64,000 nucleotides of DNA from Candidatus Hydrogenedens sp. (lineage in GTDB: Bacteria; Hydrogenedentota; Hydrogenedentia; Hydrogenedentales; JAEUWI01): NCBI GenBank assembly GCA_016125095.1, contig WGMK01000010.1, positions 74,343 to 138,342 on the forward strand, read 5' to 3'. Under the pieces are notes generated by a model. That model did not search any database. It saw nothing but the letters and a program-made list of their open reading frames with translations, and was not told where the DNA came from. Shown piece after piece: positions 1 to 64,000 of this stretch. The position numbers and the translations under genes were made by a program. Position 1 is the first letter of the stretch; every line of letters starts with the position of its first letter.

Positions 1-438
1 CCGCTGCTCGAGATTCCCGAGGACATCGACTTCCATCCGATAGTGTCCTACGAGCCGCTACTCATCACCGCGCCCGGGCATCCCTTGTCGAAGAAAGAAA
101 ACCTGAGCCTCAAGCAGATCAGTAAGTACCCCTTCATCCTGCCGCCGCGCCACCTCAGCACCTGGAGCACGGTCGATTCCGTGTTCAAGAAACAAGGCCT
201 GCCCTACGAAGTCGCGATGGAAGTGGGGGGCTGGGAAGTCATCAAGAAATACGTCGAACTCGGACTCGGCATCTCGGTGGTCATGAGCATCTGCATCACC
301 GGCGGCGAGAACCTTGCCGTCATCCCCGCCAACCAATGGTTCCCCAACCGCACCTACGGCGTCGTGCTCCGCAAAGGCAAAATCCTCACACCCCAGGCCA
401 AGCGCTTCATCACCATGATGCTGCCTGATTTCGTGTAG
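1..438 (+). CDS. LysR-family transcriptional regulator, C-terminal substrate-binding domain (5' partial; the frame is open from nt 1)
   Basis: Frame 1 is open from the window edge (PLLEIPEDIDFHPIVSYEPLLITAPGHPLS...) and continues into the 43..438 ORF. The sequence has typical LysR_substrate-domain features (ISKYPFILPPRHLSTW, EVIKKYVELGLGISVV, ENLAVIP). Stop TAG at 436-438. Confidence 0.7.
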   Translation, partial: PLLEIPEDIDFHPIVSYEPLLITAPGHPLSKKENLSLKQISKYPFILPPRHLSTWSTVDSVFKKQGLPYEVAMEVGGWEVIKKYVELGLGISVVMSICITGGENLAVIPANQWFPNRTYGVVLRKGKILTPQAKRFITMMLPDFV

Positions 439-443
439 TTGGT

Positions 444-509
444 GGCTCGCGGGTACGCTCGCCCTACCAAGTACGATCCGCTCCGGTAGGGCGAGCGTAC
501 CCGCGAGCC
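444..509. repeat. Perfect 25-bp inverted repeat (444-468 GGCTCGCGGGTACGCTCGCCCTACC / 485-509 GGTAGGGCGAGCGTACCCGCGAGCC) with a 16-nt spacer; a hairpin immediately after the LysR stop
   Basis: Read directly from the sequence. The 485-509 arm is the exact reverse complement of 444-468. Confidence 0.85.
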
Positions 510-857
510 ATCTCGGCGCGAATGACAACTCACGAAGCGTAGTCCCCGCTCCTACCGTCCTTTCGTCAAGGAGGTTGTCGCGTCGCTCGGGGACTCGCTT
601 CTCGCAATGACGATGTCGGTGAACTGGGCGAAAGGAAAACGCGTGCTCAGGTTGCGGGGACGGTTTGGAGCCCAGCCCGCTGCGGCGCAGCCGCCTTGGA
701 CTGCGGGAGCAAGCTCCCGCTTTTCGTAGGGAGCGGCCAGCTCCCGTCGCCGTAAGGCTGAACCCGCACCGACGTGCAAGCGACGGAAGCGCGCTTCCTG
801 AGTAAAGCGGCAGCCCGCTGCCGCACACCAAGGCAGTAAAGCTGCAGGATAATACCC

Positions 858-882
858 GGTAGGGCGAGCGTACCCGCGAGCC
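858..882. repeat. Third copy of the 25-bp element (direct repeat of 485-509, with identical CC..ATCT flanks), 27 nt beyond the stop of the 909..5150 minus-strand gene
   Basis: ccGGTAGGGCGAGCGTACCCGCGAGCCatct occurs at 483-513 and again at 856-886. Confidence 0.85.
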
Positions 883-908
883 ATCTTTGCGCGAGTTTCT
901 CATCCCCC

Positions 909-3900
909 TCACACCGGCGCGTCGGCGAGAATCCATGCGGAAATAATGTCGAGGTCTTCGCCTTCGATGGTGCCGCCAAGCGGCATCTGCTCTCCGCTGC
1001 CGCCAGTCACGAGCGCCTGCGTTCCTTCCAGCTTGCGCCAGAGGTAGCTGTTCTCCAGCGACCCCGGCGTGATGCGGAGCATCTCCGCGTTGCTTGACGG
1101 CTGGCTCACCACGGCATTCACATCCGTCAGGTCGAGGCCGCCGAAGGTGCTGCCGATGTGGCAGCCCGAACAGTAGTTGTTCATCACCACCTGCACGTCG
1201 GCCGACGTCGGCCCAACGCAGGGTGCATCGGTGCCCGGTCCCGCGGCGAACCCGTCTTCCGTGCCGCACTCGACATGGTAGCCCAGGTTATTGAAGAACT
1301 GGATCGCGCGCAGCAGTTCCGACAGCGACAGCATCCAGTCGCGCGGGTTGTAGTCGCCGGTGTGCGGGGTGCATTGCTGCGCGCTCTCGTCGAAACCGAT
1401 CACATAGCCATCCTCGCCGGGCAGTTGGGTTTCCGCGCAGGCGAAGCCATCGGCGTTGAAGAACTGGATGATACGCAGCAATTCCGACAGATCCAGCAGG
1501 CCGTCCTGGTTGATATCCGCCGAAGAGAACAGCACATCGCCGCTGCCCTCGCCATCCACCTGACCTTCACCGCCGCCCTGGCCTTCGCCGTCGGGGCTGC
1601 CCTCGCCTTCGCCCTCGATGGGCAGTGGCACCAGCACCTGGCCCGAGACTCCGGTGAGCGTGACCGTGCTACTCCCCGGAACAAAGCCGCTCGCGTTTTC
1701 GATGCCCAGCGTGTAGCTGTTGCCGGCGATGGCATTCGCGCCGGGGAGCATCGACACGAGACAAACCAGTCCATCGCCGATCAGGTTCGGCGTCTGGCTC
1801 GAGTCCGTGATGACGATGCCGATTCGTCCTGCCGACACCGGGAAGGATTGTATACCCTTGCCCTGGCCATTAAGTGTGGGAGAGATGGACGCTCCGCCGA
1901 ATTCAAGCACGTTGGGATCGAACACAAGGTCGAAGCCGAGGACTTGAATTTCCGCGCCTTGGAGGTCCGCATTGATCGCGATGCCGCCGTCGGTACTTCC
2001 GTTGGAAGCGATTAGCGACGGCAGCGCTCCGCCACCTTCGCCATCCATGGCGCCTTCTCCATCCACCATACCTTCGCCGTCCACGACGCCCTCGCCCTCG
2101 GGCTGTCCTTCACCATCGGTCAGGCCTTCTCCCTCGCCCTCGGTCGCGAGTCCGCAGTCGATGTTCACCGGACACGTGACGTTTTCCAAAACCGCATCAA
2201 TTTGGGCAAGCGTCGTCGCGTTAAACACCAGCGGCGTTGCGTCCGTGAAGCTCGACGCCATGATCGTATCGTCTTGGCCAGCCGTCGCACCCAGGTTGGT
2301 TGCGATCGACCGTGCGGCTGAGAGCACGTCGATCGAACCGCCGGACAGCGGGAAGGCGGCATCCTGACGTACGGTCACCATCGCGCTGCCGGTGCACGGC
2401 TGGCCTACAAAAGCGAGGCTTGCCGTTGCGCCGTAGCTTACAAGCGCGGGACTGAAGTCGTGGAAGAGATGCGTCGTGGCATCCGACCGCTCGCTGAGAT
2501 TGAAATTGCGGTACGCATCCAGCGTCGTACTCGCATCGGGCTCTGTTCCAGACGTCACTTCGAACGGCGAAGGCGTGCTCCACGCGACAATCTGGCAGAC
2601 GTTCACCTCGATGTTGAGATCGCGCAAGATGATGGCTGCGGCCTCGTCGAGCACCGCTGTTACATAAGTGCGCGCGGCGAGGGCATCGCCGCCGAATTCC
2701 GACGCTATGAGCCGGTTCTCGATATCCGCAATCAAGTCGACCCGGTAGGGCGCGCTTCCTTCGCCGTCCAATGCGCCTTCGCCCTCCGCGAGCGGGCACG
2801 TCGGGCTGCCCTCGCCTTCGCCTTCCACGGGCGGTGCGGCAGCAACATCGTAGATATACACGGCACCCGATCGTCGCCCGACGGTCTTGTGGTAGGGCGC
2901 GCCCATGGCCGCTTCGTCGGTCGTCAGCGCGACATCCCAGCCGGCCCGGTCCAGCGCCACGCCGTCGCTGGCGTCCAGTTCATCGCCGGGCGTCCAGGTT
3001 CCGGCGCTCCGCGAAAACACATACGCGGCGCCACTCGTGTTGTCGGCGCCGTCCGAACGGTACGCGCCCACCAGGGCGGTATCGCCCAGCAACGCGACGC
3101 TCGTGCCGAACTCAAAAACCTGCTTGCCGGCATCCGGCACGAGCTTCTGCTGCTGAATCCAGTTGCCGTTGCAGTTGACGAACACGTAGGCCGCGCCGCT
3201 GTTCACCCCGGTCGCTTCGGCATCCGTCGTCGTGAAGATCAGTGTATTCCCCGACAGCGCGACGTCTTGGCCCAGTTTCGTGCTGGTGGCCGGATCCTCG
3301 ATGATCGCCCGCTGAGACAGTGCCCAAGTGCCGCCTATCCGCTCGAAGATATACACACCGCCCGTGTCGAAAAACTCCTCGTCTCGGTTCGGTGCGCTGA
3401 TGGCTGCGATATCGCCCGCAAGCGCCACACGGAAGCCGAAGCCGTCCTGGAAGCCCGGCGAGTCCAGCGTCAGCTTCTGCTGTTCGGTCCATACGCCCGC
3501 GTCGCGCGTGAACACATAGGCCGCACCCGCATTCGGTTGGCCTGCGTCGGCGGCGTTGGCGCCCGCGATGAGGGTGTCGCCCTCCAGTGCAAGGCCCGTT
3601 CCGAGCAGATCGACTGCCGCGCCGTCAGAGGCCGTGAGCTTCTGCTCCAGCGACCAGGCCACCCCGCTGCGGGTATACACATAAACGGCCCCGGCGTTCT
3701 CGCCGTTGTCGTCGTCGGCGGTCGCGCCTATGGCGAGCGTATCGCCGGAGAGCGCGACGGAGCGGCCGAAGCCCTGTGCGTGGGTGGAATCCGCCGCAGC
3801 GATGCGGGCCTGGAAATCCCAAGACTCGCCGGAACGCAGGTAGACGTAAACCACGCCGCGGCTGGCCTCGCTCGGCGCCCCAATGGCCAGCGTATCCCCA

Positions 3901-5150
3901 TCGACGGCCAATGCGCTGCCCAGTTCGGCGGCGTTGTCCGCGGTCAGGCGCTCTTCGAGGTCCCAGTTGGAGCCGCTTCGCTTGAATACATGCGCGCTAC
4001 CGGAGGTATCGCCCAATAAGCCGGCGCGCGGCGCGCCTGCGATTATTGTGCTTTCGTCGAGCGAGACGGAAAAGCCCAAACGGTCGCCAATGGAAGCCCC
4101 GGGCGAAACTGCGCGCTGTTGAAGCTGCCAGCTATCCGTCAGGTAAATGAAAACCGATACCGAACCGGCGCCATCGAAGGGAGCTGCCACGGCAATGGTC
4201 GTGTCTGTAAGCGTGACGCTGCTGCCGAAGCGTGATGCGGCCTCGGTGCCGGTGGGCAAGAGGATTTGTTCTTCGGAAAAGACGCCGCCACTCCGGCGGA
4301 AAACGTACGCGGCACCACCATCGGAGTCATTGCCCGACGCTCCGATCACGGCAAGGTCATTGGACAGGTCCAGCGATTCACCGAAGAAATCGAACGTGTC
4401 TGCATCGCTCGCCGTAAGTTTCTGGTCTTCGCTCCAAGACGAGCCAGCGCCGGTGAACACATAAACATTGCCCTGCCGCACGTTCTTCTGGCTTGCCCCT
4501 GCGAGAATCGTGGTGCCGGAAAGGGCCACGCTGCCGCCAAAGGCATCGCTCACCGAACCGTCGGATGCCGTCAGTTTCTTTTGCTCTGTCCAGACACCGC
4601 CGCTTCGCGTGAATACATAGGCGGCGCCGCGCTGGCTGGCATCGCCGGAGGCGCCTGCGACGAGCGTATCGCCCTCAATGCTCACACTGATTCCGAACCG
4701 GTTTCCCCCGCTACCGTCGCTCGCGGTGAGCACTTGCTGGAGTACCCATTCAAAGCCATCCCGGATGTACACATACACCTGGCCCGGTGCCGTGGGAGTC
4801 CCAGCGGCTCCCACTACAATCGTGGTATCGGTAAGGGCGACGCTGGTACCAAGGGATGTCAGCGTATCGGCATCGGAATCGAAGAGCTTCTGCTCCAGCG
4901 CCCAACTCGCTCCAGTCCGCAGAAAAACGTATGCAGCCCCTTCGCCCGAGAGTACGCTATCCTCGAAGGGGGCCCCGACAACGGCCCGGTCGCCCGCAAT
5001 CGCCGTGCTATACCCGAATTGATCGAAAGCCCCCGGATAGATTCCGCCGATCGCTTGTGTCTCTGTTTGCGTCACCGCAAGTGCCGGTACTGCAAATGCC
5101 GCAATAGCAACCAGGACCATGCATGTGAATGAAGCGCGCGGGATTCTCAT
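909..5150 (-). CDS. Giant secreted FG-GAP (integrin-alpha-like) repeat protein, 1413 aa. N-terminal signal peptide, about 13 repeats ending in GAAYVF, EGEGEG linkers, a possible cohesin-like beta-sandwich, a dockerin/EF-hand-like pair, and a C-terminal CxxCH (PSCyt1-like) motif
   Basis: ATG at 5150 with GAGAGG upstream. Signal peptide MRIPRASFTCMVLVAIAAFAVPALA. Recurrent FGxSVAL..GDTL.IGA...GAAYVF units. Low-complexity EGEGEG runs. DINQDGLLDLSELLRIIQFFN and DWMLSLSELLRAIQFFN segments. YCSGCHIGSTFGGLDLTD near the C-terminus. Confidence 0.85.
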   Translation of the reverse strand: MRIPRASFTCMVLVAIAAFAVPALAVTQTETQAIGGIYPGAFDQFGYSTAIAGDRAVVGAPFEDSVLSGEGAAYVFLRTGASWALEQKLFDSDADTLTSLGTSVALTDTTIVVGAAGTPTAPGQVYVYIRDGFEWVLQQVLTASDGSGGNRFGISVSIEGDTLVAGASGDASQRGAAYVFTRSGGVWTEQKKLTASDGSVSDAFGGSVALSGTTILAGASQKNVRQGNVYVFTGAGSSWSEDQKLTASDADTFDFFGESLDLSNDLAVIGASGNDSDGGAAYVFRRSGGVFSEEQILLPTGTEAASRFGSSVTLTDTTIAVAAPFDGAGSVSVFIYLTDSWQLQQRAVSPGASIGDRLGFSVSLDESTIIAGAPRAGLLGDTSGSAHVFKRSGSNWDLEERLTADNAAELGSALAVDGDTLAIGAPSEASRGVVYVYLRSGESWDFQARIAAADSTHAQGFGRSVALSGDTLAIGATADDDNGENAGAVYVYTRSGVAWSLEQKLTASDGAAVDLLGTGLALEGDTLIAGANAADAGQPNAGAAYVFTRDAGVWTEQQKLTLDSPGFQDGFGFRVALAGDIAAISAPNRDEEFFDTGGVYIFERIGGTWALSQRAIIEDPATSTKLGQDVALSGNTLIFTTTDAEATGVNSGAAYVFVNCNGNWIQQQKLVPDAGKQVFEFGTSVALLGDTALVGAYRSDGADNTSGAAYVFSRSAGTWTPGDELDASDGVALDRAGWDVALTTDEAAMGAPYHKTVGRRSGAVYIYDVAAAPPVEGEGEGSPTCPLAEGEGALDGEGSAPYRVDLIADIENRLIASEFGGDALAARTYVTAVLDEAAAIILRDLNIEVNVCQIVAWSTPSPFEVTSGTEPDASTTLDAYRNFNLSERSDATTHLFHDFSPALVSYGATASLAFVGQPCTGSAMVTVRQDAAFPLSGGSIDVLSAARSIATNLGATAGQDDTIMASSFTDATPLVFNATTLAQIDAVLENVTCPVNIDCGLATEGEGEGLTDGEGQPEGEGVVDGEGMVDGEGAMDGEGGGALPSLIASNGSTDGGIAINADLQGAEIQVLGFDLVFDPNVLEFGGASISPTLNGQGKGIQSFPVSAGRIGIVITDSSQTPNLIGDGLVCLVSMLPGANAIAGNSYTLGIENASGFVPGSSTVTLTGVSGQVLVPLPIEGEGEGSPDGEGQGGGEGQVDGEGSGDVLFSSADINQDGLLDLSELLRIIQFFNADGFACAETQLPGEDGYVIGFDESAQQCTPHTGDYNPRDWMLSLSELLRAIQFFNNLGYHVECGTEDGFAAGPGTDAPCVGPTSADVQVVMNNYCSGCHIGSTFGGLDLTDVNAVVSQPSSNAEMLRITPGSLENSYLWRKLEGTQALVTGGSGEQMPLGGTIEGEDLDIISAWILADAPV

Positions 5151-5286
5151 TGGCGGTGTTCCTCTCGGTATACGGATGACGCGTACTATCTGTCATCCGC
5201 TTGCTGTCGGCGGCACGAAGAGCAGCCGACAGATTCCCCTGATACCCTGAAGCCTCTATCTATACCACATGCGGCGCGGCCTCACA

Positions 5287-5324
5287 ACCAAAAACAAGGC
5301 GGCGGCGCCAAGTGACGCCGCCGC
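5287..5324 (-). terminator. Rho-independent terminator for the 5349..5567 gene (GC stem GCGGCGGCG/CGCCGCCGC followed by a T-tract on the minus strand)
   Basis: Plus strand reads accaaaaacaaGGCGGCGGCGccaagtgaCGCCGCCGC. On the minus strand the hairpin is followed by TTGTTTTTGGTT. Confidence 0.6.
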
Positions 5325-5348
5325 ACGGAATCGACTATCAGACTATTC

Positions 5349-5567
5349 TCAGCTGGGGTCGATGGCGTTTCCGCATTGATTACAGGTACGCGTACGCGCG
5401 AAGCTCATCAGCAGCCACATGGGCAGCCAGATTCCGCAGGTGATTATCGTCCGCATCAATTCTTTCTTATGGTCTAGCGGTGCAACCGTGTAGGTCACCT
5501 CGCACTTGCAGCGGCTGCAATAGAGGGTCGGCGCATTTGATTCGAGAGGAAGCGTTTTTTCGCTCAT
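5349..5567 (-). CDS. Small zinc-ribbon membrane protein, LITAF-like (CxxC - hydrophobic hairpin - CxxC), 72 aa
   Basis: MSEKTLPLESNAPTLYCSRCKCEVTYTVAPLDHKKELMRTIITCGIWLPMWLLMSFARTRTCNQCGNAIDPS. The start is the internal ATG at 5567, preceded by GAAAGG. The two CxxC knuckles flank a hydrophobic stretch. Confidence 0.55.
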   Translation of the reverse strand: MSEKTLPLESNAPTLYCSRCKCEVTYTVAPLDHKKELMRTIITCGIWLPMWLLMSFARTRTCNQCGNAIDPS

Positions 5568-5685
5568 GGTTCTGCCTTTCATCACCGGTGCGCAACGATG
5601 GCGGCACCGGCACAGCGAGGGGCTTTCCGCAGGGAAAGCCAGGGGAAGGGGGAAGAAATCTACTGTGATTGCAAAAGGCGGAGCA

Positions 5686-6033
5686 TCACAGTCGCAGGCG
5701 TCGTTGCTGCTCGAGAATACCGCGGCCGGTAATCGAATACGAGGCGTCTCTCGTAACCGAGACACACAAGGCCACCGGGGCTTCGTCCAGCGCGGCGCGC
5801 ATCAGCGCCGGGCCGGCTACACCGGGCAGTCCGGAGCCGTCTCCAGAGCCGCCCGGAATGGGGGCCACGGCCGCCGTGCCCCCGATACCATCCGCCGCCC
5901 AGAAGGCGCCCTGCGTGTCGTATAGCGGTTGTCCGGCGACGGCAACGCCGCAGCTCGCCGCAACGACAATGACGGCAATAATGGCGCACGCCCGGCGAAA
6001 TCCCGGTACGCTCTGGCTACTTATGGCGAACAT
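5686..6033 (-). CDS. Possible small hypothetical protein (about 115 aa) in the divergent intergenic region. Low confidence; it may be a spurious GC-rich ORF
   Basis: Internal ATG of the 5686..6372 ORF (MFAISSQSVPGFRRACAIIAVIVVAASCGVAVAG...). There is no clear SD and the composition is typical of GC-rich noise. Confidence 0.2.
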   Translation of the reverse strand: MFAISSQSVPGFRRACAIIAVIVVAASCGVAVAGQPLYDTQGAFWAADGIGGTAAVAPIPGGSGDGSGLPGVAGPALMRAALDEAPVALCVSVTRDASYSITGRGILEQQRRLRL

Positions 6034-6184
6034 GCGCGGGATCATGCGCCTGTTCCGCTGGCGTTTGCAACGTGCCTGCATCGTCTCCACAGGTGCGATT
6101 ATTTCTGCTATACCACTGAAAAAGATAGACTTAGCAGGTGCTTGCTTGACAACGGACATCGGGTCAGGTACAGTTTGAAGCCGA

Positions 6185-7564
6185 ATGTCGAACGGTAATC
6201 CAATAAATTTCTGTGTACTCGGCGGCGGCGGCGAGATCGGCGCTAGCTGCTTCGAAGTTTCCTGCAACGGGCACAGTATTCTGCTCGATTCAGGCACCCA
6301 CCCGAAGAAAGAAGGCCTCGAATCGCTGCCGGCGTTCAGCCTGCTTTCGCGCGCCCCCGACGCGGCACTCATCTCTCACGCCCATGTGGATCACTGCGGC
6401 TCGCTGCCGTATCTGCTGCGGCAGTTTCCGGGAGTGCGGTCCTTCGCCACGGTACCTACGGTGCGCCTTGTAGATCGCATGCTGCACAACAGCGTGTCGG
6501 TGATGAATACCCTGCGCAAGGAACGCGGTATCGAAGAGTATCCGCTCTACGAACACGAGGACGTCAGTTACGCCATGCGCCTCATGCGCGGGCAGGGCTA
6601 TCAGGAATGGTTCGACTTGCCCACGCGCGGCATCGAGACGAAGGCCTGTTTCAATCACGCGGGCCACGTGCTCGGCAGCGCCAGCGTGCTGCTCAAGTTT
6701 CCCGGCCACACCCTCTTCTACACCAGCGACATCTGCGAGACCGATCAGGAACTCATGTCGCGCTATTGCCCGCTTGATCGATCAGTCGAGATCGACACGC
6801 TGGTGATCGAAAGCACGCACGGCGCGGTGGACGATGAGCACGCGCGCGTCTACGAAGCCGAGATTCCCAAGCTGGCCGACGCCGTGGCGGGCGTGCTGCG
6901 CGGCGGGGGCGTGGCGCTGATTCCCTGCTTCGCCCTCGGGCGCACCCAGGAGATCACCAACATCATTGCGCGCCACCAGGAAGCGGGTCTCATCCCGCGC
7001 GCACCCATTTACGCCTCGGGCCTCGGCCGCGCCATCTACGAGATTTATGAGAAGTTTCCCGAGTATCTCTCGCCGAACGCGGAACTGCGGCCGCTGAACG
7101 ACTTCAAGCGCATCGGCAACGTGTGGAACCACGAAACGATGGAGAAGCTGCTCCACGAGCCCGGCATCATTGTGGCCACCAGCGGCATGATGCTCGAAAA
7201 CACGCCGAGCGCGCTGATTGCCGAGGCCCTGACCCGCGCCAATCACCACGGCATTTTCTTCGTCGGTTATCTCGACCACGAGACGCTCGGCTACAAGCTG
7301 TTGCATTCGCAGATTGGCGACAAGCTGCGTTACGGCCTCGGCCGCCAGCCGGTGGAGCGCAAGCTCGAGAACATCAAGCGTTTCCATTTCAGCGCCCATG
7401 CGCCCCGCAAGGCGCTACAGCAAGTGATCCATCACATCCGTCCGAAGAACGTCGTGTTTGTGCATGGCGACGCAGAGGCCATCCGGTGGATGCAGGACAA
7501 CGCGGCCAACGGCTGCGCGAATTTTGCGCCGACCATCGGCCAGACGATCACCCTCGAAGCCTGA
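6185..7564 (+). CDS. MBL-fold metallo-hydrolase of the beta-CASP / RNA-metabolising (CPSF/RNase J-like) type
   Basis: HAHVDHCG (HxHxDH) motif, a beta-CASP-type middle region and a C-terminal H motif (HGDAEAI). 459 aa. Confidence 0.8.
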   Translation: MSNGNPINFCVLGGGGEIGASCFEVSCNGHSILLDSGTHPKKEGLESLPAFSLLSRAPDAALISHAHVDHCGSLPYLLRQFPGVRSFATVPTVRLVDRMLHNSVSVMNTLRKERGIEEYPLYEHEDVSYAMRLMRGQGYQEWFDLPTRGIETKACFNHAGHVLGSASVLLKFPGHTLFYTSDICETDQELMSRYCPLDRSVEIDTLVIESTHGAVDDEHARVYEAEIPKLADAVAGVLRGGGVALIPCFALGRTQEITNIIARHQEAGLIPRAPIYASGLGRAIYEIYEKFPEYLSPNAELRPLNDFKRIGNVWNHETMEKLLHEPGIIVATSGMMLENTPSALIAEALTRANHHGIFFVGYLDHETLGYKLLHSQIGDKLRYGLGRQPVERKLENIKRFHFSAHAPRKALQQVIHHIRPKNVVFVHGDAEAIRWMQDNAANGCANFAPTIGQTITLEA

Positions 7565-7567
7565 TTC

Positions 7568-8515
7568 ATGGCCAGCCAGCGCAATCCGCTCCTGCAAGCC
7601 CTGCTTTACAGCTTGACCCGCACCTACACGGGTATCATGGGGCTGCTGCAGATGCCCGCGGCGCGGGGCATCACCATTGCCATTGCGCGCGTGGCCCTGG
7701 CCCTGGTGCCAAGGCTGCACCGCGTGGGCATGGAGAACCTCGACCTTGCCTACGGCGACAGCCTCACGCTGGCGGAGAAGCGGCGCATTCTGCAGGACGC
7801 GATGGACAACCTGGCCATAGTGGCGGCCGAGTTCGCCCACGGGCCGCGGATGGCACGCAACGGTTTCAAGGACGTCGCCGAGGTCGAGGGGTGGGAACAC
7901 ATCGATCAATCCAAGGGCGCAATACTCATCTCGGGCCATCTTGGCAATTGGGAATGGTTCGCAGGGGCAATAGCGGTGTACTGCCCCAAGATGCTCGAAG
8001 TGGTGCGACCGCTCGATTTCCCGCCCATGAACCGCTATGTGGACAGCACGCGCCGCGCCACCGGCACGGAAACCCTCGACAAGTTCGCTGCCGCCAAGGA
8101 ATTGCTGACCCGCCTGAAAGAGGGCTGGTGCGTGGGCGTGCTGGTGGATCAGAGCCCCCGCGAGAGCGGCGCGCCCACGACGTACTTCGGGCGCGACTGC
8201 TGGACTACCGTGGCCCCGGCCATGCTGGCCGCCCGTACCGGATGTCCCGTGCATTTTGTTACGGTCGAGCGCCGCGCCGACAGCACCTATCACATCGTCG
8301 TGCAGCCGGCCATGCCCTTCCAGAAAACCCGCAACCTGATGGCCGACATGCAGGCCAACGCGCAGATGACGCAGGATACCCTCGAGGCCTTCGTGCGCCA
8401 GCATCCCGGTCACTGGCTCTGGTTCCACCGTCGTTGGAAACAGCGCCCCCGGCTCGCCGAGGAATGGAACAAGCGCCTCAAGCGCGTCGAAGAGAAGAAT
8501 AAGCCTGCGGAATAG
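7568..8515 (+). CDS. Lysophospholipid / lipid A biosynthesis acyltransferase family protein (LpxL/HtrB-like)
   Basis: The start lies 4 nt after the MBL stop. The HLGNWEW acyltransferase motif (HX4D-type region) is present, the protein is 315 aa, and the C-terminus is basic. Confidence 0.65.
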   Translation: MASQRNPLLQALLYSLTRTYTGIMGLLQMPAARGITIAIARVALALVPRLHRVGMENLDLAYGDSLTLAEKRRILQDAMDNLAIVAAEFAHGPRMARNGFKDVAEVEGWEHIDQSKGAILISGHLGNWEWFAGAIAVYCPKMLEVVRPLDFPPMNRYVDSTRRATGTETLDKFAAAKELLTRLKEGWCVGVLVDQSPRESGAPTTYFGRDCWTTVAPAMLAARTGCPVHFVTVERRADSTYHIVVQPAMPFQKTRNLMADMQANAQMTQDTLEAFVRQHPGHWLWFHRRWKQRPRLAEEWNKRLKRVEEKNKPAE

Positions 8516-8625
8516 CCCCAAACGCGATATCTTCCAAAAGATGTGCCCCGTCCCAGCTTGAGTGATTATGAAGAGATTAGGAAGTTTATCAGAATCTCGT
8601 AATCACGCTAAAGTTGTCATAAGAT

Positions 8626-8850
8626 TTGACCATGAACCCAATTACCAATCCCAATGCACCTAGTGCAGGCCCCCACCGGTCAGGCGATATCGCCGCCGTG
8701 CTTGGTACAAGGGTTACTTCGCTCGCGCCGATACGCGCTCACTTGATCGACAAGGGCATGATTTGGAGTCCCAGCTTTGGCGATACGGCTTTCACGGTGC
8801 CCCTATTCGATGAGTTCATGTGCCGGGTCATGCCCGGCACAGATTGGTAG
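8626..8850 (+). pseudogene. Truncated gene remnant: C-terminal winged-helix-like tail of an AAA-family ATP-binding protein, inside a 40%-GC island
   Basis: The frame opens only at 8623, right after an in-frame TAA, and starts at TTG. The ORF is 74 aa (...LIDKGMIWSPSFGDTAFTVPLFDEFM) with no upstream ATPase domain. The surrounding stretch 8521-8640 is conspicuously AT-rich compared with the 65% GC background. Confidence 0.4.
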
Positions 8851-8882
8851 GCTCTCGAGTCTGCGCGTACCGCTGCCGCTCC

Positions 8883-10928
8883 CTACGCCGTCTGGGGTTT
8901 TTTCGTCTTTCCGTGGTGGCCGGATTCCGGATTCGCCGCCGCGCGTTTGGGCAGCAGCGTATCGCCCATCAGCCACAGCGCGAATCCGGCCAGCAGCACG
9001 ATGCCCTCGAAGCCCCAGAAGAGGAAGAGGTTGAACCACACGCCCTTCACGAAGCCGTAGGAGTGCAGGCCCACGCCGAGGTTGTTCACGCCCCACCACG
9101 AGAAGGTGACGATGATGGCCATGATCACGGCGCCCATGTTGATGCCGAGCTCCTTGATGTAGCCGCCCATCTTGGCGTGCAGCACGCAGAGGCTCCACAG
9201 GCAGATCATCAGCGCGCCGTTCTCCTTGGGGTCCCAGCCCCAGAAGCGGCCCCAGCTGTCGTTGGCCCAGATGCCGCCGAGAATGGTGCCCACCACGGAG
9301 AACAGCAGCCCGAAGCAGAGCACGCCGTAGGTCATCTTGGTCACGTTCTGGTAGAACTTGCGGTCGGCAATCCGGATGCGCAGCACGCGTCCGATGATGT
9401 AGATGTGCGCGATCGCACCCGCCAGCATGCCCGCGGCGTAGCCGAAGGTCACGGTGGTCACGTGGGTCGACAACCAGAAGTTGGTGTCGAGCACGGCGAT
9501 AAGCGCGGGCATGGTATCCACGCCTTCCTTCATCTCGTAGCGGTTCGCGAGGAACATGCCCGCCGTGCCCAGCACGGCTGCCAGCGCAATTACGATGCGC
9601 TCCTTGTTCATCCATTCGATGATGAGCGCCGTCGCCACCGAGCACGCCGTGATGAACAGCACCGTCTCGTACAGCGTCGATACCGGCGGCCGCTCGCGGA
9701 TGATGCAGCGGATGGTGATACCGACGATGAGCAGGATGGTCGGAACCAGCACGGAGGCCTGCGTCGCATAGCGCCACCAGCGGTTGTACGGGAACACCCA
9801 CGAGAGCGCCACGATGAAGAAGGAAATCAGGTACAGCACCTGGCTGTTGGGAATCCACTTCATCCGGTAGAAGGAAACCTCCAGCGGCACCTTGTCGTAC
9901 TCGCCGCGCAGGCTGGCCGCGGCAGTCACCTTGCTGTGGAATTGCGCGGCCATCTTCTTGAACGCGTCGCGGTCGTTCACGAGCCCGGGCAGACGCTCGA
10001 GCAGACCAAGCATCTCGATGGGATTGTTCGAGGCCGCGTCGAGGTCCCGCACGTTGAAGGCGCGCGTGGCCATATCGGCCGGGGTCATCCAGGCCTGCTG
10101 GCTCGGCTCGGGGGGCGGAATCAGCGCCATGCCGTGGGTCGGGTTCAAGACGAATTCCAGCTCGTCCATCACACCGGCGATGGCCTTCGCTTCCTGGTTT
10201 ACCCGTTCCGGCGTCAGGCTGGTGCCCTCTTCGCGCAGCGCCTTCAACACTTCCGGCGCGCGCATCAGCAGCATGCTCAGGCTCGCGCCTCCGCGGTCGG
10301 TCAGTGCCGCGCCCATCGCAGAATCGGCCGGCGCCGTGTACGTGCGCCGCGCGAAATCGAAGTAATGCAGAATCTGATCGTACTGCAGGAAATTCTCGGC
10401 GAGATTGATGATCTGCTGCTCGACCGTCGTGCGGTCCGCCTGTTCCTTCTGGCGGTAGGCGTTGTCGAGCTCGAAGAGCTTCTGCGCGCCCTTTGCGATT
10501 TCGTTGTACGAATAGCGCGCGCGCTTCTTGTCGCCCGGGTCGATGCCGATGGCCGCCACGGCCTCGTAGTTGTCCACGATGAACTGGTGGTAATCCGCCG
10601 CGATTTCCGGGTAGAAGAGGCTGTACAGCAGCCAGGCAACCGGCTCTTTGATCTTGCCTTCCTCGCCCAGGTCGAGCGACCACTTGCCGTTGATCTTCAG
10701 CAGCGCGAAGCGGGCATAGGTATCCAGCGGCTTTACGCGGCCGCCGTCCTGCACCGGCAGCGTGGCGAACAGGTCCAGCGTCTCCTGGTCCCAGGGTTCG
10801 TAGGTAACGACCTTCGGGGCGGCATCGTCCGCGCTCGCGGCATCGTCCGCCGCCGGGGCGTCTTGCGCCAGAGCGCTGCCGGCGCAGAGCAGGCCCAGAA
10901 CTACAAGGGCGTGACTAAGCTTTTTCAT
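8883..10928 (-). CDS. ccsA: Cytochrome c biogenesis protein CcsA/ResC (System II) with an unusual N-terminal signal peptide plus a periplasmic domain of about 330 aa
   Basis: WGRFWGWDPKENGAL tryptophan-rich WWD motif and multiple TM helices. Signal peptide MKKLSHALVVLGLLCAGSALA. ATG at 10928 with AAGAGG upstream. Confidence 0.8.
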   Translation of the reverse strand: MKKLSHALVVLGLLCAGSALAQDAPAADDAASADDAAPKVVTYEPWDQETLDLFATLPVQDGGRVKPLDTYARFALLKINGKWSLDLGEEGKIKEPVAWLLYSLFYPEIAADYHQFIVDNYEAVAAIGIDPGDKKRARYSYNEIAKGAQKLFELDNAYRQKEQADRTTVEQQIINLAENFLQYDQILHYFDFARRTYTAPADSAMGAALTDRGGASLSMLLMRAPEVLKALREEGTSLTPERVNQEAKAIAGVMDELEFVLNPTHGMALIPPPEPSQQAWMTPADMATRAFNVRDLDAASNNPIEMLGLLERLPGLVNDRDAFKKMAAQFHSKVTAAASLRGEYDKVPLEVSFYRMKWIPNSQVLYLISFFIVALSWVFPYNRWWRYATQASVLVPTILLIVGITIRCIIRERPPVSTLYETVLFITACSVATALIIEWMNKERIVIALAAVLGTAGMFLANRYEMKEGVDTMPALIAVLDTNFWLSTHVTTVTFGYAAGMLAGAIAHIYIIGRVLRIRIADRKFYQNVTKMTYGVLCFGLLFSVVGTILGGIWANDSWGRFWGWDPKENGALMICLWSLCVLHAKMGGYIKELGINMGAVIMAIIVTFSWWGVNNLGVGLHSYGFVKGVWFNLFLFWGFEGIVLLAGFALWLMGDTLLPKRAAANPESGHHGKTKKPQTA

Positions 10929-12135
10929 GAGACTGCCTCTTCTTCTGCGCGCGCAGGTAAATCGCGAGCCGTTGCAGAAAGTGGATGGTAAGCCCGATAC
11001 CGATGATGTAGCAGGCGTACTTGGGCCATTGGTCCGCAGGGTTCTTCACCACGGAGAACACCGACGCGATCGGCGCGCGCGGATTGGTGGGGTCCTCCAC
11101 GAAGGAGGCCTGGAAGAAGGTGAATCCCTTGTGGCGGAGCGGTTCATTCATCTTGATTTCGACATCGCGCGAGGCATTGCCCTCGGTCATCGTCACGCGG
11201 CTTTCGAAATTGCTGGCCATGCCCGTGCGCGGGTGCTTCTGGTGGATGAACTTGTTCAGGGTAATCCGGAACGGCACGGGGAAGCGGTCATGCCGTAGGT
11301 CGATGGCGTAGCGCTGTCCCTGCACGGTCACGATCCACGGTGCCGCGGCCATGCCCCAGAGCAGGCCCACATGCGCGTCGCCGCCCTGCATCGTCGAAGC
11401 CGCGCCATGCGCCGAAGCCGCCGCGCCCGAGGCGTCCGCCGGGCGTTCCATCACCGTGGCGATCACGCCGGCCAGGTTGCGCTCGGCATCCTTCTGCATT
11501 TCCATCGGCTGCAGAATGACGCCGTCCACGCCCATCGCCATGATGGGCGGGGTCTGCTGCGGGGCGCAGTTGGGCATGTAGCCCTCAAGCAGCAGCGTGA
11601 AGGGCAGTTTTTCGGCGAAGAACGTACGGGTGTCCGAGGGGCCCATGTGCACGAATTCCTCGCCGGGAATCGTATAGGTCATCGGCGGGTCGGTGTCGAG
11701 CGAGACGATCTTGATGTTCCAGTCGTAGTAGCTCTGGAAGTGGTCGTCGCTTTCGCCCTCGTACAGGGTCATATGGCCGCTGGTCGAGAACTCATAGGTG
11801 ACGAAACCCGACACCAGCAGCAGCAGAATGCCGCCGTGGGCGATGAGCATGCCCGGCCGCGTCCAGCTCTTCGGCGCGCGCACAATGGCGCCGAGCGACA
11901 TGTTGATGAACAGCAGCACCATCAGCAGGTACACGCCGGGCAGCGGCAGGTGGAACCAGTCGTTGAATTCGTGAATCACGAACACCGACTCGAAGTACTT
12001 GCGCTGCACCTCGTAGAGGCCGGAGTCCACCTGCTCGATGGTACCGAAGAAGGTCAGCAACAAAAGGAAGAACAGCAGCACGCAGGCCAGGCCGTACGAG
12101 GCAAGGAAATTGACTACTCGTTTCAATATGTGCAC
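10915..12135 (-). CDS. ccsB: Cytochrome c biogenesis protein ResB/CcsB (System II)
   Basis: GTG start at 12135. N-terminal TM helix, large periplasmic domain and C-terminal TM helices, with ResB-like similarity. Overlaps ccsA by 14 nt. Confidence 0.75.
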   Translation of the reverse strand: MHILKRVVNFLASYGLACVLLFFLLLLTFFGTIEQVDSGLYEVQRKYFESVFVIHEFNDWFHLPLPGVYLLMVLLFINMSLGAIVRAPKSWTRPGMLIAHGGILLLLVSGFVTYEFSTSGHMTLYEGESDDHFQSYYDWNIKIVSLDTDPPMTYTIPGEEFVHMGPSDTRTFFAEKLPFTLLLEGYMPNCAPQQTPPIMAMGVDGVILQPMEMQKDAERNLAGVIATVMERPADASGAAASAHGAASTMQGGDAHVGLLWGMAAAPWIVTVQGQRYAIDLRHDRFPVPFRITLNKFIHQKHPRTGMASNFESRVTMTEGNASRDVEIKMNEPLRHKGFTFFQASFVEDPTNPRAPIASVFSVVKNPADQWPKYACYIIGIGLTIHFLQRLAIYLRAQKKRQSHEKA

Positions 12136-12168
12136 GTTAAACTTCTCAAGTACGGGCCGTCCGGCCGC

Positions 12169-13377
12169 TTAGTGTATCGAGGCGCAGAACGCGCGGAAAT
12201 TGTCCCGCTGCGCCGCAACTTCGGCTTCCGGTCCGACCATCTTCACAAAGAGCGCCTGCGCATCCGTCACGCGCGCGGTGCCCAACATCATATAGCCCGC
12301 CGAGGCGCCCCCGCTCATCCCGGTATATTCGCCTGTGATTTCGATAATCGGCGAGGGCACGCCCGCGATATCCACGGTTTCGAGGGCCGCGATGGCTGCG
12401 CTGTCCAGCGCGGGCTGCCCCATCTGGCCGCGCCAGCGGTTCAGATTTGATTCCAAGCCGCCGCCCGTGCCGCCCAGAACCGCCACATAGCACTCGGTGT
12501 TCGGGCTGATATTGAACGTAACCGAACGCATCGGGCGGTCGCCGGCATTTTCCCAGCCGGCTGGCACTTCGTATTGCACGTTCGATGCGTCGATGGAAGC
12601 GCCCGAGCCCGACGGTTCCATGCCCGCTTCCGGCACCGGGGGAGTAGTCGGCTCCACCGCCGGGGTCGCCGGCGACGCCGCGGCCGCTGTAGCGCTCAAT
12701 CCGCCGGATTCCATAATGGACTGACAGAACTCATTGAATTGCGCCAACTGGTCGGCGAGCACGGCCTTCGGGCCGGTCATCTTCACAAAATAGGCACGGC
12801 CCTGGTCGATAAGAATCAGGCCGTACATCATGTAATCCGGCGCGGCCTCGGTACCCATGCCGGTGTAGGCCCCCTCGTACATGAGGAACTTTGCGCTCTT
12901 GAGCAGCAGCGGCTTTTCGGGAATCGCTCCCACCTGATCGTCGGTAATCGGCTCCAAGCCGATCTGGCGTCGCCACCGGTTGATGTTTTCGGTCAGGCCG
13001 CCGCCATCACCAGGCAGCACGGTGAAGTAGCACTCCGCCTCGGGGTGTCCCGAAACCTGCAGGTTGGCCAGGCGCATGCTCGTGGGAGCAAGTTCTTCCC
13101 ATCCCGACGGTACCTGCCAGGTGAACTCCGGCGCGGAGGAATCCGCACTCATGTCGCCTCCGGCCATCGGCGCGGCGCCCATGCCGGGCTTCACGTCGCC
13201 CACCTGAATGGGCTGTAGCCGCATGCGGTCCATCGTGCTCATGTCGCGTGCGGCCGTTTCTTCGCCGTTGGCCGGCCGCACGTCGGTGATTTCCTGTGTC
13301 GGCGTGTATTCTTTGCTGCAGCCGAAGGGAAGCGCTGCGAGCAGAACAAGACTACAAATAATTCGGAATTGTCGCAT
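12169..13377 (-). CDS. Lipoprotein with an internal tandem duplication (two domains of about 110 aa), at the head of the ccsB-ccsA operon
   Basis: Internal ATG at 13377 (MRQFRIICSLVLLAALPFGC lipobox). The duplicated units are ..TWQVPSGWEELAPTSMRLANLQVSGHPEAECYFTVLPGDGGGLTENINRWRRQIG.. and ..QYEVPAGWENAGDRPMRSVTFNISPNTECYVAVLGGTGGGLESNLNRWRGQMG.. Confidence 0.65.
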   Translation of the reverse strand: MRQFRIICSLVLLAALPFGCSKEYTPTQEITDVRPANGEETAARDMSTMDRMRLQPIQVGDVKPGMGAAPMAGGDMSADSSAPEFTWQVPSGWEELAPTSMRLANLQVSGHPEAECYFTVLPGDGGGLTENINRWRRQIGLEPITDDQVGAIPEKPLLLKSAKFLMYEGAYTGMGTEAAPDYMMYGLILIDQGRAYFVKMTGPKAVLADQLAQFNEFCQSIMESGGLSATAAAASPATPAVEPTTPPVPEAGMEPSGSGASIDASNVQYEVPAGWENAGDRPMRSVTFNISPNTECYVAVLGGTGGGLESNLNRWRGQMGQPALDSAAIAALETVDIAGVPSPIIEITGEYTGMSGGASAGYMMLGTARVTDAQALFVKMVGPEAEVAAQRDNFRAFCASIH

Positions 13378-13634
13378 TACCAGACTCCTGACCCGGCGAG
13401 GGTATCCCGCTGAACAATGGCGGGTCTTCTGTAGATATTCGCCGCACATCTTTAATGGTGTCGCGGACACTCGGTAAGTCTACTCAGCGTCGGCGCTAGG
13501 GTGCAACGTAAACAGGCTTTTCAAGTGTTTACAGCGCGACGCATTCCTTCAAGGGCGTGATCCGCAGTTTCCATTAGACGCGGTCCGCTTTGGCGTGCTT
13601 ACAAGACCGCGTAACCCCGGCGAGGGTGTCGTTG

Positions 13635-13640
13635 TATACT
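13635..13640 (+). promoter_or_regulatory. Candidate -10 element (TATACT) for the graspetide precursor, about 22 nt upstream of the ATG; GGAGG SD at 13650-13654
   Basis: gttgTATACTgcaataaccGGAGGtaactgccATG. Confidence 0.35.
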
Positions 13641-13662
13641 GCAATAACCGGAGGTAACTGCC

Positions 13663-13836
13663 ATGAAGCGAACCAAACCGCTCACGAAACGCTTGTTCAT
13701 CGAGGAACTCGAGACCCCGCGACCGGCCGATTCGGGCATCGTGACGACGCTCGCCATCGGCGAAGAATGCGACAAGGGCGACAGCAAGGGCATCGTGACC
13801 ACGTTCGCGCTCGGCGAAGAGTCCGAACTCAGCTAG
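13663..13836 (+). CDS. Graspetide (omega-ester-containing RiPP) precursor peptide, plesiocin-like group 2: leader with an LFIEELE motif and two TTxxxxEE core repeats (57 aa)
   Basis: MKRTKPLTKRLFIEELETPRPADSGIVTTLAIGEECDKGDSKGIVTTFALGEESELS. Strong SD GGAGG 8 nt upstream. This ORF is absent from the ORF track because it is under 60 aa. Its stop lies 3 nt before the ATP-grasp start. Confidence 0.7.
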   Translation: MKRTKPLTKRLFIEELETPRPADSGIVTTLAIGEECDKGDSKGIVTTFALGEESELS

Positions 13837-13839
13837 CGC

Positions 13840-14769
13840 ATGCCGGGTTCAGATTCCGGCGCGGTATGGCTGTTCGGCGGCACGGGCGATGCGCAAGTGC
13901 TGCGCGTGGCGTCCGCGCTCAAAGCGCTGGGCAGCCGTCTGGTGCTGTTCGATACGGCCGCGTTTCCGGAGCAGGAACGCTGGAGCCTGTCGCTCGACGG
14001 ACTCCATGTTGCGGGTGCGCTGGTGCCGTGGCCGCGCTCGGTGTATGTGCGCGGCCTCGCCTGCCATGCCCTGATGCCGTCGCTGGAAGAAACGCTGTTG
14101 AAACATCCCCGGCGTGTGGTCGCAGCGATGGAAGAGAAGCGCGCGTTCTTGCATTCTCTGCTGCTGATAGCCCGGGACCGCGGGGCCCTGCTCGTGAATT
14201 CCCCGGAGGTCAATGCCCAGCACAGTCGCAAGCCTTACCAGCTGGCGCTGTTCCGGACCGCCCAATTGCCGGTGCCGGAAACCCTTTCGACGAACGACCC
14301 CGATCTCCTGAAGGCCTGGCTGCAGGACATTGGTGCGGCGGTTTACAAGCCGCTGGCCGGCGGCGCGACCGTGGTACGGGTGTCCCCGGAGGACGTGTGC
14401 GAGGAGCGGCTTTCAGCGCTCGACGCGGCCCCGGTGTTGTTTCAGCAATTGATTGAGGGCGTGCCGGTCCGCGTCTATGTTGTCGGGGGTGCTATTGTGG
14501 CGGCGGCCGAGATTCATTCAAAGGAACTGGATTACCGTCGCGGCGAGGAGGCCGTCGCACCGACGCAGCTTACGCCGGAAGAGACGGATATCGCAGTCCG
14601 GGCGGCGGCTGCAACGCACATGCCGTTCAGCGGGGTCGATTTGATACGGGCGGCAGGCAAGACCTGGCTGCTGGAGTGCAACCCCTCGCCGATGTTCGCG
14701 GCCTTTGAACTGAAGACCGGACTCGATGTGGCCGGACCGCTGGCCCGCCTATTGGCGGGCGCATCCTGA
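13840..14769 (+). CDS. RimK-type ATP-grasp ligase; predicted graspetide macrocyclase
   Basis: 309 aa with ATP-grasp fold features (VYKPLAGGATVVRV, LFQQLIEGVPVRVYVVGG, GVDLIR...WLLECNPSPMF). Directly follows the precursor. Confidence 0.75.
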   Translation: MPGSDSGAVWLFGGTGDAQVLRVASALKALGSRLVLFDTAAFPEQERWSLSLDGLHVAGALVPWPRSVYVRGLACHALMPSLEETLLKHPRRVVAAMEEKRAFLHSLLLIARDRGALLVNSPEVNAQHSRKPYQLALFRTAQLPVPETLSTNDPDLLKAWLQDIGAAVYKPLAGGATVVRVSPEDVCEERLSALDAAPVLFQQLIEGVPVRVYVVGGAIVAAAEIHSKELDYRRGEEAVAPTQLTPEETDIAVRAAAATHMPFSGVDLIRAAGKTWLLECNPSPMFAAFELKTGLDVAGPLARLLAGAS

Positions 14770-14831
14770 ACAAAGAGCGGGGCCGCCCCGCGAATCGGGA
14801 CGGCCCCGGCGTGGTCAATTATTCGGTCGCG

Positions 14832-15116
14832 TTATGCGCAGCAGGCCGCGTCGGCCGTGCAGCATTCAGCCTTCGGAGCGTCGCAGCAGGCCGAAGCCGG
14901 GGCGCAGCAAGCCGCGTCGGCAACACAGCAATCGGCGGCGCTGGCACTGCAGCAGGCCGTCGCGCAGGCATCGGCGCAGCAGTTACCCGTGCAGTTGCAT
15001 GCCGCACAGGCGCAGCTTGCGCCGCAGCAGTCGCAGCTGGCCGAACCGGCCCACGCAAAGCCACCCAATACGGCCACGGCCGCGAACACGATGGAGAGAG
15101 CTATCCACTTTTTCAT
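14832..15116 (-). CDS. Secreted Cys-rich mini-protein (94 aa; mature part about 71 aa with 22 Cys and CC/CxC motifs)
   Basis: Signal peptide MKKWIALSIVFAAVAVLGGFAWA followed by GSASCDCCGASCACAACNCTGNCCADACATACCSASAADCCVADAACCAPASACCDAPKAECCTADAACCA. Confidence 0.45.
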   Translation of the reverse strand: MKKWIALSIVFAAVAVLGGFAWAGSASCDCCGASCACAACNCTGNCCADACATACCSASAADCCVADAACCAPASACCDAPKAECCTADAACCA

Positions 15117-15240
15117 GGTAGGAACCTTTCGTCGTTCCGCATCGCAATGCGGGAGTTGTTGAAATCAAAGCCAGGTTTCGGTGGGGGATGCGCCGGAATT
15201 TCCGCAGTCGGAACAGCGGTCCGGGCGCATCAAGGCTTTG

Positions 15241-15690
15241 TCAACAACGGAAACGCGAAAGGACAGTACAGCGCTCGGCACTGGTGCAGCCGGACGTAAA
15301 GACCGGCATTACGACGGTACGTTCCGCCGGCAGCGCGATGGCAGGAGCAAGCGCGACCATGCTGAGCGGCGCGCTTTCCTGCGACACGATGCTGCGGTTG
15401 CGGTCGGGCAAGGTCGCCGGGTCCGCACCATCCGAGGATTTCATACTGCAATGGCAGGACGACGCGTGGGCGGTTTCGACACCCTGAGGGGCATCGCAGC
15501 AGGAGGAGGTGCGCGTTGCTTCCTCTGCAGGTGCAGAGCAACAGGAGCTTTCAGCAGAGGTGGCGCATCCGGAGCAACTGCTTTCGACCGCGCAGGCATC
15601 GCCGCAGGCGCACGCCGCTGCATGCAGCGGAGCGCCTACCATGGCCAGTACCATGGCGAGTGCAGCCATCCATCGGGTCGTGTTCAACAT
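15241..15690 (-). CDS. Secreted Cys-rich protein 2 (149 aa), tandem with the previous gene
   Basis: Internal ATG at 15690 with AGGAG upstream. MLNTTRWMAALAMVLAMVGAPLHAA signal peptide, then ACACGDACAVESSCSGCATSAESSCCSAPAEEATRTSSCCDAP...SSCHCS. Confidence 0.45.
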   Translation of the reverse strand: MLNTTRWMAALAMVLAMVGAPLHAAACACGDACAVESSCSGCATSAESSCCSAPAEEATRTSSCCDAPQGVETAHASSCHCSMKSSDGADPATLPDRNRSIVSQESAPLSMVALAPAIALPAERTVVMPVFTSGCTSAERCTVLSRFRC

Positions 15691-15859
15691 TACGAAACGT
15701 TTACTCCTGTCTGCATTGTACACCAGACCGGTAGAAACTGCACGGAAATTCTTCCGCGGCAGCAATTCATGTCGTCCGGCCTCAAAAAGCGCTTGGTTCA
15801 GTACGGCGCGCATCTGCTACTATCCAGCACGGTTTCGACTGCGGAGAAGGAAACGGACC

Positions 15860-16237
15860 ATGCCAACACGCAGAGCATTCTTGGCAGGTAGTCTCGGGGC
15901 GGCGGCACTGGCGGCCGTGCCGGGCATGGCTGCGGCGCAGCCGGCGGAAGCGCTGGGCGCCTGGCTGGGCGTGCAGGATATCGGCCCGGTTTACTACGTG
16001 CATGCGCGCGCCGCGGGCGCTTGCGCCCAGCCCTGGCGCGCGGCCATTTTCGAGGCCCTGGGCCGCCGCACGATGCACGCGGAGCTGTGCTACGGCGAGC
16101 GCGGCGGCGAGACGCTCTACACCACGGTCATGGACAACGGCACCAAGATGGACCTGACCGAACGTCCGGAGGCCGACGAGGCGGTTATCGAGATCACGTT
16201 CCGCGGCGCGAAGGGTACCGCGGTTTTCCACGCGTAA
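15860..16237 (+). CDS. Small Tat-signal protein of unknown function (125 aa)
   Basis: ATG at 15860 with GGAGAAGGA upstream. MPTRRAFLAGSLGAAALAAVPGMAAAQPAEA twin-arginine signal. Confidence 0.55.
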   Translation: MPTRRAFLAGSLGAAALAAVPGMAAAQPAEALGAWLGVQDIGPVYYVHARAAGACAQPWRAAIFEALGRRTMHAELCYGERGGETLYTTVMDNGTKMDLTERPEADEAVIEITFRGAKGTAVFHA

Positions 16238-16270
16238 GACGCGCGACACCAACGGGAAGGAAGCAGAACG

Positions 16271-17224
16271 ATGGGCATGGAAATGGGACGCCGCGGATTT
16301 CTGGGCGCTGCGGCTGCGGGCGCGGGATTGGCCGCCTTGCCGGGCGGCACCGCCGAGGCCGCGAAGCAGAAACAGAAGCGCTACCAGAATAAGGTCAGCC
16401 CGTTCCCCATCATCATGAACACGAGCACCATCCGGCCCGCGTCGCTGCAGGACAAGATCCGCGTGACGCAGGAAGCCGGCTACGATGGCATCGAGCTGTG
16501 GATCGACGACATCGCCAACTTCGAGAAAGACGGCGGCAATGTCGAGGACCTGGGTAAGGACATCCGCGACCGCGGCCTGTTCGTGCACGACGTAATCGGC
16601 CTGTGGAGCTGTATGCCGGCGACGCCCGAGGAGTTCGAAGCCTCGCTCGTCGAAACGCGCGAGCGTCTGCGGCTGATTTCGCTGGTGGGCTCCAAACACG
16701 CTGCGGCCATTCCCACGCCCGACCGCGAGGACTTCGACCTGGCCTGGGGCACGCATTGCTACAAGACGCTGCTCGACATCGGCATGAACGACTACAACGT
16801 GCATGTGGCCTTCGAGTTCATCGGCTTCCTCAAGGGCGTGCACCGGCTGGGCCAGGCGCTGGCCGTGGCCTTCGACACGAACGACGACCGCGCCTGCCTG
16901 ATTAACGACACGTTCCACCTGTTCCGCGGCGGCTCGGGCTTCAATTGCATGAAGCTGCTGCAGGGCAAGTTCACGGCGGACCTGCACTTCAACGATGTTC
17001 CCGGCGACATCCCGCGCGAACAGGCGGGCGACGAGCACCGCGTGATGCCGGGCGATGGCGTGCTGCCGCTCACCGGCATGCTGCAGGACATGGTCGCCAC
17101 GGGCTATACCGGCCCGCTGTCCCTCGAAATCTTCAACCGCACCTATTGGGAAATGGACCCCGGCGAAGTCGCCAAGATCGGCCTGGACAAAACCCTCGCT
17201 GTGGTCGACGCTGCGGGCGTGTAA
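16271..17224 (+). CDS. Sugar phosphate isomerase/epimerase (xylose-isomerase-like TIM barrel) with a Tat signal
   Basis: [21 protein letters not shown] Tat motif and AP-endonuclease-2/XylA-like TIM barrel features. SD GGAAGGA. Confidence 0.75.
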
Positions 17225-17256
17225 TTCCCGTTACCCCCAACAAGAGAGAGCAGTAC

Positions 17257-18003
17257 ATGCACAAGCTGATTTTACTGCGCCACGGCCAGAGCGCATGGAA
17301 CCTGGAGAACCGCTTTACCGGCTGGCACGACGTGGATCTGACCGATCAGGGACGCGCCGAGGCCGCCCAGGCCGGACGCGACCTGCGCGCCGAGGGCTTC
17401 GAGTTCGATCAGGTCTACACCAGCGTGCTCAAGCGCGCCATCCGCACCATGTGGATCGCCCTCGACGAGCTCGACCAGATGTGGCTGCCGGTCGTCCGCG
17501 ACTGGCATTTGAACGAGCGCCACTACGGCGCGCTGCAGGGACTGAACAAGGCCGAGACCGCCGAGAAGCACGGCGAAGACCAGGTAAAGATCTGGCGCCG
17601 TTCGTTCGACATTCCGCCGCCCGCGCTGGAGGAAAGCGACGAGCGCTACCCCGGACACGACCGCCGCTACGCGGGCCTGTCGAAGGATGAATTGCCGCTG
17701 ACCGAGAGCCTGAAGGACACCATCGCGCGCTTCGTTCCCTACTGGGAAAACGTGATCGCGCCCGATGTGAAAGCCGGCAAGCGCGTGCTTATCGTGGCGC
17801 ACGGCAACAGCCTGCGCGCCCTGGTCAAGCATCTCGACGGCATCAGCGACGAGGACATTATCGAGCTGAATATCCCCACCGGCATCCCGCTGCTGTACGA
17901 ACTCGATGAGAACCTGAAGCCGATCGCGAGCCGCTACCTCGGCGATCCCGAAGCAGCAAAAAAAGCCGCCGAGGCTGTCGCGAATCAGGCCAAGGCGAAG
18001 TAG
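17257..18003 (+). CDS. gpmA: 2,3-bisphosphoglycerate-dependent phosphoglycerate mutase
   Basis: [20 protein letters not shown] and RHYG motifs. 248 aa with the typical GpmA C-terminus. Confidence 0.9.
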
Positions 18004-18011
18004 GACAAAGC

Positions 18012-18899
18012 GTGCGAAAGAAGCTGCTGATAGGCATTCTGGCCGCCGCGCTGGTTGTGGTCGCGGTGCCGGGCGTCTATATCGCGCAGTTGCTCTGGCG
18101 GCACGATGTGTTCAAGACACCGACCTACGATCCGGCGCCGGTGGCCCTGCCCGATCTGGGGCCCGCGCCTCGGGTGCTGTTGTTTACCAAGACCAACGGC
18201 TACCGGCATATCGAGGGCATCCCGGCTTCGATTGCGATGTTCGAGGGTCTCGCGAAGGAACTCGGCTGGTCGCTCTACCACACCGAAGACGCGGGCGTAC
18301 ACACGCCGGAAAACCTCGCGCAGTTCGATCTGCTGGTCTGGAGCAACGTATCGGGCGATGTCTTGACCGAAGACCAGCGGGCCGCGTTCCGGGGCTATAT
18401 CGAGGGCGGGGGAGAGGTGCTGGGCATTCATGCCACCGGCGGCGATCCGAGCTACGTGTGGCCGTGGTATCCCCAGGAATTCATCCGCGCGCAGTTCCGC
18501 GGGCACCCGGGTTTCCCGCAGTTCCAGCAAGCCGACGTGGTGGTGGAAGACCGCGACCATCCGGCCATGAAGCACCTGGACGAGCGCTGGAAGTTCCGGG
18601 ACGAGTTGTATAGCTTCGTCGCCTCGCCCCGCGAACGCGTGCATGTGCTCGCCTCGCTCGACGAGTCCACCTATTCTCCGAATCTGGTGGGGCCCTTCGG
18701 TAGCCTGAGCATGGGAGACCACCCGATCATCTGGTGGCACGAACTGGGCGAAGGGACGGTGTTCTACTCCGCACTCGGACACCTGCCGGAAACGTACAGC
18801 AATCCCGAGTATCGCGAAGTACTCAAACAGGCCTGCCTGTGGCTGATGCAGCGGGGAGCGGCGAAGCCCGCCCCCGAAGAGGCGCCCGCCGCGAATTAA
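18012..18899 (+). CDS. ThuA-like (type-1 glutamine-amidotransferase-like fold) domain protein with an N-terminal membrane anchor
   Basis: GTG start. VLLFTKTNGYRHIEGIPAS, LLVWSNVSGDVLTEDQR and EVLGIHATGG are ThuA family features. Confidence 0.7.
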   Translation: MRKKLLIGILAAALVVVAVPGVYIAQLLWRHDVFKTPTYDPAPVALPDLGPAPRVLLFTKTNGYRHIEGIPASIAMFEGLAKELGWSLYHTEDAGVHTPENLAQFDLLVWSNVSGDVLTEDQRAAFRGYIEGGGEVLGIHATGGDPSYVWPWYPQEFIRAQFRGHPGFPQFQQADVVVEDRDHPAMKHLDERWKFRDELYSFVASPRERVHVLASLDESTYSPNLVGPFGSLSMGDHPIIWWHELGEGTVFYSALGHLPETYSNPEYREVLKQACLWLMQRGAAKPAPEEAPAAN

Positions 18900-20254
18900 T
18901 TCCCGAGGCCGATCAGGCTCTTGAGAATGCCGGGCTTCACGCTGTCGAGCGGCACCGAGTGTTCCTTGAGGTGCTCCCAAGTGAAAATGCCCGAGCTGTG
19001 TCCGTCGCTCCAGGTGATCGCCAGCGCGTAATTGCCCAGCGGCTGCACCTGTTCGGCGTGGATATCCGCAGGAATCGACGCGTCGTCCAGCGTCTTCACG
19101 CCCGTGTATTCGTTCACGCACAGCGCGCACTGGCACGAGGCACGGAGGGCTCGGTTCTCGGCGCGGCGGCGGGTGCCGTCCGGCCAGGTGATGATGATCG
19201 CCGAGTGCGAGGTCTCCACCTTCGGCAGGGCCTCTGCGTCCAGCCGGCGCATACCTACCGCGCGGTGCAATCCGTCGGCCAGCGCGGCGAATTCAGGGAT
19301 GTTCTCGCCCGAATTCCTCCGGGCGGCCGTCGGCAGGCCCTGCAGAATCGGCAGCTCGGCCAGGGTCTCGACGCCGAAGCGTTCGCGCAGGGTGCCCGCG
19401 TGCTGTCCGAAGGGATAGTGGCGCTTCGAGCAGCCGTCGCATTCGAACCAGGCGAGGTTCTCGACCACGCCGAGCACCGGCACGTTGACCGATTCGAACA
19501 TGAGGATGCCGCGGGCCACGTCGACCAGCGACAACTGATGCGGCGTCGTGACGATGATGGCGCCGTCCAGCGCCGCCTGCTGCACCAGGGTCAGCTGGAT
19601 ATCGCCCGTGCCGGGCGGCATGTCGATGATGAGGTAGTCCAGCACGCCCCAGTCGGTCTGCTTGAGGATCTGCATCGTGTAGTTCGACACCATCGGCCCG
19701 CGCATCACGGCGGGCTTGTCACCCATCATGTAGCCCAGCGACATGGTCAGCAGGCCATCCACGGCGACCGGCTGAATGAGCTGCTGGCGCATGAGCACCT
19801 CGGGCTGGCGGGTCTCCATCAGCGTGGGCAGCGAGGGACCATAAATGTCCACGTCGAGCAGGCCGACCTTGTGTCCCTCGCGCTGAATGGCGCGCGCCAG
19901 GTGCGCCGCCACCGTCGATTTGCCCACGCCTCCCTTGCAGCTGGACACGGCAATCACGTTGGCGACGCCCTTGAGCGTATCGATGGACGGCCCCTGCGGC
20001 CGTTGCTTCGCTTGCATCGCCGTCATCGTCACCTCAACGCTGCTCACGCCCGGCAGCGCCTTGACGGCGGCCTCGGCGCTGCTGCGGAATTGTTCTTTCA
20101 CCGGACAGGCGGGCGTGGTCAGTTCGATCGTAAACTTTACCGTACCGCCCTCGATCACCAGATTCTTCACGAAGCCCAATGACACGATGTCTTTGCCGAA
20201 GTCGGGGTCGATGATTTGGCTCAGTGCGGCCAATACATCCGTCTTTTCCGCCAT
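18896..20254 (-). CDS. apbC: Fe-S cluster carrier ATPase Mrp/ApbC (NBP35 family) with an N-terminal DUF59-like region and a C-terminal DUF971-like extension
   Basis: Start taken as the internal Met (MAEKTDVLAALSQIIDPDFGKDIV) in the ORF-track frame. Walker A CKGGVGKST, the CxxC pair ECDGCSKR, and a C-terminal DUF971-like stretch of about 100 aa (WPDG...CQCALC...WSDGH). Its stop overlaps the ThuA stop on the opposite strand. Confidence 0.8.
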   Translation of the reverse strand: MAEKTDVLAALSQIIDPDFGKDIVSLGFVKNLVIEGGTVKFTIELTTPACPVKEQFRSSAEAAVKALPGVSSVEVTMTAMQAKQRPQGPSIDTLKGVANVIAVSSCKGGVGKSTVAAHLARAIQREGHKVGLLDVDIYGPSLPTLMETRQPEVLMRQQLIQPVAVDGLLTMSLGYMMGDKPAVMRGPMVSNYTMQILKQTDWGVLDYLIIDMPPGTGDIQLTLVQQAALDGAIIVTTPHQLSLVDVARGILMFESVNVPVLGVVENLAWFECDGCSKRHYPFGQHAGTLRERFGVETLAELPILQGLPTAARRNSGENIPEFAALADGLHRAVGMRRLDAEALPKVETSHSAIIITWPDGTRRRAENRALRASCQCALCVNEYTGVKTLDDASIPADIHAEQVQPLGNYALAITWSDGHSSGIFTWEHLKEHSVPLDSVKPGILKSLIGLGN

Positions 20255-20334
20255 GAGATTCTCCCTGCCTTGTGCGCGTGGTGAGGATAACACGCCGCGG
20301 ACCTGCGAATATGCCTTGGCCGGTATTGCCGGGC

Positions 20335-23300
20335 TCAGGCGGAGGGCGTGTCGGCGTCGGCGCGGCCCCGGTTCAAGATGCCCCCGAAGAAATTGAAGCA
20401 CCAGCGCTGGAAATCGTCGAGGAAGGTGTAGAACACCGGCACGATGACCAGCGTGAGCACGGTGCCCACGGTCAGGCCGCCGATCAACGCGCGGCCCAGC
20501 CCCGCGAAGGTGGCCGCGCCGCCCGTCGTCGCGAGCGCCAGCGGCACCAGGCCGAGAATGGTGGTGATAGCGGTCATCATCACGGGGCGGAAGCGGTTAC
20601 AGCCCGCCTCGATGATCGCGGGATTGCGTGTGCCGGTCTCGCGCCGCACCTGGTTGATGTGGTCGATAATCACAATGCCGTTGTTCACGATGATGCCGGC
20701 CATGAGAATGCAGCCGATAAGCGTCACGCTGTCGAATTGCGTGTTCGTGAAATACAGCGCCCATACCGCGCCCGCCAGCGCGATCGGCACAGTCGTCAAG
20801 ATGGACAATGGGAAGAAGTACGACTCGAAGAGCGCGGCCATCACGAGGTAGATGAGGATGACCGCCATCAGCATGGTCGAGAGGAAGCTGAACGCATTCT
20901 CGTCCAGTTCCATCAGCGAATCGCCGAGGTCGATGCCATAGCCTACCGGCAGGTCGAAGGACTTCGCCGCCACCTCCAGGTCGCGCTTGATCTGGCCCAT
21001 GTCGTCGGACTCTGCGCGCGCCGTGATGTTGACGATGTTCTTGCCGTCCACGCGCTGTATGGTCGCGGCGGCCGGGGCCTTGCCGTATTCCACCAGCTGG
21101 TTCACGGGCACCAGTTCCCCCGTGGCCGAGAGCACCTTCACATTGTCGAGGTTGGCCTTCGATTCGCGGTCTTCTTCGCGGAACTGCGCCCACACGGGAA
21201 TCTCGCGTCCGCCCTGCTTCAGGAAGGGCAGGCGCGAGCCGCGCAGCGCGGACTGCACCGTCATCGCCAGCGCTTCGGGATTCACGCCGCGGCCTTCGGC
21301 CAGCGCCCCGTCGATATGCAGCTGTATCTCCGTCTGGTCCTTTTCCGTGTCGAGCTCGACGCCGTTGATGTTCTCGATATTGCTGAGTACCGTCTTGAAC
21401 CGGTTGGCGTAGTCCTCGAGCATCGCCGTGTCGTCGCCCCGCATGCGCAGCGACACCGCCGATTCATTGCCCGACTCGCTCGTGTCCGTCAACTCGAAGT
21501 TCAGCGTCGCGCCCGGCACCAGGTTGGGCAGCCGCTGCGCCAGAATCTTCATCACGTCCTCGGTCACGAACGGCGGATTGGCGCCATAGGGGTGGGGATC
21601 TTCCGGCGCGTAGAGATAGATATCGATGACACCGCCGCCGAGTTCGTAGAACGTCAGGATGCTCTTGATGCCAAGTTCGTCTCGCCAGTTATCGAGGTTC
21701 TCCTCGACCGTGCCGAACAAGTCCTGGGCCATCGCCATGTCGTAGTTCTGTTCGAGCGCCACGTCGACTTTGATTTCGCGCGTGTCCAGCTTGGGCAATT
21801 CCCGCATGCCCACGCTCTGGAAAGGGATGTAGTAGGTGATGGCGCCGAAGGCGGCCAAGGCGCACATCGTCGCAAGGCGGTTGTGCAGCGACCAGTCGAG
21901 CAGTTTGCCGTAGCCCTGCACCACCCACTCCACCGGCTGGAACCAGGAAGACGCGGACTTGCCTTGGGCGGCGGCCTTTTCGCCGCGGCTGCCCGCCATG
22001 CGCGCCAGCAGGCGCTGGAACAGGTTCTCCTTCGAGGAGGCCATGCGGCTCATCGCAAGCGGCACAAGGGTCAGGGCGATGACCAGGCTGCCGCCCAGCG
22101 CGACGATAAGCGGCAGGCCGAGCTGTTCCATGAACACCGACATCTGCCCGGTTTCCATGTAGAACATGGGCACGAACACCACCCAGGTGGTGGCGGTGGC
22201 GGCAAAGATAGCCAGGCCCACTTCGGCCGCGCCGTTGATGGCGCTCCGTTTGGCGGTTTCGCCCAGTTCCCGGTGCCGGATGATGTTCTCCACGACGACG
22301 ATGGCGTTGTCGACGAGCATGCCTACGGCGATGATCATCGACACCATGGTCACCAGATTCAGGCTCATGTCCATGAAGAACATGAACACGAAGGCGACCA
22401 GCAGCGAGGTGGGGATGGACAGCGCCACGATGATGGTGGGGCGGAAGCGGTGGAGGAAGAAGAACAGCACGCCCAGCGCCATGACGCCGCCGTACACGCC
22501 CTGCTTGAAGAGGTTGTTCAGCGCCGAGAGAATCAGTTCGGACTGGTCGAAAAAGATGCGCAACTGCACATCCTTGAACATCTGCGTGCCGAGCAGCCGG
22601 TTGATTTCCTTGTTCACACGGCGGCACACGTCCACCGTGTTGGCCTCCGATTCCTTGACGATGAGCAGTACCGCGCCGCCCTTGCCGTCCAGCGCCACAT
22701 GCGCCTGCGGGTCGCGGTCGCTGTAGGTCACGTCTGCGATCTCTTTCAACCGAAGCCCATTCGGCGACACGATCAGGTTTTGGATGTCCTCGATGCGCCG
22801 GTATTCGCCCACGGATCGGACGTAGTATTTGGTGTCCTCGTCCTGAATCTGACCGAGACTCAGGTTCATGCTGCTTTCGCCGATCGCCGTGATGACCTGC
22901 CCTAGGGCGAGGTTTTGGCTCTCCAGCCGGTCCTGGTCGAACTCGATCAGGATTTCGTTTTCCTGGATAGGCGTAATGATTTCGATATTGGCCACACCCT
23001 CGAGCCGTCGCAGCTGCGGCTCGATGAACGTACGCACCTCGTGGATGAACTGCTCCTCGTCGCCGCTGCGGAACACGCCGAGCGCCACTACGGGTATCGA
23101 GCGCGAACTGAACCGCTGCAGCAGCATCTTGTCCGCCTCGGCAGGCAGTTTCAGTTTCAGGCGCTCCATGCGGTCGCGCACCTCGGCCGACACCTGCGTG
23201 ATGTTCGTGTCGAGCGAGAACTGCAAGCTCGCGAAACAGCCGTCGGCATCGGAGATGGTGCGGATACGGCGCAGCCCTGGTATGGTGCGCATCTCGCCCT

Positions 23301-23508
23301 CGAGCGGAATCGCGATTTGCTGTTCCACCTGTTGCGGCGAGGCGTTGGGGTAGGGCACCGAGACGCCGATGAAGGGGCGGTCCACATCCGGCAGGAACTT
23401 CAGCGGCATGCGGTACCAGGCAATGCCGCCCAGCGCCAGCATGCTGATGGACAGCATCACCACGGTGACCGGCTTGCGGAGGGCGAATTCAGGGAGCGAG
23501 AACTTCAC
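20335..23508 (-). CDS. Efflux RND transporter permease subunit (HAE1/MdtC-like), second permease of the operon
   Basis: GTG start at 23508 forms a GTGA overlap with the upstream gene's stop, giving MKFSLPEFALRKPVTVV... About 1057 aa with 12 TM helices and two large periplasmic loops. Confidence 0.85.
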   Translation of the reverse strand: MKFSLPEFALRKPVTVVMLSISMLALGGIAWYRMPLKFLPDVDRPFIGVSVPYPNASPQQVEQQIAIPLEGEMRTIPGLRRIRTISDADGCFASLQFSLDTNITQVSAEVRDRMERLKLKLPAEADKMLLQRFSSRSIPVVALGVFRSGDEEQFIHEVRTFIEPQLRRLEGVANIEIITPIQENEILIEFDQDRLESQNLALGQVITAIGESSMNLSLGQIQDEDTKYYVRSVGEYRRIEDIQNLIVSPNGLRLKEIADVTYSDRDPQAHVALDGKGGAVLLIVKESEANTVDVCRRVNKEINRLLGTQMFKDVQLRIFFDQSELILSALNNLFKQGVYGGVMALGVLFFFLHRFRPTIIVALSIPTSLLVAFVFMFFMDMSLNLVTMVSMIIAVGMLVDNAIVVVENIIRHRELGETAKRSAINGAAEVGLAIFAATATTWVVFVPMFYMETGQMSVFMEQLGLPLIVALGGSLVIALTLVPLAMSRMASSKENLFQRLLARMAGSRGEKAAAQGKSASSWFQPVEWVVQGYGKLLDWSLHNRLATMCALAAFGAITYYIPFQSVGMRELPKLDTREIKVDVALEQNYDMAMAQDLFGTVEENLDNWRDELGIKSILTFYELGGGVIDIYLYAPEDPHPYGANPPFVTEDVMKILAQRLPNLVPGATLNFELTDTSESGNESAVSLRMRGDDTAMLEDYANRFKTVLSNIENINGVELDTEKDQTEIQLHIDGALAEGRGVNPEALAMTVQSALRGSRLPFLKQGGREIPVWAQFREEDRESKANLDNVKVLSATGELVPVNQLVEYGKAPAAATIQRVDGKNIVNITARAESDDMGQIKRDLEVAAKSFDLPVGYGIDLGDSLMELDENAFSFLSTMLMAVILIYLVMAALFESYFFPLSILTTVPIALAGAVWALYFTNTQFDSVTLIGCILMAGIIVNNGIVIIDHINQVRRETGTRNPAIIEAGCNRFRPVMMTAITTILGLVPLALATTGGAATFAGLGRALIGGLTVGTVLTLVIVPVFYTFLDDFQRWCFNFFGGILNRGRADADTPSA

Positions 23509-26500
23509 TCGGTTACTTCCGACTCGCCCCACTTCCCGAACAGATAATAGGCCATCGGAATCACGAGCAGGGTAAGAATGGTGGCGCAGGAGAGGCCCGA
23601 CATGACCGTGATGGCCATGGGATAGCGCAGTTCAGAACCGTCGCCGGTGCTTTCCAGCATGGGCAGCAGGCCCAGCACCGTGGTCACGGTGGTCATGATG
23701 ATGGGCCGAAGGCGCGCCTGGCCGGCCTCGACCACCGCGCGTTCCATGTCGTAGCCGCGGCGGCGCAGCTGGTTGATGTAGTCGACCAGCACGATCGCGT
23801 TGTTCACCACGATACCCGCCAGCACGATGCCGCCGAGGAAGACCATGATACTGACGTCGGTGTGCGTGTACTCGAGCGCGTAAATCACGCCCACGAAGGC
23901 GAGCGGCACGGAGAACATCACCAGCACCGGGTGCCAGACAGACTCGAACTGGCAGGCCATGACGACGTACACGAGGAAGATCGCCAGCGCGAGCGCGAAC
24001 TGCAGGCTCGCGTACGAGGTCTCCAGTTCGCGGAACTGGCCGCCGGGCAGGAAGTAGTAGTCCTTGGGACGCGGCACGGTTTCAACCGCCGCGAGGATTT
24101 CATTGGACACGGCCCCCAGGTCGCGGCCCGACACGTTGGCCGTAATCAACACCACCTGGCGCTGGTCGATGCGGCGGATTTCGCTGGGCCCTTCCTGCAC
24201 GATGATGCTCGCCACGGCTTCCAGCGGAATCGGGCTGGCGCCCGTGCTGACCGACATCTTCTTCAGGTCTTCCACGCTCTGCAGGAACCGTTGGTCGGTG
24301 CGCACGCGGATCGGAATTTTTTCGCCGTAGCTGCTGAACTGGGTGGGCACGTCGCCCTGTACCTCGGCGCGGAGGCGCTGGGCCACCTGGCCGGAGGTGA
24401 TACCCTTCGCGGCAAGCAGCTCGCGGTCGAGCTCGATGACGACTTCCGGATAGCCGGGCTTCACGCTCAGCTCGGCGTCCTCGACGCCGGGAATCTTCTG
24501 CACCTCGGCCAGCGCCAGACCGCCCACGTCGCGGAGGATATTCAGATCCTCGCCGACCAGCTGCAGCTCGATGGCGGTCTTGAAGCTGAACATGGAAGGC
24601 AGCGTAAAGCTGATTTCCGAGGTGGCGAACTGAATGATCTTCTCGCGCAGTTCGTCGATGATCGTGCCCTGCCGTTCCGCGTTTTCTTCCGGGTTCTTCA
24701 GCAGCACGGTAAACTGCGCGATGTTCTCGCCGCGGTCCTCGCTCGAGCTGGTGTCTTCCTGGCCGATCTCCACGGTCACGGTGTCGATGTCGTCGCGTTG
24801 CAGCACGAGCGATTCGATACGCGAGGCGCGCTCCTCGGTCTCTTCCAGGCGCGTGCCGGGACGCGCTTCCATGCGGATGCCGAACTCGCCCTGCTGCATG
24901 GGCGGAATCAACTCGGAGCCCAGTTCGGTCGCGGTATAGAAGGCGTGCGCGGAAATCGCCGTCATCGCCAGCAGGATAATCGGACTGAAGCGCAGCGAAT
25001 GCGTAAGCAGTATCCGGTAGCCTTCGCGGAATCCCTCGAAAAAGAAATCGAAGATGCGCAGCGGCAGCCACAGGATAACCCAGAAAACCTTGCCCGCGAC
25101 GAACCACGCCAAGCCGAGCAGGGCGACAATCACGAACAGCGCCGTGACGAAGATCGCCTGCGCCAGCTTGAGAACGAGCTGCAGCAGGTAGACCGGCAGC
25201 AGCAGCGGCAGCGAGACGATTCCGAACAACCCGCCAACCACCCCGCCCACGGAGCGCGAGGCAACCATGCCGCGCGCTGCGCGCAGGCTGGGACCAAAGG
25301 TGTCGCCGCTGGATTCGCGCAGGTAGTCCCACACGTAGCGCAGGGCATTTGCCGGAGCCGCCAGAACCGCGCCCGCCATACCCATGCCCTTTTCGTCGCG
25401 GTTCTCGCGATAGGCGCGCAGCATCCAGATGACCTGCCGGTCGGCGTGCACGGCCACGCTCCGGCGCGACACGACCAGCGGAATCAGGTAGAGCGCGGTG
25501 AGCAGCGAGGCCAGCAGAGAGAAGGTTACAGTGAGTGCCAGGTCGCCGAAAATCTGGCCGGCGATACCCTCGACGAAAGCAATGGGGAAGAATACGGCCA
25601 CCGTGGTCAGGGTCGATGCGGTAACGGCGCTGGCCACTTCGCTCGTGCCGCGCTCGGCCGCGTCCAGCACGCCGTCGCCTTCCTCGCGGCAGCGGAATAC
25701 ACTCTCGAGCACCACGATGGAGTTGTCCACCAGCATGCCGACGCCCAGCGCGAGGCCGCCGAGCGACATGATGTTCAGCGAGATCACATCGCCGAAGATG
25801 CCGCCCATGTACATGGGAACAAAGGTCGCGATGACGGAAATCGGAATCGCGACGCCGATGATCATCGTGGACTTGAGTTCCTTCAGGAACAGGAAGAGCA
25901 CGATAAGCGCGAGCAGGCCGCCCATCAGCGTGGCGTTCTGCACTTCATCGATGGCACCCACAATAAAGCGGGATTGGTCGCTGATCAGCGTCTGGTGAAT
26001 CCCCGGGGGAAGCCGGTCGAGCAGGTTGTCGGGCTTGGTATCCACGGGTGCGTCGGAAGCTGCGCCGGTGTTTCCTCCGTCCGCCTGCTTCTGCTTCATC
26101 CGAGCCATGATCTGCTGCTGAAGTTTTTCCACGGGGCCGAGTTCGCGCTCGAAGCCCAGTAGTTCCTTCACCTCCGAGCAGACCTCGACCGTGTTGGCGT
26201 CGCCCTCTTTGTAGATGTCCAGCGCCACCGCCTCGCGGCCATTGATGCGCACGACGGACTCGCGTTCCTTGGTGCCCATGAACACGTCGGCCACGTCGCG
26301 CAGGCGGAATTGCGCTCCGGCCGGCGTCGAGATGATGCTGTCGCCGATCTCGTCGACCGACTGGAATTCGTTGAGCGTGCGCACGAGGTACTCGGTGCGG
26401 CCTTCCTGCAGGCGGCCGCCGGAAAGATTGATGTTCTGCTGCGCCAGGCTCTGCGAAAGGTTCTCCAGCGTGAGGCCCAAGTTCTTGATCTTCTGGGCGT

Positions 26501-27149
26501 CGACGAGGATCTGGATTTCTTCTTCCTGACCACCCTTGAGCTGTACCTGTGCGATGCCGTTTTTGGCCTCGAGATCGCTCTTGAGGTGGCGTTCCGCAGC
26601 GTCGCGGATGGCAGTGAGCTGCACGCGCTCCAGCTTCATGATTTCTGCCGGTGTCGCTGCGCCGTCGGAATTGTCGATAGGCGGCGCGGTGATGGCCACG
26701 CGGATGACCGGATCGAGCGTGGGGTCGTAGCGCAGAATCACCGGTTTCTCGGTCACGCCCTCGGGCGCGCTGAACAGGTCGATGCGGTCGCGCACGTCCT
26801 GCTGCGCCACGTTCATATCCGTGGACCAGGTGAACTCGAGCACGATTTCAGACAGGCCGGGCGAGGAAATGCTGCTGATCTGCACCATGCCGCTTACGAT
26901 GGAGAGAAACTCTTCCAGCGGCCGGGTGACCAGTTTCTCCACGTCTTCCGGGGCCGCCCCTTCGTATTCGGTGCGCACCGTGAGCGTGGGGTAGGAGATA
27001 TCCGGCATCAGGTTGACTGGCAGCTGCTGATAGGAGCGCCAGCCGAACACGATGATGGTCAGGAAAAGCATCGCCATCGTGACCGGCCGCCGGATGGCGA
27101 GACGGTAACGCTGCGGATCGAGTTGTTCGGGGGCCGAAGGTTCGCTCAT
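23505..27149 (-). CDS. Efflux RND transporter permease subunit (MdtB-like) carrying an extra insertion of roughly 170 aa in its mid region
   Basis: ATG at 27149. 1214 aa with RND features throughout. The inserted hydrophobic and charged segment (..HADRQVIWMLRAYRENRDEKGMGMAGAV...LPLRIFDFFFEGFREGYRILL..) lies between the two pseudo-repeats. Confidence 0.85.
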   Translation of the reverse strand: MSEPSAPEQLDPQRYRLAIRRPVTMAMLFLTIIVFGWRSYQQLPVNLMPDISYPTLTVRTEYEGAAPEDVEKLVTRPLEEFLSIVSGMVQISSISSPGLSEIVLEFTWSTDMNVAQQDVRDRIDLFSAPEGVTEKPVILRYDPTLDPVIRVAITAPPIDNSDGAATPAEIMKLERVQLTAIRDAAERHLKSDLEAKNGIAQVQLKGGQEEEIQILVDAQKIKNLGLTLENLSQSLAQQNINLSGGRLQEGRTEYLVRTLNEFQSVDEIGDSIISTPAGAQFRLRDVADVFMGTKERESVVRINGREAVALDIYKEGDANTVEVCSEVKELLGFERELGPVEKLQQQIMARMKQKQADGGNTGAASDAPVDTKPDNLLDRLPPGIHQTLISDQSRFIVGAIDEVQNATLMGGLLALIVLFLFLKELKSTMIIGVAIPISVIATFVPMYMGGIFGDVISLNIMSLGGLALGVGMLVDNSIVVLESVFRCREEGDGVLDAAERGTSEVASAVTASTLTTVAVFFPIAFVEGIAGQIFGDLALTVTFSLLASLLTALYLIPLVVSRRSVAVHADRQVIWMLRAYRENRDEKGMGMAGAVLAAPANALRYVWDYLRESSGDTFGPSLRAARGMVASRSVGGVVGGLFGIVSLPLLLPVYLLQLVLKLAQAIFVTALFVIVALLGLAWFVAGKVFWVILWLPLRIFDFFFEGFREGYRILLTHSLRFSPIILLAMTAISAHAFYTATELGSELIPPMQQGEFGIRMEARPGTRLEETEERASRIESLVLQRDDIDTVTVEIGQEDTSSSEDRGENIAQFTVLLKNPEENAERQGTIIDELREKIIQFATSEISFTLPSMFSFKTAIELQLVGEDLNILRDVGGLALAEVQKIPGVEDAELSVKPGYPEVVIELDRELLAAKGITSGQVAQRLRAEVQGDVPTQFSSYGEKIPIRVRTDQRFLQSVEDLKKMSVSTGASPIPLEAVASIIVQEGPSEIRRIDQRQVVLITANVSGRDLGAVSNEILAAVETVPRPKDYYFLPGGQFRELETSYASLQFALALAIFLVYVVMACQFESVWHPVLVMFSVPLAFVGVIYALEYTHTDVSIMVFLGGIVLAGIVVNNAIVLVDYINQLRRRGYDMERAVVEAGQARLRPIIMTTVTTVLGLLPMLESTGDGSELRYPMAITVMSGLSCATILTLLVIPMAYYLFGKWGESEVTE

Positions 27150-27176
27150 GAGTTTACTCGCCGCATGCCGGGCCGC

Positions 27177-28442
27177 TTAGCGCAGCATCTTTTCGCGGCG
27201 GTCTTCTTTCGGCTCGATCTTGAAGCGCTGTTCCTTCGCCCGCGCCAGCGCTTCCTCCGCCGTCATGTTCACGTTCGCCAGCACCGCGTCGCGCAGGTTG
27301 GTCAGCTCCACCGGCGAACCAGGCTTGAGCGTGTGCTGGCCCAAGGTGACCAGCAGCGTGTTCTCGTCGATGCCCGAGACCACCTCGACATACTCGCTGT
27401 CTTCCAGGCCGGTCTCGATTTCAACCTTACGTGCCACCAAGGCGGGCTTGTCGGTGCCGGGCGTCTCGGCCGGCTGCGCCGCCTCGACCTGCTCCTGCTC
27501 GACTGCCTCCGGCTTGTCCGCATTCTCCACCACCATTACATAGGAACGCCCGTTTTCTTCCAGCATCGAGTCCTTCTCGATTGCCAGGGCGTTCTCGCGG
27601 ATGTCCATCACCAGCTTCACGCGGGCGAAAGCCGAGTCCTTCAGCTTCTCCTTGTCGGCCTCGTTGAAGTCCAGCAGCACGCGTACCGTGCCACTCGCGG
27701 GGTCGACCGCCGGGCTGATGCGCCGCACCACCGCTTCAAATTCCTCGCCGGGCGCGGAATCGACCGTCACGTTGGCCTTTTGGCCTTCCTTCAGGTTGCG
27801 GAGTTCTTTCTCCGGCGGCGTAATGGGCAGTACGTAGGAATCGGGATTGACGATCGAGAATGCCGGCATGCCGTTGGCGACCATCATGCCGCGCTGAATC
27901 GCGCGCTGGGTGATGACGCCATCGATAGGCGCCAGGATGGTCTGGTTCTCCAGCTGGAACTGCTGCAACTTGAGCGTCGCCACGGCCTGATCGTAGGCGA
28001 ACTTGGCGTTGTCGGCCTCGAAGGGGCTCAGGATACCGCGATCGGACTGCTCCCGAGCCTTGTCCAGCTGGTATTTGTTCATCTCGACCGAGACGCGCGT
28101 CTGCTGAATCTGCGCCTCGAGTTCGTCGCGATCGAGTTTGGCGAGAACCTGGCCTTCCTTGACCTTATCGCCCTCTTCCACCATCACCTCGAGGCATTCG
28201 CCCATGCCCTTCGAAATAACCTCCACGCGTTCCTCGGCCATGATACGGCTGGTGGTCTCGAAATACGCCGCGATGTCGCGGTGGGTAGGCAGCCCGGCCT
28301 CGACCGGAATCCGCACCTCGACCTCGGTCTTGCTCTTCGGATCCTTCTCAGGGTCGTTCACCTCCCCCGATACCGGCGAGTCGCAAGCCGTCACGCTGAC
28401 GAGAATCAGCCCAGTCGCCAGTAGAAGAAAGAGTCGGGTCAT
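27177..28442 (-). CDS. Efflux RND transporter periplasmic adaptor subunit (membrane fusion protein) lipoprotein
   Basis: Internal ATG at 28442 with GGAGGGG upstream. MTRLFLLLATGLILVSVTAC lipobox. HlyD/AcrA-like coiled-coil and beta-barrel regions. Confidence 0.85.
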   Translation of the reverse strand: MTRLFLLLATGLILVSVTACDSPVSGEVNDPEKDPKSKTEVEVRIPVEAGLPTHRDIAAYFETTSRIMAEERVEVISKGMGECLEVMVEEGDKVKEGQVLAKLDRDELEAQIQQTRVSVEMNKYQLDKAREQSDRGILSPFEADNAKFAYDQAVATLKLQQFQLENQTILAPIDGVITQRAIQRGMMVANGMPAFSIVNPDSYVLPITPPEKELRNLKEGQKANVTVDSAPGEEFEAVVRRISPAVDPASGTVRVLLDFNEADKEKLKDSAFARVKLVMDIRENALAIEKDSMLEENGRSYVMVVENADKPEAVEQEQVEAAQPAETPGTDKPALVARKVEIETGLEDSEYVEVVSGIDENTLLVTLGQHTLKPGSPVELTNLRDAVLANVNMTAEEALARAKEQRFKIEPKEDRREKMLR

Positions 28443-28796
28443 GGCCCCTCCGGAAAAGTTCGGCACCGTGCCAGCCGGGTCGGAATGTTGGTGTTGTGGG
28501 GAGTCCAGCGGTGTAACCACGTAATGTTTACCTACGATTCGACCGGGGTGCAATTCCCCCGGTTTCAGGGATTGGGATTCGGTATGCCGCGGCAAATTGT
28601 ACGGAAACCGCGATCAATAGTACCGCAGGGGCCGGAATCAGTTACAGGGGAGTTTAATCTTGCTCCAGTATTCGCGCCGGGCTTACCACGCAATAACCCA
28701 CGCGCCGCAGACCTTCAGTATACCCCACTCCACCCGCCGTATTAAACGTTGGCCGCCCGCGGTAGATTCCAAAGAAGGCAGTCAGAAGCTATATTA

Positions 28797-28825
28797 TTGA
28801 CAAGTTACAAGGAAATTGGCATCAT
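28797..28825 (+). promoter_or_regulatory. Candidate sigma70-like promoter (TTGACA, 17-nt spacer, CATCAT) in the 540-nt lower-GC divergent intergenic region
   Basis: tatattaTTGACAagttacaaggaaattggCATCATgcc. This would give a 5' UTR of about 150 nt before the 28981 ATG. The -10 element is weak. Confidence 0.25.
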
Positions 28826-28980
28826 GCCGGTAAGTTCGGAGCAGTGTGCTTGTGGCATTGAGTGGGCGTCCGGCGGGTCGAACGCGCTGGACGGGTGGAT
28901 TATCCTGCACAGGCTTCCGGGGCGCGTCGCGATGAGGGACCGTGGCCCCGCCGGGCAGCTTAATTTTTAGGAGTGACTTC

Positions 28981-31900
28981 ATGCACCAGGGATTCAAGGG
29001 GTTGCGCGGGGCGGCCATGCTGCTGCTTTGCACGGCACTCGCGGGCATACTGAGCGGCTGTCCTACGGCCAACGTGGGCTTGGCCTTGCTGCCCAGTCCG
29101 CAGCAGCTTGATTTCGGCACGGGGTCGACCACGATTACCCTCTCGGTGAAAACGAACTTCAGCACCTCCACGCCGGAGCCGCTCGTTATCAAGGCCAGCG
29201 ATCCGTGGATCGTGGTGGCCCGATGCACCGACCCCGCCGAGAACTGCCTATCGGGCTCTCTCACGGAAATGACGCTGGTCTCCATCAGCGTGGACCGGAC
29301 CAAGACGGCCGCCGGCACCAACCGCGGCTCGGTGCGTCTCGAGTGCGGCGGCGCTACCCCCGTGATTGTGCCGGTGATCGCCGAAGATATCCTGCAGGCG
29401 GACTTCGAACTGAGCCGACGGCAGGTCGGCGTGGGCGAAGCCGTCAATTTCAGCAATACCAGCGTAGGCACTGCGCAGTCGGGTCCCATCACCGCCTATC
29501 TCTGGAATTTTGGCGACGGTACGACCAGCACGCAGCGCACGCCCTCGCACGTGTACGGTCGCCCGGGTGTGTACGACGTGACCCTGACGGTGACGGCCGC
29601 CAACGGCACTGAGACCATTGTCCGCGAAGACTTCGTGGTGGTAGGCGATCCGCAGCCCGCTCCCGATTTCAGCGGCACGCCCCGCGAAATCTTTGTGGGC
29701 GATGTGGTGGCTTTTACCGATAAGACCGCGACGGATGCCGGACGCGTTATCAGCCGCCTCTGGGACTTCGGCGACGGCAAGACCTCGACCGCGCTGAACC
29801 CCACGCATCGCTACGACAGCCCCGGTCTGAAGACCGTGGCGTTGACCGTGAGCACCGAATTCGCCACCGCGAGCGGCTCGAAGCCGGGCTATGTGCTGGT
29901 GAAGCGCAAGGTGCCGCCGGTGGCGGCCATTGCCGTCAGCACGGTGAACCCGCTCGTGGGCGAGGCCATCCAGTTCAACGACGCCAGCGAGCCGGGCACC
30001 AAGCCGGCTTCCGCCTGGATTTGGGACTTCGGTGATGGCACGGTGAGTACCAAGCAGAATCCGACGCACGTGTATTCGCGCGCCGGCACCTACACGGTGA
30101 AACTCACAGTGAGCACGCCGCACGGTTCCGACTCCACAACCATTTCGCTTTCCCTGAACTTCCAGGCGCCCAGCGTGAACTTCGAGGCGCTCAACGTCAA
30201 TCCGTCCACCTGTTCCGATCCCATCGCCTGCCCCGAGGCCGTGCAGTTTGTCGATCGCACGAATCCGGGCAGCGGCACAATCGTGAGTTGGGCGTGGGAT
30301 TTCGGCGACGGCGGCACCAGCAATCAGCGCAACCCGAAGCACGGCTACAAGGCGGTCGGCACGTACACTGTCAGCCTGACCGTGAAGACCACGGCGCCGC
30401 AGAACAACCTGGGCACCGAGACGAAGCAGAACTACATCGTTGCCGTGAACCCGCCGCGTCCGGGCTTCCGTATCGGCCAGCGCAGCCCCTTCACCTCGAG
30501 CCCCGTTTCATTTATTAACGAGACCCTCATCGGCACCGAGACTGACGTGAGCTACGCCTGGGATTTCGACGGTCTCGACACGACCACGACCGACCGCAGC
30601 ACCGATGTGAACCCGACCTATCAATACACGCAGGCGGGCACCTACAACGCGCGCCTGACGGTCTCCACGGCCACGCGCAGTGAGGTCTTCTCGATGCCGG
30701 TGATCGTGGATGGCGTCACCACGCCGAAGTTCACGGCTGCGCCCCGCGCCGCGACCACGGCGACCATCGTGCAATTCACTGATACGACCGAGGCAGGCCG
30801 CTCGGGCGCCGGCTCCGGCAATGTGCCGATTTCGGCCTACCGCTGGGAATTCGGCGATGGCACCATCGCCACCACGCGTAATCCCACGCACCAGTATCAG
30901 GAGCCGGGCACCTACAACGTGAAACTCACGGTGACCTACAAGCACTCGGGTTCGGGCGACACCTTCACCGCGAACAAGGTCGAGACCGGATTCATCACGG
31001 TGACCTTCCCGACGCCGCCGACGGCCGACTTCTCGATTACGAACAGCGACTGCATCTTTACGGGCGACACCGTGAATTTCGCCGCCGTGACTGCGCCGGA
31101 AATCGATAGCTACGAATGGAACTTCGGCGATCCGGGCAGCCCGAACAACACCGACAGTGCCAGTTCGCCGAGCCACACCTACTCTGGCCCGGGCGTGTAC
31201 ACGGTGACCCTGACGGTCACCGACCTCGACCTGCGTGCTCCGTTCAATACCGACACCACGCAATTCGACCTGGTGGTCGCGGACTTCACCGACCTCGATA
31301 TGTACGTGCGCACGCCGGACCCGCGCTTCACGTTCAACCAGGTAGGGAATTCGATCCCGATTACCATCGGCCTGACGACGGCCGGCACGGCCTTCAACCT
31401 GTACATGGTTTCGGGCACCTGGCGCACGAACGCGGATATTACCGTCGGCGCCGGTATTCAGGACTACATCGCCTGGAAGCACAACCTCACCATCTTCGAG
31501 CCGGTGAATCGCACTGAAGACACGGCGCTCCTGTTTGTCAGCGGCGGCAGCCGTACCGACGACCCGCCGACGGAAGCCGACCTGCGCGACCTGAGCCTGG
31601 CCGAGATCGCCGTCGCGACCGCGTCCCCGATGGTCATCCTGGACGACGTGCCCGCGCAGCCCATCGATTTCATCGGCGATACGGGCGGCGCTAAGGTCGA
31701 AGACGCCATCATCGCGTGGAGCTTCAACAAGTACCTGACCGATTTCCGCGCGGGTCGCCCGGTTTACCCGGCGGCGGCGGAACCCTGGCCGGTCGTGCAG
31801 ACCATGGCCCGCGCGGCCGTACGTGCCATGGATGTGGCGCAGGCGTTCTCGGCCTCGCAGGGCAATCGCATCGAAGACTTCGTGGTCACGGGCGCGTCCA

Positions 31901-32757
31901 AGCGCGGTTGGACGACCTGGCTGACGGGTATCACCGACTGCCGCGTGAAGGCCATGGTGCCCATCGTCATCGATGTGCTTAACATGGACCAGAACCTGGC
32001 GCACCACAAGGCGGTCTACCGCACGCAGCCGACGGGCACCTCGGGCGGCTTTTCGACCGCCGTGCAGGATTACACCGACCTCGGCGTGTTCGACCGCTTG
32101 GTGCCGGACGCCAATGGGAACCTGCCCGCCGACGCACTTGGTCTGCTCGCGCAGGTCGACCCCTACGAATACCGCAACCGGGTGATCATTCCGAAGTACC
32201 TGATCAATGCCAGCGGCGATGAGTTCTTCCCGAGCGATTCGTCGCAGTATTATCTCGACGATCTGCTCGGCGAGACGAACATCAGCTACATACCGAATGT
32301 CGGCCATAGCTTGGGCAATGACGCGGCGGATCCGTTCAACGAGGACAGCGCCTCGTTCATGCTCGCAAGCTGGTACCTCGCCATCCTGCAAGACGTGCCG
32401 CGTCCGAGCATCAGCTCGGCCTTCCCGGACGACAACACGATCGTCGTCAGCCTCGACAACCCGGCGGCGGGCACGCCCACGGTGCGCCTGTGGAGCATCA
32501 CCAACCCGACCCACCGCGATTTCCGCAAGGCCATTACGGATTCGCTGGGCCGCAGCTGGACCTCGACGCAGTTGGCGCGCCAGGACGACGGCACCTACAT
32601 CGGCACGGTCAATACACCGGTTTCCGGTTGGACCGCGTTCTACATTCAGGTGCGCTTCCCCAACCCGGTCATTCCGGCGGTTATCGTGCCCGATGCGCCC
32701 ACGCCCGAGTTTGTTTTCTCGACACCAATCCGGGTGGTGCCCGACGTGCTGCCCTAG
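28981..32757 (+). CDS. Lipoprotein with about 8 PKD domains fused to a C-terminal PhoPQ-activated-pathogenicity-related (PqaA-like) alpha/beta hydrolase domain
   Basis: ATG at 28981 with TAGGAG upstream. MHQGFKGLRGAAMLLLCTALAGILSGC lipobox. Repeated WxFGDGT.S....P.H.Y...G.Y.V.LTV units. C-terminal GASKRGWTTW (GxSxG) region with PhoPQ_related-like similarity. Confidence 0.8.
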   Translation: MHQGFKGLRGAAMLLLCTALAGILSGCPTANVGLALLPSPQQLDFGTGSTTITLSVKTNFSTSTPEPLVIKASDPWIVVARCTDPAENCLSGSLTEMTLVSISVDRTKTAAGTNRGSVRLECGGATPVIVPVIAEDILQADFELSRRQVGVGEAVNFSNTSVGTAQSGPITAYLWNFGDGTTSTQRTPSHVYGRPGVYDVTLTVTAANGTETIVREDFVVVGDPQPAPDFSGTPREIFVGDVVAFTDKTATDAGRVISRLWDFGDGKTSTALNPTHRYDSPGLKTVALTVSTEFATASGSKPGYVLVKRKVPPVAAIAVSTVNPLVGEAIQFNDASEPGTKPASAWIWDFGDGTVSTKQNPTHVYSRAGTYTVKLTVSTPHGSDSTTISLSLNFQAPSVNFEALNVNPSTCSDPIACPEAVQFVDRTNPGSGTIVSWAWDFGDGGTSNQRNPKHGYKAVGTYTVSLTVKTTAPQNNLGTETKQNYIVAVNPPRPGFRIGQRSPFTSSPVSFINETLIGTETDVSYAWDFDGLDTTTTDRSTDVNPTYQYTQAGTYNARLTVSTATRSEVFSMPVIVDGVTTPKFTAAPRAATTATIVQFTDTTEAGRSGAGSGNVPISAYRWEFGDGTIATTRNPTHQYQEPGTYNVKLTVTYKHSGSGDTFTANKVETGFITVTFPTPPTADFSITNSDCIFTGDTVNFAAVTAPEIDSYEWNFGDPGSPNNTDSASSPSHTYSGPGVYTVTLTVTDLDLRAPFNTDTTQFDLVVADFTDLDMYVRTPDPRFTFNQVGNSIPITIGLTTAGTAFNLYMVSGTWRTNADITVGAGIQDYIAWKHNLTIFEPVNRTEDTALLFVSGGSRTDDPPTEADLRDLSLAEIAVATASPMVILDDVPAQPIDFIGDTGGAKVEDAIIAWSFNKYLTDFRAGRPVYPAAAEPWPVVQTMARAAVRAMDVAQAFSASQGNRIEDFVVTGASKRGWTTWLTGITDCRVKAMVPIVIDVLNMDQNLAHHKAVYRTQPTGTSGGFSTAVQDYTDLGVFDRLVPDANGNLPADALGLLAQVDPYEYRNRVIIPKYLINASGDEFFPSDSSQYYLDDLLGETNISYIPNVGHSLGNDAADPFNEDSASFMLASWYLAILQDVPRPSISSAFPDDNTIVVSLDNPAAGTPTVRLWSITNPTHRDFRKAITDSLGRSWTSTQLARQDDGTYIGTVNTPVSGWTAFYIQVRFPNPVIPAVIVPDAPTPEFVFSTPIRVVPDVLP

Positions 32758-32777
32758 TTATTGAATCCAATCTGCAC

Positions 32778-32808
32778 GCGCCCGGCGCATAGCGCGCCGG
32801 GCGCTTTC
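32778..32808 (+). terminator. Hairpin terminator after the PKD/hydrolase gene (11-bp GC stem GCGCCCGGCGC/GCGCCGGGCGC followed by TTTCAC)
   Basis: Perfect inverted repeat with a 5-nt loop. The U-tract is short. Confidence 0.5.
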
Positions 32809-32828
32809 ACTTGCGCGGAGATTCCATC

Positions 32829-33824
32829 ATGTATGTAGCCCCCCGAATTGAATCGGGCGCGAATGCCGCCGCTGCCTTGAAGGACCTCAAAGGGCGTGTG
32901 CTCGTGTGCACCATGGACCTGCCCTGGAAACTCCTGCAGGAGCAGATTGCCTGGCAGCCCGACGCCGTTCACTTCGTTCAGGACATGGACCTCGATACAC
33001 TCGAATCGCTCGACGAGACGCTGCCCGCATGCGATATCGTGGTGGGGGTCGGCGGGGGCTCGAGCGTCGATACGGCCAAATACCTCGCCTGGAAGCGCGG
33101 CGCACGCATGGTGCTCGTGCCGTCCATCATCTCGGTCGATGCGCCGCTCACCAATACCATCGGCGTCCGGGTAGACAAGACCGTCCGCTACGTGGGCGAT
33201 ATCTTTCCCGAGGAACTGATCATCGATCATACGCTCATCCAGCGGGCGCCGAAGGAACTGAACCGCGCGGGCGCCTGCGATATCGCCAGCATCCATACGG
33301 CGCTCTACGACTGGAAGCTGGCGCACGAAGAGAAGGGCGAGCCCTACGATGCGGATATCGCCGCAGAAGCGCAGGCCTGCCTCGACGAACTCGACCGGAA
33401 TGCCGAGGAGGTGTACAACGTCACCGCCAAGGGCATCGACACCGTGGTGGAGCTTTACCGCCGCGAGGTGAAATTCTGTGCGGAACTGGGCAGCAGCCGG
33501 CCGGAAGAGGGCGCCGAGCACATCGTTGCCTACAACATGGAGCACATCACCCGCCGCCACTTCCTTCACGGCGATCTGGTGGGCCTCGGGATTTACGTCA
33601 TCAGCCACTTACAGCAGAACGACCCGGAATACGCGGTCGAACTGATGGAACGCTGCGGACTGCGGTATCTGTGCCAAGATGCCACCCCCGACGAAATCCG
33701 GCAGACCATCCGCACCCTGCGCCCCTTCAAGGAACAGGCCGGATTGTTCTATTCGGTCGTCGATGAGCGCCCTATTGACGAGGAATTTGTCGAATCCATG
33801 CTGTCCGGACTGGGCCGATCCTGA
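32829..33824 (+). CDS. Iron-containing alcohol dehydrogenase / glycerol-1-phosphate dehydrogenase-like (DHQS-like fold) protein
   Basis: ATG at 32829 with GGAG upstream. GVGGGSSVDTAKY glycine-rich NAD(P)-binding motif and an overall Gro1PDH/AraM-like layout. Confidence 0.65.
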   Translation: MYVAPRIESGANAAAALKDLKGRVLVCTMDLPWKLLQEQIAWQPDAVHFVQDMDLDTLESLDETLPACDIVVGVGGGSSVDTAKYLAWKRGARMVLVPSIISVDAPLTNTIGVRVDKTVRYVGDIFPEELIIDHTLIQRAPKELNRAGACDIASIHTALYDWKLAHEEKGEPYDADIAAEAQACLDELDRNAEEVYNVTAKGIDTVVELYRREVKFCAELGSSRPEEGAEHIVAYNMEHITRRHFLHGDLVGLGIYVISHLQQNDPEYAVELMERCGLRYLCQDATPDEIRQTIRTLRPFKEQAGLFYSVVDERPIDEEFVESMLSGLGRS

Positions 33825-33875
33825 CCCGGAATGAATAGATTGACTCAGGACGGAGGAATTCGCTATGCTACGTGG

Positions 33876-33908
33876 CCCCGTGTGTACGCACACGGGCTTC
33901 TTGTGATT
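33876..33908 (+). terminator. Hairpin (GCCCGTGTG-tacg-CACACGGGC) followed by a T-rich tail, after the 32829..33824 gene
   Basis: 9-bp stem, 4-nt loop, then CTTCTTGTGATT. Confidence 0.45.
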
Positions 33909-33965
33909 ACATTTACAGCGTTTGGCTGCGGCCGCGCGTAAAGATAGGCGAAAGGCGCCAAGGCG

Positions 33966-34781
33966 ATGATGCGCATCGGGCTGGTGGGGTGCGGCAATAT
34001 CGGGGCCGATATCTGTATCGCGCTGCAGCGCGGCGGGATTCCGGCCGAGATCGCGGCGCTCGTGGATTTGGACCCCGAGCGGGCGGCGCTGGTCAAGCGC
34101 TCGTTCCAGCTGGCGGCGGAGATTGTCTCGCTCGACGAGGCGGCGGAACGCGCGGATTTCTTGATTGAGTGCGCGGGTTCGGCGGCCGCGCCGGTGGTGG
34201 CGGAGAAGGCGATTGAGACGGGCACGGATTGCTTGATTATGAGCGTGGGCGGGCTGATGGCCCACCCCGAGATTCTGGAGAAGGCGGCGGCGGCGAATGT
34301 GCAGGTGCGGATTCCTTCGGGCGCCCTTTGCGGGCTCGACGGCATCCGCGCGGCCATGGAGGCGGGACTGCACCAGGTGACGCTGACGACGCGGAAGCCC
34401 CCGAAAGGGCTCACCGGCGCGCCTTATCTGGTGGAGCAGGGCATCGATGTACTCGCCCTGACGGAGCCGACGGTGGTGTTCGAGGGCAATGCGCTCGAGG
34501 CGGTGAAGGCGTTTCCGGCGAATGTGAATGTGGCGGCGGCGCTCAGCCTCGCGGGTATCGGCCCGAAGGCGACGCGCGTCCGGGTCATTGCCGACCCCCG
34601 GGCCACGGAGAATTCGCATGAGGTGACGGCGGAGGGAGCGTTCGGGCGGTTGCAGACGACGACAGTCAACCTGCCGTCGCCGCGGAATGCGAAGTCGAGC
34701 TATCTCGCCTCGCTGAGCGCGGTGGCGGAATTGCGCGCAGCGGCCGAGGCATTTGCCTCGCGCAAGCGCGCGGCACAGTAA
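33966..34781 (+). CDS. nadX: L-aspartate dehydrogenase (NadX-like)
   Basis: MMRIGLVGCGNIGADI Rossmann motif and the aspartate dehydrogenase C-terminal domain. 271 aa. Confidence 0.75.
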   Translation: MMRIGLVGCGNIGADICIALQRGGIPAEIAALVDLDPERAALVKRSFQLAAEIVSLDEAAERADFLIECAGSAAAPVVAEKAIETGTDCLIMSVGGLMAHPEILEKAAAANVQVRIPSGALCGLDGIRAAMEAGLHQVTLTTRKPPKGLTGAPYLVEQGIDVLALTEPTVVFEGNALEAVKAFPANVNVAAALSLAGIGPKATRVRVIADPRATENSHEVTAEGAFGRLQTTTVNLPSPRNAKSSYLASLSAVAELRAAAEAFASRKRAAQ

Positions 34782-34837
34782 GAGTACGACCCCGCCGGGC
34801 GGATAAGCGCAGCGGCACGAAGGACGGAGACAGAGCA

Positions 34838-35149
34838 ATGTACGCAGTGGTGACGACGGGCGGCAAGCAATACCGGGTATCGGAAGGCGATGTGCTGCGC
34901 GTGGAAAAGATCGATCAGGAAGTCGGCGCGACCGTCGAATTCGCCAAGGTCAACATGGTGTCCACCGAGGGCGGCGTGGTCGTCGACCCGGCGGCGCTTG
35001 AGTCCGCCAAGGTGCAGGCCCAGGTGCTCGAACATGGTCGCCGCAAGAAGATCCGCGTGTTCAAGTACAAGCGCCGGAAAAACTTCCGCAAGACCATCGG
35101 TCACCGTCAGTATTACACGCAGATCAAGATTACGGCCATCCAGGCCTGA
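34838..35149 (+). CDS. rplU: 50S ribosomal protein L21
   Basis: MYAVVTTGGKQYRVSEGDVLRVEKI... Canonical L21. Confidence 0.95.
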   Translation: MYAVVTTGGKQYRVSEGDVLRVEKIDQEVGATVEFAKVNMVSTEGGVVVDPAALESAKVQAQVLEHGRRKKIRVFKYKRRKNFRKTIGHRQYYTQIKITAIQA

Positions 35150-35162
35150 GGAGTAGCGAGAC

Positions 35163-35426
35163 ATGGCGCACAAAAAGGCAGGCGGTAGTTCACGCAACGG
35201 CCGCGACAGTCAGAGCAAACGGTTGGGCGTAAAGCGTTCGGGCGGACAAGAAGTCCTCGCGGGCAACATTCTCCTGCGCCAGCGCGGCAGCAAGTTCTAC
35301 CCCGGCAAGAATGTCGGCATGGGCAAGGACTACACCCTGTTCGCGACGGCCGATGGCATCGTCAGCTTCCGTTACGTCACCAAGGCGAAGCGCGTAATCG
35401 ACGTGCTGCCGGCCGCGGCCGAGTAG
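35163..35426 (+). CDS. rpmA: 50S ribosomal protein L27
   Basis: [24 protein letters not shown]... Canonical L27. Confidence 0.95.
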
Positions 35427-35472
35427 CACTTCTTTTCTGCCACCCCGCCCCCGGCGCTGGAATCCCTGAGTC

Positions 35473-36726
35473 ATGTTTGTCGATCGCGTTCGGGTAAAGC
35501 TTACAGCGGGGGGCGGCGGCAACGGCTGCCGCAGTTTCCGGCGTGAGAAGTATGTGCCCTTCGGCGGCCCCGACGGGGGCGACGGGGGCAATGGCGGCGA
35601 CGTCGTGCTCCGCGCCGATCGGCAGCTCACTTCCCTGCTCGACGCCCGCTACCGCTCCCACATCGTGGGTACGCGCGGCGTGCACGGCAAGGGCAAGGAC
35701 ATGCACGGCAAGTGCTCCGAGCCCACCATCGTGCGCGTCCCCTGCGGCACCGTCGTCAAGGATTTCGAAACCGGCGAGGAAGTGGCCGACCTGACCGAGG
35801 ATGGGCAGGAATTCATCGGCGCGCGCGGGGGCAAGGGCGGCCGCGGCAATGCCCGCTTTGTTTCCGCCAACAACCGGCTGCCCAACTTCGCGGAAAAGGG
35901 CGAGCCCGGGGAAGAGGTCGAGTACACGCTTGAGCTCAAGCTCATTGCCGATGTCGGTATCGTCGGCATGCCCAACGCGGGCAAGAGCACGCTGACCGCG
36001 AAGATCAGCGAGGCCACCCCGAAGATTGGGGCCTATCCCTTCACCACCCTCACGCCGAACCTGGCGGTGGTACCCTTGCCGGGCTTCCGCAGCCTGACCA
36101 TCGCCGATATCCCCGGCATCATCGAGGGTGCGGCCGAGGGCAAGGGCCTGGGCCACCAGTTCCTGCGCCATATCGAACGCACGCGTGTGCTGCTTTTCCT
36201 CATCGATCTGGGCGACGAGGACCCGGCCGGCACGCGCGATATCCTGCTCAATGAGCTCCGGCAATACAGCGACGCCTTCGACGAGAAGCCGCACGTCTTC
36301 GCGCTCAACAAGGCCGATTTGCCCGAGAACCGCGAACGCTTCGAGGAGTTCAAGAAGCGCTTCGAGCACGTCTACTGCATCTCCGGCGCCACGGGCGAGG
36401 GCGTGATCGATCTCATCGAGCAGCTTTGGCAGCTGGTCGATAAGGTGCGCAAGGCCGAAGAAGGCAAGGTTATCATCGAGCCGGACAAGGTCTATACCTT
36501 CGAGCCGCCGTACAATATTTTCAAGGAGCGCGGCGAGTACCACATCGAGGGCAAGCGCGTGCTGCGCGCCGTCCGCATGACCGACTTCGAAAACGAAGAA
36601 GCCGTCCGTCACCTGCAGGACACCTTCCGCCACATGGGTATTTTCGAGGCGCTCCGCCGTCTCGGCGCGGTTCCCGGCGATACCATCGTCATCGGCGGGG
36701 TCGAAATGGAATACACCCCCGAGTGA
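35473..36726 (+). CDS. obg: GTPase Obg/CgtA
   Basis: MFVDRVRVKLTAGGGGNGCRSFRREKYVPFGGPDGGDGGNGG Obg fold. G1 GMPNAGKST. The C-terminal OCT domain is present. Confidence 0.95.
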   Translation: MFVDRVRVKLTAGGGGNGCRSFRREKYVPFGGPDGGDGGNGGDVVLRADRQLTSLLDARYRSHIVGTRGVHGKGKDMHGKCSEPTIVRVPCGTVVKDFETGEEVADLTEDGQEFIGARGGKGGRGNARFVSANNRLPNFAEKGEPGEEVEYTLELKLIADVGIVGMPNAGKSTLTAKISEATPKIGAYPFTTLTPNLAVVPLPGFRSLTIADIPGIIEGAAEGKGLGHQFLRHIERTRVLLFLIDLGDEDPAGTRDILLNELRQYSDAFDEKPHVFALNKADLPENRERFEEFKKRFEHVYCISGATGEGVIDLIEQLWQLVDKVRKAEEGKVIIEPDKVYTFEPPYNIFKERGEYHIEGKRVLRAVRMTDFENEEAVRHLQDTFRHMGIFEALRRLGAVPGDTIVIGGVEMEYTPE

Positions 36727-36735
36727 CGGAGTAGA

Positions 36736-37896
36736 ATGCCCCGCATTATTCCCGGGGTGGATTCTTTCATGCGATTCGATCCGTCACAACTGCAAACACT
36801 GGTCGTCAAGATCGGCACCAATCTCCTGCGCGGCAAGCTCGCCTTCACCGGCGAAGTCATGGAACTCGTCGTGAAGGATCTCTGCGCGCTAAAAAAGGAG
36901 CACGACATCAACATCGTGCTGGTGAGTTCCGGCGCCGTGGGCTGCGGCATGAATACCCTGGGCATTGCCGAGCGCCCAACCGTGCTCTCCATCAAGCAGG
37001 CCGTGGCCGCCGTGGGCCAGGCGACGCTCGTGCACTACTACGAGACGCTCTTCCGCCACTACGGCGAGCATTTGAGCGCGGCGCAGATTCTGCTTACGCG
37101 GCAGGACCTCGACAACCGCGAGAGCTACCTCAATATCCGCAACACCTTCAATGCGCTTTTCGACCTGAAGTGCGTGGTGCCCGTGGTGAACGAAAACGAC
37201 ACGACGGCGGTGGAGCAGCTGCGCTTCGGCGACAACGACACGCTCGCCGCGCGCGTCTCGGCCAAGATCAACGCGGGCCTGCTGATCATCCTCAGCGATG
37301 TCGACGGCCTCTACGACAAGAACCCCGCGGAACATCCCGATGCCAAGCTGCTGGAGGTGGTCGAGGCGTTGACGCCCGAAATCCGCGCCTGCGCTGCGGG
37401 TCCGGGCACGGCGACCTCGGTGGGCGGCATGCACACCAAGCTCGACGGCGCGGCCATCGCTACCTCAGCCGGGGTGCCCGTGGTCATCGCCAATGGCCAC
37501 CGGCCCAACGTCATCCGCGAAGTGCTCGACGGCACCGCGCCCTGCACCACCTTTCTCCCTTCGGGCGAGGCGCTCTCGCACCGCAAGCGCTGGATTGCGC
37601 ACGGGCGTGCGGTGAAAGGCCGCATTACCATCGACAGCGGTGCCTTGAGCGCCGTGGTCGACAAGGGCCGGAGCCTGCTGCCCGCGGGCATTGTCGCCGT
37701 TCAGGGCGAGTTCGATCCGGGCGCTGCGGTCGAAATTGCCGACGAGTCCGGCCGGGTCATCGCCCGCGCGCTCGTGAACTACTCCAGCGCCGAGGTCCGT
37801 GCTATCATCGGCCGGAAGAGCAACGAAATCGCCGGCGTGCTCGGGCACAAGGGCGTCGACGAGGTGGTCCACCGGGATAACCTCGTACTGGTCTAG
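36736..37896 (+). CDS. proB: Glutamate 5-kinase with a C-terminal PUA domain
   Basis: Amino-acid kinase fold (VVKIGTNLL, VLVSSGAV) plus a PUA domain (GRITIDSGA). An alternative start exists at 36769. Confidence 0.9.
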   Translation: MPRIIPGVDSFMRFDPSQLQTLVVKIGTNLLRGKLAFTGEVMELVVKDLCALKKEHDINIVLVSSGAVGCGMNTLGIAERPTVLSIKQAVAAVGQATLVHYYETLFRHYGEHLSAAQILLTRQDLDNRESYLNIRNTFNALFDLKCVVPVVNENDTTAVEQLRFGDNDTLAARVSAKINAGLLIILSDVDGLYDKNPAEHPDAKLLEVVEALTPEIRACAAGPGTATSVGGMHTKLDGAAIATSAGVPVVIANGHRPNVIREVLDGTAPCTTFLPSGEALSHRKRWIAHGRAVKGRITIDSGALSAVVDKGRSLLPAGIVAVQGEFDPGAAVEIADESGRVIARALVNYSSAEVRAIIGRKSNEIAGVLGHKGVDEVVHRDNLVLV

Positions 37897-37922
37897 CCGC
37901 CGCAACCTCAGGAGATGCGGGT

Positions 37923-38720
37923 ATGAGCAAGACGTTGAGCGAACGCTATCCGGGCGCGGCCCTGATTACCGGGGCCAGCGCGGGCCTGGGCGAGGCCTTC
38001 GCCCGCCGCTGCGCCGCCGAGGGGATGGACCTGATTCTCGTGGCCCGGCGCGCCGAGCGGCTGGAAGAACTGGCCGCGGAACTCCAGAAGGCGCACGGCA
38101 TCCGCGCGCACGCCGTGCCGCAAGACCTGCAGGAACCGGATTGCCACGAGAAGCTCAAGGCCTCCTGCGACGAACTCGGCCTGCGGGTGAGCATGCTCAT
38201 CAACAATGCGGGATTCGGCAGCCACGACTTGTTTCACAAGGTCGATATCGAAACCCAGCTGCGGATGATCGACGTGAACTGCCGCGCGCCCGTGGCGCTT
38301 ACCGGCGTGTTCCTGCCCTCCATGCTCGAGCGGGGCAACGGCGCGGTTGTCTTTCTCGCCAGCACGGCGGCCTATCAGCCCACGCCATGGTTCGCCACCT
38401 ACGGCGCCACCAAGACCTTCGACCTCATGTTGGGCGAAGCGCTCTGGGCGGAAACCCGCGGCACGGGCGTGGACGTCATTGCCGTATCGCCGGGCTACAC
38501 GCTCACCGAGTTCCAGGCCGTGGCCGACGTGCGCGCGCTGCCGCCGAAAGCCCTGTGGGCCAAGCCCGAGGCGGTCGTGAACACCTGTTTCGCCAACCTG
38601 GGGAAAAAGCCCTCGGCCATCGACGGTACCTTGAACGCCATCGCCGCATTCCTGCCGCGCATCAATTCGCGCAAGACGGTCGCCGCACTCGCCAAGGGCA
38701 TGCTTAAGCCGGAGCGTTAA
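37923..38720 (+). CDS. SDR-family short-chain dehydrogenase/reductase
   Basis: TGASAGLGEAF (TGxxxGxG) and the YGATK catalytic motif. SD AGGAG. Confidence 0.85.
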   Translation: MSKTLSERYPGAALITGASAGLGEAFARRCAAEGMDLILVARRAERLEELAAELQKAHGIRAHAVPQDLQEPDCHEKLKASCDELGLRVSMLINNAGFGSHDLFHKVDIETQLRMIDVNCRAPVALTGVFLPSMLERGNGAVVFLASTAAYQPTPWFATYGATKTFDLMLGEALWAETRGTGVDVIAVSPGYTLTEFQAVADVRALPPKALWAKPEAVVNTCFANLGKKPSAIDGTLNAIAAFLPRINSRKTVAALAKGMLKPER

Positions 38721-38727
38721 ACGCCGC

Positions 38728-40896
38728 CTAACGCCGCCAGAGCAGCCGGAGCGCGTTGAACACCACCAGCAGCGAGGTGCCCATGTCGGCTGCGATGGCC
38801 ATCCAGAGCGTCGCGCTGCCCAGTGCGGCCAGCAGCAGGAAAAGCGCCTTGATGCCCAGCGCGAAGGCGATGTTCTGCTGCACCACGCGGCGTACGCGCC
38901 GCGCGTGCTCCACCAGCCACGGCAGCCGGCGCAGATCGTCGCGCATGAGCGCGATGTCGGCGGTCTCCAGGGCAGCATCGCTGCCCGCGGCTCCCATCGC
39001 GATACCGAGGCTCGACGCCGCCAGCGCGGGCGCGTCGTTCACGCCGTCGCCCACCATTGCGACCGTGCCATAGCGGTCTGCCAGTTCCCGCACGGCATCG
39101 ACTTTTCCCTCGGGCAGGCACTCGGCCAACACGTCGGTAATCCCCAAGGTTCCGGCCAGTGCATCCGCCACGGCCTGCCGATCCCCGGTCACCATGCCCA
39201 GGTGGTCGATGCCCAGCGCGCGCAGCCGGGCGAGCGTCTCGCGGGCCTGCGGCCTCGGCTGGTCCTGAAGCGCGATGACGCCGAGGACCTGCGCTCCGCA
39301 CCCCACCACCACAGGGGTGCGTCCGCCCGCGGCGGCACGTTGAAGGATGTCATCGAGGGGCTTGCGCATTGCTCCCGCAACCTCCGGCATCGCCGCGCTC
39401 CCGAGCCAGCAGGATTCGCCATCGAGCGTGCCGCGCACGCCCCGTCCGTGGTCGGCCGTATGGCCCTCAATCTCGACGGCCTCAATGTCCTCGCGGCGGG
39501 CTGCCTCGAGAATGGCGGACGCCATCGGGTGATGCGCGCCCTGCTCGAGCGCCAAAGCCACCCGCAAGACGTCGCCGCGCGAGCCCTCCAGCAGCACGAC
39601 ATCGACCACCTCCGGTCGGCCCAGCGTCAGGGTGCCGGTCTTGTCGAAGGCGATCGCCTTCAACTGCGCGGCCGTATCCAGATAGGCGCCCCCTTTTATC
39701 AGCACGCCCGAACGCGCCGCCCGCGTCAGCCCGGCGACCATGGCCACCGGCGTCGATATCACGAGGGCGCACGGACAGCCGATGACCAGCACCACCAGTC
39801 CGCGGTAAAACCAATCGGCGAAGCCGCCGAATTGCAGTAACGGCGGAAGCAGCATGATGGCCAACGCGATACCCAAGACGACCGGTGTGTAGTAGCGGGC
39901 GAAGACCTCGACCCATTGCTCCGCAGCGGCCTTGCGCCCGCGCGCCTCCTCGATCATCCGGAGCATGCGCGCAAGCAAGGTCTCGCCGGCGGATTCCGTC
40001 ACCTCGGCCTCGACCAGACCGGTCTGATTGATCGTGCCCGCGAGGATGCTGTCTCCCGGTCCTCGCGGCTCGGGTATCGATTCGCCGGTGATGGGGGATT
40101 GGTCGACGAGGGTTTCGCCGCGGACGATACGCGCGTCCAAAGGCACCCGCTCGCCCGGCTTGATGACGATGCACGCGCCCGGCTGCACGGCGTCGACTGG
40201 TTTCTCGGAGAGGCAGCCATCGTTCGGACAGCGCACGCGTGCGGTTTCGGGGGCGAGTTCCATTAACGCGGCCACCGACCGGCGCGCGCGGTCCACGCTC
40301 CAGGCCTCCAGCAGCAAGGAAAAAGAAAACAGCGCCGTCACCGTGCCCGCCTCGAAATATTCTCCCAACAGCACCGCGCCGATGACCGCCCCCGACATAA
40401 GCAGGTACATGTCGGGTCGCGCGAATCGGATGGCCGTCATAGCCTTGCGCGCGATGTGCAGACCGCCCAACACAATGCCGACGCCATAGGCCGCGATTGC
40501 GGCAGTGGGGGCCGCGCCGCTGCCGGTAAGCGCTTCGTGCCATCCAGACGCCGTGGCATGCAGCAATAGGCCTACGAGGACCCCGCCGCACGCCGCCGTT
40601 GTCGCCACAATCAGGCTTCGGTCGGCCCAGGCATTGGCGCGCGGCGCGGGAGCATCCGTACCCAGCAGATGGCCCCGCATCCCCGTGGTGGCAATGGCAC
40701 GCAAAAGGGCCTCCGGCTCAGCCTCTGCCGCGCCGGCGCGCACCGTGAGCGTGCCGCGGATCAGGTCGAAGGCCAGCAAGTCTTCCCCGCCCGCCACGGG
40801 GCCCACCGCCCGCTTCAGCAGCGCCACCTCTTCCGCGCAGTCCAGGCCGCGCACTTGGAACGTGAGGGAGGAAGTGTCTGGGGAATTCGTAGGCAT
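38728..40896 (-). CDS. Heavy-metal translocating P1B-type ATPase (Zn/Cd/Pb or Cu type) with an N-terminal HMA domain
   Basis: HMA-like TFQVRGLDCAEE; CPC motif VIGCPCALVIS; DKTGTLT; GDGVNDAPALA. The chosen start (ATG 40896) is uncertain; alternatives are 40917 and 40929. Confidence 0.85.
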   Translation of the reverse strand: MPTNSPDTSSLTFQVRGLDCAEEVALLKRAVGPVAGGEDLLAFDLIRGTLTVRAGAAEAEPEALLRAIATTGMRGHLLGTDAPAPRANAWADRSLIVATTAACGGVLVGLLLHATASGWHEALTGSGAAPTAAIAAYGVGIVLGGLHIARKAMTAIRFARPDMYLLMSGAVIGAVLLGEYFEAGTVTALFSFSLLLEAWSVDRARRSVAALMELAPETARVRCPNDGCLSEKPVDAVQPGACIVIKPGERVPLDARIVRGETLVDQSPITGESIPEPRGPGDSILAGTINQTGLVEAEVTESAGETLLARMLRMIEEARGRKAAAEQWVEVFARYYTPVVLGIALAIMLLPPLLQFGGFADWFYRGLVVLVIGCPCALVISTPVAMVAGLTRAARSGVLIKGGAYLDTAAQLKAIAFDKTGTLTLGRPEVVDVVLLEGSRGDVLRVALALEQGAHHPMASAILEAARREDIEAVEIEGHTADHGRGVRGTLDGESCWLGSAAMPEVAGAMRKPLDDILQRAAAGGRTPVVVGCGAQVLGVIALQDQPRPQARETLARLRALGIDHLGMVTGDRQAVADALAGTLGITDVLAECLPEGKVDAVRELADRYGTVAMVGDGVNDAPALAASSLGIAMGAAGSDAALETADIALMRDDLRRLPWLVEHARRVRRVVQQNIAFALGIKALFLLLAALGSATLWMAIAADMGTSLLVVFNALRLLWRR

Positions 40897-41155
40897 AGTC
40901 ACCAAAGTATAAAACATCCGCGCGAACACTATCCGACATGCAAAGTCACGCGGCGCGGAGCGCCGTGCGGGGGCGTTACACCGCAGAGCGTTGTAACGAG
41001 GGTAGGAGCGGTGTAACGAGAATCAAAATCATATTCGCAACTTCCGGATTCGTAGGTAGTTAGGGGCGCGTGTCGTGGCATTCTTGCCTCGGAAAATGCT
41101 ACGCTCGGGGGCCGCGTTGGTTGGCACGCGGGCGATTTGCACCGGCCGGAGCATT

Positions 41156-43456
41156 ATGTACGAAGCGTTTTACGGACTGCGGGAACGGCCCTTTAATCTG
41201 ACGCCGGATCCCAAGTTTGTCTACCTGAGCGAAAAGCACAAGGAGGCGTTCGCGCACCTCCTGTTCGGCATCCAGAACCGCAGCGGATTCGTGATGCTTA
41301 CGGGCGAAATCGGCACCGGCAAGACGACTATCTGCCGCAACCTGATTCATCAGCTCGATCCCAAAATCGACCTCGCGCTCATCTTCAATCCGGCGCTGAA
41401 TCCCGTCGAGCTGATCCAAAAGATTAACGACGAATTCGGCATCAGTTCCGACTCCGACAACATCCGCGTGCTGGTGGATCATCTCAATGAGTTCTTGCTG
41501 AATTCCTTCGCCGACGGGCGCAGCAGCGTGCTGATTATCGACGAGGCGCAGAACCTGTCGCCCGCCGTACTCGAGCAGATCCGGCTGCTGTCCAATCTCG
41601 AGACCGAGACCGAGAAGCTGCTGCAGATCATCCTCATCGGCCAGCCCGAACTGGGCGAGAAGCTGGCGCTGCACGAACTCCGCCAGCTCAACCAGCGCAT
41701 AACCGCGCGTTATCACCTCGCCGAGCTCTCCGAGAAAGAGACGCTGCAGTACATCAATTACCGGCTGCACGTGGCAGGCGGCCGCCGTCGCGTACGATTC
41801 GACAAGCGCGCGGTCAAGGCCATCTTCAAGTTCAGCGGCGGCACGCCTCGCGTCATTAACGCCGTGTGCGACCGCTGCCTGCTGATTGGCTACACCAAGG
41901 AACTTCACACCATCGACGCGGCCGTGGCCAAGCAGGCCATCCGTGAGATTCGCGGCGCCTACGTCAGTTCGCAGCCCCGCGGCTGGAAGCGCTGGGGCCA
42001 GTTGCTGCCCGGGGCGCGTCTTGTCACGGCTGCCGTCCTGTTTTTCGTTGTTGCCGCCGGGGCGGGCGCGTTTCTCTCGCAGCCCATCCGCGACCTCGCT
42101 AAGGAACTGAGCGACTTCAATCATTTGTTGGCCGACGACGGTCCCGAGGAAGTGGTGGGACTCTCTCCGGAACGCAAGACCCCGGCGCCCGGCACGGTGT
42201 CCTCCGAGGCCGAGCCCAGCCCGGTGGTCAGGAAACTGGCGGAGAAGATTGTCGAGCGTTCCGAGCCGAATGCTGAACCGGTGCCTCCGTCCGAGCCGAG
42301 CCTCAGCGAGAGGCTTGTAACGGCGGCGCCCGACGAATCGCTCCGTGCCGCGAGCGCGGCCATGCTGGCGGCCTGGGGCCGCACCCTCGATGGCGAGTAT
42401 CCCCAGGAAGACTCCGTTGAGGTCATCGCTGCCTTTGCCGACCGGCACGACCTCGCTCACGAACTGCTCAAACCCGCGCTCGACCAGTTGCTCGCGCTCG
42501 ATCTGCCTGCCCTCATCCGCGTCCGCACCGGAGACGAAACCCGGTGGGCCGGCCTGATCGGCTACAGCGGCGGCAATGTCCGGCTGACGGGCGGCATGGG
42601 CGAGAGCATCGAGGCCAGCCGCGACGCCTTGCGCGATGTGTATGCCTCGGAAGCGCTCGTGCTGTGGGCGGATCCCACGCCCGGTGCGGGGGCGCTGCTT
42701 CAAGGACGCCGCAGCCCGGCGGTCGCGAAGTTCAAGGCGCAGCTGCGCAAACTCGGCCGCCTCCGTCCCGCGAATACCTCCGACGAATACGACACCGAGA
42801 CGGCCACGGCCGTATCCCGACTGCAATCGGAAACGGGGCTGCTACTCGACGGCATGGCCGGGCGTCAGGTGCGTATGGTGCTGACCAGCTGGCTGCCGTC
42901 TTCCGGCGCGCCCAGCCTGTCCGATGGAAACCTGGTGGTACCGGGTGACGAGGCGCTTTCGACGGCGGCCGTAAGCGTCAAGGATACCGTCCCGGCCGCC
43001 GTCGCAGAGCCGACGCCTCCGCCCGCGCCAGCAGCGCCGCTCGCATCGCAGGCCACCGAACCTGCTACCGTTGAACCACCCGTCGAGGCTCAGGCTGAAC
43101 CGGAGCCTCCCGCGATGCCCGAGCCCCCGGCAGAAGCATCCGAAGCGACCGCCGATGCTCCGGCCGCCCCGACCGCGGAAGAGGGTAATCCGCTTCCCTC
43201 GGCCATTGCTGCGGAAGAAACGCCGTCCGTCCCCGAGAGCGAGCCGGCGCCAGAACCCCAGGCCGAACCGCAGCCGGAGCCGGAAGCGCCAGCAATCGAA
43301 GAGGGGGCCGTGGACGATGGGGCACTCGTAAGCGTGCAGGAATTGCCGAAGCCCTTCGCGGCCGGTGAATCGTTTGAGCCGAGTGAACTGGACGCGCGGA
43401 AGGAAGTAACGCCGCCGCTGGATGGGAATTCGCCGCTGGTACCGGCGGCAGAATAG
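41156..43456 (+). CDS. exeA: ExeA/GspA-like AAA ATPase with a long Pro/Ala/Glu-rich linker and a C-terminal peptidoglycan-binding domain
   Basis: ATG at 41156 with GGAG upstream. MYEAFYGLRERPFNLTPDPKFVYLSEKHKEAFAHLLFGI...LTGEIGTGKTT closely resembles the ExeA N-terminus. One TM segment. PG_binding-like DEYDTETATAVSRLQSETGLLLDGMAGRQV. Confidence 0.85.
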   Translation: MYEAFYGLRERPFNLTPDPKFVYLSEKHKEAFAHLLFGIQNRSGFVMLTGEIGTGKTTICRNLIHQLDPKIDLALIFNPALNPVELIQKINDEFGISSDSDNIRVLVDHLNEFLLNSFADGRSSVLIIDEAQNLSPAVLEQIRLLSNLETETEKLLQIILIGQPELGEKLALHELRQLNQRITARYHLAELSEKETLQYINYRLHVAGGRRRVRFDKRAVKAIFKFSGGTPRVINAVCDRCLLIGYTKELHTIDAAVAKQAIREIRGAYVSSQPRGWKRWGQLLPGARLVTAAVLFFVVAAGAGAFLSQPIRDLAKELSDFNHLLADDGPEEVVGLSPERKTPAPGTVSSEAEPSPVVRKLAEKIVERSEPNAEPVPPSEPSLSERLVTAAPDESLRAASAAMLAAWGRTLDGEYPQEDSVEVIAAFADRHDLAHELLKPALDQLLALDLPALIRVRTGDETRWAGLIGYSGGNVRLTGGMGESIEASRDALRDVYASEALVLWADPTPGAGALLQGRRSPAVAKFKAQLRKLGRLRPANTSDEYDTETATAVSRLQSETGLLLDGMAGRQVRMVLTSWLPSSGAPSLSDGNLVVPGDEALSTAAVSVKDTVPAAVAEPTPPPAPAAPLASQATEPATVEPPVEAQAEPEPPAMPEPPAEASEATADAPAAPTAEEGNPLPSAIAAEETPSVPESEPAPEPQAEPQPEPEAPAIEEGAVDDGALVSVQELPKPFAAGESFEPSELDARKEVTPPLDGNSPLVPAAE

Positions 43457-43474
43457 CGGGAGCGGGAGATTCCG

Positions 43475-44422
43475 ATGAGTTCGATTCTGGATGCCCTGAA
43501 GAAGCTCGAGGAGGAGAAGGCGAAGCGCGCGAAGGAAGGGGGCGCCAAGCCGCCGATGGACCCTATGACGCCGGTGCCGGAGTATCATCCGCGCACGGCC
43601 GCGCCCCACGCGCCCGCACTCAGCCCGCGTACCCTCATGCTGGGCATCGGCATCATGTCCGTTGCGCTTATCGCCGTCTCGGTTTCCGTCTCGGTGGTCT
43701 TGCTTCGCAATACCGCCCCCGCGAACGTCGCCCATAATGCGCCCGCTGCGCCCGTAGCGCCCCCGGCCGCGCCGAAGGAAGAAGCCGTTCCGGTGGAATC
43801 CGCCACGGAGCCCGTGGCGGAACCCGCCAACACCACGCCGCCCCCCGATGCCGTGGTCCCTGAACCGGTAACCCAGCCGCCGCCGCCTCTGGCACCGGTT
43901 GCAGCGAAGCCCGTGCAGGAGGAAGCTCCCGCGCCTTCGCCGAAGCCCGAAGCCCCAGCCCCCGCGAAGCCGGCCCCCGTACCCGCCCCGGCCCCGGAGC
44001 CCGTGAAGGTGGCCGCTGCGCCAGTGCCGCTGCCCAAGCCTGAACCGGAACCCGCGCCGGCGCCGGCACCCGCTCCTGAACCCGAGCCCGTGGCCGTAGC
44101 TCCAGAGCCTGCGCCGGCTCCTGCGCCGAACGAAGAACCCATGACGCTCCGCGCGAAGGATGTCGCGCCGGTCGAAGATTTGCGGTCGCTGCCGGAACTC
44201 CGCAGCACCGAGCGCATGCGCTTCGGCCTCGAGGGCATGCGGATCAATTTCCTGCGCGAGTCCGCGCCGCAGCGACCGGCCGCGATGGCGGTCATTAATC
44301 TCAACAAGATCCACATCGGCGAAGTCATTCCCGGCACCAAGGCCCGGCTCATTGCGGTCGAGCGGCACGGTATCGGTATCGAAATCGCCACGACCGGCGA
44401 TCGGTTCTACGTGCCGCTCTAG
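43475..44422 (+). CDS. gspB: GspB/ExeB-like protein (single TM, extended Pro/Ala/Glu-rich periplasmic region)
   Basis: The N-terminus MSSILDALKKLEEEKAKR matches the characteristic GspB start. One TM helix, then a PAPEPEP-type low-complexity region. Confidence 0.7.
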   Translation: MSSILDALKKLEEEKAKRAKEGGAKPPMDPMTPVPEYHPRTAAPHAPALSPRTLMLGIGIMSVALIAVSVSVSVVLLRNTAPANVAHNAPAAPVAPPAAPKEEAVPVESATEPVAEPANTTPPPDAVVPEPVTQPPPPLAPVAAKPVQEEAPAPSPKPEAPAPAKPAPVPAPAPEPVKVAAAPVPLPKPEPEPAPAPAPAPEPEPVAVAPEPAPAPAPNEEPMTLRAKDVAPVEDLRSLPELRSTERMRFGLEGMRINFLRESAPQRPAAMAVINLNKIHIGEVIPGTKARLIAVERHGIGIEIATTGDRFYVPL

Positions 44423-44449
44423 GCGGCGCGCCCAAGGGAGGAAAGCGAT

Positions 44450-45427
44450 ATGTTGAAGCGATGGATGGGAGCGGCGCTGGTAGCCGCCATGCTCGGCGCG
44501 TGCAGCGGTCAACCGGCAAGTGCGCCTGCCCCCGAGGCGGGCGCGGAAAAATCGGGCAAGCCGGTAATCGCCGTGGTGCCCAAGGGCTTGGCGCAGCAAT
44601 TCTGGCTGACCGTGAAACAGGGCGCGGATACGGCAGGCGCGGAACTCGGCGCCGACATCGTCTGGCAGGGCCCCGCCAAGGAAACCGAGATCGCCAAGCA
44701 GATCGGCATCCTCGAGGACATGATCAACCGCGGCGTCGATGCGATCGTCATGGCCGCCTGCGACGAGAACGCGCTAGTGCCCACCATCCAGAAGGCGGTC
44801 GACAAGGGCATTCCGGTCATCACCATCGACTCCGGCGTGAAGTCCGAGCTGCCGCTGTCGTTCGTGGCTACCGACAACGTGGCGGGTGCCAAGGCGGGGG
44901 CGGAGGAACTGGCCCGGCTTGTCGGCGGCGCGGGCCAGGTCGCGCAGATTCCGATTGTGCCCGGCGCGGCCACGTCGGAAATGCGCCAGAGCGGATTCGA
45001 GGAAGGGATCGCCGCGCACCCGGATATCGCCATCGTCGGCACGCAGTTCTGCAACAGCGACGTGGCCAAGGCGATGGACGTGACGCGCGACATGCTGACG
45101 GCGAATCCGGAATTGAAAGGCGTGTTCGCCGCGTGCGAAGCCGCCGCCATCGGCGCGGCCCAGGCGCTCAAGACCGCCGGGCGCGCGGGCGTGGTGAAGC
45201 TGGTCGGCTTCGACGCCGCCGAAGAGCAGGTCGCCCTGCTGAAGGACGGCACCATCCACGCGCTCATCGTGCAGAACCCCTTCCAGATGGGTTTCCAGGG
45301 CGTGCAAGCCGCGCTCGATACCCTGGCCGGCAAGCCCGTGGAAAAGCGCATCGACACCGGCGTGGTTGTGGTCACGCTCGATAACCTCGATACGCCCGAA
45401 GTGCAGAAGCTGCTGAACCCGGCGTAA
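44450..45427 (+). CDS. Periplasmic sugar-binding (ribose/galactose-type, PBP family 1) ABC-transporter substrate-binding lipoprotein
   Basis: MLKRWMGAALVAAMLGAC lipobox. Periplasmic_binding_protein_1-like layout (IAVVPKGLAQQFW...DAIVMAACD...VKLVGFD). Confidence 0.75.
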   Translation: MLKRWMGAALVAAMLGACSGQPASAPAPEAGAEKSGKPVIAVVPKGLAQQFWLTVKQGADTAGAELGADIVWQGPAKETEIAKQIGILEDMINRGVDAIVMAACDENALVPTIQKAVDKGIPVITIDSGVKSELPLSFVATDNVAGAKAGAEELARLVGGAGQVAQIPIVPGAATSEMRQSGFEEGIAAHPDIAIVGTQFCNSDVAKAMDVTRDMLTANPELKGVFAACEAAAIGAAQALKTAGRAGVVKLVGFDAAEEQVALLKDGTIHALIVQNPFQMGFQGVQAALDTLAGKPVEKRIDTGVVVVTLDNLDTPEVQKLLNPA

Positions 45428-45432
45428 GGGCG

Positions 45433-46401
45433 ATGTCGGCTGCGGCGACCATCCTGATACCGGCGCACAACCAGTTCGCCTACTGCCGGGATTGCGTCGC
45501 CTCGATTCAGCGCAACACGCGCGCGCCGTACAAGCTCGTCGTCGTCGACAATGGTTCGACTGACGGCGTGGCGGATTATTTCGATTCGCTCGACGGCGTG
45601 ACGGTGCTCCATGCGCCGCGCAATCTCGGCTTCGCGGGCGGTGTGAACCTGGGCTGGCCGGAGGCCGAAGGGCACCTGATCGTCCTCAACTCCGACACCC
45701 TCGTGCCGCCGGGCTGGCTCGGACGGCTCGTCGCCGCGCTCGAATCCGCGCCGCGTTGGGGCATGCTCGGTCCGCGCACCAACAACGCCGCAGGGCCGCA
45801 GTGCATCGAGGGCCTCGAACTGGACTCGGAGGAGGCCGTGGCCGCGCTTTCCAATGCCTTGTGGGAACAGCACGGTGCGGCCGTAGAACCGCTGCACAGA
45901 GTCGTGGGTTTTTGCATGGTCATTCGCGACGGCGTTTGGCAACAGGTCGGGCCGTTCGACGAGCGCTTCGGCATCGGTAATTACGAAGACGACGACTACG
46001 GCACCCGCGTGCGCCGCGCGGGCTTCGAGCTCGGCATGGCGTCCGGATGCTTCGTCTTCCACCACGGCGGCAAAACCTTCGCAGGACTCGGGCTCACCGG
46101 CACGCACTACGACGACCTCATGCGCGAGAACCGCCAGCGCTACATGGACAAGTGGAACGTGTTCCTGCCCGAGCCGGGGCAGGCCGCCAAGCGCGATGCC
46201 GCAGCGCACGCCGCCCAAGCACGCGAGGCACTCAGCGCAGGCCGCACCGCCGAGGCCTTGCAGCATTGGAAGCAGGCCATCGCCGCGCAGCCGCAGGCGT
46301 CGGAAAACTATCTTGGCATGGCCGATACCCTCGAAGCGGCAGGGCAAGCGGCGCTCGCCGAGAAATTCCGCGCGCAGGCGGAGGGGCTGGGACGCAGCTA
46401 A
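45433..46401 (+). CDS. Glycosyltransferase family 2 protein with a C-terminal TPR-like tail
   Basis: [19 protein letters not shown]...[10 protein letters not shown] (GT2 DxD region) and the [20 protein letters not shown] motif. Confidence 0.8.
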
Positions 46402-46928
46402 GCCTCCAACGCTTTCCGCGCCGCTTGAAACACCGCCAGCACTTCCGTGCTGAACAGCACGAACCGCACCCGCTCGATCCCGTCGTGTCGCTCCAGCGCG
46501 GTGGCGGTCTCCCGCAGCGCAATGGCAGCGGCTGCACCGTGCGGATACCCGTAGACCCCGCAGCTGATGGCAGGAAACGCGAGGGTGCGCAGGCCGTGCT
46601 CGGCCGCCACCTCGATGCTGCGGCGGTAGCAGCTGGCGAGCAATTCCGGTTCGCCGCTTTCGCCGCCGCGATAGATGGGGCCGACGGTGTGGATCACATG
46701 CCGCGCGGGCAGGTTGCCGCCGTTGGTGATCTTCGCGTCGCCCGTGCGGCATCCGCCCAGCGCGCGGCATTCTTCGAGGATGGCAGGTCCGCCCGCCCGA
46801 TGGATTGCACCATCAACGCCGCCACCGCCCAGCAGCGTCTCGTTCGCCGCGTTGATGATCGCGTCGACCGCCTCCAGCGTAATGTCGCCCCGGGTGATTT
46901 CAATGCGGTTAGCGATTGACTTCGTCAT
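46398..46928 (-). CDS. Macro-domain protein (O-acetyl-ADP-ribose deacetylase, YmdB/MacroD-like)
   Basis: Internal Met start ([47 protein letters not shown]). Its stop overlaps the GT2 stop on the opposite strand. Confidence 0.8.
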
Positions 46929-48304
46929 GGCGTCGTGACCGATTCCGTGTCCGCATCCAGCGTCCCGTTGCACACGCCGCGCAGGCCCGGCTCGAAATGA
47001 TTGCCGGTGGCGGTGATGCCGCGGATGGCGGTGGGGTTCAGGCGCTTGTCACCGTCCCAGCCTTCCATGTACACGGCGTAGCGGTAGCGCTGCGCTGCGC
47101 CGGGCTCCACATCGCGACCACCCGCCAGCACACTATTGCCGCTCAGCACGACACCCGTTACCGGGGGATTGCTCGCAAGCTGCCCATTGAGAAACGCGAT
47201 GGCATAACTGCTGGGAGCGTCCGCCTCGCGTCCGCCCCAATTCCAATACTCGTTGCCGTAGCCGTATTCCGCGACCAGGTTATTGGAGATGACGAGACCC
47301 GCGTCGCCATTCCAGGCGCGCGGTTCTCCGCCGACTTCGGCTGGGGCTGTGCCGTGCGATGCCGCGCCGGGGTTGAACAGGATGCCCCACAGGTCGGCTC
47401 CCGTGATGGTGTTCCCGTCCACGACCAAACCAAAGCAGCCATGCGTGCCCTTGATACCGATCATGCAGCGGTCAATCACGTTGCCGGATACGTTCGCGTA
47501 GTCGCAGTGCAGGTCGATGCCCTGCGCGGCATTCACAATCAGATTACCCTGGATAAGCGTATGCCGCGTCTCCTCCGGACCGGTCACCACCATGGCCGAG
47601 CCCTGGTGCCAGTTATCCACATAGCCGCGCTCGGCCACGCCCTTGGCCAGTTCGCCGGGGTGCATCGGCTCGCGTCCATCGGTCAGCGTGCCCAGCTGAT
47701 GCGCCTCCTTCGTCTCGGGTGTCGGCAGCAGCCGCTCTTCGATGATGCAATTGTTGGCGATAGTCGTCTGCACGCAGCGGTTTACCACCAACCCGGTCCC
47801 ATCGATGCATTGGAAGGCGTAGCCGTAGAGCGGAGAAGTCGTCCTATCGTCGATGCCGATGGTCTTGTAGTTGATGATCTCGCAACCGCTAATCACCGTC
47901 CGCGCGCAATGCTCGAGTCGGACGCTACCCGACTGCGAATGGTTGTCGAGCACGCGTACGTTCCGTACAATCAAGCCGGTGGCATTGTCCGCACGCAAGG
48001 CCGATTCCGCGGCGTCCTGCGCGCCCTCGGGCCGCGTAAGCGTGACACCCTCGATACGGACGTCCCGTGCGCCGTCGACCCGCACCACCGGGACCGCCGG
48101 ATTCGTCTGCACGATGGTGCCCGGGCCATAGAGCCCGCCGCCGTCCGCCGTAAATATAAGCGGCGCATCGATTTCATGGCGTCCCGGGGGAACCTCAATC
48201 AACTCGCCCTGCCGCGCCGCCACCTCGTCTACCAGCGACGCTGCTGCTGATAGGTTCCAGATGCACACCAGCGACATTGCCACGCCGAAACTCTTTCCAA
48301 TCAT
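46925..48304 (-). CDS. Secreted right-handed parallel beta-helix repeat protein (pectate-lyase-fold)
   Basis: ATG at 48304 with GAGGAGG upstream. [23 protein letters not shown] signal peptide. Repeated NN..G.D..H..N beta-helix rungs. 4-nt overlap with the macro gene. Confidence 0.7.
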
Positions 48305-48491
48305 CGGTTCCTCCTCGTGTGTCCGAAGCCCCAGTGTAACGGCTGAGCGCAGTTCTCGCACCCGTGGCCGCGCTGGAAAATCGTCGTATTCTTGCACTTA
48401 CGGGGGATCGAACGGCACAATACCCGGCTAATCCCCTTGCGGCCGCAAGGCGGCTTGCGCGTTCCCGTTACTTTCTCTGGAGGTTTACACC

Positions 48492-50252
48492 ATGGCGGTC
48501 GATGAAGCAATCCGGCAAGAACAAATCGAAATGGCGGAGGAACTGCTGTTTTCCGGCAAGCCGCTGCCCAGTTTCGCCAAGGGCTTCTATGCCGGCCTGT
48601 TCGATGCCAAGCGCGTGCTGCCCTTTCCGGAGCCGACGGCCGCGCAGGATGCGGAACTGGACGCGTATCTCGCCAAGCTGAACGCCTGGATGGATGCGAA
48701 CCTGGACCCCGACAAGATCGATCGCGACGCCGACATCGGCGACGAGGTCATCCGCGGACTGGGCGAACTCGGCGTGCTGAGCTGCACCATCGGCAAGGAG
48801 CACGGCGGCCTCGAGTTTACCCAGCACATGTACTGCAAGGTGGTGGAAGATATCGCCAAGCGCTGCGCGTCCACCGGCCTGTTTGTAAACGCGCACCAGA
48901 GCATCGGCCTCAAGGCGCTGCTGCTGTACGGCACGCCCGAGCAGCAGGCGCAGTTTTTGGTGCCCGTGGCCAAGGGCGAAATGCTCGCCGCTTTCGCGCT
49001 CACGGAAGAGAACGCGGGTTCCGACGCGGCAGGCGTTGAAACGCGCGCCGAGTACGATGCCGAGCGCGATGTCTATGTCATCAATGGCAAGAAGCAGTGG
49101 ATCACCAACGGCGGCGTGGCGGGCGTGCTTACGCTGATGGCCCGCACCATGGTGGACGGCAAGGACAAGATTTCCGCCTTTCTGGTCACGCCGGACATGC
49201 CGGGTTTCGAAGTGACCGACGTGGCCCTGGAAAAGTGCGGCATGCGCGGCACCAAGACCGCCAAGCTGAAGTTCACCAACCTCGAAGTACCCGCGAAGAA
49301 CATGCTGGGCGAGCCCGGCCGCGGCCTGCATCTGGCGCTGCATGTGCTCGATTTCGGCCGTACCACCTTCGGCGCCACCTGCACTGGCTCGGCCAAGTAC
49401 TGCGTCGAGCGCGCGCTGGCGCACGTGAAGGCGCGCCGCCAGTTCAAGCAGCCCATCGGCAATTTCCAGTCCGTGAAGGACAAGATTGCCCGCATGGCGG
49501 CCTACACCTACGCGATGGACGCCATGACCCAGCTGACTGCGGGTCTGGTGGACAAGGGCGAAGACGACTACATGCTCGAAACCGCCATGCTCAAGGTCTT
49601 CGCGAGTGACCACCAGTGGCAGATTCTTTTCGACACGATGCAGATCTTCGGCGGCCGCTCGTTCTTTACCGACGAGCCCTTCGAGCGCATGATGCGCGAC
49701 GCGCGCCTGAACACCATCGGCGAAGGATCGAACGACGTGCTGCGCACCTTCATCGGCCTTGTCGGCATGCGCGATGTGGGCATGAAGTTCAAGGACGTGG
49801 CCGACGGCATCAAGACCCCGAGCCTCGGCATTGGCAAGATGTTCGGCCTCGGCAAGGACGTGCTCCGCAAGTTCTTCGTCACGCCTGAAGTGCCCGTGCA
49901 TTCCGAGAAGCTGAAGGAAGAGGCCCAGCACCTGGGCGAGCGCGTGCGCCAGTTCGGCCTCGCCGTACAGAAGCTCATTCTTCACTACAAGGAAGACGTG
50001 CTCGACGCCCACGCCGAGCTCGACCGCATCGGCAACGCCGCGATGAACGTCTACGGCATGACGGCGGTGCTGGGCAAGCTGGACGCCAAGCTCGGCCGCG
50101 GCGAATGCAGCGCCGAAGAACTCGCCACGGGCAAGTTCTACTGCACGCTGGCCCTCCAGACCATCGACGCCAACCTCAACGCCCTCGTCGGCAGCAACAA
50201 CGACAAAGACATGATCGCCCTCGCCGACCAGCTGATGAAGCTGGAAGGCTAG
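48492..50252 (+). CDS. Long-type acyl-CoA dehydrogenase family protein
   Basis: 586 aa. ACAD N, middle and C domains (AFALTEENAGSDA, QWITNGG, IFGGRSFFTDEPFERMMRDARLNTIGEGSND). Confidence 0.85.
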   Translation: MAVDEAIRQEQIEMAEELLFSGKPLPSFAKGFYAGLFDAKRVLPFPEPTAAQDAELDAYLAKLNAWMDANLDPDKIDRDADIGDEVIRGLGELGVLSCTIGKEHGGLEFTQHMYCKVVEDIAKRCASTGLFVNAHQSIGLKALLLYGTPEQQAQFLVPVAKGEMLAAFALTEENAGSDAAGVETRAEYDAERDVYVINGKKQWITNGGVAGVLTLMARTMVDGKDKISAFLVTPDMPGFEVTDVALEKCGMRGTKTAKLKFTNLEVPAKNMLGEPGRGLHLALHVLDFGRTTFGATCTGSAKYCVERALAHVKARRQFKQPIGNFQSVKDKIARMAAYTYAMDAMTQLTAGLVDKGEDDYMLETAMLKVFASDHQWQILFDTMQIFGGRSFFTDEPFERMMRDARLNTIGEGSNDVLRTFIGLVGMRDVGMKFKDVADGIKTPSLGIGKMFGLGKDVLRKFFVTPEVPVHSEKLKEEAQHLGERVRQFGLAVQKLILHYKEDVLDAHAELDRIGNAAMNVYGMTAVLGKLDAKLGRGECSAEELATGKFYCTLALQTIDANLNALVGSNNDKDMIALADQLMKLEG

Positions 50253-50280
50253 GGGCCGGAAACAGGAATCGGAAATCACA

Positions 50281-50310
50281 GGGCGGGCAAATGCCCGCCC
50301 TTGTGTTCGC
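50281..50310 (+). terminator. GC hairpin (GGGCGGGC-aaat-GCCCGCCC) followed by TTGTGTT, between the ACAD and carboxyltransferase genes; a possible terminator or attenuator
   Basis: Perfect 8-bp stem. The T-tract is weak. It is followed by AGGAG and the 50326 ATG. Confidence 0.35.
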
Positions 50311-50325
50311 ATAGGAGATTCGGAC

Positions 50326-51966
50326 ATGGCGACCACCCCGACCGACCGCCCCCATAACCTGAAGACGTTGACCGAGGCCACGTTGGCTGAGGAGGCCGTG
50401 CTGCAACAGGGCGGCGGGCCGAAGGGGCAGGAGCGCCAGCATAAGCTGGGCCGCCTGTTTGCGCGGGAGCGCATCGATCAGCTGTTCGATAAGGATGAAT
50501 TCCGCATCGAGCTGGGGCTGTGGGCCGGGCACAACATGTATCCCGAAGTGGGGGATGTGCCGGGCGCGGGCGTCGTCGCAATGATCGGGCTCGTGCACAA
50601 CCGCCCGTGCATGGTGGTGGCGAACGACGCAACGGTGAAGGCGGGCGCGTTCTTTCCGGCCACGTGCAAGAAGGTCCTCCGTGCGCAGCGCATCGCCTTC
50701 GAGTGCAACCTGCCGCTGCTGTACCTGGTGGATTCCGCAGGCGCCTATCTCCCGATGCAGGATGAAATCTTCCCGGACGAGGACGACTTCGGCCGTATCT
50801 TCCGCAACAATTCCGTGCTCTCCGCCGCGGGCGTACCGCAATACTCCGCCATCATGGGCAACTGCATCGCAGGCGGCGCGTATCTGCCTGTGCTGAGCGA
50901 CAAGATTCTCATGACCGAAGGCAGCGGACTCTATCTCGCGGGACCGTCGCTGGTGAAGGCGGCCATCGGCCAGGATATCGACAGCGAGGCGCTCGGCGGC
51001 GCGAAGATGCACGCCGAAATCAGCGGCACCGTCGACTTCCGCGAGAAGGATGATCCCTCGTGTCTTGAACGCCTGCGCCGCCTGGTCGAATTGCTGCCTG
51101 CGGATAAGTGGAGCTGGCCGCATGGCGCCGCGAACTCCATAGAGCCCGCTCGCAATCCGAACGATCTTTACGACATCGTCGATGCTCAGGGCCGCAAGGA
51201 ATACGACGTGCACGACGTCATCGACTGCGTGGTGGATAAGGACTCGTGGGACGAGTTCCGCGCGGAACACGGCAAGACGATTGTCACGGGATTCGCGCGT
51301 ATCGGCGGACACGCCTGCGGCATCGTGGCGAATCAGCGCAAGCGCCAGACCAGCGGCAAGGGCGAAGTGCAGATTGGCGGCGTGATCTACGCCGAGGCCG
51401 CCGACAAGGCCGCCCGCTTCGTGATGGACTGCAACCAGACCGGGCTGCCCATTGTCTTCTTGCAGGACGTCGTCGGCTTCATGGTCGGGCGCGATGCCGA
51501 GCAATCGGGCATCATCCGCAGCGGCGCGAAGCTGGTGAACGCGCTGAGCAACGCCATCGTGCCGAAAATCACCATCATCACCGGGGGTAGCTTCGGCGCG
51601 GGCAACTACGCCATGTGCGGGAAGGCATACGACCCGCGCTTTATCTTCGGCTGGCCCAATGCGAAGTACGCGGTGATGGGCGCGGCCCAGGCCAGCGGCG
51701 TGATTTTCTCCATCAAGAAGCGCGCGGCCGAGCAGGAAGCCGCCGAGAAGGGCGTCGAGCTGGATCACGACGAACTCGAGCGGCTGCGCAAGCAGGTGCA
51801 CTCGGATTACGAAGAGCGCATGGACGTGCGCTGGGCGGCCTCTCGCGGCTGGGTCGATGGCATCATCGCGCCGCACACTACCCGCGAAGTGCTGATTACC
51901 GCCCTCGGCCTCACCGCGCGGCCGACGCCGCAATCGCACTACAAGACCGGCGTGCTGCAGACCTGA
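50326..51966 (+). CDS. Acyl-CoA carboxylase carboxyltransferase (beta) subunit (propionyl-/methylcrotonyl-CoA carboxylase beta type)
   Basis: Carboxyl_trans domain duplicated halves. 546 aa (GGAKMHAEISG, ITIITGGSFGAGNYAMCG). Confidence 0.85.
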   Translation: MATTPTDRPHNLKTLTEATLAEEAVLQQGGGPKGQERQHKLGRLFARERIDQLFDKDEFRIELGLWAGHNMYPEVGDVPGAGVVAMIGLVHNRPCMVVANDATVKAGAFFPATCKKVLRAQRIAFECNLPLLYLVDSAGAYLPMQDEIFPDEDDFGRIFRNNSVLSAAGVPQYSAIMGNCIAGGAYLPVLSDKILMTEGSGLYLAGPSLVKAAIGQDIDSEALGGAKMHAEISGTVDFREKDDPSCLERLRRLVELLPADKWSWPHGAANSIEPARNPNDLYDIVDAQGRKEYDVHDVIDCVVDKDSWDEFRAEHGKTIVTGFARIGGHACGIVANQRKRQTSGKGEVQIGGVIYAEAADKAARFVMDCNQTGLPIVFLQDVVGFMVGRDAEQSGIIRSGAKLVNALSNAIVPKITIITGGSFGAGNYAMCGKAYDPRFIFGWPNAKYAVMGAAQASGVIFSIKKRAAEQEAAEKGVELDHDELERLRKQVHSDYEERMDVRWAASRGWVDGIIAPHTTREVLITALGLTARPTPQSHYKTGVLQT

Positions 51967-51990
51967 TAGTTCCTTGCGGCAAGGTCGCAA

Positions 51991-52851
51991 TCAGTCGATA
52001 CGCTCCAGAAATGCCCGGACGAACCGCTCCGGCGATCCTTTGTCCATGCGGAAGTAGAGCGAGGGTTCGATGAGTTCGATCTCGATCACCTGCCATTCGC
52101 CTTCAGGACTCTCCAACAGGTCTACGCGGGCGTAGAGGCAGTCCTCCGGCACGGCGGCGAGGGCCGCATCGCCCGCGGCGCGGAGCGCTGCCGAAGGCTG
52201 CACCGGCGAGATGATGCCGCCATGCTCTTCCTGCACGCGGAAATCGCCGGGCGTCGGCTGTTTCACCACGGCATGCGAATACGCGCCGTTGAAGTAGAAG
52301 AGCGAGTATTCGCCTTGGGAAAGCAGGCTGGCGACAAAGGGCTGCGCCATCAAGTCGGCTTCGCCCATCGGCCCCCGTAGCTTCGCCTCGATTTCCGGCA
52401 CCGCGTCGCGTGTGAACCGGAAGGTGTTGTAGGCCCCGGCGCTCACCATCGGCTTGATGACCAGTTCGTCCACGCTGAAAGTGTCGAAGAGCCCGCGCAG
52501 GTTCGTTTCGCGGTCAACCACCCGTGTCGGCACGATGGGGACGCCCTGCGCTTCTAGTTCCAGCAGATACCCCTTGTGCGCATTCCACGCGGCCACCCGC
52601 CAGGGATTGAACAGCGGCACGCCCAGCGACTCGATCCGTTGCAGCGTGTCGAGAAAGTCCGGCAGGTGGAAGGTATAGTCCCAGGTTGCGCGGATGATGG
52701 CGGCGTCATAGCGGGACCAGTCCACGTCCGGCGCGTTCCACGGCACGAACTCGGCCTGCCATCCCTGTGCGGCGAAAGGCTCGAGGAGCAGATCGTCGTC
52801 CACCGTGAAATCAGTCAGGTCGTCGCAGGATAACAACACGCACCGCAGCAT
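51991..52851 (-). CDS. ATP-grasp domain protein (RimK/YheC-like), last gene of a three-gene minus-strand operon
   Basis: Internal ATG at 52851 with GAAAGG upstream. ATP-grasp C-terminal features (LIEPSLYF, YARVDLL...WQVIEIE). Confidence 0.6.
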   Translation of the reverse strand: MLRCVLLSCDDLTDFTVDDDLLLEPFAAQGWQAEFVPWNAPDVDWSRYDAAIIRATWDYTFHLPDFLDTLQRIESLGVPLFNPWRVAAWNAHKGYLLELEAQGVPIVPTRVVDRETNLRGLFDTFSVDELVIKPMVSAGAYNTFRFTRDAVPEIEAKLRGPMGEADLMAQPFVASLLSQGEYSLFYFNGAYSHAVVKQPTPGDFRVQEEHGGIISPVQPSAALRAAGDAALAAVPEDCLYARVDLLESPEGEWQVIEIELIEPSLYFRMDKGSPERFVRAFLERID

Positions 52852-52928
52852 CGAATCGGGCCTTTCCAAGTTGCCGAAAGGCCGCGATTATGCGATGCGG
52901 CAGGGGCGCGTTGCGAGATTCCCCGGCG

Positions 52929-54335
52929 CTACTCGCTGTCGTAGCCGAAGAGCCGCCGCTCAACGATGGCCGTATAGACGCTTTCCGGCACGCCGTCCTT
53001 CCAGTCGCCGTCGCCCTGCCGCAACTGGCCGAGAATCTCGCGCGAGAAGTGCCCCATAACGGACTCATCGCAGCCATCGAGCGGCTCGATAAAGCCGTTC
53101 TGCCGCAGGTGCAGGAAGAGATGGCGGAGGTGGGCCGGGAGTTCCAGATCGTCCACGGTAATCAGGCCATGCCCATTGTTGCCGCGCTTGGGATATACGT
53201 ACATCTTCGAGTGGCCGGGGAACAGCTTGCCGAAGGCCTCGAGGATGCCGCCCTCGAGCTCGCCGTAGTACTCCTCGTTGAAGATGTCGGTGATGTTGTC
53301 GACGCCCAGCACGATGCCGATCTGCCGGTTCGTGGCGCGGCTGAGGTAGGCGCGCAGCCGGAAGAAGCGGCCGTAGTTCGAGATGAGCACGAGGTAGCCC
53401 AGCTCGCCCAGCATGTCCACGCGGTCCAGGAAATCCCGCGTGTCGATATGGCCGCCGGTCATCAGCTTCGCCATGGTCAGCTCCATAAGCGTGATCATGC
53501 CGTCGGCCTTCACGCTGGGCTCGGCCGCGAAGCGTACTTCGGCGCAGCGTACCATGTCCATGTTTACCAGCGTGGGGGGGCGGAAGCTGCCGCGGCTCAC
53601 CAGGATGTTCTTGCGGTGCAGCACATCGCCCGCGCGCACCACCTCGCCCTTGGGCGTGAACAGCGCGGCATGCGTCAGCCCGGCCTTCACCAGGTGCAGC
53701 GCCAGCAGGCGGTTGTCCACCTCCTCGAAGTACGGCCCCGACAGGTGCACCATGTCGATTTCGAGCCGTTGCGCCCCAATGTTGTCGATGAACGACTCGA
53801 TCATTTTCTCGGGTTCGCGGTAGCCGAAGAAGGCGCCGTGGATGACATTCACGCCGAGCATGCCCAGCGCTTCCTGCTGCTGGCGGTTTTCATCGTCCAG
53901 CATGCGGACATGCACGATGATGTCGCTCGGCTCGGCCTTGGGATACAACTGCACCCGCACGCCGCACCAGCCGTGGCATTCCCGCTTGCTCTGGTATCCC
54001 CGCGCCGCCACGGTATCGGCATAGACAAAAAAGGTGGAGTTCTTCGGCCGGATATCGCCGATGCGTTGCACCAGCAGATTGAACTCGTGGCCGAGCATGG
54101 CCTCTAGCCGCTTGCGGCTCACGTACCGCCGGTCTTCCGATACGCCGTAAATGGCGTCGCTCACCTGCATGTCGTAGGCCGAAATCGTCTTGGCAATGCT
54201 GCCCGCCGCGCCGCCCGCCTGAAAGAAAAAGCGGGCCACTTCCTGGCCCGCTCCGATTTCCGCTATCGTGCCGTACTTGCAGGGATCGAGGTTGAGTTCC
54301 AGCGCCTTCTGTATGGTGGTCGACTGCGCCTGCAT
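52929..54335 (-). CDS. Conserved hypothetical protein (468 aa), no family recognised by eye
   Basis: Long clean ORF with balanced composition. Internal ATG at 54335 (MQAQSTTIQKALELNLDPCKYGTIAEIGAGQE...). Sits between the P-loop kinase and the ATP-grasp gene. Confidence 0.5.
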   Translation of the reverse strand: MQAQSTTIQKALELNLDPCKYGTIAEIGAGQEVARFFFQAGGAAGSIAKTISAYDMQVSDAIYGVSEDRRYVSRKRLEAMLGHEFNLLVQRIGDIRPKNSTFFVYADTVAARGYQSKRECHGWCGVRVQLYPKAEPSDIIVHVRMLDDENRQQQEALGMLGVNVIHGAFFGYREPEKMIESFIDNIGAQRLEIDMVHLSGPYFEEVDNRLLALHLVKAGLTHAALFTPKGEVVRAGDVLHRKNILVSRGSFRPPTLVNMDMVRCAEVRFAAEPSVKADGMITLMELTMAKLMTGGHIDTRDFLDRVDMLGELGYLVLISNYGRFFRLRAYLSRATNRQIGIVLGVDNITDIFNEEYYGELEGGILEAFGKLFPGHSKMYVYPKRGNNGHGLITVDDLELPAHLRHLFLHLRQNGFIEPLDGCDESVMGHFSREILGQLRQGDGDWKDGVPESVYTAIVERRLFGYDSE

Positions 54336-54349
54336 ACCGCGGCCCTGCC

Positions 54350-54883
54350 CTACTGGTGCACCGGAATCCGCGATTCCCACCGCGCCAGACGGTCGGCCAC
54401 ATGGTTCATCACCTCGTAGGCATTCATGTGCGAGGTGTCGATCAGCATGTCGGTCTTCAGCTTCAGCGTGGATTCGTGCAGCAGTTCCAGCCAGCGCTGC
54501 GTGTCGGGGTCGAAATTATGGGCGCGATCCCGCTTTTGCAGCCGGTCATCGCGCGCCTTGGTCGATGCGCAAAGCGACACCACCATCACACCGATGTCCT
54601 GTTCGACGAGGCGATCCACGAAGTGGTCCAGCCGGCCCTGCCGGGCGAAGATCCACGCCATGAAGAGATACTCGGCACCCCAGTCGCGGAAGTTCTGCGC
54701 GCAGGAGAACAGGTTCTCTTCCACGAGGTTGAGCCGGCCGGTACTGGTGCCCCCGGGATAGGTCATGGAAAGCGCATCGCCATCCAGCACGGCGGCCTTG
54801 CGGCGCGAGTAGATGCGCCCCAGCCCTTCAATCAACGTGGACTTACCGACCCCCAAGGGGCCTGTCACCAGTACGACTCGCAT
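54350..54883 (-). CDS. P-loop NTPase / small-molecule kinase-like protein (177 aa)
   Basis: ATG at 54883 with AAGAGGA upstream. MRVVLVTGPLGVGKSTLIEGL Walker A. The protein is small, like a nucleoside/metabolite kinase. Confidence 0.6.
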   Translation of the reverse strand: MRVVLVTGPLGVGKSTLIEGLGRIYSRRKAAVLDGDALSMTYPGGTSTGRLNLVEENLFSCAQNFRDWGAEYLFMAWIFARQGRLDHFVDRLVEQDIGVMVVSLCASTKARDDRLQKRDRAHNFDPDTQRWLELLHESTLKLKTDMLIDTSHMNAYEVMNHVADRLARWESRIPVHQ

Positions 54884-55101
54884 GGCCTGCTGTCCTCTTC
54901 TTGCGGGTCCGGATTGCTGCTCCATTTCCAGACCACCTTGCGCCATGTAAAGCGTAAATCGTGCCAAGTCTCGGGAATGGCAAATGTCTCACAACTTGAT
55001 GGAGTGTATGTACTTACAAATAAAATGCGGACCATTCCGAGAAATGGTCCGCATACAAGGTGGTCAGAGGGAGGTGCAATTCCCTACCGATTCGTAACTT
55101 T

Positions 55102-57576
55102 TTAGTCGAGGCAGGCCCCGTCTTCCGTATCGGTACAGGCCGTGTAGCCGCCGATGTTGTAGATCTGAATCGCCCGGAGCAGCTCCGAGAGATTGATGTT
55201 CCAGTCTTCAGGCGAGGTGTCGGCCGAGTGCGGCGCGCAGTCTTGGCCAGTCAGGTTGAGCGCGAAGCCGTCTTCCGTATCGCCTGGCAGCAGCGCGCAG
55301 CCGAAGCCGTTGGCATTGGCCAGCTGAATCACGCGCAGCAGTTCCGACAGCTCGAAGCGGAAGTCGGCGTTGGTATCCGCCGCATGCACTGCGCCTTCCA
55401 CTGCCTGGCGCAACTCGCCCACCGTAAGTCCGTTCGACGTCGTTACGTTCAGGTCGTTGTAGAGGGACTCCCCATCCAGATAGAAGGAGGTTCCCTTCTG
55501 GGCAAACAGATTGTCGAGGTAGTTGCTGCATTCGCCGAACGAAAGCTCGCGGTCCTCATTGCCGTCCAGCGAGAAGAACGCGACCAGCAGGGCGCGCGCA
55601 CCTTCCGACAAGGTAAGGAACACGTCTCCTTCGCCGCCGCCTTCGCCGCCGCCATCACCCTCGCCTTCCGTCTGGCCTTCGCCATCCTGCGCGCCTTCTA
55701 TCGCGCCCTCGCCCTCGGCCGCGCCGTCCGGCTGGCCTTCGCCATCGACGACGCCCTCGCCATCCGCCGCACCCTCGCTGGCGCCTTCACCCTCGACTGC
55801 GCCCTCCAGGGTGCCTTCGTGGGAACCTTCGCCCTCTACCGCGCCCTCGCCTTCGGAGACGCCTTCGGGGTTGCCCTCGATAGCGCCTTCACCTTCCGAG
55901 ATGCCCTCGGTCGAGCCTTCGACGATACCCTCGTGGCTGCCTTCGCCTTCGGCCACGCCTTCCGTCGAGCCTTCTACGGTACCCTCGCCGTCGGTGGCGC
56001 CTTCAATCGTTCCCTCGATAGCGCCTTCGCCATCGACCGTACCTTCGACTACACCTTCCGTCGATCCCTCGCCGTCAGCGCTTCCCTCGACCACGCCTTC
56101 CGTGTTGCCTTCACCATCTGTGCTGCCTTCGAAGGTTCCCTCGACCACACCTTCGCCTTCACCCTCGGCCGGCGTGTCTACCGTCACCACAATGTCGTTG
56201 CTAATCAGCGTCGTCGCCGCCTTGGCTCCGTTGGTGTTGCCGGATATTTCACAGCGGTAGGTGCCCGCGTCTCCCGCGGTAAACGACGGAATGCTCAGCA
56301 CCCGTCCGGTCTGGCTGCCCAGCAGCACGTTGTCCTTGAACCAGGCATAGGTAGGCACCTGGTTGCCGCCCGCGAGTACGACCTCCAGCACCAGCGGCTG
56401 CCCTTCCGCCACGGCGCCGTCTGTCGACTGCGCGGTGATGCGGAAGTTCGTGTCGAGATTCACGGTCAGATTGACGATCGAAGACGAGCGCTTCCACACG
56501 TCGTCCTCGACGGCCGCATAGAAGGCCCAGTCGTACGTGCTGTTGCCCGCAGGGATTGTTAAATAGTCGATGGTATAGGGCAACGCCGTGCTGAAGGCGC
56601 GCACAATGGTGGTCACCGCCGGGTCGACATTGCTGTCGGTGCGGCTCCACTGCGCGCGGGCGTCGCCCTTGCCCAGCGCCTGCAGGCCACCCGCGACACC
56701 GAGGTCGAAAAACTTCGAGAGGCCCGTGCTGGTCGTTCCGCCCACGGGGTCCGTGCTCACGCGCAGGGGCGGCGTAATGTGGCAGGCGTTCAGCCAGGCC
56801 TCGCGGTCCGCTGCGGCGGTGTATTCCGCACCGTTGTTCTGGCCACCGGGAATGTTGCTGTCGATATCGCCCGCCGCGCCGATATAGTTGGTGCCCGCGC
56901 TGCCGAAGCGTTGATAGTTGCTAGGGTTGAAGGAAATGCTGCTGTTCACCGTATTGACGATGCTCGCGTTCGATGTGCCGCGCGCGCCGAGTTCCAGCAG
57001 CTTCTTGAAATAGAACTCGGGGAAGTCCTGCCCGGTGCTTGAGCCGTTGTAATTGAAGTTCAGCAGCCCCGCTTCGCCGAGCGTGTAGTATCCGGCAAAG
57101 AAATTCAGTAGGCCCTGGCCCAGCGCTTCGTTGCCGTCCGCCGATACCAAGTCGATCAGATTGCACGAATAACCCGCGATCTGCATCAGCGTGCAGTTGA
57201 ACCCGGTGATCGTGAGGTCGGTATTCGCGCGGGCCTTGTTCGCCTGAAAGCCGGCCTGAATTGCGGCCACGGTGGCCGGCGTCAGCTGGTTCGTGCCGTA
57301 GGTTTGCGCGTCCGCCGTGTAATTGCCCATCAGGATCGCCGAAAGCATCGCGAATTGCTCCTGATCGGGAATGCCGTTCGCATCGCGGTCCTGGCCGTAG
57401 AGCAGGATAATTTCGTTCTGGCTCACCTCCGCGTTGGTATCGGCGATGGCCTGCATCGCGATGTCGAGCACGCGGAGCAGTCCATCGAAGTCCACGTCCA
57501 CGCCATCCGCACGGGCGGCAGTGCCGCTGAAAAAAAATGTTCCTGCTAGTAACCACGACCCCAAGAATCGACGCAT
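55102..57576 (-). CDS. Large secreted protein (824 aa): signal peptide, beta-rich N-terminal region, Ig-like domain, an (EGxxEGxxEG)n low-complexity array of about 180 aa, and a C-terminal dockerin/EF-hand-like Cys module paralogous to that of the 909..5150 protein
   Basis: ATG at 57576. MRRFLGSWLLAGTFFFSGTAARA signal peptide. Ig-like TYRCEISGNTNGA. The EGEGEG.VEGT repeat array. C-terminus ...DTNADFRFELSELLRVIQLANANGFGCALLPGDTEDGF...DWNINLSELLRAIQIYNIGGYTACTDTEDGACLD. Confidence 0.8.
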   Translation of the reverse strand: MRRFLGSWLLAGTFFFSGTAARADGVDVDFDGLLRVLDIAMQAIADTNAEVSQNEIILLYGQDRDANGIPDQEQFAMLSAILMGNYTADAQTYGTNQLTPATVAAIQAGFQANKARANTDLTITGFNCTLMQIAGYSCNLIDLVSADGNEALGQGLLNFFAGYYTLGEAGLLNFNYNGSSTGQDFPEFYFKKLLELGARGTSNASIVNTVNSSISFNPSNYQRFGSAGTNYIGAAGDIDSNIPGGQNNGAEYTAAADREAWLNACHITPPLRVSTDPVGGTTSTGLSKFFDLGVAGGLQALGKGDARAQWSRTDSNVDPAVTTIVRAFSTALPYTIDYLTIPAGNSTYDWAFYAAVEDDVWKRSSSIVNLTVNLDTNFRITAQSTDGAVAEGQPLVLEVVLAGGNQVPTYAWFKDNVLLGSQTGRVLSIPSFTAGDAGTYRCEISGNTNGAKAATTLISNDIVVTVDTPAEGEGEGVVEGTFEGSTDGEGNTEGVVEGSADGEGSTEGVVEGTVDGEGAIEGTIEGATDGEGTVEGSTEGVAEGEGSHEGIVEGSTEGISEGEGAIEGNPEGVSEGEGAVEGEGSHEGTLEGAVEGEGASEGAADGEGVVDGEGQPDGAAEGEGAIEGAQDGEGQTEGEGDGGGEGGGEGDVFLTLSEGARALLVAFFSLDGNEDRELSFGECSNYLDNLFAQKGTSFYLDGESLYNDLNVTTSNGLTVGELRQAVEGAVHAADTNADFRFELSELLRVIQLANANGFGCALLPGDTEDGFALNLTGQDCAPHSADTSPEDWNINLSELLRAIQIYNIGGYTACTDTEDGACLD
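55620..56170. repeat. Coding tandem low-complexity repeat (degenerate 9-12 nt units encoding EG/VEG/TEG)
   Basis: Repeated ggcgccttcgcc / ctcgccttc type units. It reads as PSPS repeats on the opposite strand, which are rejected ORFs. Confidence 0.8.
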
Positions 57577-57696
57577 ACGTGAACCTGCCCTGTGTTGTGC
57601 GCGCCAGACCGGCGCGCGGATTCCCCTGTGCCCGGCGCCGACCACCGCACCCCCGGCGTTCAACGCTTTTCACACTATACCACGATTCCGGTTCCC

Positions 57697-57739
57697 ACAA
57701 AAAACGAAGCGCCCGGCAGGGAAAAACCCTGCCGGGCGC
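57697..57739 (-). terminator. Strong rho-independent terminator for ppdK (13-bp stem GCGCCCGGCAGGG/CCCTGCCGGGCGC, then a U-tract on the minus strand)
   Basis: Plus strand reads cacaaaaaacgaaGCGCCCGGCAGGGaaaaaCCCTGCCGGGCGC. On the minus strand the hairpin is followed by TTCGTTTTTTGTG. Confidence 0.8.
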
Positions 57740-57757
57740 CGGCAATAGGGGGAACGT

Positions 57758-60514
57758 TTACTTCTTGCGCGCCTTCTTGGCGACCTTCTTCGCGGCGGCC
57801 TTGCGGGGCCAATTCAGCGCGGCGTGGGCGGCGGCCAGGCGCGCGATCGGCACGCGGAAGGGGCTGCAGCTCACGTAGTTAAAGCCCGCGCGGTGGCAGA
57901 ACATGACCGAGCTCGGCTCGCCGCCGTGCTCGCCGCAGATGCCGACCTTCAGGTCGGGGCGGGTCTTGCGGCCGCGCTCGATGCCCAGCTCGATAAGCTG
58001 GCCGATGCCTTCCTGGTCGAGCACCTGGAAGGGGTCGTTCGGCAGGATGTCGTTCGACAGGTACATCGGCAGGAAACCGCCGATGTCGTCGCGCGAGAAG
58101 CCGAAGCCCATCTGCGTCAGGTCGTTCGTGCCGAAGGAGAAGAACTCGGCCGTCTCGGCAATCTTGTCCGCCACGAGCGTCGCGCGCGGGATCTCGATCA
58201 TCGTGCCGACCATGTAGTCCAGCTTCTTGAGCTTCTTTTCCTTCATGACCTCGGCGGCCACGCGGCGCACGATGGCTTCCTGGTTCTTCAGTTCGTTCTG
58301 GTGGCCCACCAGCGGAATCATGATTTCCGGCAACACCTTCACCTTCTTGGCGGTCAGTTCAGCGGCCGCTTCGAGGATGGCGCGTGCCTGCATCTCGGTG
58401 ATTTCCGGGTAGGCGATGCCCAGGCGGCAGCCGCGGTGGCCGAGCATGGGGTTGAGTTCGTGCAGCGAATGCACGCGATCTTTCACGGTCTGCGCGGGGA
58501 TGCCCATGCTCGCCGCGAGTTCCTTGATCTGCGCGTCGTCGAGCGTCACGAACTCGTGCAGCGGCGGATCCAGCAGGCGCACCGTCACCGGCATACCGGC
58601 CATCGCCTTGAAGATGCCGAGGAAGTCCTTCTTCTGGAAGGGGAGGAGCTTCATCACGGCGGCGCGGCGGTCGGCTTCGGTCTCCGACAGAATCATCTCG
58701 CGCATGTGGATGATGCGTTCCGGCTCGAAGAACATGTGCTCGGTACGCGCCAGGCCGATGCCCTCCGCGCCGAACGCCACCGCCTGTTCGGCATCTTTCG
58801 GCGTTTCGCAGTTGGTGCGCACGTTGATCTGGCGGGTCTGGTCGGCCCAGCCCATCAGCTTCTTGTACCACTTGTTCTTGTCGGGCTGTGCCGGCAGCAC
58901 GGCCACTTGGCCGTCGAACACGTTGCCCGTGGTGCCGTTCAGCGACACCCAGTCGCCCTCGGCAACCGTCTTGCCGCCGACGGTCAGCTTCTTGCCGCGC
59001 GCGTCGATGTTCAGGGCGCCGCAGCCCACGATGCAGCACTTGCCCCAGCCGCGCGCCACGAGCGCCGCGTGCGAGGTCATGCCGCCCTTGGCCGTCAGGA
59101 TGGCCTGGGCCACGTGCATGCCGTGCACGTCTTCCGGCGAGGTCTCATTGCGGACCAGCACCACCTTCTTGCCCTGCGCGGCCCATTCTTCGGCGGCCTC
59201 GCTGGTGAACACCACCTGGCCCACGCCGCCGCCGGGACCCGCCGGCAGGCCCTTGGCCAGCACGGGAGCCGTCTTCTCGGCCGCGGGGTCGAGCATCGGG
59301 TGCAGCAGTTCGTCCAGCTGCTGCGGCTTCACGCGCAGTAGCGCCTCGGCCTGGGTAATCAGCTTCTTCTCGGCCATTTCCACCGCCATGCGGATGGCGG
59401 CCACGCCGGTGCGCTTGCCCACGCGCGTCTGCAGCATCCACAGCTCGCCATCCTCGATGGTGAACTCGATGTCCTGCATGTCGCGGTAATGCTTTTCCAG
59501 CTTCTGGCGGATCTTGTCCAGCTGCTTGTAGACCTTCGGGTTGGCTTCCTCGAGCGAAACCACGTTCTTCTGGTCGGGGGTCTTCGAAGCCTTGTTCAGC
59601 GGGCTCGGGGTGCGGGTACCCGCCACCACGTCCTCGCCCTGCGCATTCACCAGCCACTCGCCGTAGAACAGGTCTTCGCCGGTGGCCGGGTTGCGGGTGA
59701 AGGCCACGCCCGTGGCCGAGGTGTCGCCCATGTTGCCGAACACCATCGCCTGCACGTTCACCGCGGTGCCCCACTCGTGCGGGATGCCCTCAATGCGGCG
59801 GTAGGCGATGGCGCGCTTGCCGTTCCACGACTGGAACACGGCCTTGATGCCGCCCCACAGCTGCTCGCGGGCGTCGTCCGGGAAGGGCTTGCCCAAGGTC
59901 TTCTTCACGATGGCCTTGAACTCTTCGCAGAGTTCCTTCAGGTCATCGGCGGTCAGGTGCGTGTCTTCGGTGACGCCGCGCGCCTTCTTCTTCGCATCCA
60001 TCGCGTGCTCGAGCTTCTCGCGCACGGTGTCGTCGCCCGGACGCTCAACGCCAGCGGCCTTTTCCATCACCACGTCGGCGTACATCATGATCAGGCGGCG
60101 GTAGGCGTCATACGCGAAGCGCGCGTCGCCGCTCTTCTTGATCAGCCCCTCGATGGTCTTGCTGCTCAGGCCGATGTTGAGCACGGTGTCCATCATGCCC
60201 GGCATCGACTGGCGGGCGCCCGAGCGCACCGACATCAGCAGCGGGTTCTTGGGGTCGTCGAACTTCTTCCCCATGATCTTCTCGACCTTCTTCAGCGCCT
60301 TCTCCACCTCGTCGTTCACCGGCTTGGGCAGCTTGCCCTTGTTCTTGTAGTACTCGGTGCAGACTTCCGTCGTGATGGTGAAGCCCGCCGGAACCGGGAT
60401 GCCGGCGCTCGCCATGTCGGCGAGATTGGCGCCCTTGCCCCCGAGCAGGTTCTTCATGGTGGCATTGCCTTCGCCCTTGCCCCCGCCAAACGAATACACA
60501 TTCTTCTTCGCCAT
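57758..60514 (-). CDS. ppdK: Pyruvate, phosphate dikinase
   Basis: ATG at 60514 with AAGGAG upstream. MAKKNVYSFGGGKGEGNATMKNLLGGKGANLADM. The catalytic His region GGMTSHAALVARGWGKCCIVGCG. A C-terminal PEP-utilising TIM barrel. 918 aa. Confidence 0.95.
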   Translation of the reverse strand: MAKKNVYSFGGGKGEGNATMKNLLGGKGANLADMASAGIPVPAGFTITTEVCTEYYKNKGKLPKPVNDEVEKALKKVEKIMGKKFDDPKNPLLMSVRSGARQSMPGMMDTVLNIGLSSKTIEGLIKKSGDARFAYDAYRRLIMMYADVVMEKAAGVERPGDDTVREKLEHAMDAKKKARGVTEDTHLTADDLKELCEEFKAIVKKTLGKPFPDDAREQLWGGIKAVFQSWNGKRAIAYRRIEGIPHEWGTAVNVQAMVFGNMGDTSATGVAFTRNPATGEDLFYGEWLVNAQGEDVVAGTRTPSPLNKASKTPDQKNVVSLEEANPKVYKQLDKIRQKLEKHYRDMQDIEFTIEDGELWMLQTRVGKRTGVAAIRMAVEMAEKKLITQAEALLRVKPQQLDELLHPMLDPAAEKTAPVLAKGLPAGPGGGVGQVVFTSEAAEEWAAQGKKVVLVRNETSPEDVHGMHVAQAILTAKGGMTSHAALVARGWGKCCIVGCGALNIDARGKKLTVGGKTVAEGDWVSLNGTTGNVFDGQVAVLPAQPDKNKWYKKLMGWADQTRQINVRTNCETPKDAEQAVAFGAEGIGLARTEHMFFEPERIIHMREMILSETEADRRAAVMKLLPFQKKDFLGIFKAMAGMPVTVRLLDPPLHEFVTLDDAQIKELAASMGIPAQTVKDRVHSLHELNPMLGHRGCRLGIAYPEITEMQARAILEAAAELTAKKVKVLPEIMIPLVGHQNELKNQEAIVRRVAAEVMKEKKLKKLDYMVGTMIEIPRATLVADKIAETAEFFSFGTNDLTQMGFGFSRDDIGGFLPMYLSNDILPNDPFQVLDQEGIGQLIELGIERGRKTRPDLKVGICGEHGGEPSSVMFCHRAGFNYVSCSPFRVPIARLAAAHAALNWPRKAAAKKVAKKARKK

Positions 60515-60705
60515 CGAATCGTTTCTCCTTGTAGACCCGCTCGTTGCGTGTAGGTCGGATTGGATTTGCGCTCGCGCCCATCGGCCGCTCCGCAGGCGCA
60601 ATCAGCCGGCAGGCGGACACACTTCTCCCTGCTGAGGCGGCAAACGGGACAGAGTATAGTTTACCGGCACCAGACATTCAAGGATTTCACGCGGGCCTGC
60701 GCCGT

Positions 60706-60741
60706 AAAAACACAAAAAGGGCGCGGCCCACGGCCGCGCCC
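60706..60741 (-). terminator. Rho-independent terminator after the 60772..61218 gene (10-bp stem GGGCGCGGCC/GGCCGCGCCC, then a U-tract on the minus strand)
   Basis: Plus strand reads aaaaacacaaaaaGGGCGCGGCCcacGGCCGCGCCC. The minus strand reads the hairpin followed by TTTTTGTGTTTTT. Confidence 0.75.
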
Positions 60742-60771
60742 TCGCAATATTGTCTGTAGTAGCCGGGGTGC

Positions 60772-61218
60772 TTAGAGCACCTGCTGGCCGCTCAGGGTAT
60801 TCAGGTCCAGCTCGCTCCAGTCGTCGTCGCCGCCGGCAGCCGCCTCGAAGCTCTCCACGAGCACCGTGTTGGCATCCGCGAACAGCTTGCCCTTCACGGT
60901 GACCTTCTTGCCCTTCTGCTCGTCGCCCGACAGCAGCGCCGCCGCGGCCGCGCTCGGCACGTAGTGGACGGTCTTGCCCTTCAGGCCCTCAATCGCCTTG
61001 CCTTCCGCGTCCTTGGCGTCTGACACCTTGAGCGCGTTGATCTTCGCCAGCTCCGCCGGGGCGTCCGCCTTGGCGTCGGCCGCGAGCGTGTCGAGCAGGT
61101 TGTAGTTCGTCCCGGTCAGCGTCACCGCGACCGAAGCCGCTTCTTCCGCCATCACGGCCGGGGCCATTGCCAGCGCCGCCATGGCGCACAGAATCGTCCA
61201 GGTAATCAGCTTCGTCAT
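60772..61218 (-). CDS. Secreted hypothetical protein (148 aa)
   Basis: ATG at 61218 with AGGAG upstream. MTKLITWTILCAMAALAMAPAVMA signal peptide. No recognisable domain. Confidence 0.55.
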   Translation of the reverse strand: MTKLITWTILCAMAALAMAPAVMAEEAASVAVTLTGTNYNLLDTLAADAKADAPAELAKINALKVSDAKDAEGKAIEGLKGKTVHYVPSAAAAALLSGDEQKGKKVTVKGKLFADANTVLVESFEAAAGGDDDWSELDLNTLSGQQVL

Positions 61219-61398
61219 TCCCAATATCTCCTGCGTTGCTTCTCGTTCGGGTGGTTTCCACGAAAGGGCCGTGTCCGGCCGCATATCTCCTGAGTATACT
61301 TTCCAGACGAAAGACCCTGCAATCTATTCAACGGTTTCGGAATGCCGGAACGCTGACAAGCGTTTCACGGCACCGAATCCGAACCTGGGAGACCACGC

Positions 61399-62301
61399 AT
61401 GCAAGTAGCCATTACGGGAGCCTCCGGGCTGGTGGGAACGGCCTTGCAAAAGGCCCTCGCAGCACGAGGCGACACGCCCCGGCCGCTCGTACGGTCGGGT
61501 ATGCCCGCCGAAGGCGAGATTTCCTGGGACCCATCCTCTGGGCGCTTGAATCCGCGGGACCTCGAGGGCATCGACGCCATCGTGAACCTGAGCGGGGAGA
61601 GCGTGGCGGGCGGACGCTGGACCGCCGCGCGCAAGGAGCGCATCCTCCAGAGCCGTATCGATTCGACCCGCACGCTGTGCAACGCGCTGGCGTCGATGCC
61701 CCTGCCCCCGAAGGTGCTCGTATCCGCCTCGGCCATGGGGTTTTACGGCGATACCGGGGACGCCGCGGTCGACGAAGCGGCGGGTCCGGGCGACGGCTTT
61801 CTGGCCGAGGTCTGCCAGGCTTGGGAGGCCGAGACGCAGCCGGCCGCTGCGGCGGGCATCCGGGTGGTGCATTACCGCATCGGCCTCGTGCTCAGCACGC
61901 GCGGCGGGGCATTGACCCAGATGCTGCCCGCCTTCCGCTTGGGGCTGGGCGGTGTTCTCGGCAGCGGCAAGCAGTACATGAGCTGGATTACACTGGACGA
62001 TCTGGTGGCCGGCATCCTCCATTGTATCGATACCCATTCGGTAAGCGGACCGGTGAATGCGGTCGCGCCGCACCCGGTGACCAATGCCGAATTCACCCGC
62101 ACGCTGGCGCGAACGCTCCGCCGTCCGGCCCTGTTGCCGGTACCCCGATTCGGACTCAAACTGGCTGCAGGGGAAATGGCGGATGAGTTACTGCTTCCCA
62201 GCATCCGCCTGACACCGGGCAAGCTGACCGCGTCGGGATTCCGATTCCAATCCGAAACCCTCGAAGCGGCGCTCGATACGCTCCTGAGCGGCAAGGCCTG
62301 A
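61399..62301 (+). CDS. TIGR01777/YfcH-family NAD-dependent epimerase/dehydratase-like protein (DUF1731 C-terminus)
   Basis: MQVAITGASGLVGTAL Rossmann start. 300 aa with a YfcH-like layout. Confidence 0.8.
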   Translation: MQVAITGASGLVGTALQKALAARGDTPRPLVRSGMPAEGEISWDPSSGRLNPRDLEGIDAIVNLSGESVAGGRWTAARKERILQSRIDSTRTLCNALASMPLPPKVLVSASAMGFYGDTGDAAVDEAAGPGDGFLAEVCQAWEAETQPAAAAGIRVVHYRIGLVLSTRGGALTQMLPAFRLGLGGVLGSGKQYMSWITLDDLVAGILHCIDTHSVSGPVNAVAPHPVTNAEFTRTLARTLRRPALLPVPRFGLKLAAGEMADELLLPSIRLTPGKLTASGFRFQSETLEAALDTLLSGKA

Positions 62302-62391
62302 ATCCGCGCGGCGTCAAAAAAATACTTGTCATAGATCGCGCTATCTGCGTATACTCGCGGCGGTCGATCCAACCGGAGGAGAGTTACGCAG

Positions 62392-63603
62392 ATGCCGACG
62401 TTTAACTATGTCGCGCGCACGCGCTCGGGGAGCAAGAAGCAGGGGTCTATTACGGCCGAAAGCAAACAGCTTGCGACCACGCAGTTGATCCAGCAGGGCC
62501 TCAAGGTCGATTCGATCTCGGAGAAGGGATCTGCGGCCCGGGGCGGCGGCAACCTGAACAAGCGCGTCAAGACGCCCGATCTCCTGATCTTTACGCGTCA
62601 GTTGAGCACGATCGTCAGCGCGGGTCTTCCGCTCATGCAGGGTCTGGATATTCTGGCCGAGCAGACGGACGATCCGAATTTCGCCAAGATTATCGACGCC
62701 GTGGGCCAGGAAGTGGAATCCGGCGAGACCTTCTCCGACGCGCTCCGCAAGTACAGCAAGGCCTTCCCGGACCTGTACATCAGCATGGTGCGTTCGGGCG
62801 AGGCGAGCGGCGACCTCGATGGCGTGCTGATTCAGCTGGCCGATTATCTCGAGGCCTCCGAAGAGCTGAAGCGCCGCATCAAGTCCGCCATGACCTACCC
62901 TGTCGTGGCGTTCAGCATGATCATTCTTATTGCGGCGGCCCTGATTATCTGGGTGGTGCCGCAGTTCGCCAATATCTTCCAGGCGCTGGGCGGCACGCTT
63001 CCCGCGCCGACGCGCATCCTGATTGCGGTCAGCGAATTCTTGCGCAGCTGGTACGGCGCCCCGCTCATTGTGGTGGCGATTATTGGCATTTACTTCGGCA
63101 TCCGGGCCTACGGACAGACCGAGGCGGGACGCTTCCATCTGGACACGCTGCGGCTGCGGATGCCGGTATTCGGCCAGCTGCTGCGCAAGGTCGCCATCAG
63201 CCGGTTCACCCGCACGCTGAGCACGCTCACGCGCAGCGGTGTGAACATTCTGCAGGCGCTGGAAATCGTGGAGCGCACGGCGGGCAATGAAGTGTACGCC
63301 AAGGCCATCCGCGAGGCGGCCGACAGCGTGCGCAACGGCGATACGCTGGCCGACCCGCTGGCCCGCGCCGAGGTGTTTCCCGCCATGGTGACCCGCATGA
63401 TCGCGGTCGGCGAGAAGACTGGCGCGCTTGAAATTATGCTCATGAAGATCTCCGATTTCTACGACTCCGAGGTGCGCGCGCTGGTGGACAGCCTGACCTC
63501 GCTCATCGAGCCCATCCTCATTGGCCTCATGGGTATCGTCGTGGGCGGTATCGTTATCGCGCTCTTCATGCCGATCCTGATGCTTTCCAGCCTCGTATCC
63601 TGA
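62392..63603 (+). CDS. gspF: Type II secretion / type IV pilus platform protein, GspF/PilC family
   Basis: Two T2SSF domains (LSTIVSAGLPLMQGLDIL, ...LSTLTRSGVNILQALEIV) and three TM segments. 403 aa. Confidence 0.85.
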   Translation: MPTFNYVARTRSGSKKQGSITAESKQLATTQLIQQGLKVDSISEKGSAARGGGNLNKRVKTPDLLIFTRQLSTIVSAGLPLMQGLDILAEQTDDPNFAKIIDAVGQEVESGETFSDALRKYSKAFPDLYISMVRSGEASGDLDGVLIQLADYLEASEELKRRIKSAMTYPVVAFSMIILIAAALIIWVVPQFANIFQALGGTLPAPTRILIAVSEFLRSWYGAPLIVVAIIGIYFGIRAYGQTEAGRFHLDTLRLRMPVFGQLLRKVAISRFTRTLSTLTRSGVNILQALEIVERTAGNEVYAKAIREAADSVRNGDTLADPLARAEVFPAMVTRMIAVGEKTGALEIMLMKISDFYDSEVRALVDSLTSLIEPILIGLMGIVVGGIVIALFMPILMLSSLVS

Positions 63604-63622
63604 TACACCACAGAGACTTATC

Positions 63623-63661
63623 CGCACGCGGGCCCAACCGGGTCCGCGTGCGTTGTTTTTT
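63623..63661 (+). terminator. Rho-independent terminator after gspF (about 13-bp stem CGCACGCGGGCCC..GGGTCCGCGTGCG followed by TTGTTTTTTACG)
   Basis: Read directly from the sequence. Confidence 0.75.
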
Positions 63662-63745
63662 ACGCGAATACTGAAACCCTTCCGTCCTGTTGCCTGTCTA
63701 AGCTCCAGATGTTGGAAGTCCAGTAAAATCAGAGGTTAGCGTCCC

Positions 63746-64000
63746 ATGAGCAGAAGCGTGATTGTGCAGTACGTTCTTCTCCTTGCCGTGACGGCCGCGT
63801 GTTCGGCCGGCGCGGTGCAGCCCACGGGAACTCACCCCGCCCCCGAGGCGCCCACCCAGGTCGAGAATTTCCGCCTCATCGACCATCAGGGGGTTTCGCG
63901 CGAGTTCTATCACCTTGAGGATGCCAAGGGCGTCATTCTCTTCGCGTTCGATGCCGAGAGTCCCGTGGCGATGGAAACCGCGGCCACCCTGCAGCAGCAC
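63746..64000 (+). CDS. Thioredoxin-fold redoxin (SCO1/TlpA-like) lipoprotein, 3' partial
   Basis: ATG at 63746 with AGAGG upstream. MSRSVIVQYVLLLAVTAAC lipobox. FRLIDHQGVSREFYHLEDAKGVILFAF is typical of the redoxin N-terminus. The ORF runs off the window end. Confidence 0.6.
   Translation, partial: MSRSVIVQYVLLLAVTAACSAGAVQPTGTHPAPEAPTQVENFRLIDHQGVSREFYHLEDAKGVILFAFDAESPVAMETAATLQQH

What the first reader, a model, noticed from the sequence alone, without database searches (positions are those of the whole stretch)
55102..57576. Second large secreted repeat protein sharing a paralogous Cys-containing C-terminal module of about 100 aa with the FG-GAP protein
The C-terminal region DTNADFRFELSELLRVIQLANANGFGCALLPGDTEDGF...CAPHSADTSPEDWNINLSELLRAIQIYNIGGYTAC TDTEDGACLD aligns residue for residue in pattern with the FG-GAP protein's DINQDGLLDLSELLRIIQFFNADGFACAETQLPGEDGY...CTPHTGDYNPRDWMLSLSELLRAIQFFNNLGYHVECGTEDGF. 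The shared elements are two LSELLR.IQ helices, NxDGF(A/G)CA, PG(E/D)xEDG, C(T/A)PH, and a terminal CxTEDG. Two otherwise unrelated giant proteins, 50 kb apart, that share EGEG linkers and this module suggest a common sorting, anchoring or partner-binding domain (dockerin-like; I cannot assign it to a known sorting signal). It may be a cohesin-dockerin-style assembly system or a new C-terminal secretion tag.
Basis: seen in the sequence. Interest (0 to 1): 0.6.

Follow-up and report, generated by a model that had tools for sequence, protein, structure and literature searches.

The report
Disulfide-stapled dockerin-like docking module family
The last ~95 residues of this secreted protein are a calcium-loop, four-cysteine module that also ends thousands of other secreted proteins, mostly in the little-known phylum Hydrogenedentota, is in no domain database searched, and probably docks or sorts them at the cell surface.

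Summary
Gene A (55102-57576, minus strand, 824 aa) and the FG-GAP protein B (909-5150, minus strand) share a ~95-aa module: 52% identity, E=6e-23, with only two copies in the window.

The module is an internal duplication. Each half is a Ca-binding loop, an LSELLRxIQ helix and a Cys-closed hairpin. It belongs to a large unannotated family of 2,955 cluster representatives. There are at least 545 genomic copies, and the best 80 lie in 22 assemblies, 13 of them labelled Hydrogenedentota, with many copies per genome.

- **Position:** 92% of copies sit 1-12 residues from the C-terminus of Sec-signal proteins with unrelated passenger domains, often behind an acidic E/G linker. Some copies are N-terminal, internal (as in B) or multiple.
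- **Cysteines:** the four Cys are lost only in pairs, which implies two disulfides.
- **Sequence databases:** Pfam gives only sub-threshold EF-hand and dockerin hits, and NCBIfam gives nothing.

My best reading is a Ca-dependent, dockerin-like docking module for a shared but unidentified envelope partner. A sorting tag is the main rival. The "cohesin-like" segment in B could not be confirmed. I rate it a new variant of a known kind, of moderate interest.

The parts
55102..57576 (-). Gene A: 824-aa secreted multidomain protein, stop codon at 55102-55104
   Evidence: ORF and translation. The identical 824-aa product was called on an independent Logan contig. Terminator-like hairpins at 57740-57708 and 55054-55025 on the minus strand bracket the gene, suggesting a monocistronic unit.
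57508..57576 (-). Sec-type signal peptide, aa 1-23 (MRRFLGSWLLAGTFFFSGTAARA, then DG)
   Evidence: Read from the sequence. By a crude heuristic the same kind of N-terminus occurs in 47 of 62 complete family proteins.
56443..57507 (-). Orphan N-terminal passenger region, aa 24-378
   Evidence: No Pfam hit at E<=10. Only 2 homologues among 5.8 billion proteins. Residues 243-456 are 25-28% identical to two other module-bearing proteins, in L035 and L049.
56197..56439 (-). Ig-like domain, aa ~380-460
   Evidence: Pfam Ig_3 at E=1.6e-8 and Ig_2 at E=3.7e-6.
55627..56175 (-). Acidic E/G linker, aa 468-650 (183 aa, 56% Glu+Gly)
   Evidence: Composition. Imperfect DNA tandem repeats of 12-78 nt. A comparable E/G linker precedes 108 of 228 family modules.
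55387..55626 (-). EF-hand-pair-like spacer, aa 651-730
   Evidence: 38% identity to the stretch preceding the module in L022. Equivalent stretches in P0023, P0055 and P0069 carry Pfam EF-hand hits. A's own copy has no Pfam hit.
55105..55386 (-). The module, aa 731-824: two tandem halves, each a Ca loop, an LSELLRxIQ helix and a Cys-closed beta-hairpin
   Evidence: BLASTP against B. Family profile hit at E=1e-38. Internal duplication score of 89 against 20 +/- 4 in shuffles. AF2 pLDDT 94.9, with H15-25, E30-32, E43-45, H68-80, E83-85, E93-95.
55342..55377 (-). Ca-binding loop 1, aa 734-745 (DTNADFRFELSE): canonical 12-residue EF-hand loop
   Evidence: Family column frequencies: D1 100%, N/D3 92%, D/N5 98%, I8 81%, E12 100%.
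55183..55221 (-). Ca-binding loop 2, aa 786-798 (DTSPEDWNINLSE): 13-residue variant loop
   Evidence: Family column frequencies: D 99%, D/N 97%, W 91%, I 85%, E 100%.
55111..55299 (-). Span holding the four conserved cysteines C760, C780, C814 and C822, inferred to pair as C760-C780 and C814-C822
   Evidence: Cys positions. In 332 distinct modules the patterns are CCCC 268, CCxx 55, xxxx 4, xxCC 1 and unpaired 4.
1242..1532 (-). Paralogous module in the FG-GAP protein B, aa 1207-1303; internal, not terminal
   Evidence: An AF2 model of B 1036-1310 gives the same helix-hairpin-helix-hairpin topology for the module, at pLDDT mostly above 90.
909..5150 (-). Gene B (1413 aa).

Best explanation
Gene A ends in one member of a large domain family that is absent from the domain databases searched. 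The family is a ~95-aa extracytoplasmic module made of two tandem F-hand units. Each unit is a Ca2+-binding loop and a helix, extended by a small beta-hairpin closed by a disulfide.

Proposed mechanism:
1. The protein is exported by Sec through its N-terminal signal peptide.
2. In the oxidising periplasm the module binds Ca2+ and forms two disulfides (C760-C780 and C814-C822).
3. The long acidic E/G linker holds the module away from the passenger domains.
4. The module's highly conserved surface binds one common partner on the cell envelope. Dozens of unrelated enzymes and adhesins per genome are thereby tethered or displayed in the same way, as a dockerin tethers cellulosomal enzymes.

What is shown: the family, its architecture, its position in proteins, the paired cysteines, the calcium-loop signature, the confident fold model and the lineage restriction. 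What is inferred: Ca2+ binding, disulfide formation, and above all docking to a shared partner, whose identity is unknown.
For: - **Homology and duplication:** A and B match at E=6e-23. The two halves of A's module align with a score of 89 against 20 +/- 4 in shuffles.
- **Family size:** 2,955 representatives of 50%-identity clusters match at E<=1e-3 and 1,114 at E<=1e-30.
- **Genomic spread:** at least 545 confirmed copies occur in species-representative genomes. The best 80 lie in 22 assemblies, 13 labelled Hydrogenedentota, with up to 12 per assembly.
- **Position:** 93 of 100 modules in the fetched loci end within 8 aa of the stop codon. 134 of 146 top representatives are C-terminal, 5 N-terminal and 7 internal, and 16 carry 2-4 copies. 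This distribution resembles that of dockerins.
- **Export:** 47 of 62 complete proteins have a Sec-type signal peptide by a crude heuristic.
- **Passenger domains are unrelated:** Ig, LRR, PKD, CHRD, M14 peptidase, P-domain, lactonase, sulfatase, PETase-like and PhoPQ_related. Yet the modules stay 45-60% identical, with 8 columns invariant in the 46-module alignment A1 (E745, R748, G770, D786, L800, R801, Q804, E818 in protein-A numbering) and many more conserved in at least 90% of sequences. That points to one common binding or recognition constraint.
- **Calcium loops:** loop 1 has the canonical EF-hand ligand positions at 92-100% conservation. 35 of 46 modules give weak EF-hand hits and 5 of 46 give weak Dockerin_1 hits.
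- **Cysteines:** Cys are lost in pairs.
- **Genomic context:** there is no conserved neighbouring gene, and gene A looks monocistronic. This scattering is what is expected (from general knowledge, not tested here) for the cargo genes of a docking or sorting system.
Against: - No partner has been found.
- B's supposed cohesin-like segment could not be validated.
- hhalign against two type I dockerins gives only 57% probability over the Ca loop.
- Ca2+ binding, disulfides and surface location are all inferred, not measured.
- The extreme C-terminal bias (92%) fits a sorting tag equally well.
Confidence: 0.5

Rival explanations
1. The module is a sorting or secretion tag. After Sec export it would be recognised by a lineage-specific outer-membrane export or attachment machine. 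In logic it would work like the type IX secretion C-terminal domain, or like a structural signal for type II secretion, rather than by stable docking.
For: 92-93% of copies lie within 1-12 residues of the C-terminus. There are many cargo per genome with unrelated passengers. Passenger domains include GBD_T9SS_assoc, a domain Pfam names as T9SS-associated. The cargo genes are scattered with no operon partner.
Against: Functional-looking copies occur directly after the signal peptide (L030, L053, L073, P0115, P0137), internally (gene B, P0083, P0100) and in 2-4 copies per protein. No known sorting-signal model matches: NCBIfam gave no relevant hit for A or B. There is no terminal hydrophobic helix. 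The fold is helix-hairpin, not the beta-sandwich of T9SS CTDs.
Confidence: 0.2
2. There is no dedicated partner. The module would be a Ca2+-dependent stabilising or self-associating unit. It would rigidify secreted proteins, bind extracellular Ca2+ or an anionic polymer, or cross-link proteins into a matrix through module-module contacts.
For: Tandem and internal copies exist (P0082 has 4, P0084 has 3). Membrane-anchored proteins made of little more than tandem modules occur: P0133 is labelled Candidatus Buchananbacteria, and P0084/P0228 sit in a compact ribosomal-gene context. The module often co-occurs with extra EF-hand pairs and acidic linkers.
Against: Both faces of each helix are nearly invariant across paralogues. 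A merely stabilising domain would not be expected to show that much conservation. The strong terminal bias is also unexplained.
Confidence: 0.2
3. It is a genuine cohesin-dockerin pair, with the beta-rich segment of protein B (aa 1040-1175) acting as the cohesin for this module.
For: Dockerins are the top structural matches.
Against: The segment has no Pfam hit at all at E<=10, no PDB sequence hit and no homologue in 5.8 billion proteins or in 80 Hydrogenedentota loci. AF2 models it at pLDDT below 50. A receptor for thousands of cargo should be conserved, and this segment is an orphan.
Confidence: 0.05

Closest known systems
Type I dockerin (Pfam PF00404, EF-hand clan) of cellulosomal and non-cellulosomal proteins. 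The non-cellulosomal spread was surveyed by Peer et al. 2009, which I could not read and saw only in the reference list shown.
   Different: About 95 aa rather than 60-70. Each repeat is about 45-50 aa and adds a beta-hairpin closed by a disulfide, giving four conserved Cys. The second loop has 13 residues. The helix motif LSELLRVIQFYN is unrelated to the dockerin recognition residues. Scores fall below the Dockerin_1 threshold, hhalign probability is 57%, and no cohesin was found.
Canonical EF-hand domains (Pfam PF13405, PF00036, PF13499)
   Same: Loop 1 is a textbook DxNxDxxIxxxE loop. 35 of 46 modules give weak EF-hand_6 hits, and some relatives exceed the cut-off.
   Different: No entering E-helix appears in the model. 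The module is extracytoplasmic and disulfide-bonded, with beta-hairpin inserts. A itself scores nothing at E<=1.
Type IX secretion C-terminal domain, and short C-terminal sorting signals (PEP-CTERM, LPXTG, GlyGly-CTERM)
   Same: A lineage-restricted terminal element shared by many otherwise unrelated secreted proteins.
   Different: No NCBIfam or Pfam match. The fold differs: helix-hairpin, not beta-sandwich, with no transmembrane helix. It is not obligatorily C-terminal.
Extracellular disulfide-stabilised EF-hand pair of SPARC/BM-40. This is recalled from general knowledge and was not tested here.
   Same: An extracellular Ca-binding EF-hand pair stapled by disulfides and used for partner binding.
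   Different: It is eukaryotic, with no sequence or fold match returned in any search here. It is an analogy only.

Membership tests
Type I dockerin (PF00404) | Scores above the Pfam Dockerin_1 gathering threshold | tested here: not met
   A and B have no Dockerin_1 hit at E<=1. 5 of 46 modules give weak hits, best E=0.0019. The best relative, P0084, scores 21.3 bits against the 22.9 cut-off.
Type I dockerin (PF00404) | Two tandem Ca-binding loop-helix (F-hand) repeats | tested here: met
   Internal duplication is significant. Both units have a loop followed by a helix in the AF2 model, and the loop ligands are conserved. The repeat length is about 45-50 aa rather than about 22.
Type I dockerin (PF00404) | Dockerin fold | tested here: inconclusive
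Type I dockerin (PF00404) | Binds a cohesin module | not testable with these tools
   No cohesin was detectable. B's candidate segment has no Pfam, PDB or homologue support, and AF2 models it at pLDDT below 50.
EF-hand (PF13405 / PF00036) | Canonical 12-residue loop with ligands at positions 1, 3, 5 and 12 | tested here: met
   Loop 1 is DTNADFRFELSE in A. Family conservation is D 100%, N/D 92%, D/N 98%, E 100%. Loop 2 is a 13-residue variant.
EF-hand (PF13405 / PF00036) | Helix-loop-helix with an entering helix, and a score above threshold | tested here: not met
   Residues 1-14 of the model are coil. A has no EF-hand hit at E<=1 and B only E=0.03-0.18. Most family modules score below the cut-offs.
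T9SS C-terminal domain / PEP-CTERM, LPXTG-type sorting signals | Match to the curated sorting-signal models, obligatory C-terminal position, and a beta-sandwich or a transmembrane helix with a basic tail | tested here: not met
   NCBIfam gave no relevant hit for A or B at E<=1. A ends ...TEDGACLD with no hydrophobic helix. The fold is helix-hairpin. N-terminal, internal and multi-copy cases exist.

The most novel reading that the evidence does not exclude
The module marks the cargo of a previously undescribed surface-display or sorting system that runs across the phylum Hydrogenedentota. A disulfide-stapled double F-hand tag would be read by an unknown receptor or outer-membrane machine. The system would be functionally parallel to cohesin-dockerin or to the T9SS C-terminal domain, but evolved independently.
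Probability: 0.3. Interest if true: 0.75.

Novelty: new variant of a known kind. Interest (0 to 1): 0.55.

Why it matters
Hydrogenedentota are a globally distributed phylum known mainly from metagenome-assembled genomes, and how they handle their secreted proteins is largely unknown. A single conserved module on thousands of their secreted proteases, esterases, sulfatases and adhesin-like proteins gives three things:

- a simple sequence marker for the phylum's exoproteome
- a concrete handle, usable as pull-down bait or in phylogenetic profiling, for finding the receptor or machine that organises its cell surface
- a compact, Ca-dependent, disulfide-stabilised interaction module that could serve as an orthogonal docking tag in protein engineering

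It also fills a gap in the domain databases, since neither Pfam-A nor NCBIfam has a model for it.

Tried and rejected
- **Chance or low complexity:** rejected. The A-B match has E=6e-23 outside the E/G linkers, and the family is large.
- **More copies in the window:** none found by tblastn or by a six-frame HMM search.
- **Known-domain assignment:** Pfam and NCBIfam on A and B, and Pfam on 46 isolated modules, gave only sub-threshold EF-hand and Dockerin_1 hits. A profile search of PDB sequences gave nothing below E=0.27.
- **B's 'cohesin-like' segment:** Pfam at E<=10, phmmer against PDB, a word-indexed search of 5.8 billion proteins, phmmer against 80 loci and an AF2 model all failed to support or define it.
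- **Operon partner:** clustering 849 neighbouring ORFs from 80 loci found no recurrent neighbour beyond a few syntenic loci. The window neighbours are housekeeping or metabolic genes.
- **Phage-borne copies:** none in IMG/VR.
- **Literature:** searches and two Hydrogenedentota genome papers contain nothing on dockerin, EF-hand or secretion.
- **Unavailable or unusable:** the afdb50 fold library was not available. The third fold search was left unused because the second model was too poor. Model coordinates are not exposed, so Cys-Cys distances and surface conservation could not be measured.
- **Likely artefact:** Pfam TrAA12 hits in 13 of 53 family proteins. In the two proteins where the position was listed, the hit falls on or just before the E/G linker and next to the module, so I treat these as low-complexity artefacts.
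Full report
**1. Observation**

An independent assembly carries the identical 824-aa product with the same start. The FG-GAP protein, here called B (909-5150, minus strand, 1413 aa), has 14 FG-GAP_2 repeats and contains the quoted counterpart.

BLASTP aligns A 732-820 with B 1210-1300 at 52% identity, E=6e-23. Separate weaker matches come from the E/G linkers. tblastn and a family HMM run over all six reading frames find only these two copies in the 64-kb window.

In B the module is internal: a further 110 residues with a CSGCH motif follow it, and the fourth cysteine is displaced to C1311.

**2. Anatomy of A**

- aa 1-23: Sec-type signal peptide (MRRFLGSWLLAGTFFFSGTAARA, then DG).
- aa 24-378: an orphan region. 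It has no Pfam hit at E<=10 and only two homologues in 5.8 billion proteins.
- aa ~380-460: an Ig-like domain.
- aa 468-650: a 183-aa linker that is 56% Glu+Gly, encoded by imperfect tandem DNA repeats.
- aa 651-730: an EF-hand-pair-like spacer that recurs before the module in other family members.
- aa 731-824: the module.

Terminator-like hairpins on the minus strand flank the gene on both sides, so it looks monocistronic. Its neighbours are pyruvate phosphate dikinase, a small AAA-type kinase-like protein and metabolic genes, none related to secretion. The plus-strand ORFs across the linker (for example 55523-56260, Pro/Ser-rich) are antisense shadows of the E/G repeat.

**3. The module itself**

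It is an internal duplication. The two halves of A's module align with a Smith-Waterman score of 89, against 20 +/- 4 for 2,000 shuffles (maximum 49). Each half has three elements:

- a Ca-binding loop
- the helix LSELLRxIQ[FL][FY]N
- a GGYxC...TEDG[FY]...C hairpin

Across 371 distinct family modules, loop 1 carries the canonical EF-hand ligands: position 1 is D in 100%, position 3 is N/D in 92%, position 5 is D/N in 98%, position 8 is I in 81% and position 12 is E in 100%. Loop 2 is a 13-residue variant (D 99%, Y 94%, P 80%, D/N 97%, W 91%, I 85%, E 100%).

Four cysteines are nearly invariant, and they are lost in pairs. Among 332 distinct modules the patterns are CCCC 268, CCxx 55, xxxx 4 and xxCC 1, with only 4 unpaired. 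This implies disulfides C760-C780 and C814-C822, as expected for an extracytoplasmic domain.

AlphaFold2 with a 46-sequence alignment gives pLDDT 94.9 and pTM 0.84. The topology is helix, beta-hairpin, helix, beta-hairpin, with no helix entering the first loop. The module of B is modelled with the same topology, at pLDDT mostly above 90.

**4. The family**

A word-indexed search with A's module returned 81 short proteins, mostly contig-end fragments. Almost all of those with a source name are labelled Hydrogenedentes, Hydrogenedentota or Hydrogenedens. In about 70 of the 81, the module ends 0-8 residues before the protein end.

A profile of 46 trimmed modules was searched exhaustively against 1.84 billion cluster representatives. 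It matched 2,955 proteins at E<=1e-3, 2,565 at E<=1e-10 and 1,114 at E<=1e-30.

The best 80 lie in 22 assemblies, with up to 12 loci per assembly:

- 13 are labelled Hydrogenedentota, -tes, -tales or Hydrogenedens, including Ca. Hydrogenedens terephthalaticus.
- 6 are labelled 'uncultured Nitrospirales'.
- 3 are unclassified.

Some of the 'Nitrospirales' loci share neighbouring gene families with the Hydrogenedentota-labelled ones. From this I infer that they belong to the same lineage.

In those loci, 93 of 100 modules end within 8 aa of the stop codon. Several loci carry two or three module genes in tandem. Of 146 top representatives, 134 are C-terminal, 5 N-terminal and 7 internal, and 16 carry 2-4 copies. 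In the N-terminal cases the module sits directly after the signal peptide of LRR, PETase-like or sulfatase proteins.

By a crude heuristic, about three quarters of complete proteins (47 of 62) have a Sec-type signal peptide, and some have a lipobox. Passenger domains are diverse: Ig, LRR, PKD, CHRD, Flg_new_2, M14 carboxypeptidase, proprotein-convertase P domain, lactonase, PhoPQ_related and others. An E/G linker precedes 108 of 228 modules.

A few relatives lie outside the phylum. One is labelled Kiritimatiellia and one Candidatus Buchananbacteria. These relatives include membrane-anchored proteins made of little more than 2-3 tandem modules. Some of them lack the second Cys pair.

**5. Relation to known families**

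- Pfam-A and NCBIfam have no model for the module. A scores nothing at E<=1, and B gives only EF-hand hits at E=0.03-0.18.
- Scanned singly, 35 of 46 modules give weak EF-hand_6 hits (best 5.6e-5) and 5 of 46 give weak Dockerin_1 hits (best 0.0019).
- A three-module relative reaches 21.3 bits on Dockerin_1 against the 22.9 cut-off.
- A profile search of PDB sequences finds nothing below E=0.27.
- In Foldseek, dockerins again rank best (TM about 0.5 when normalised by dockerin length), but at E of at least 4.
- hhalign against two genuine type I dockerins gives 57% probability, restricted to the Ca loop. The dockerin sequences were taken from the output.

The module therefore belongs to the EF-hand/dockerin structural world (F-hand pair). 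It is a distinct, larger, disulfide-stapled variant and not a member of the dockerin family as Pfam defines it. It also fails every defining feature of T9SS C-terminal domains and of short C-terminal sorting signals.

**6. Mechanism**

Shown:
- a conserved, autonomous, duplicated module with a calcium-loop signature and paired cysteines
- attachment, mostly at the C-terminus, to many unrelated Sec-signal proteins within one lineage
- no operon partner

Inferred:
- Ca2+ binding and disulfide formation after Sec export
- the E/G linker acting as an extended spacer
- the near-invariance of both helix faces across paralogues reflecting recognition by one common partner

I favour stable docking to an envelope receptor, which is dockerin-like logic (confidence about 0.5). 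The reason is that the module also works in N-terminal, internal and repeated positions, as dockerins do.

The main rival is a sorting or export tag, which the 92% terminal bias would fit (0.2). A partner-less stabilising or self-associating Ca module is also possible (0.2). The specific idea that B's beta-rich segment is the cohesin is unsupported. That segment is an orphan with no Pfam, PDB or homologue signal and an unusable AF2 model.

**7. Novelty and verdict**

Searches of the held literature, including two Hydrogenedentota genome papers, turned up no description of the module. It is a new variant of a known kind: a new domain family in the F-hand/dockerin style. It is sizeable and lineage-defining, and it gives an experimental handle on the surface biology of a phylum known mainly from metagenome-assembled genomes. 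Interest is moderate (0.55). It would rise if the unknown partner turned out to define a new display or sorting system.

Noticed in passing
window 912-1241 (minus strand), protein B aa 1304-1413: After its module, B carries a 110-aa tail with a CSGCH haem-binding-type motif. It gives weak hits to Cytochrome_CBB3 (E=4e-4) and to planctomycete cytochrome c, PSCyt1 (E=0.015), both below threshold. A c-type-cytochrome-like domain at the end of an FG-GAP surface protein is unusual.
   Followed up: partly
window 2361-2747 (minus strand), protein B aa 802-930 and onward to about aa 960: This is a Reprolysin_5-like region (E=5.7e-6), but B has no HExxH motif anywhere. The stretch ARSIATNLGATAG at aa 946 is my unverified guess at where the zinc site would be. 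If so, this is probably a catalytically dead metalloprotease-like domain.
   Followed up: partly
It is an orphan: no Pfam hit at E<=10, no PDB sequence hit, no homologue in 5.8 billion proteins, and AF2 pLDDT below 50.
   Followed up: yes
window 55387-55626 (minus strand), protein A aa 651-730: An EF-hand-pair-like spacer lies directly upstream of the module. Equivalent stretches precede the module in P0023, P0055, P0069 and L022, where Pfam EF-hand models hit some of them. It may form a larger functional unit with the module.
   Followed up: partly
window 55060-56562 and 55523-56260 (plus strand): These long plus-strand ORFs, one of them Pro/Ser-rich, are antisense shadows of the GC-rich E/G-linker repeats of gene A. 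They are not genes.
   Followed up: partly
window 57708-57740 and 55025-55054 (minus strand): Terminator-like hairpins with T tracts (14 and 13 stem pairs) lie just upstream and just downstream of gene A. This suggests a stand-alone transcription unit.
   Followed up: no
window 28942-32757 (plus strand): This is a 1271-aa lipoprotein with 7 PKD domains and a PhoPQ_related domain, and it has no module. The same PhoPQ_related passenger occurs with the module in two proteins from other genomes.
   Followed up: partly
window 41075-43456 (plus strand): An AAA_22 plus PG_binding_1 protein. From general knowledge, this architecture resembles ExeA/GspA, an accessory factor of type II secretion. No other secretion genes were seen nearby.
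   Followed up: no
P0133, P0084/P0228 (locus L082), P0089, P0093: These relatives lie outside Hydrogenedentota. P0133 is labelled Candidatus Buchananbacteria, and P0084/P0228 sits in a compact ribosomal-gene context. They are small proteins with a signal peptide or N-terminal hydrophobic segment followed by 2-3 tandem modules. P0089 and P0093 also have a C-terminal transmembrane helix, and several copies lack the second Cys pair.
   Followed up: partly
P0076 and P0078 (metagenome fragments): A cysteine-free variant of the module has an RxGxVRTG insertion after each helix. Its source lineage is unknown.
   Followed up: no
family proteins in loci L034, L053 and others: Pfam TrAA12 hits occur in 13 of 53 family proteins. 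In the two proteins where the position was listed, the hit falls on or just before the E/G linker and next to the module. This is probably a low-complexity artefact that could mislead automatic annotation.
   Followed up: partly
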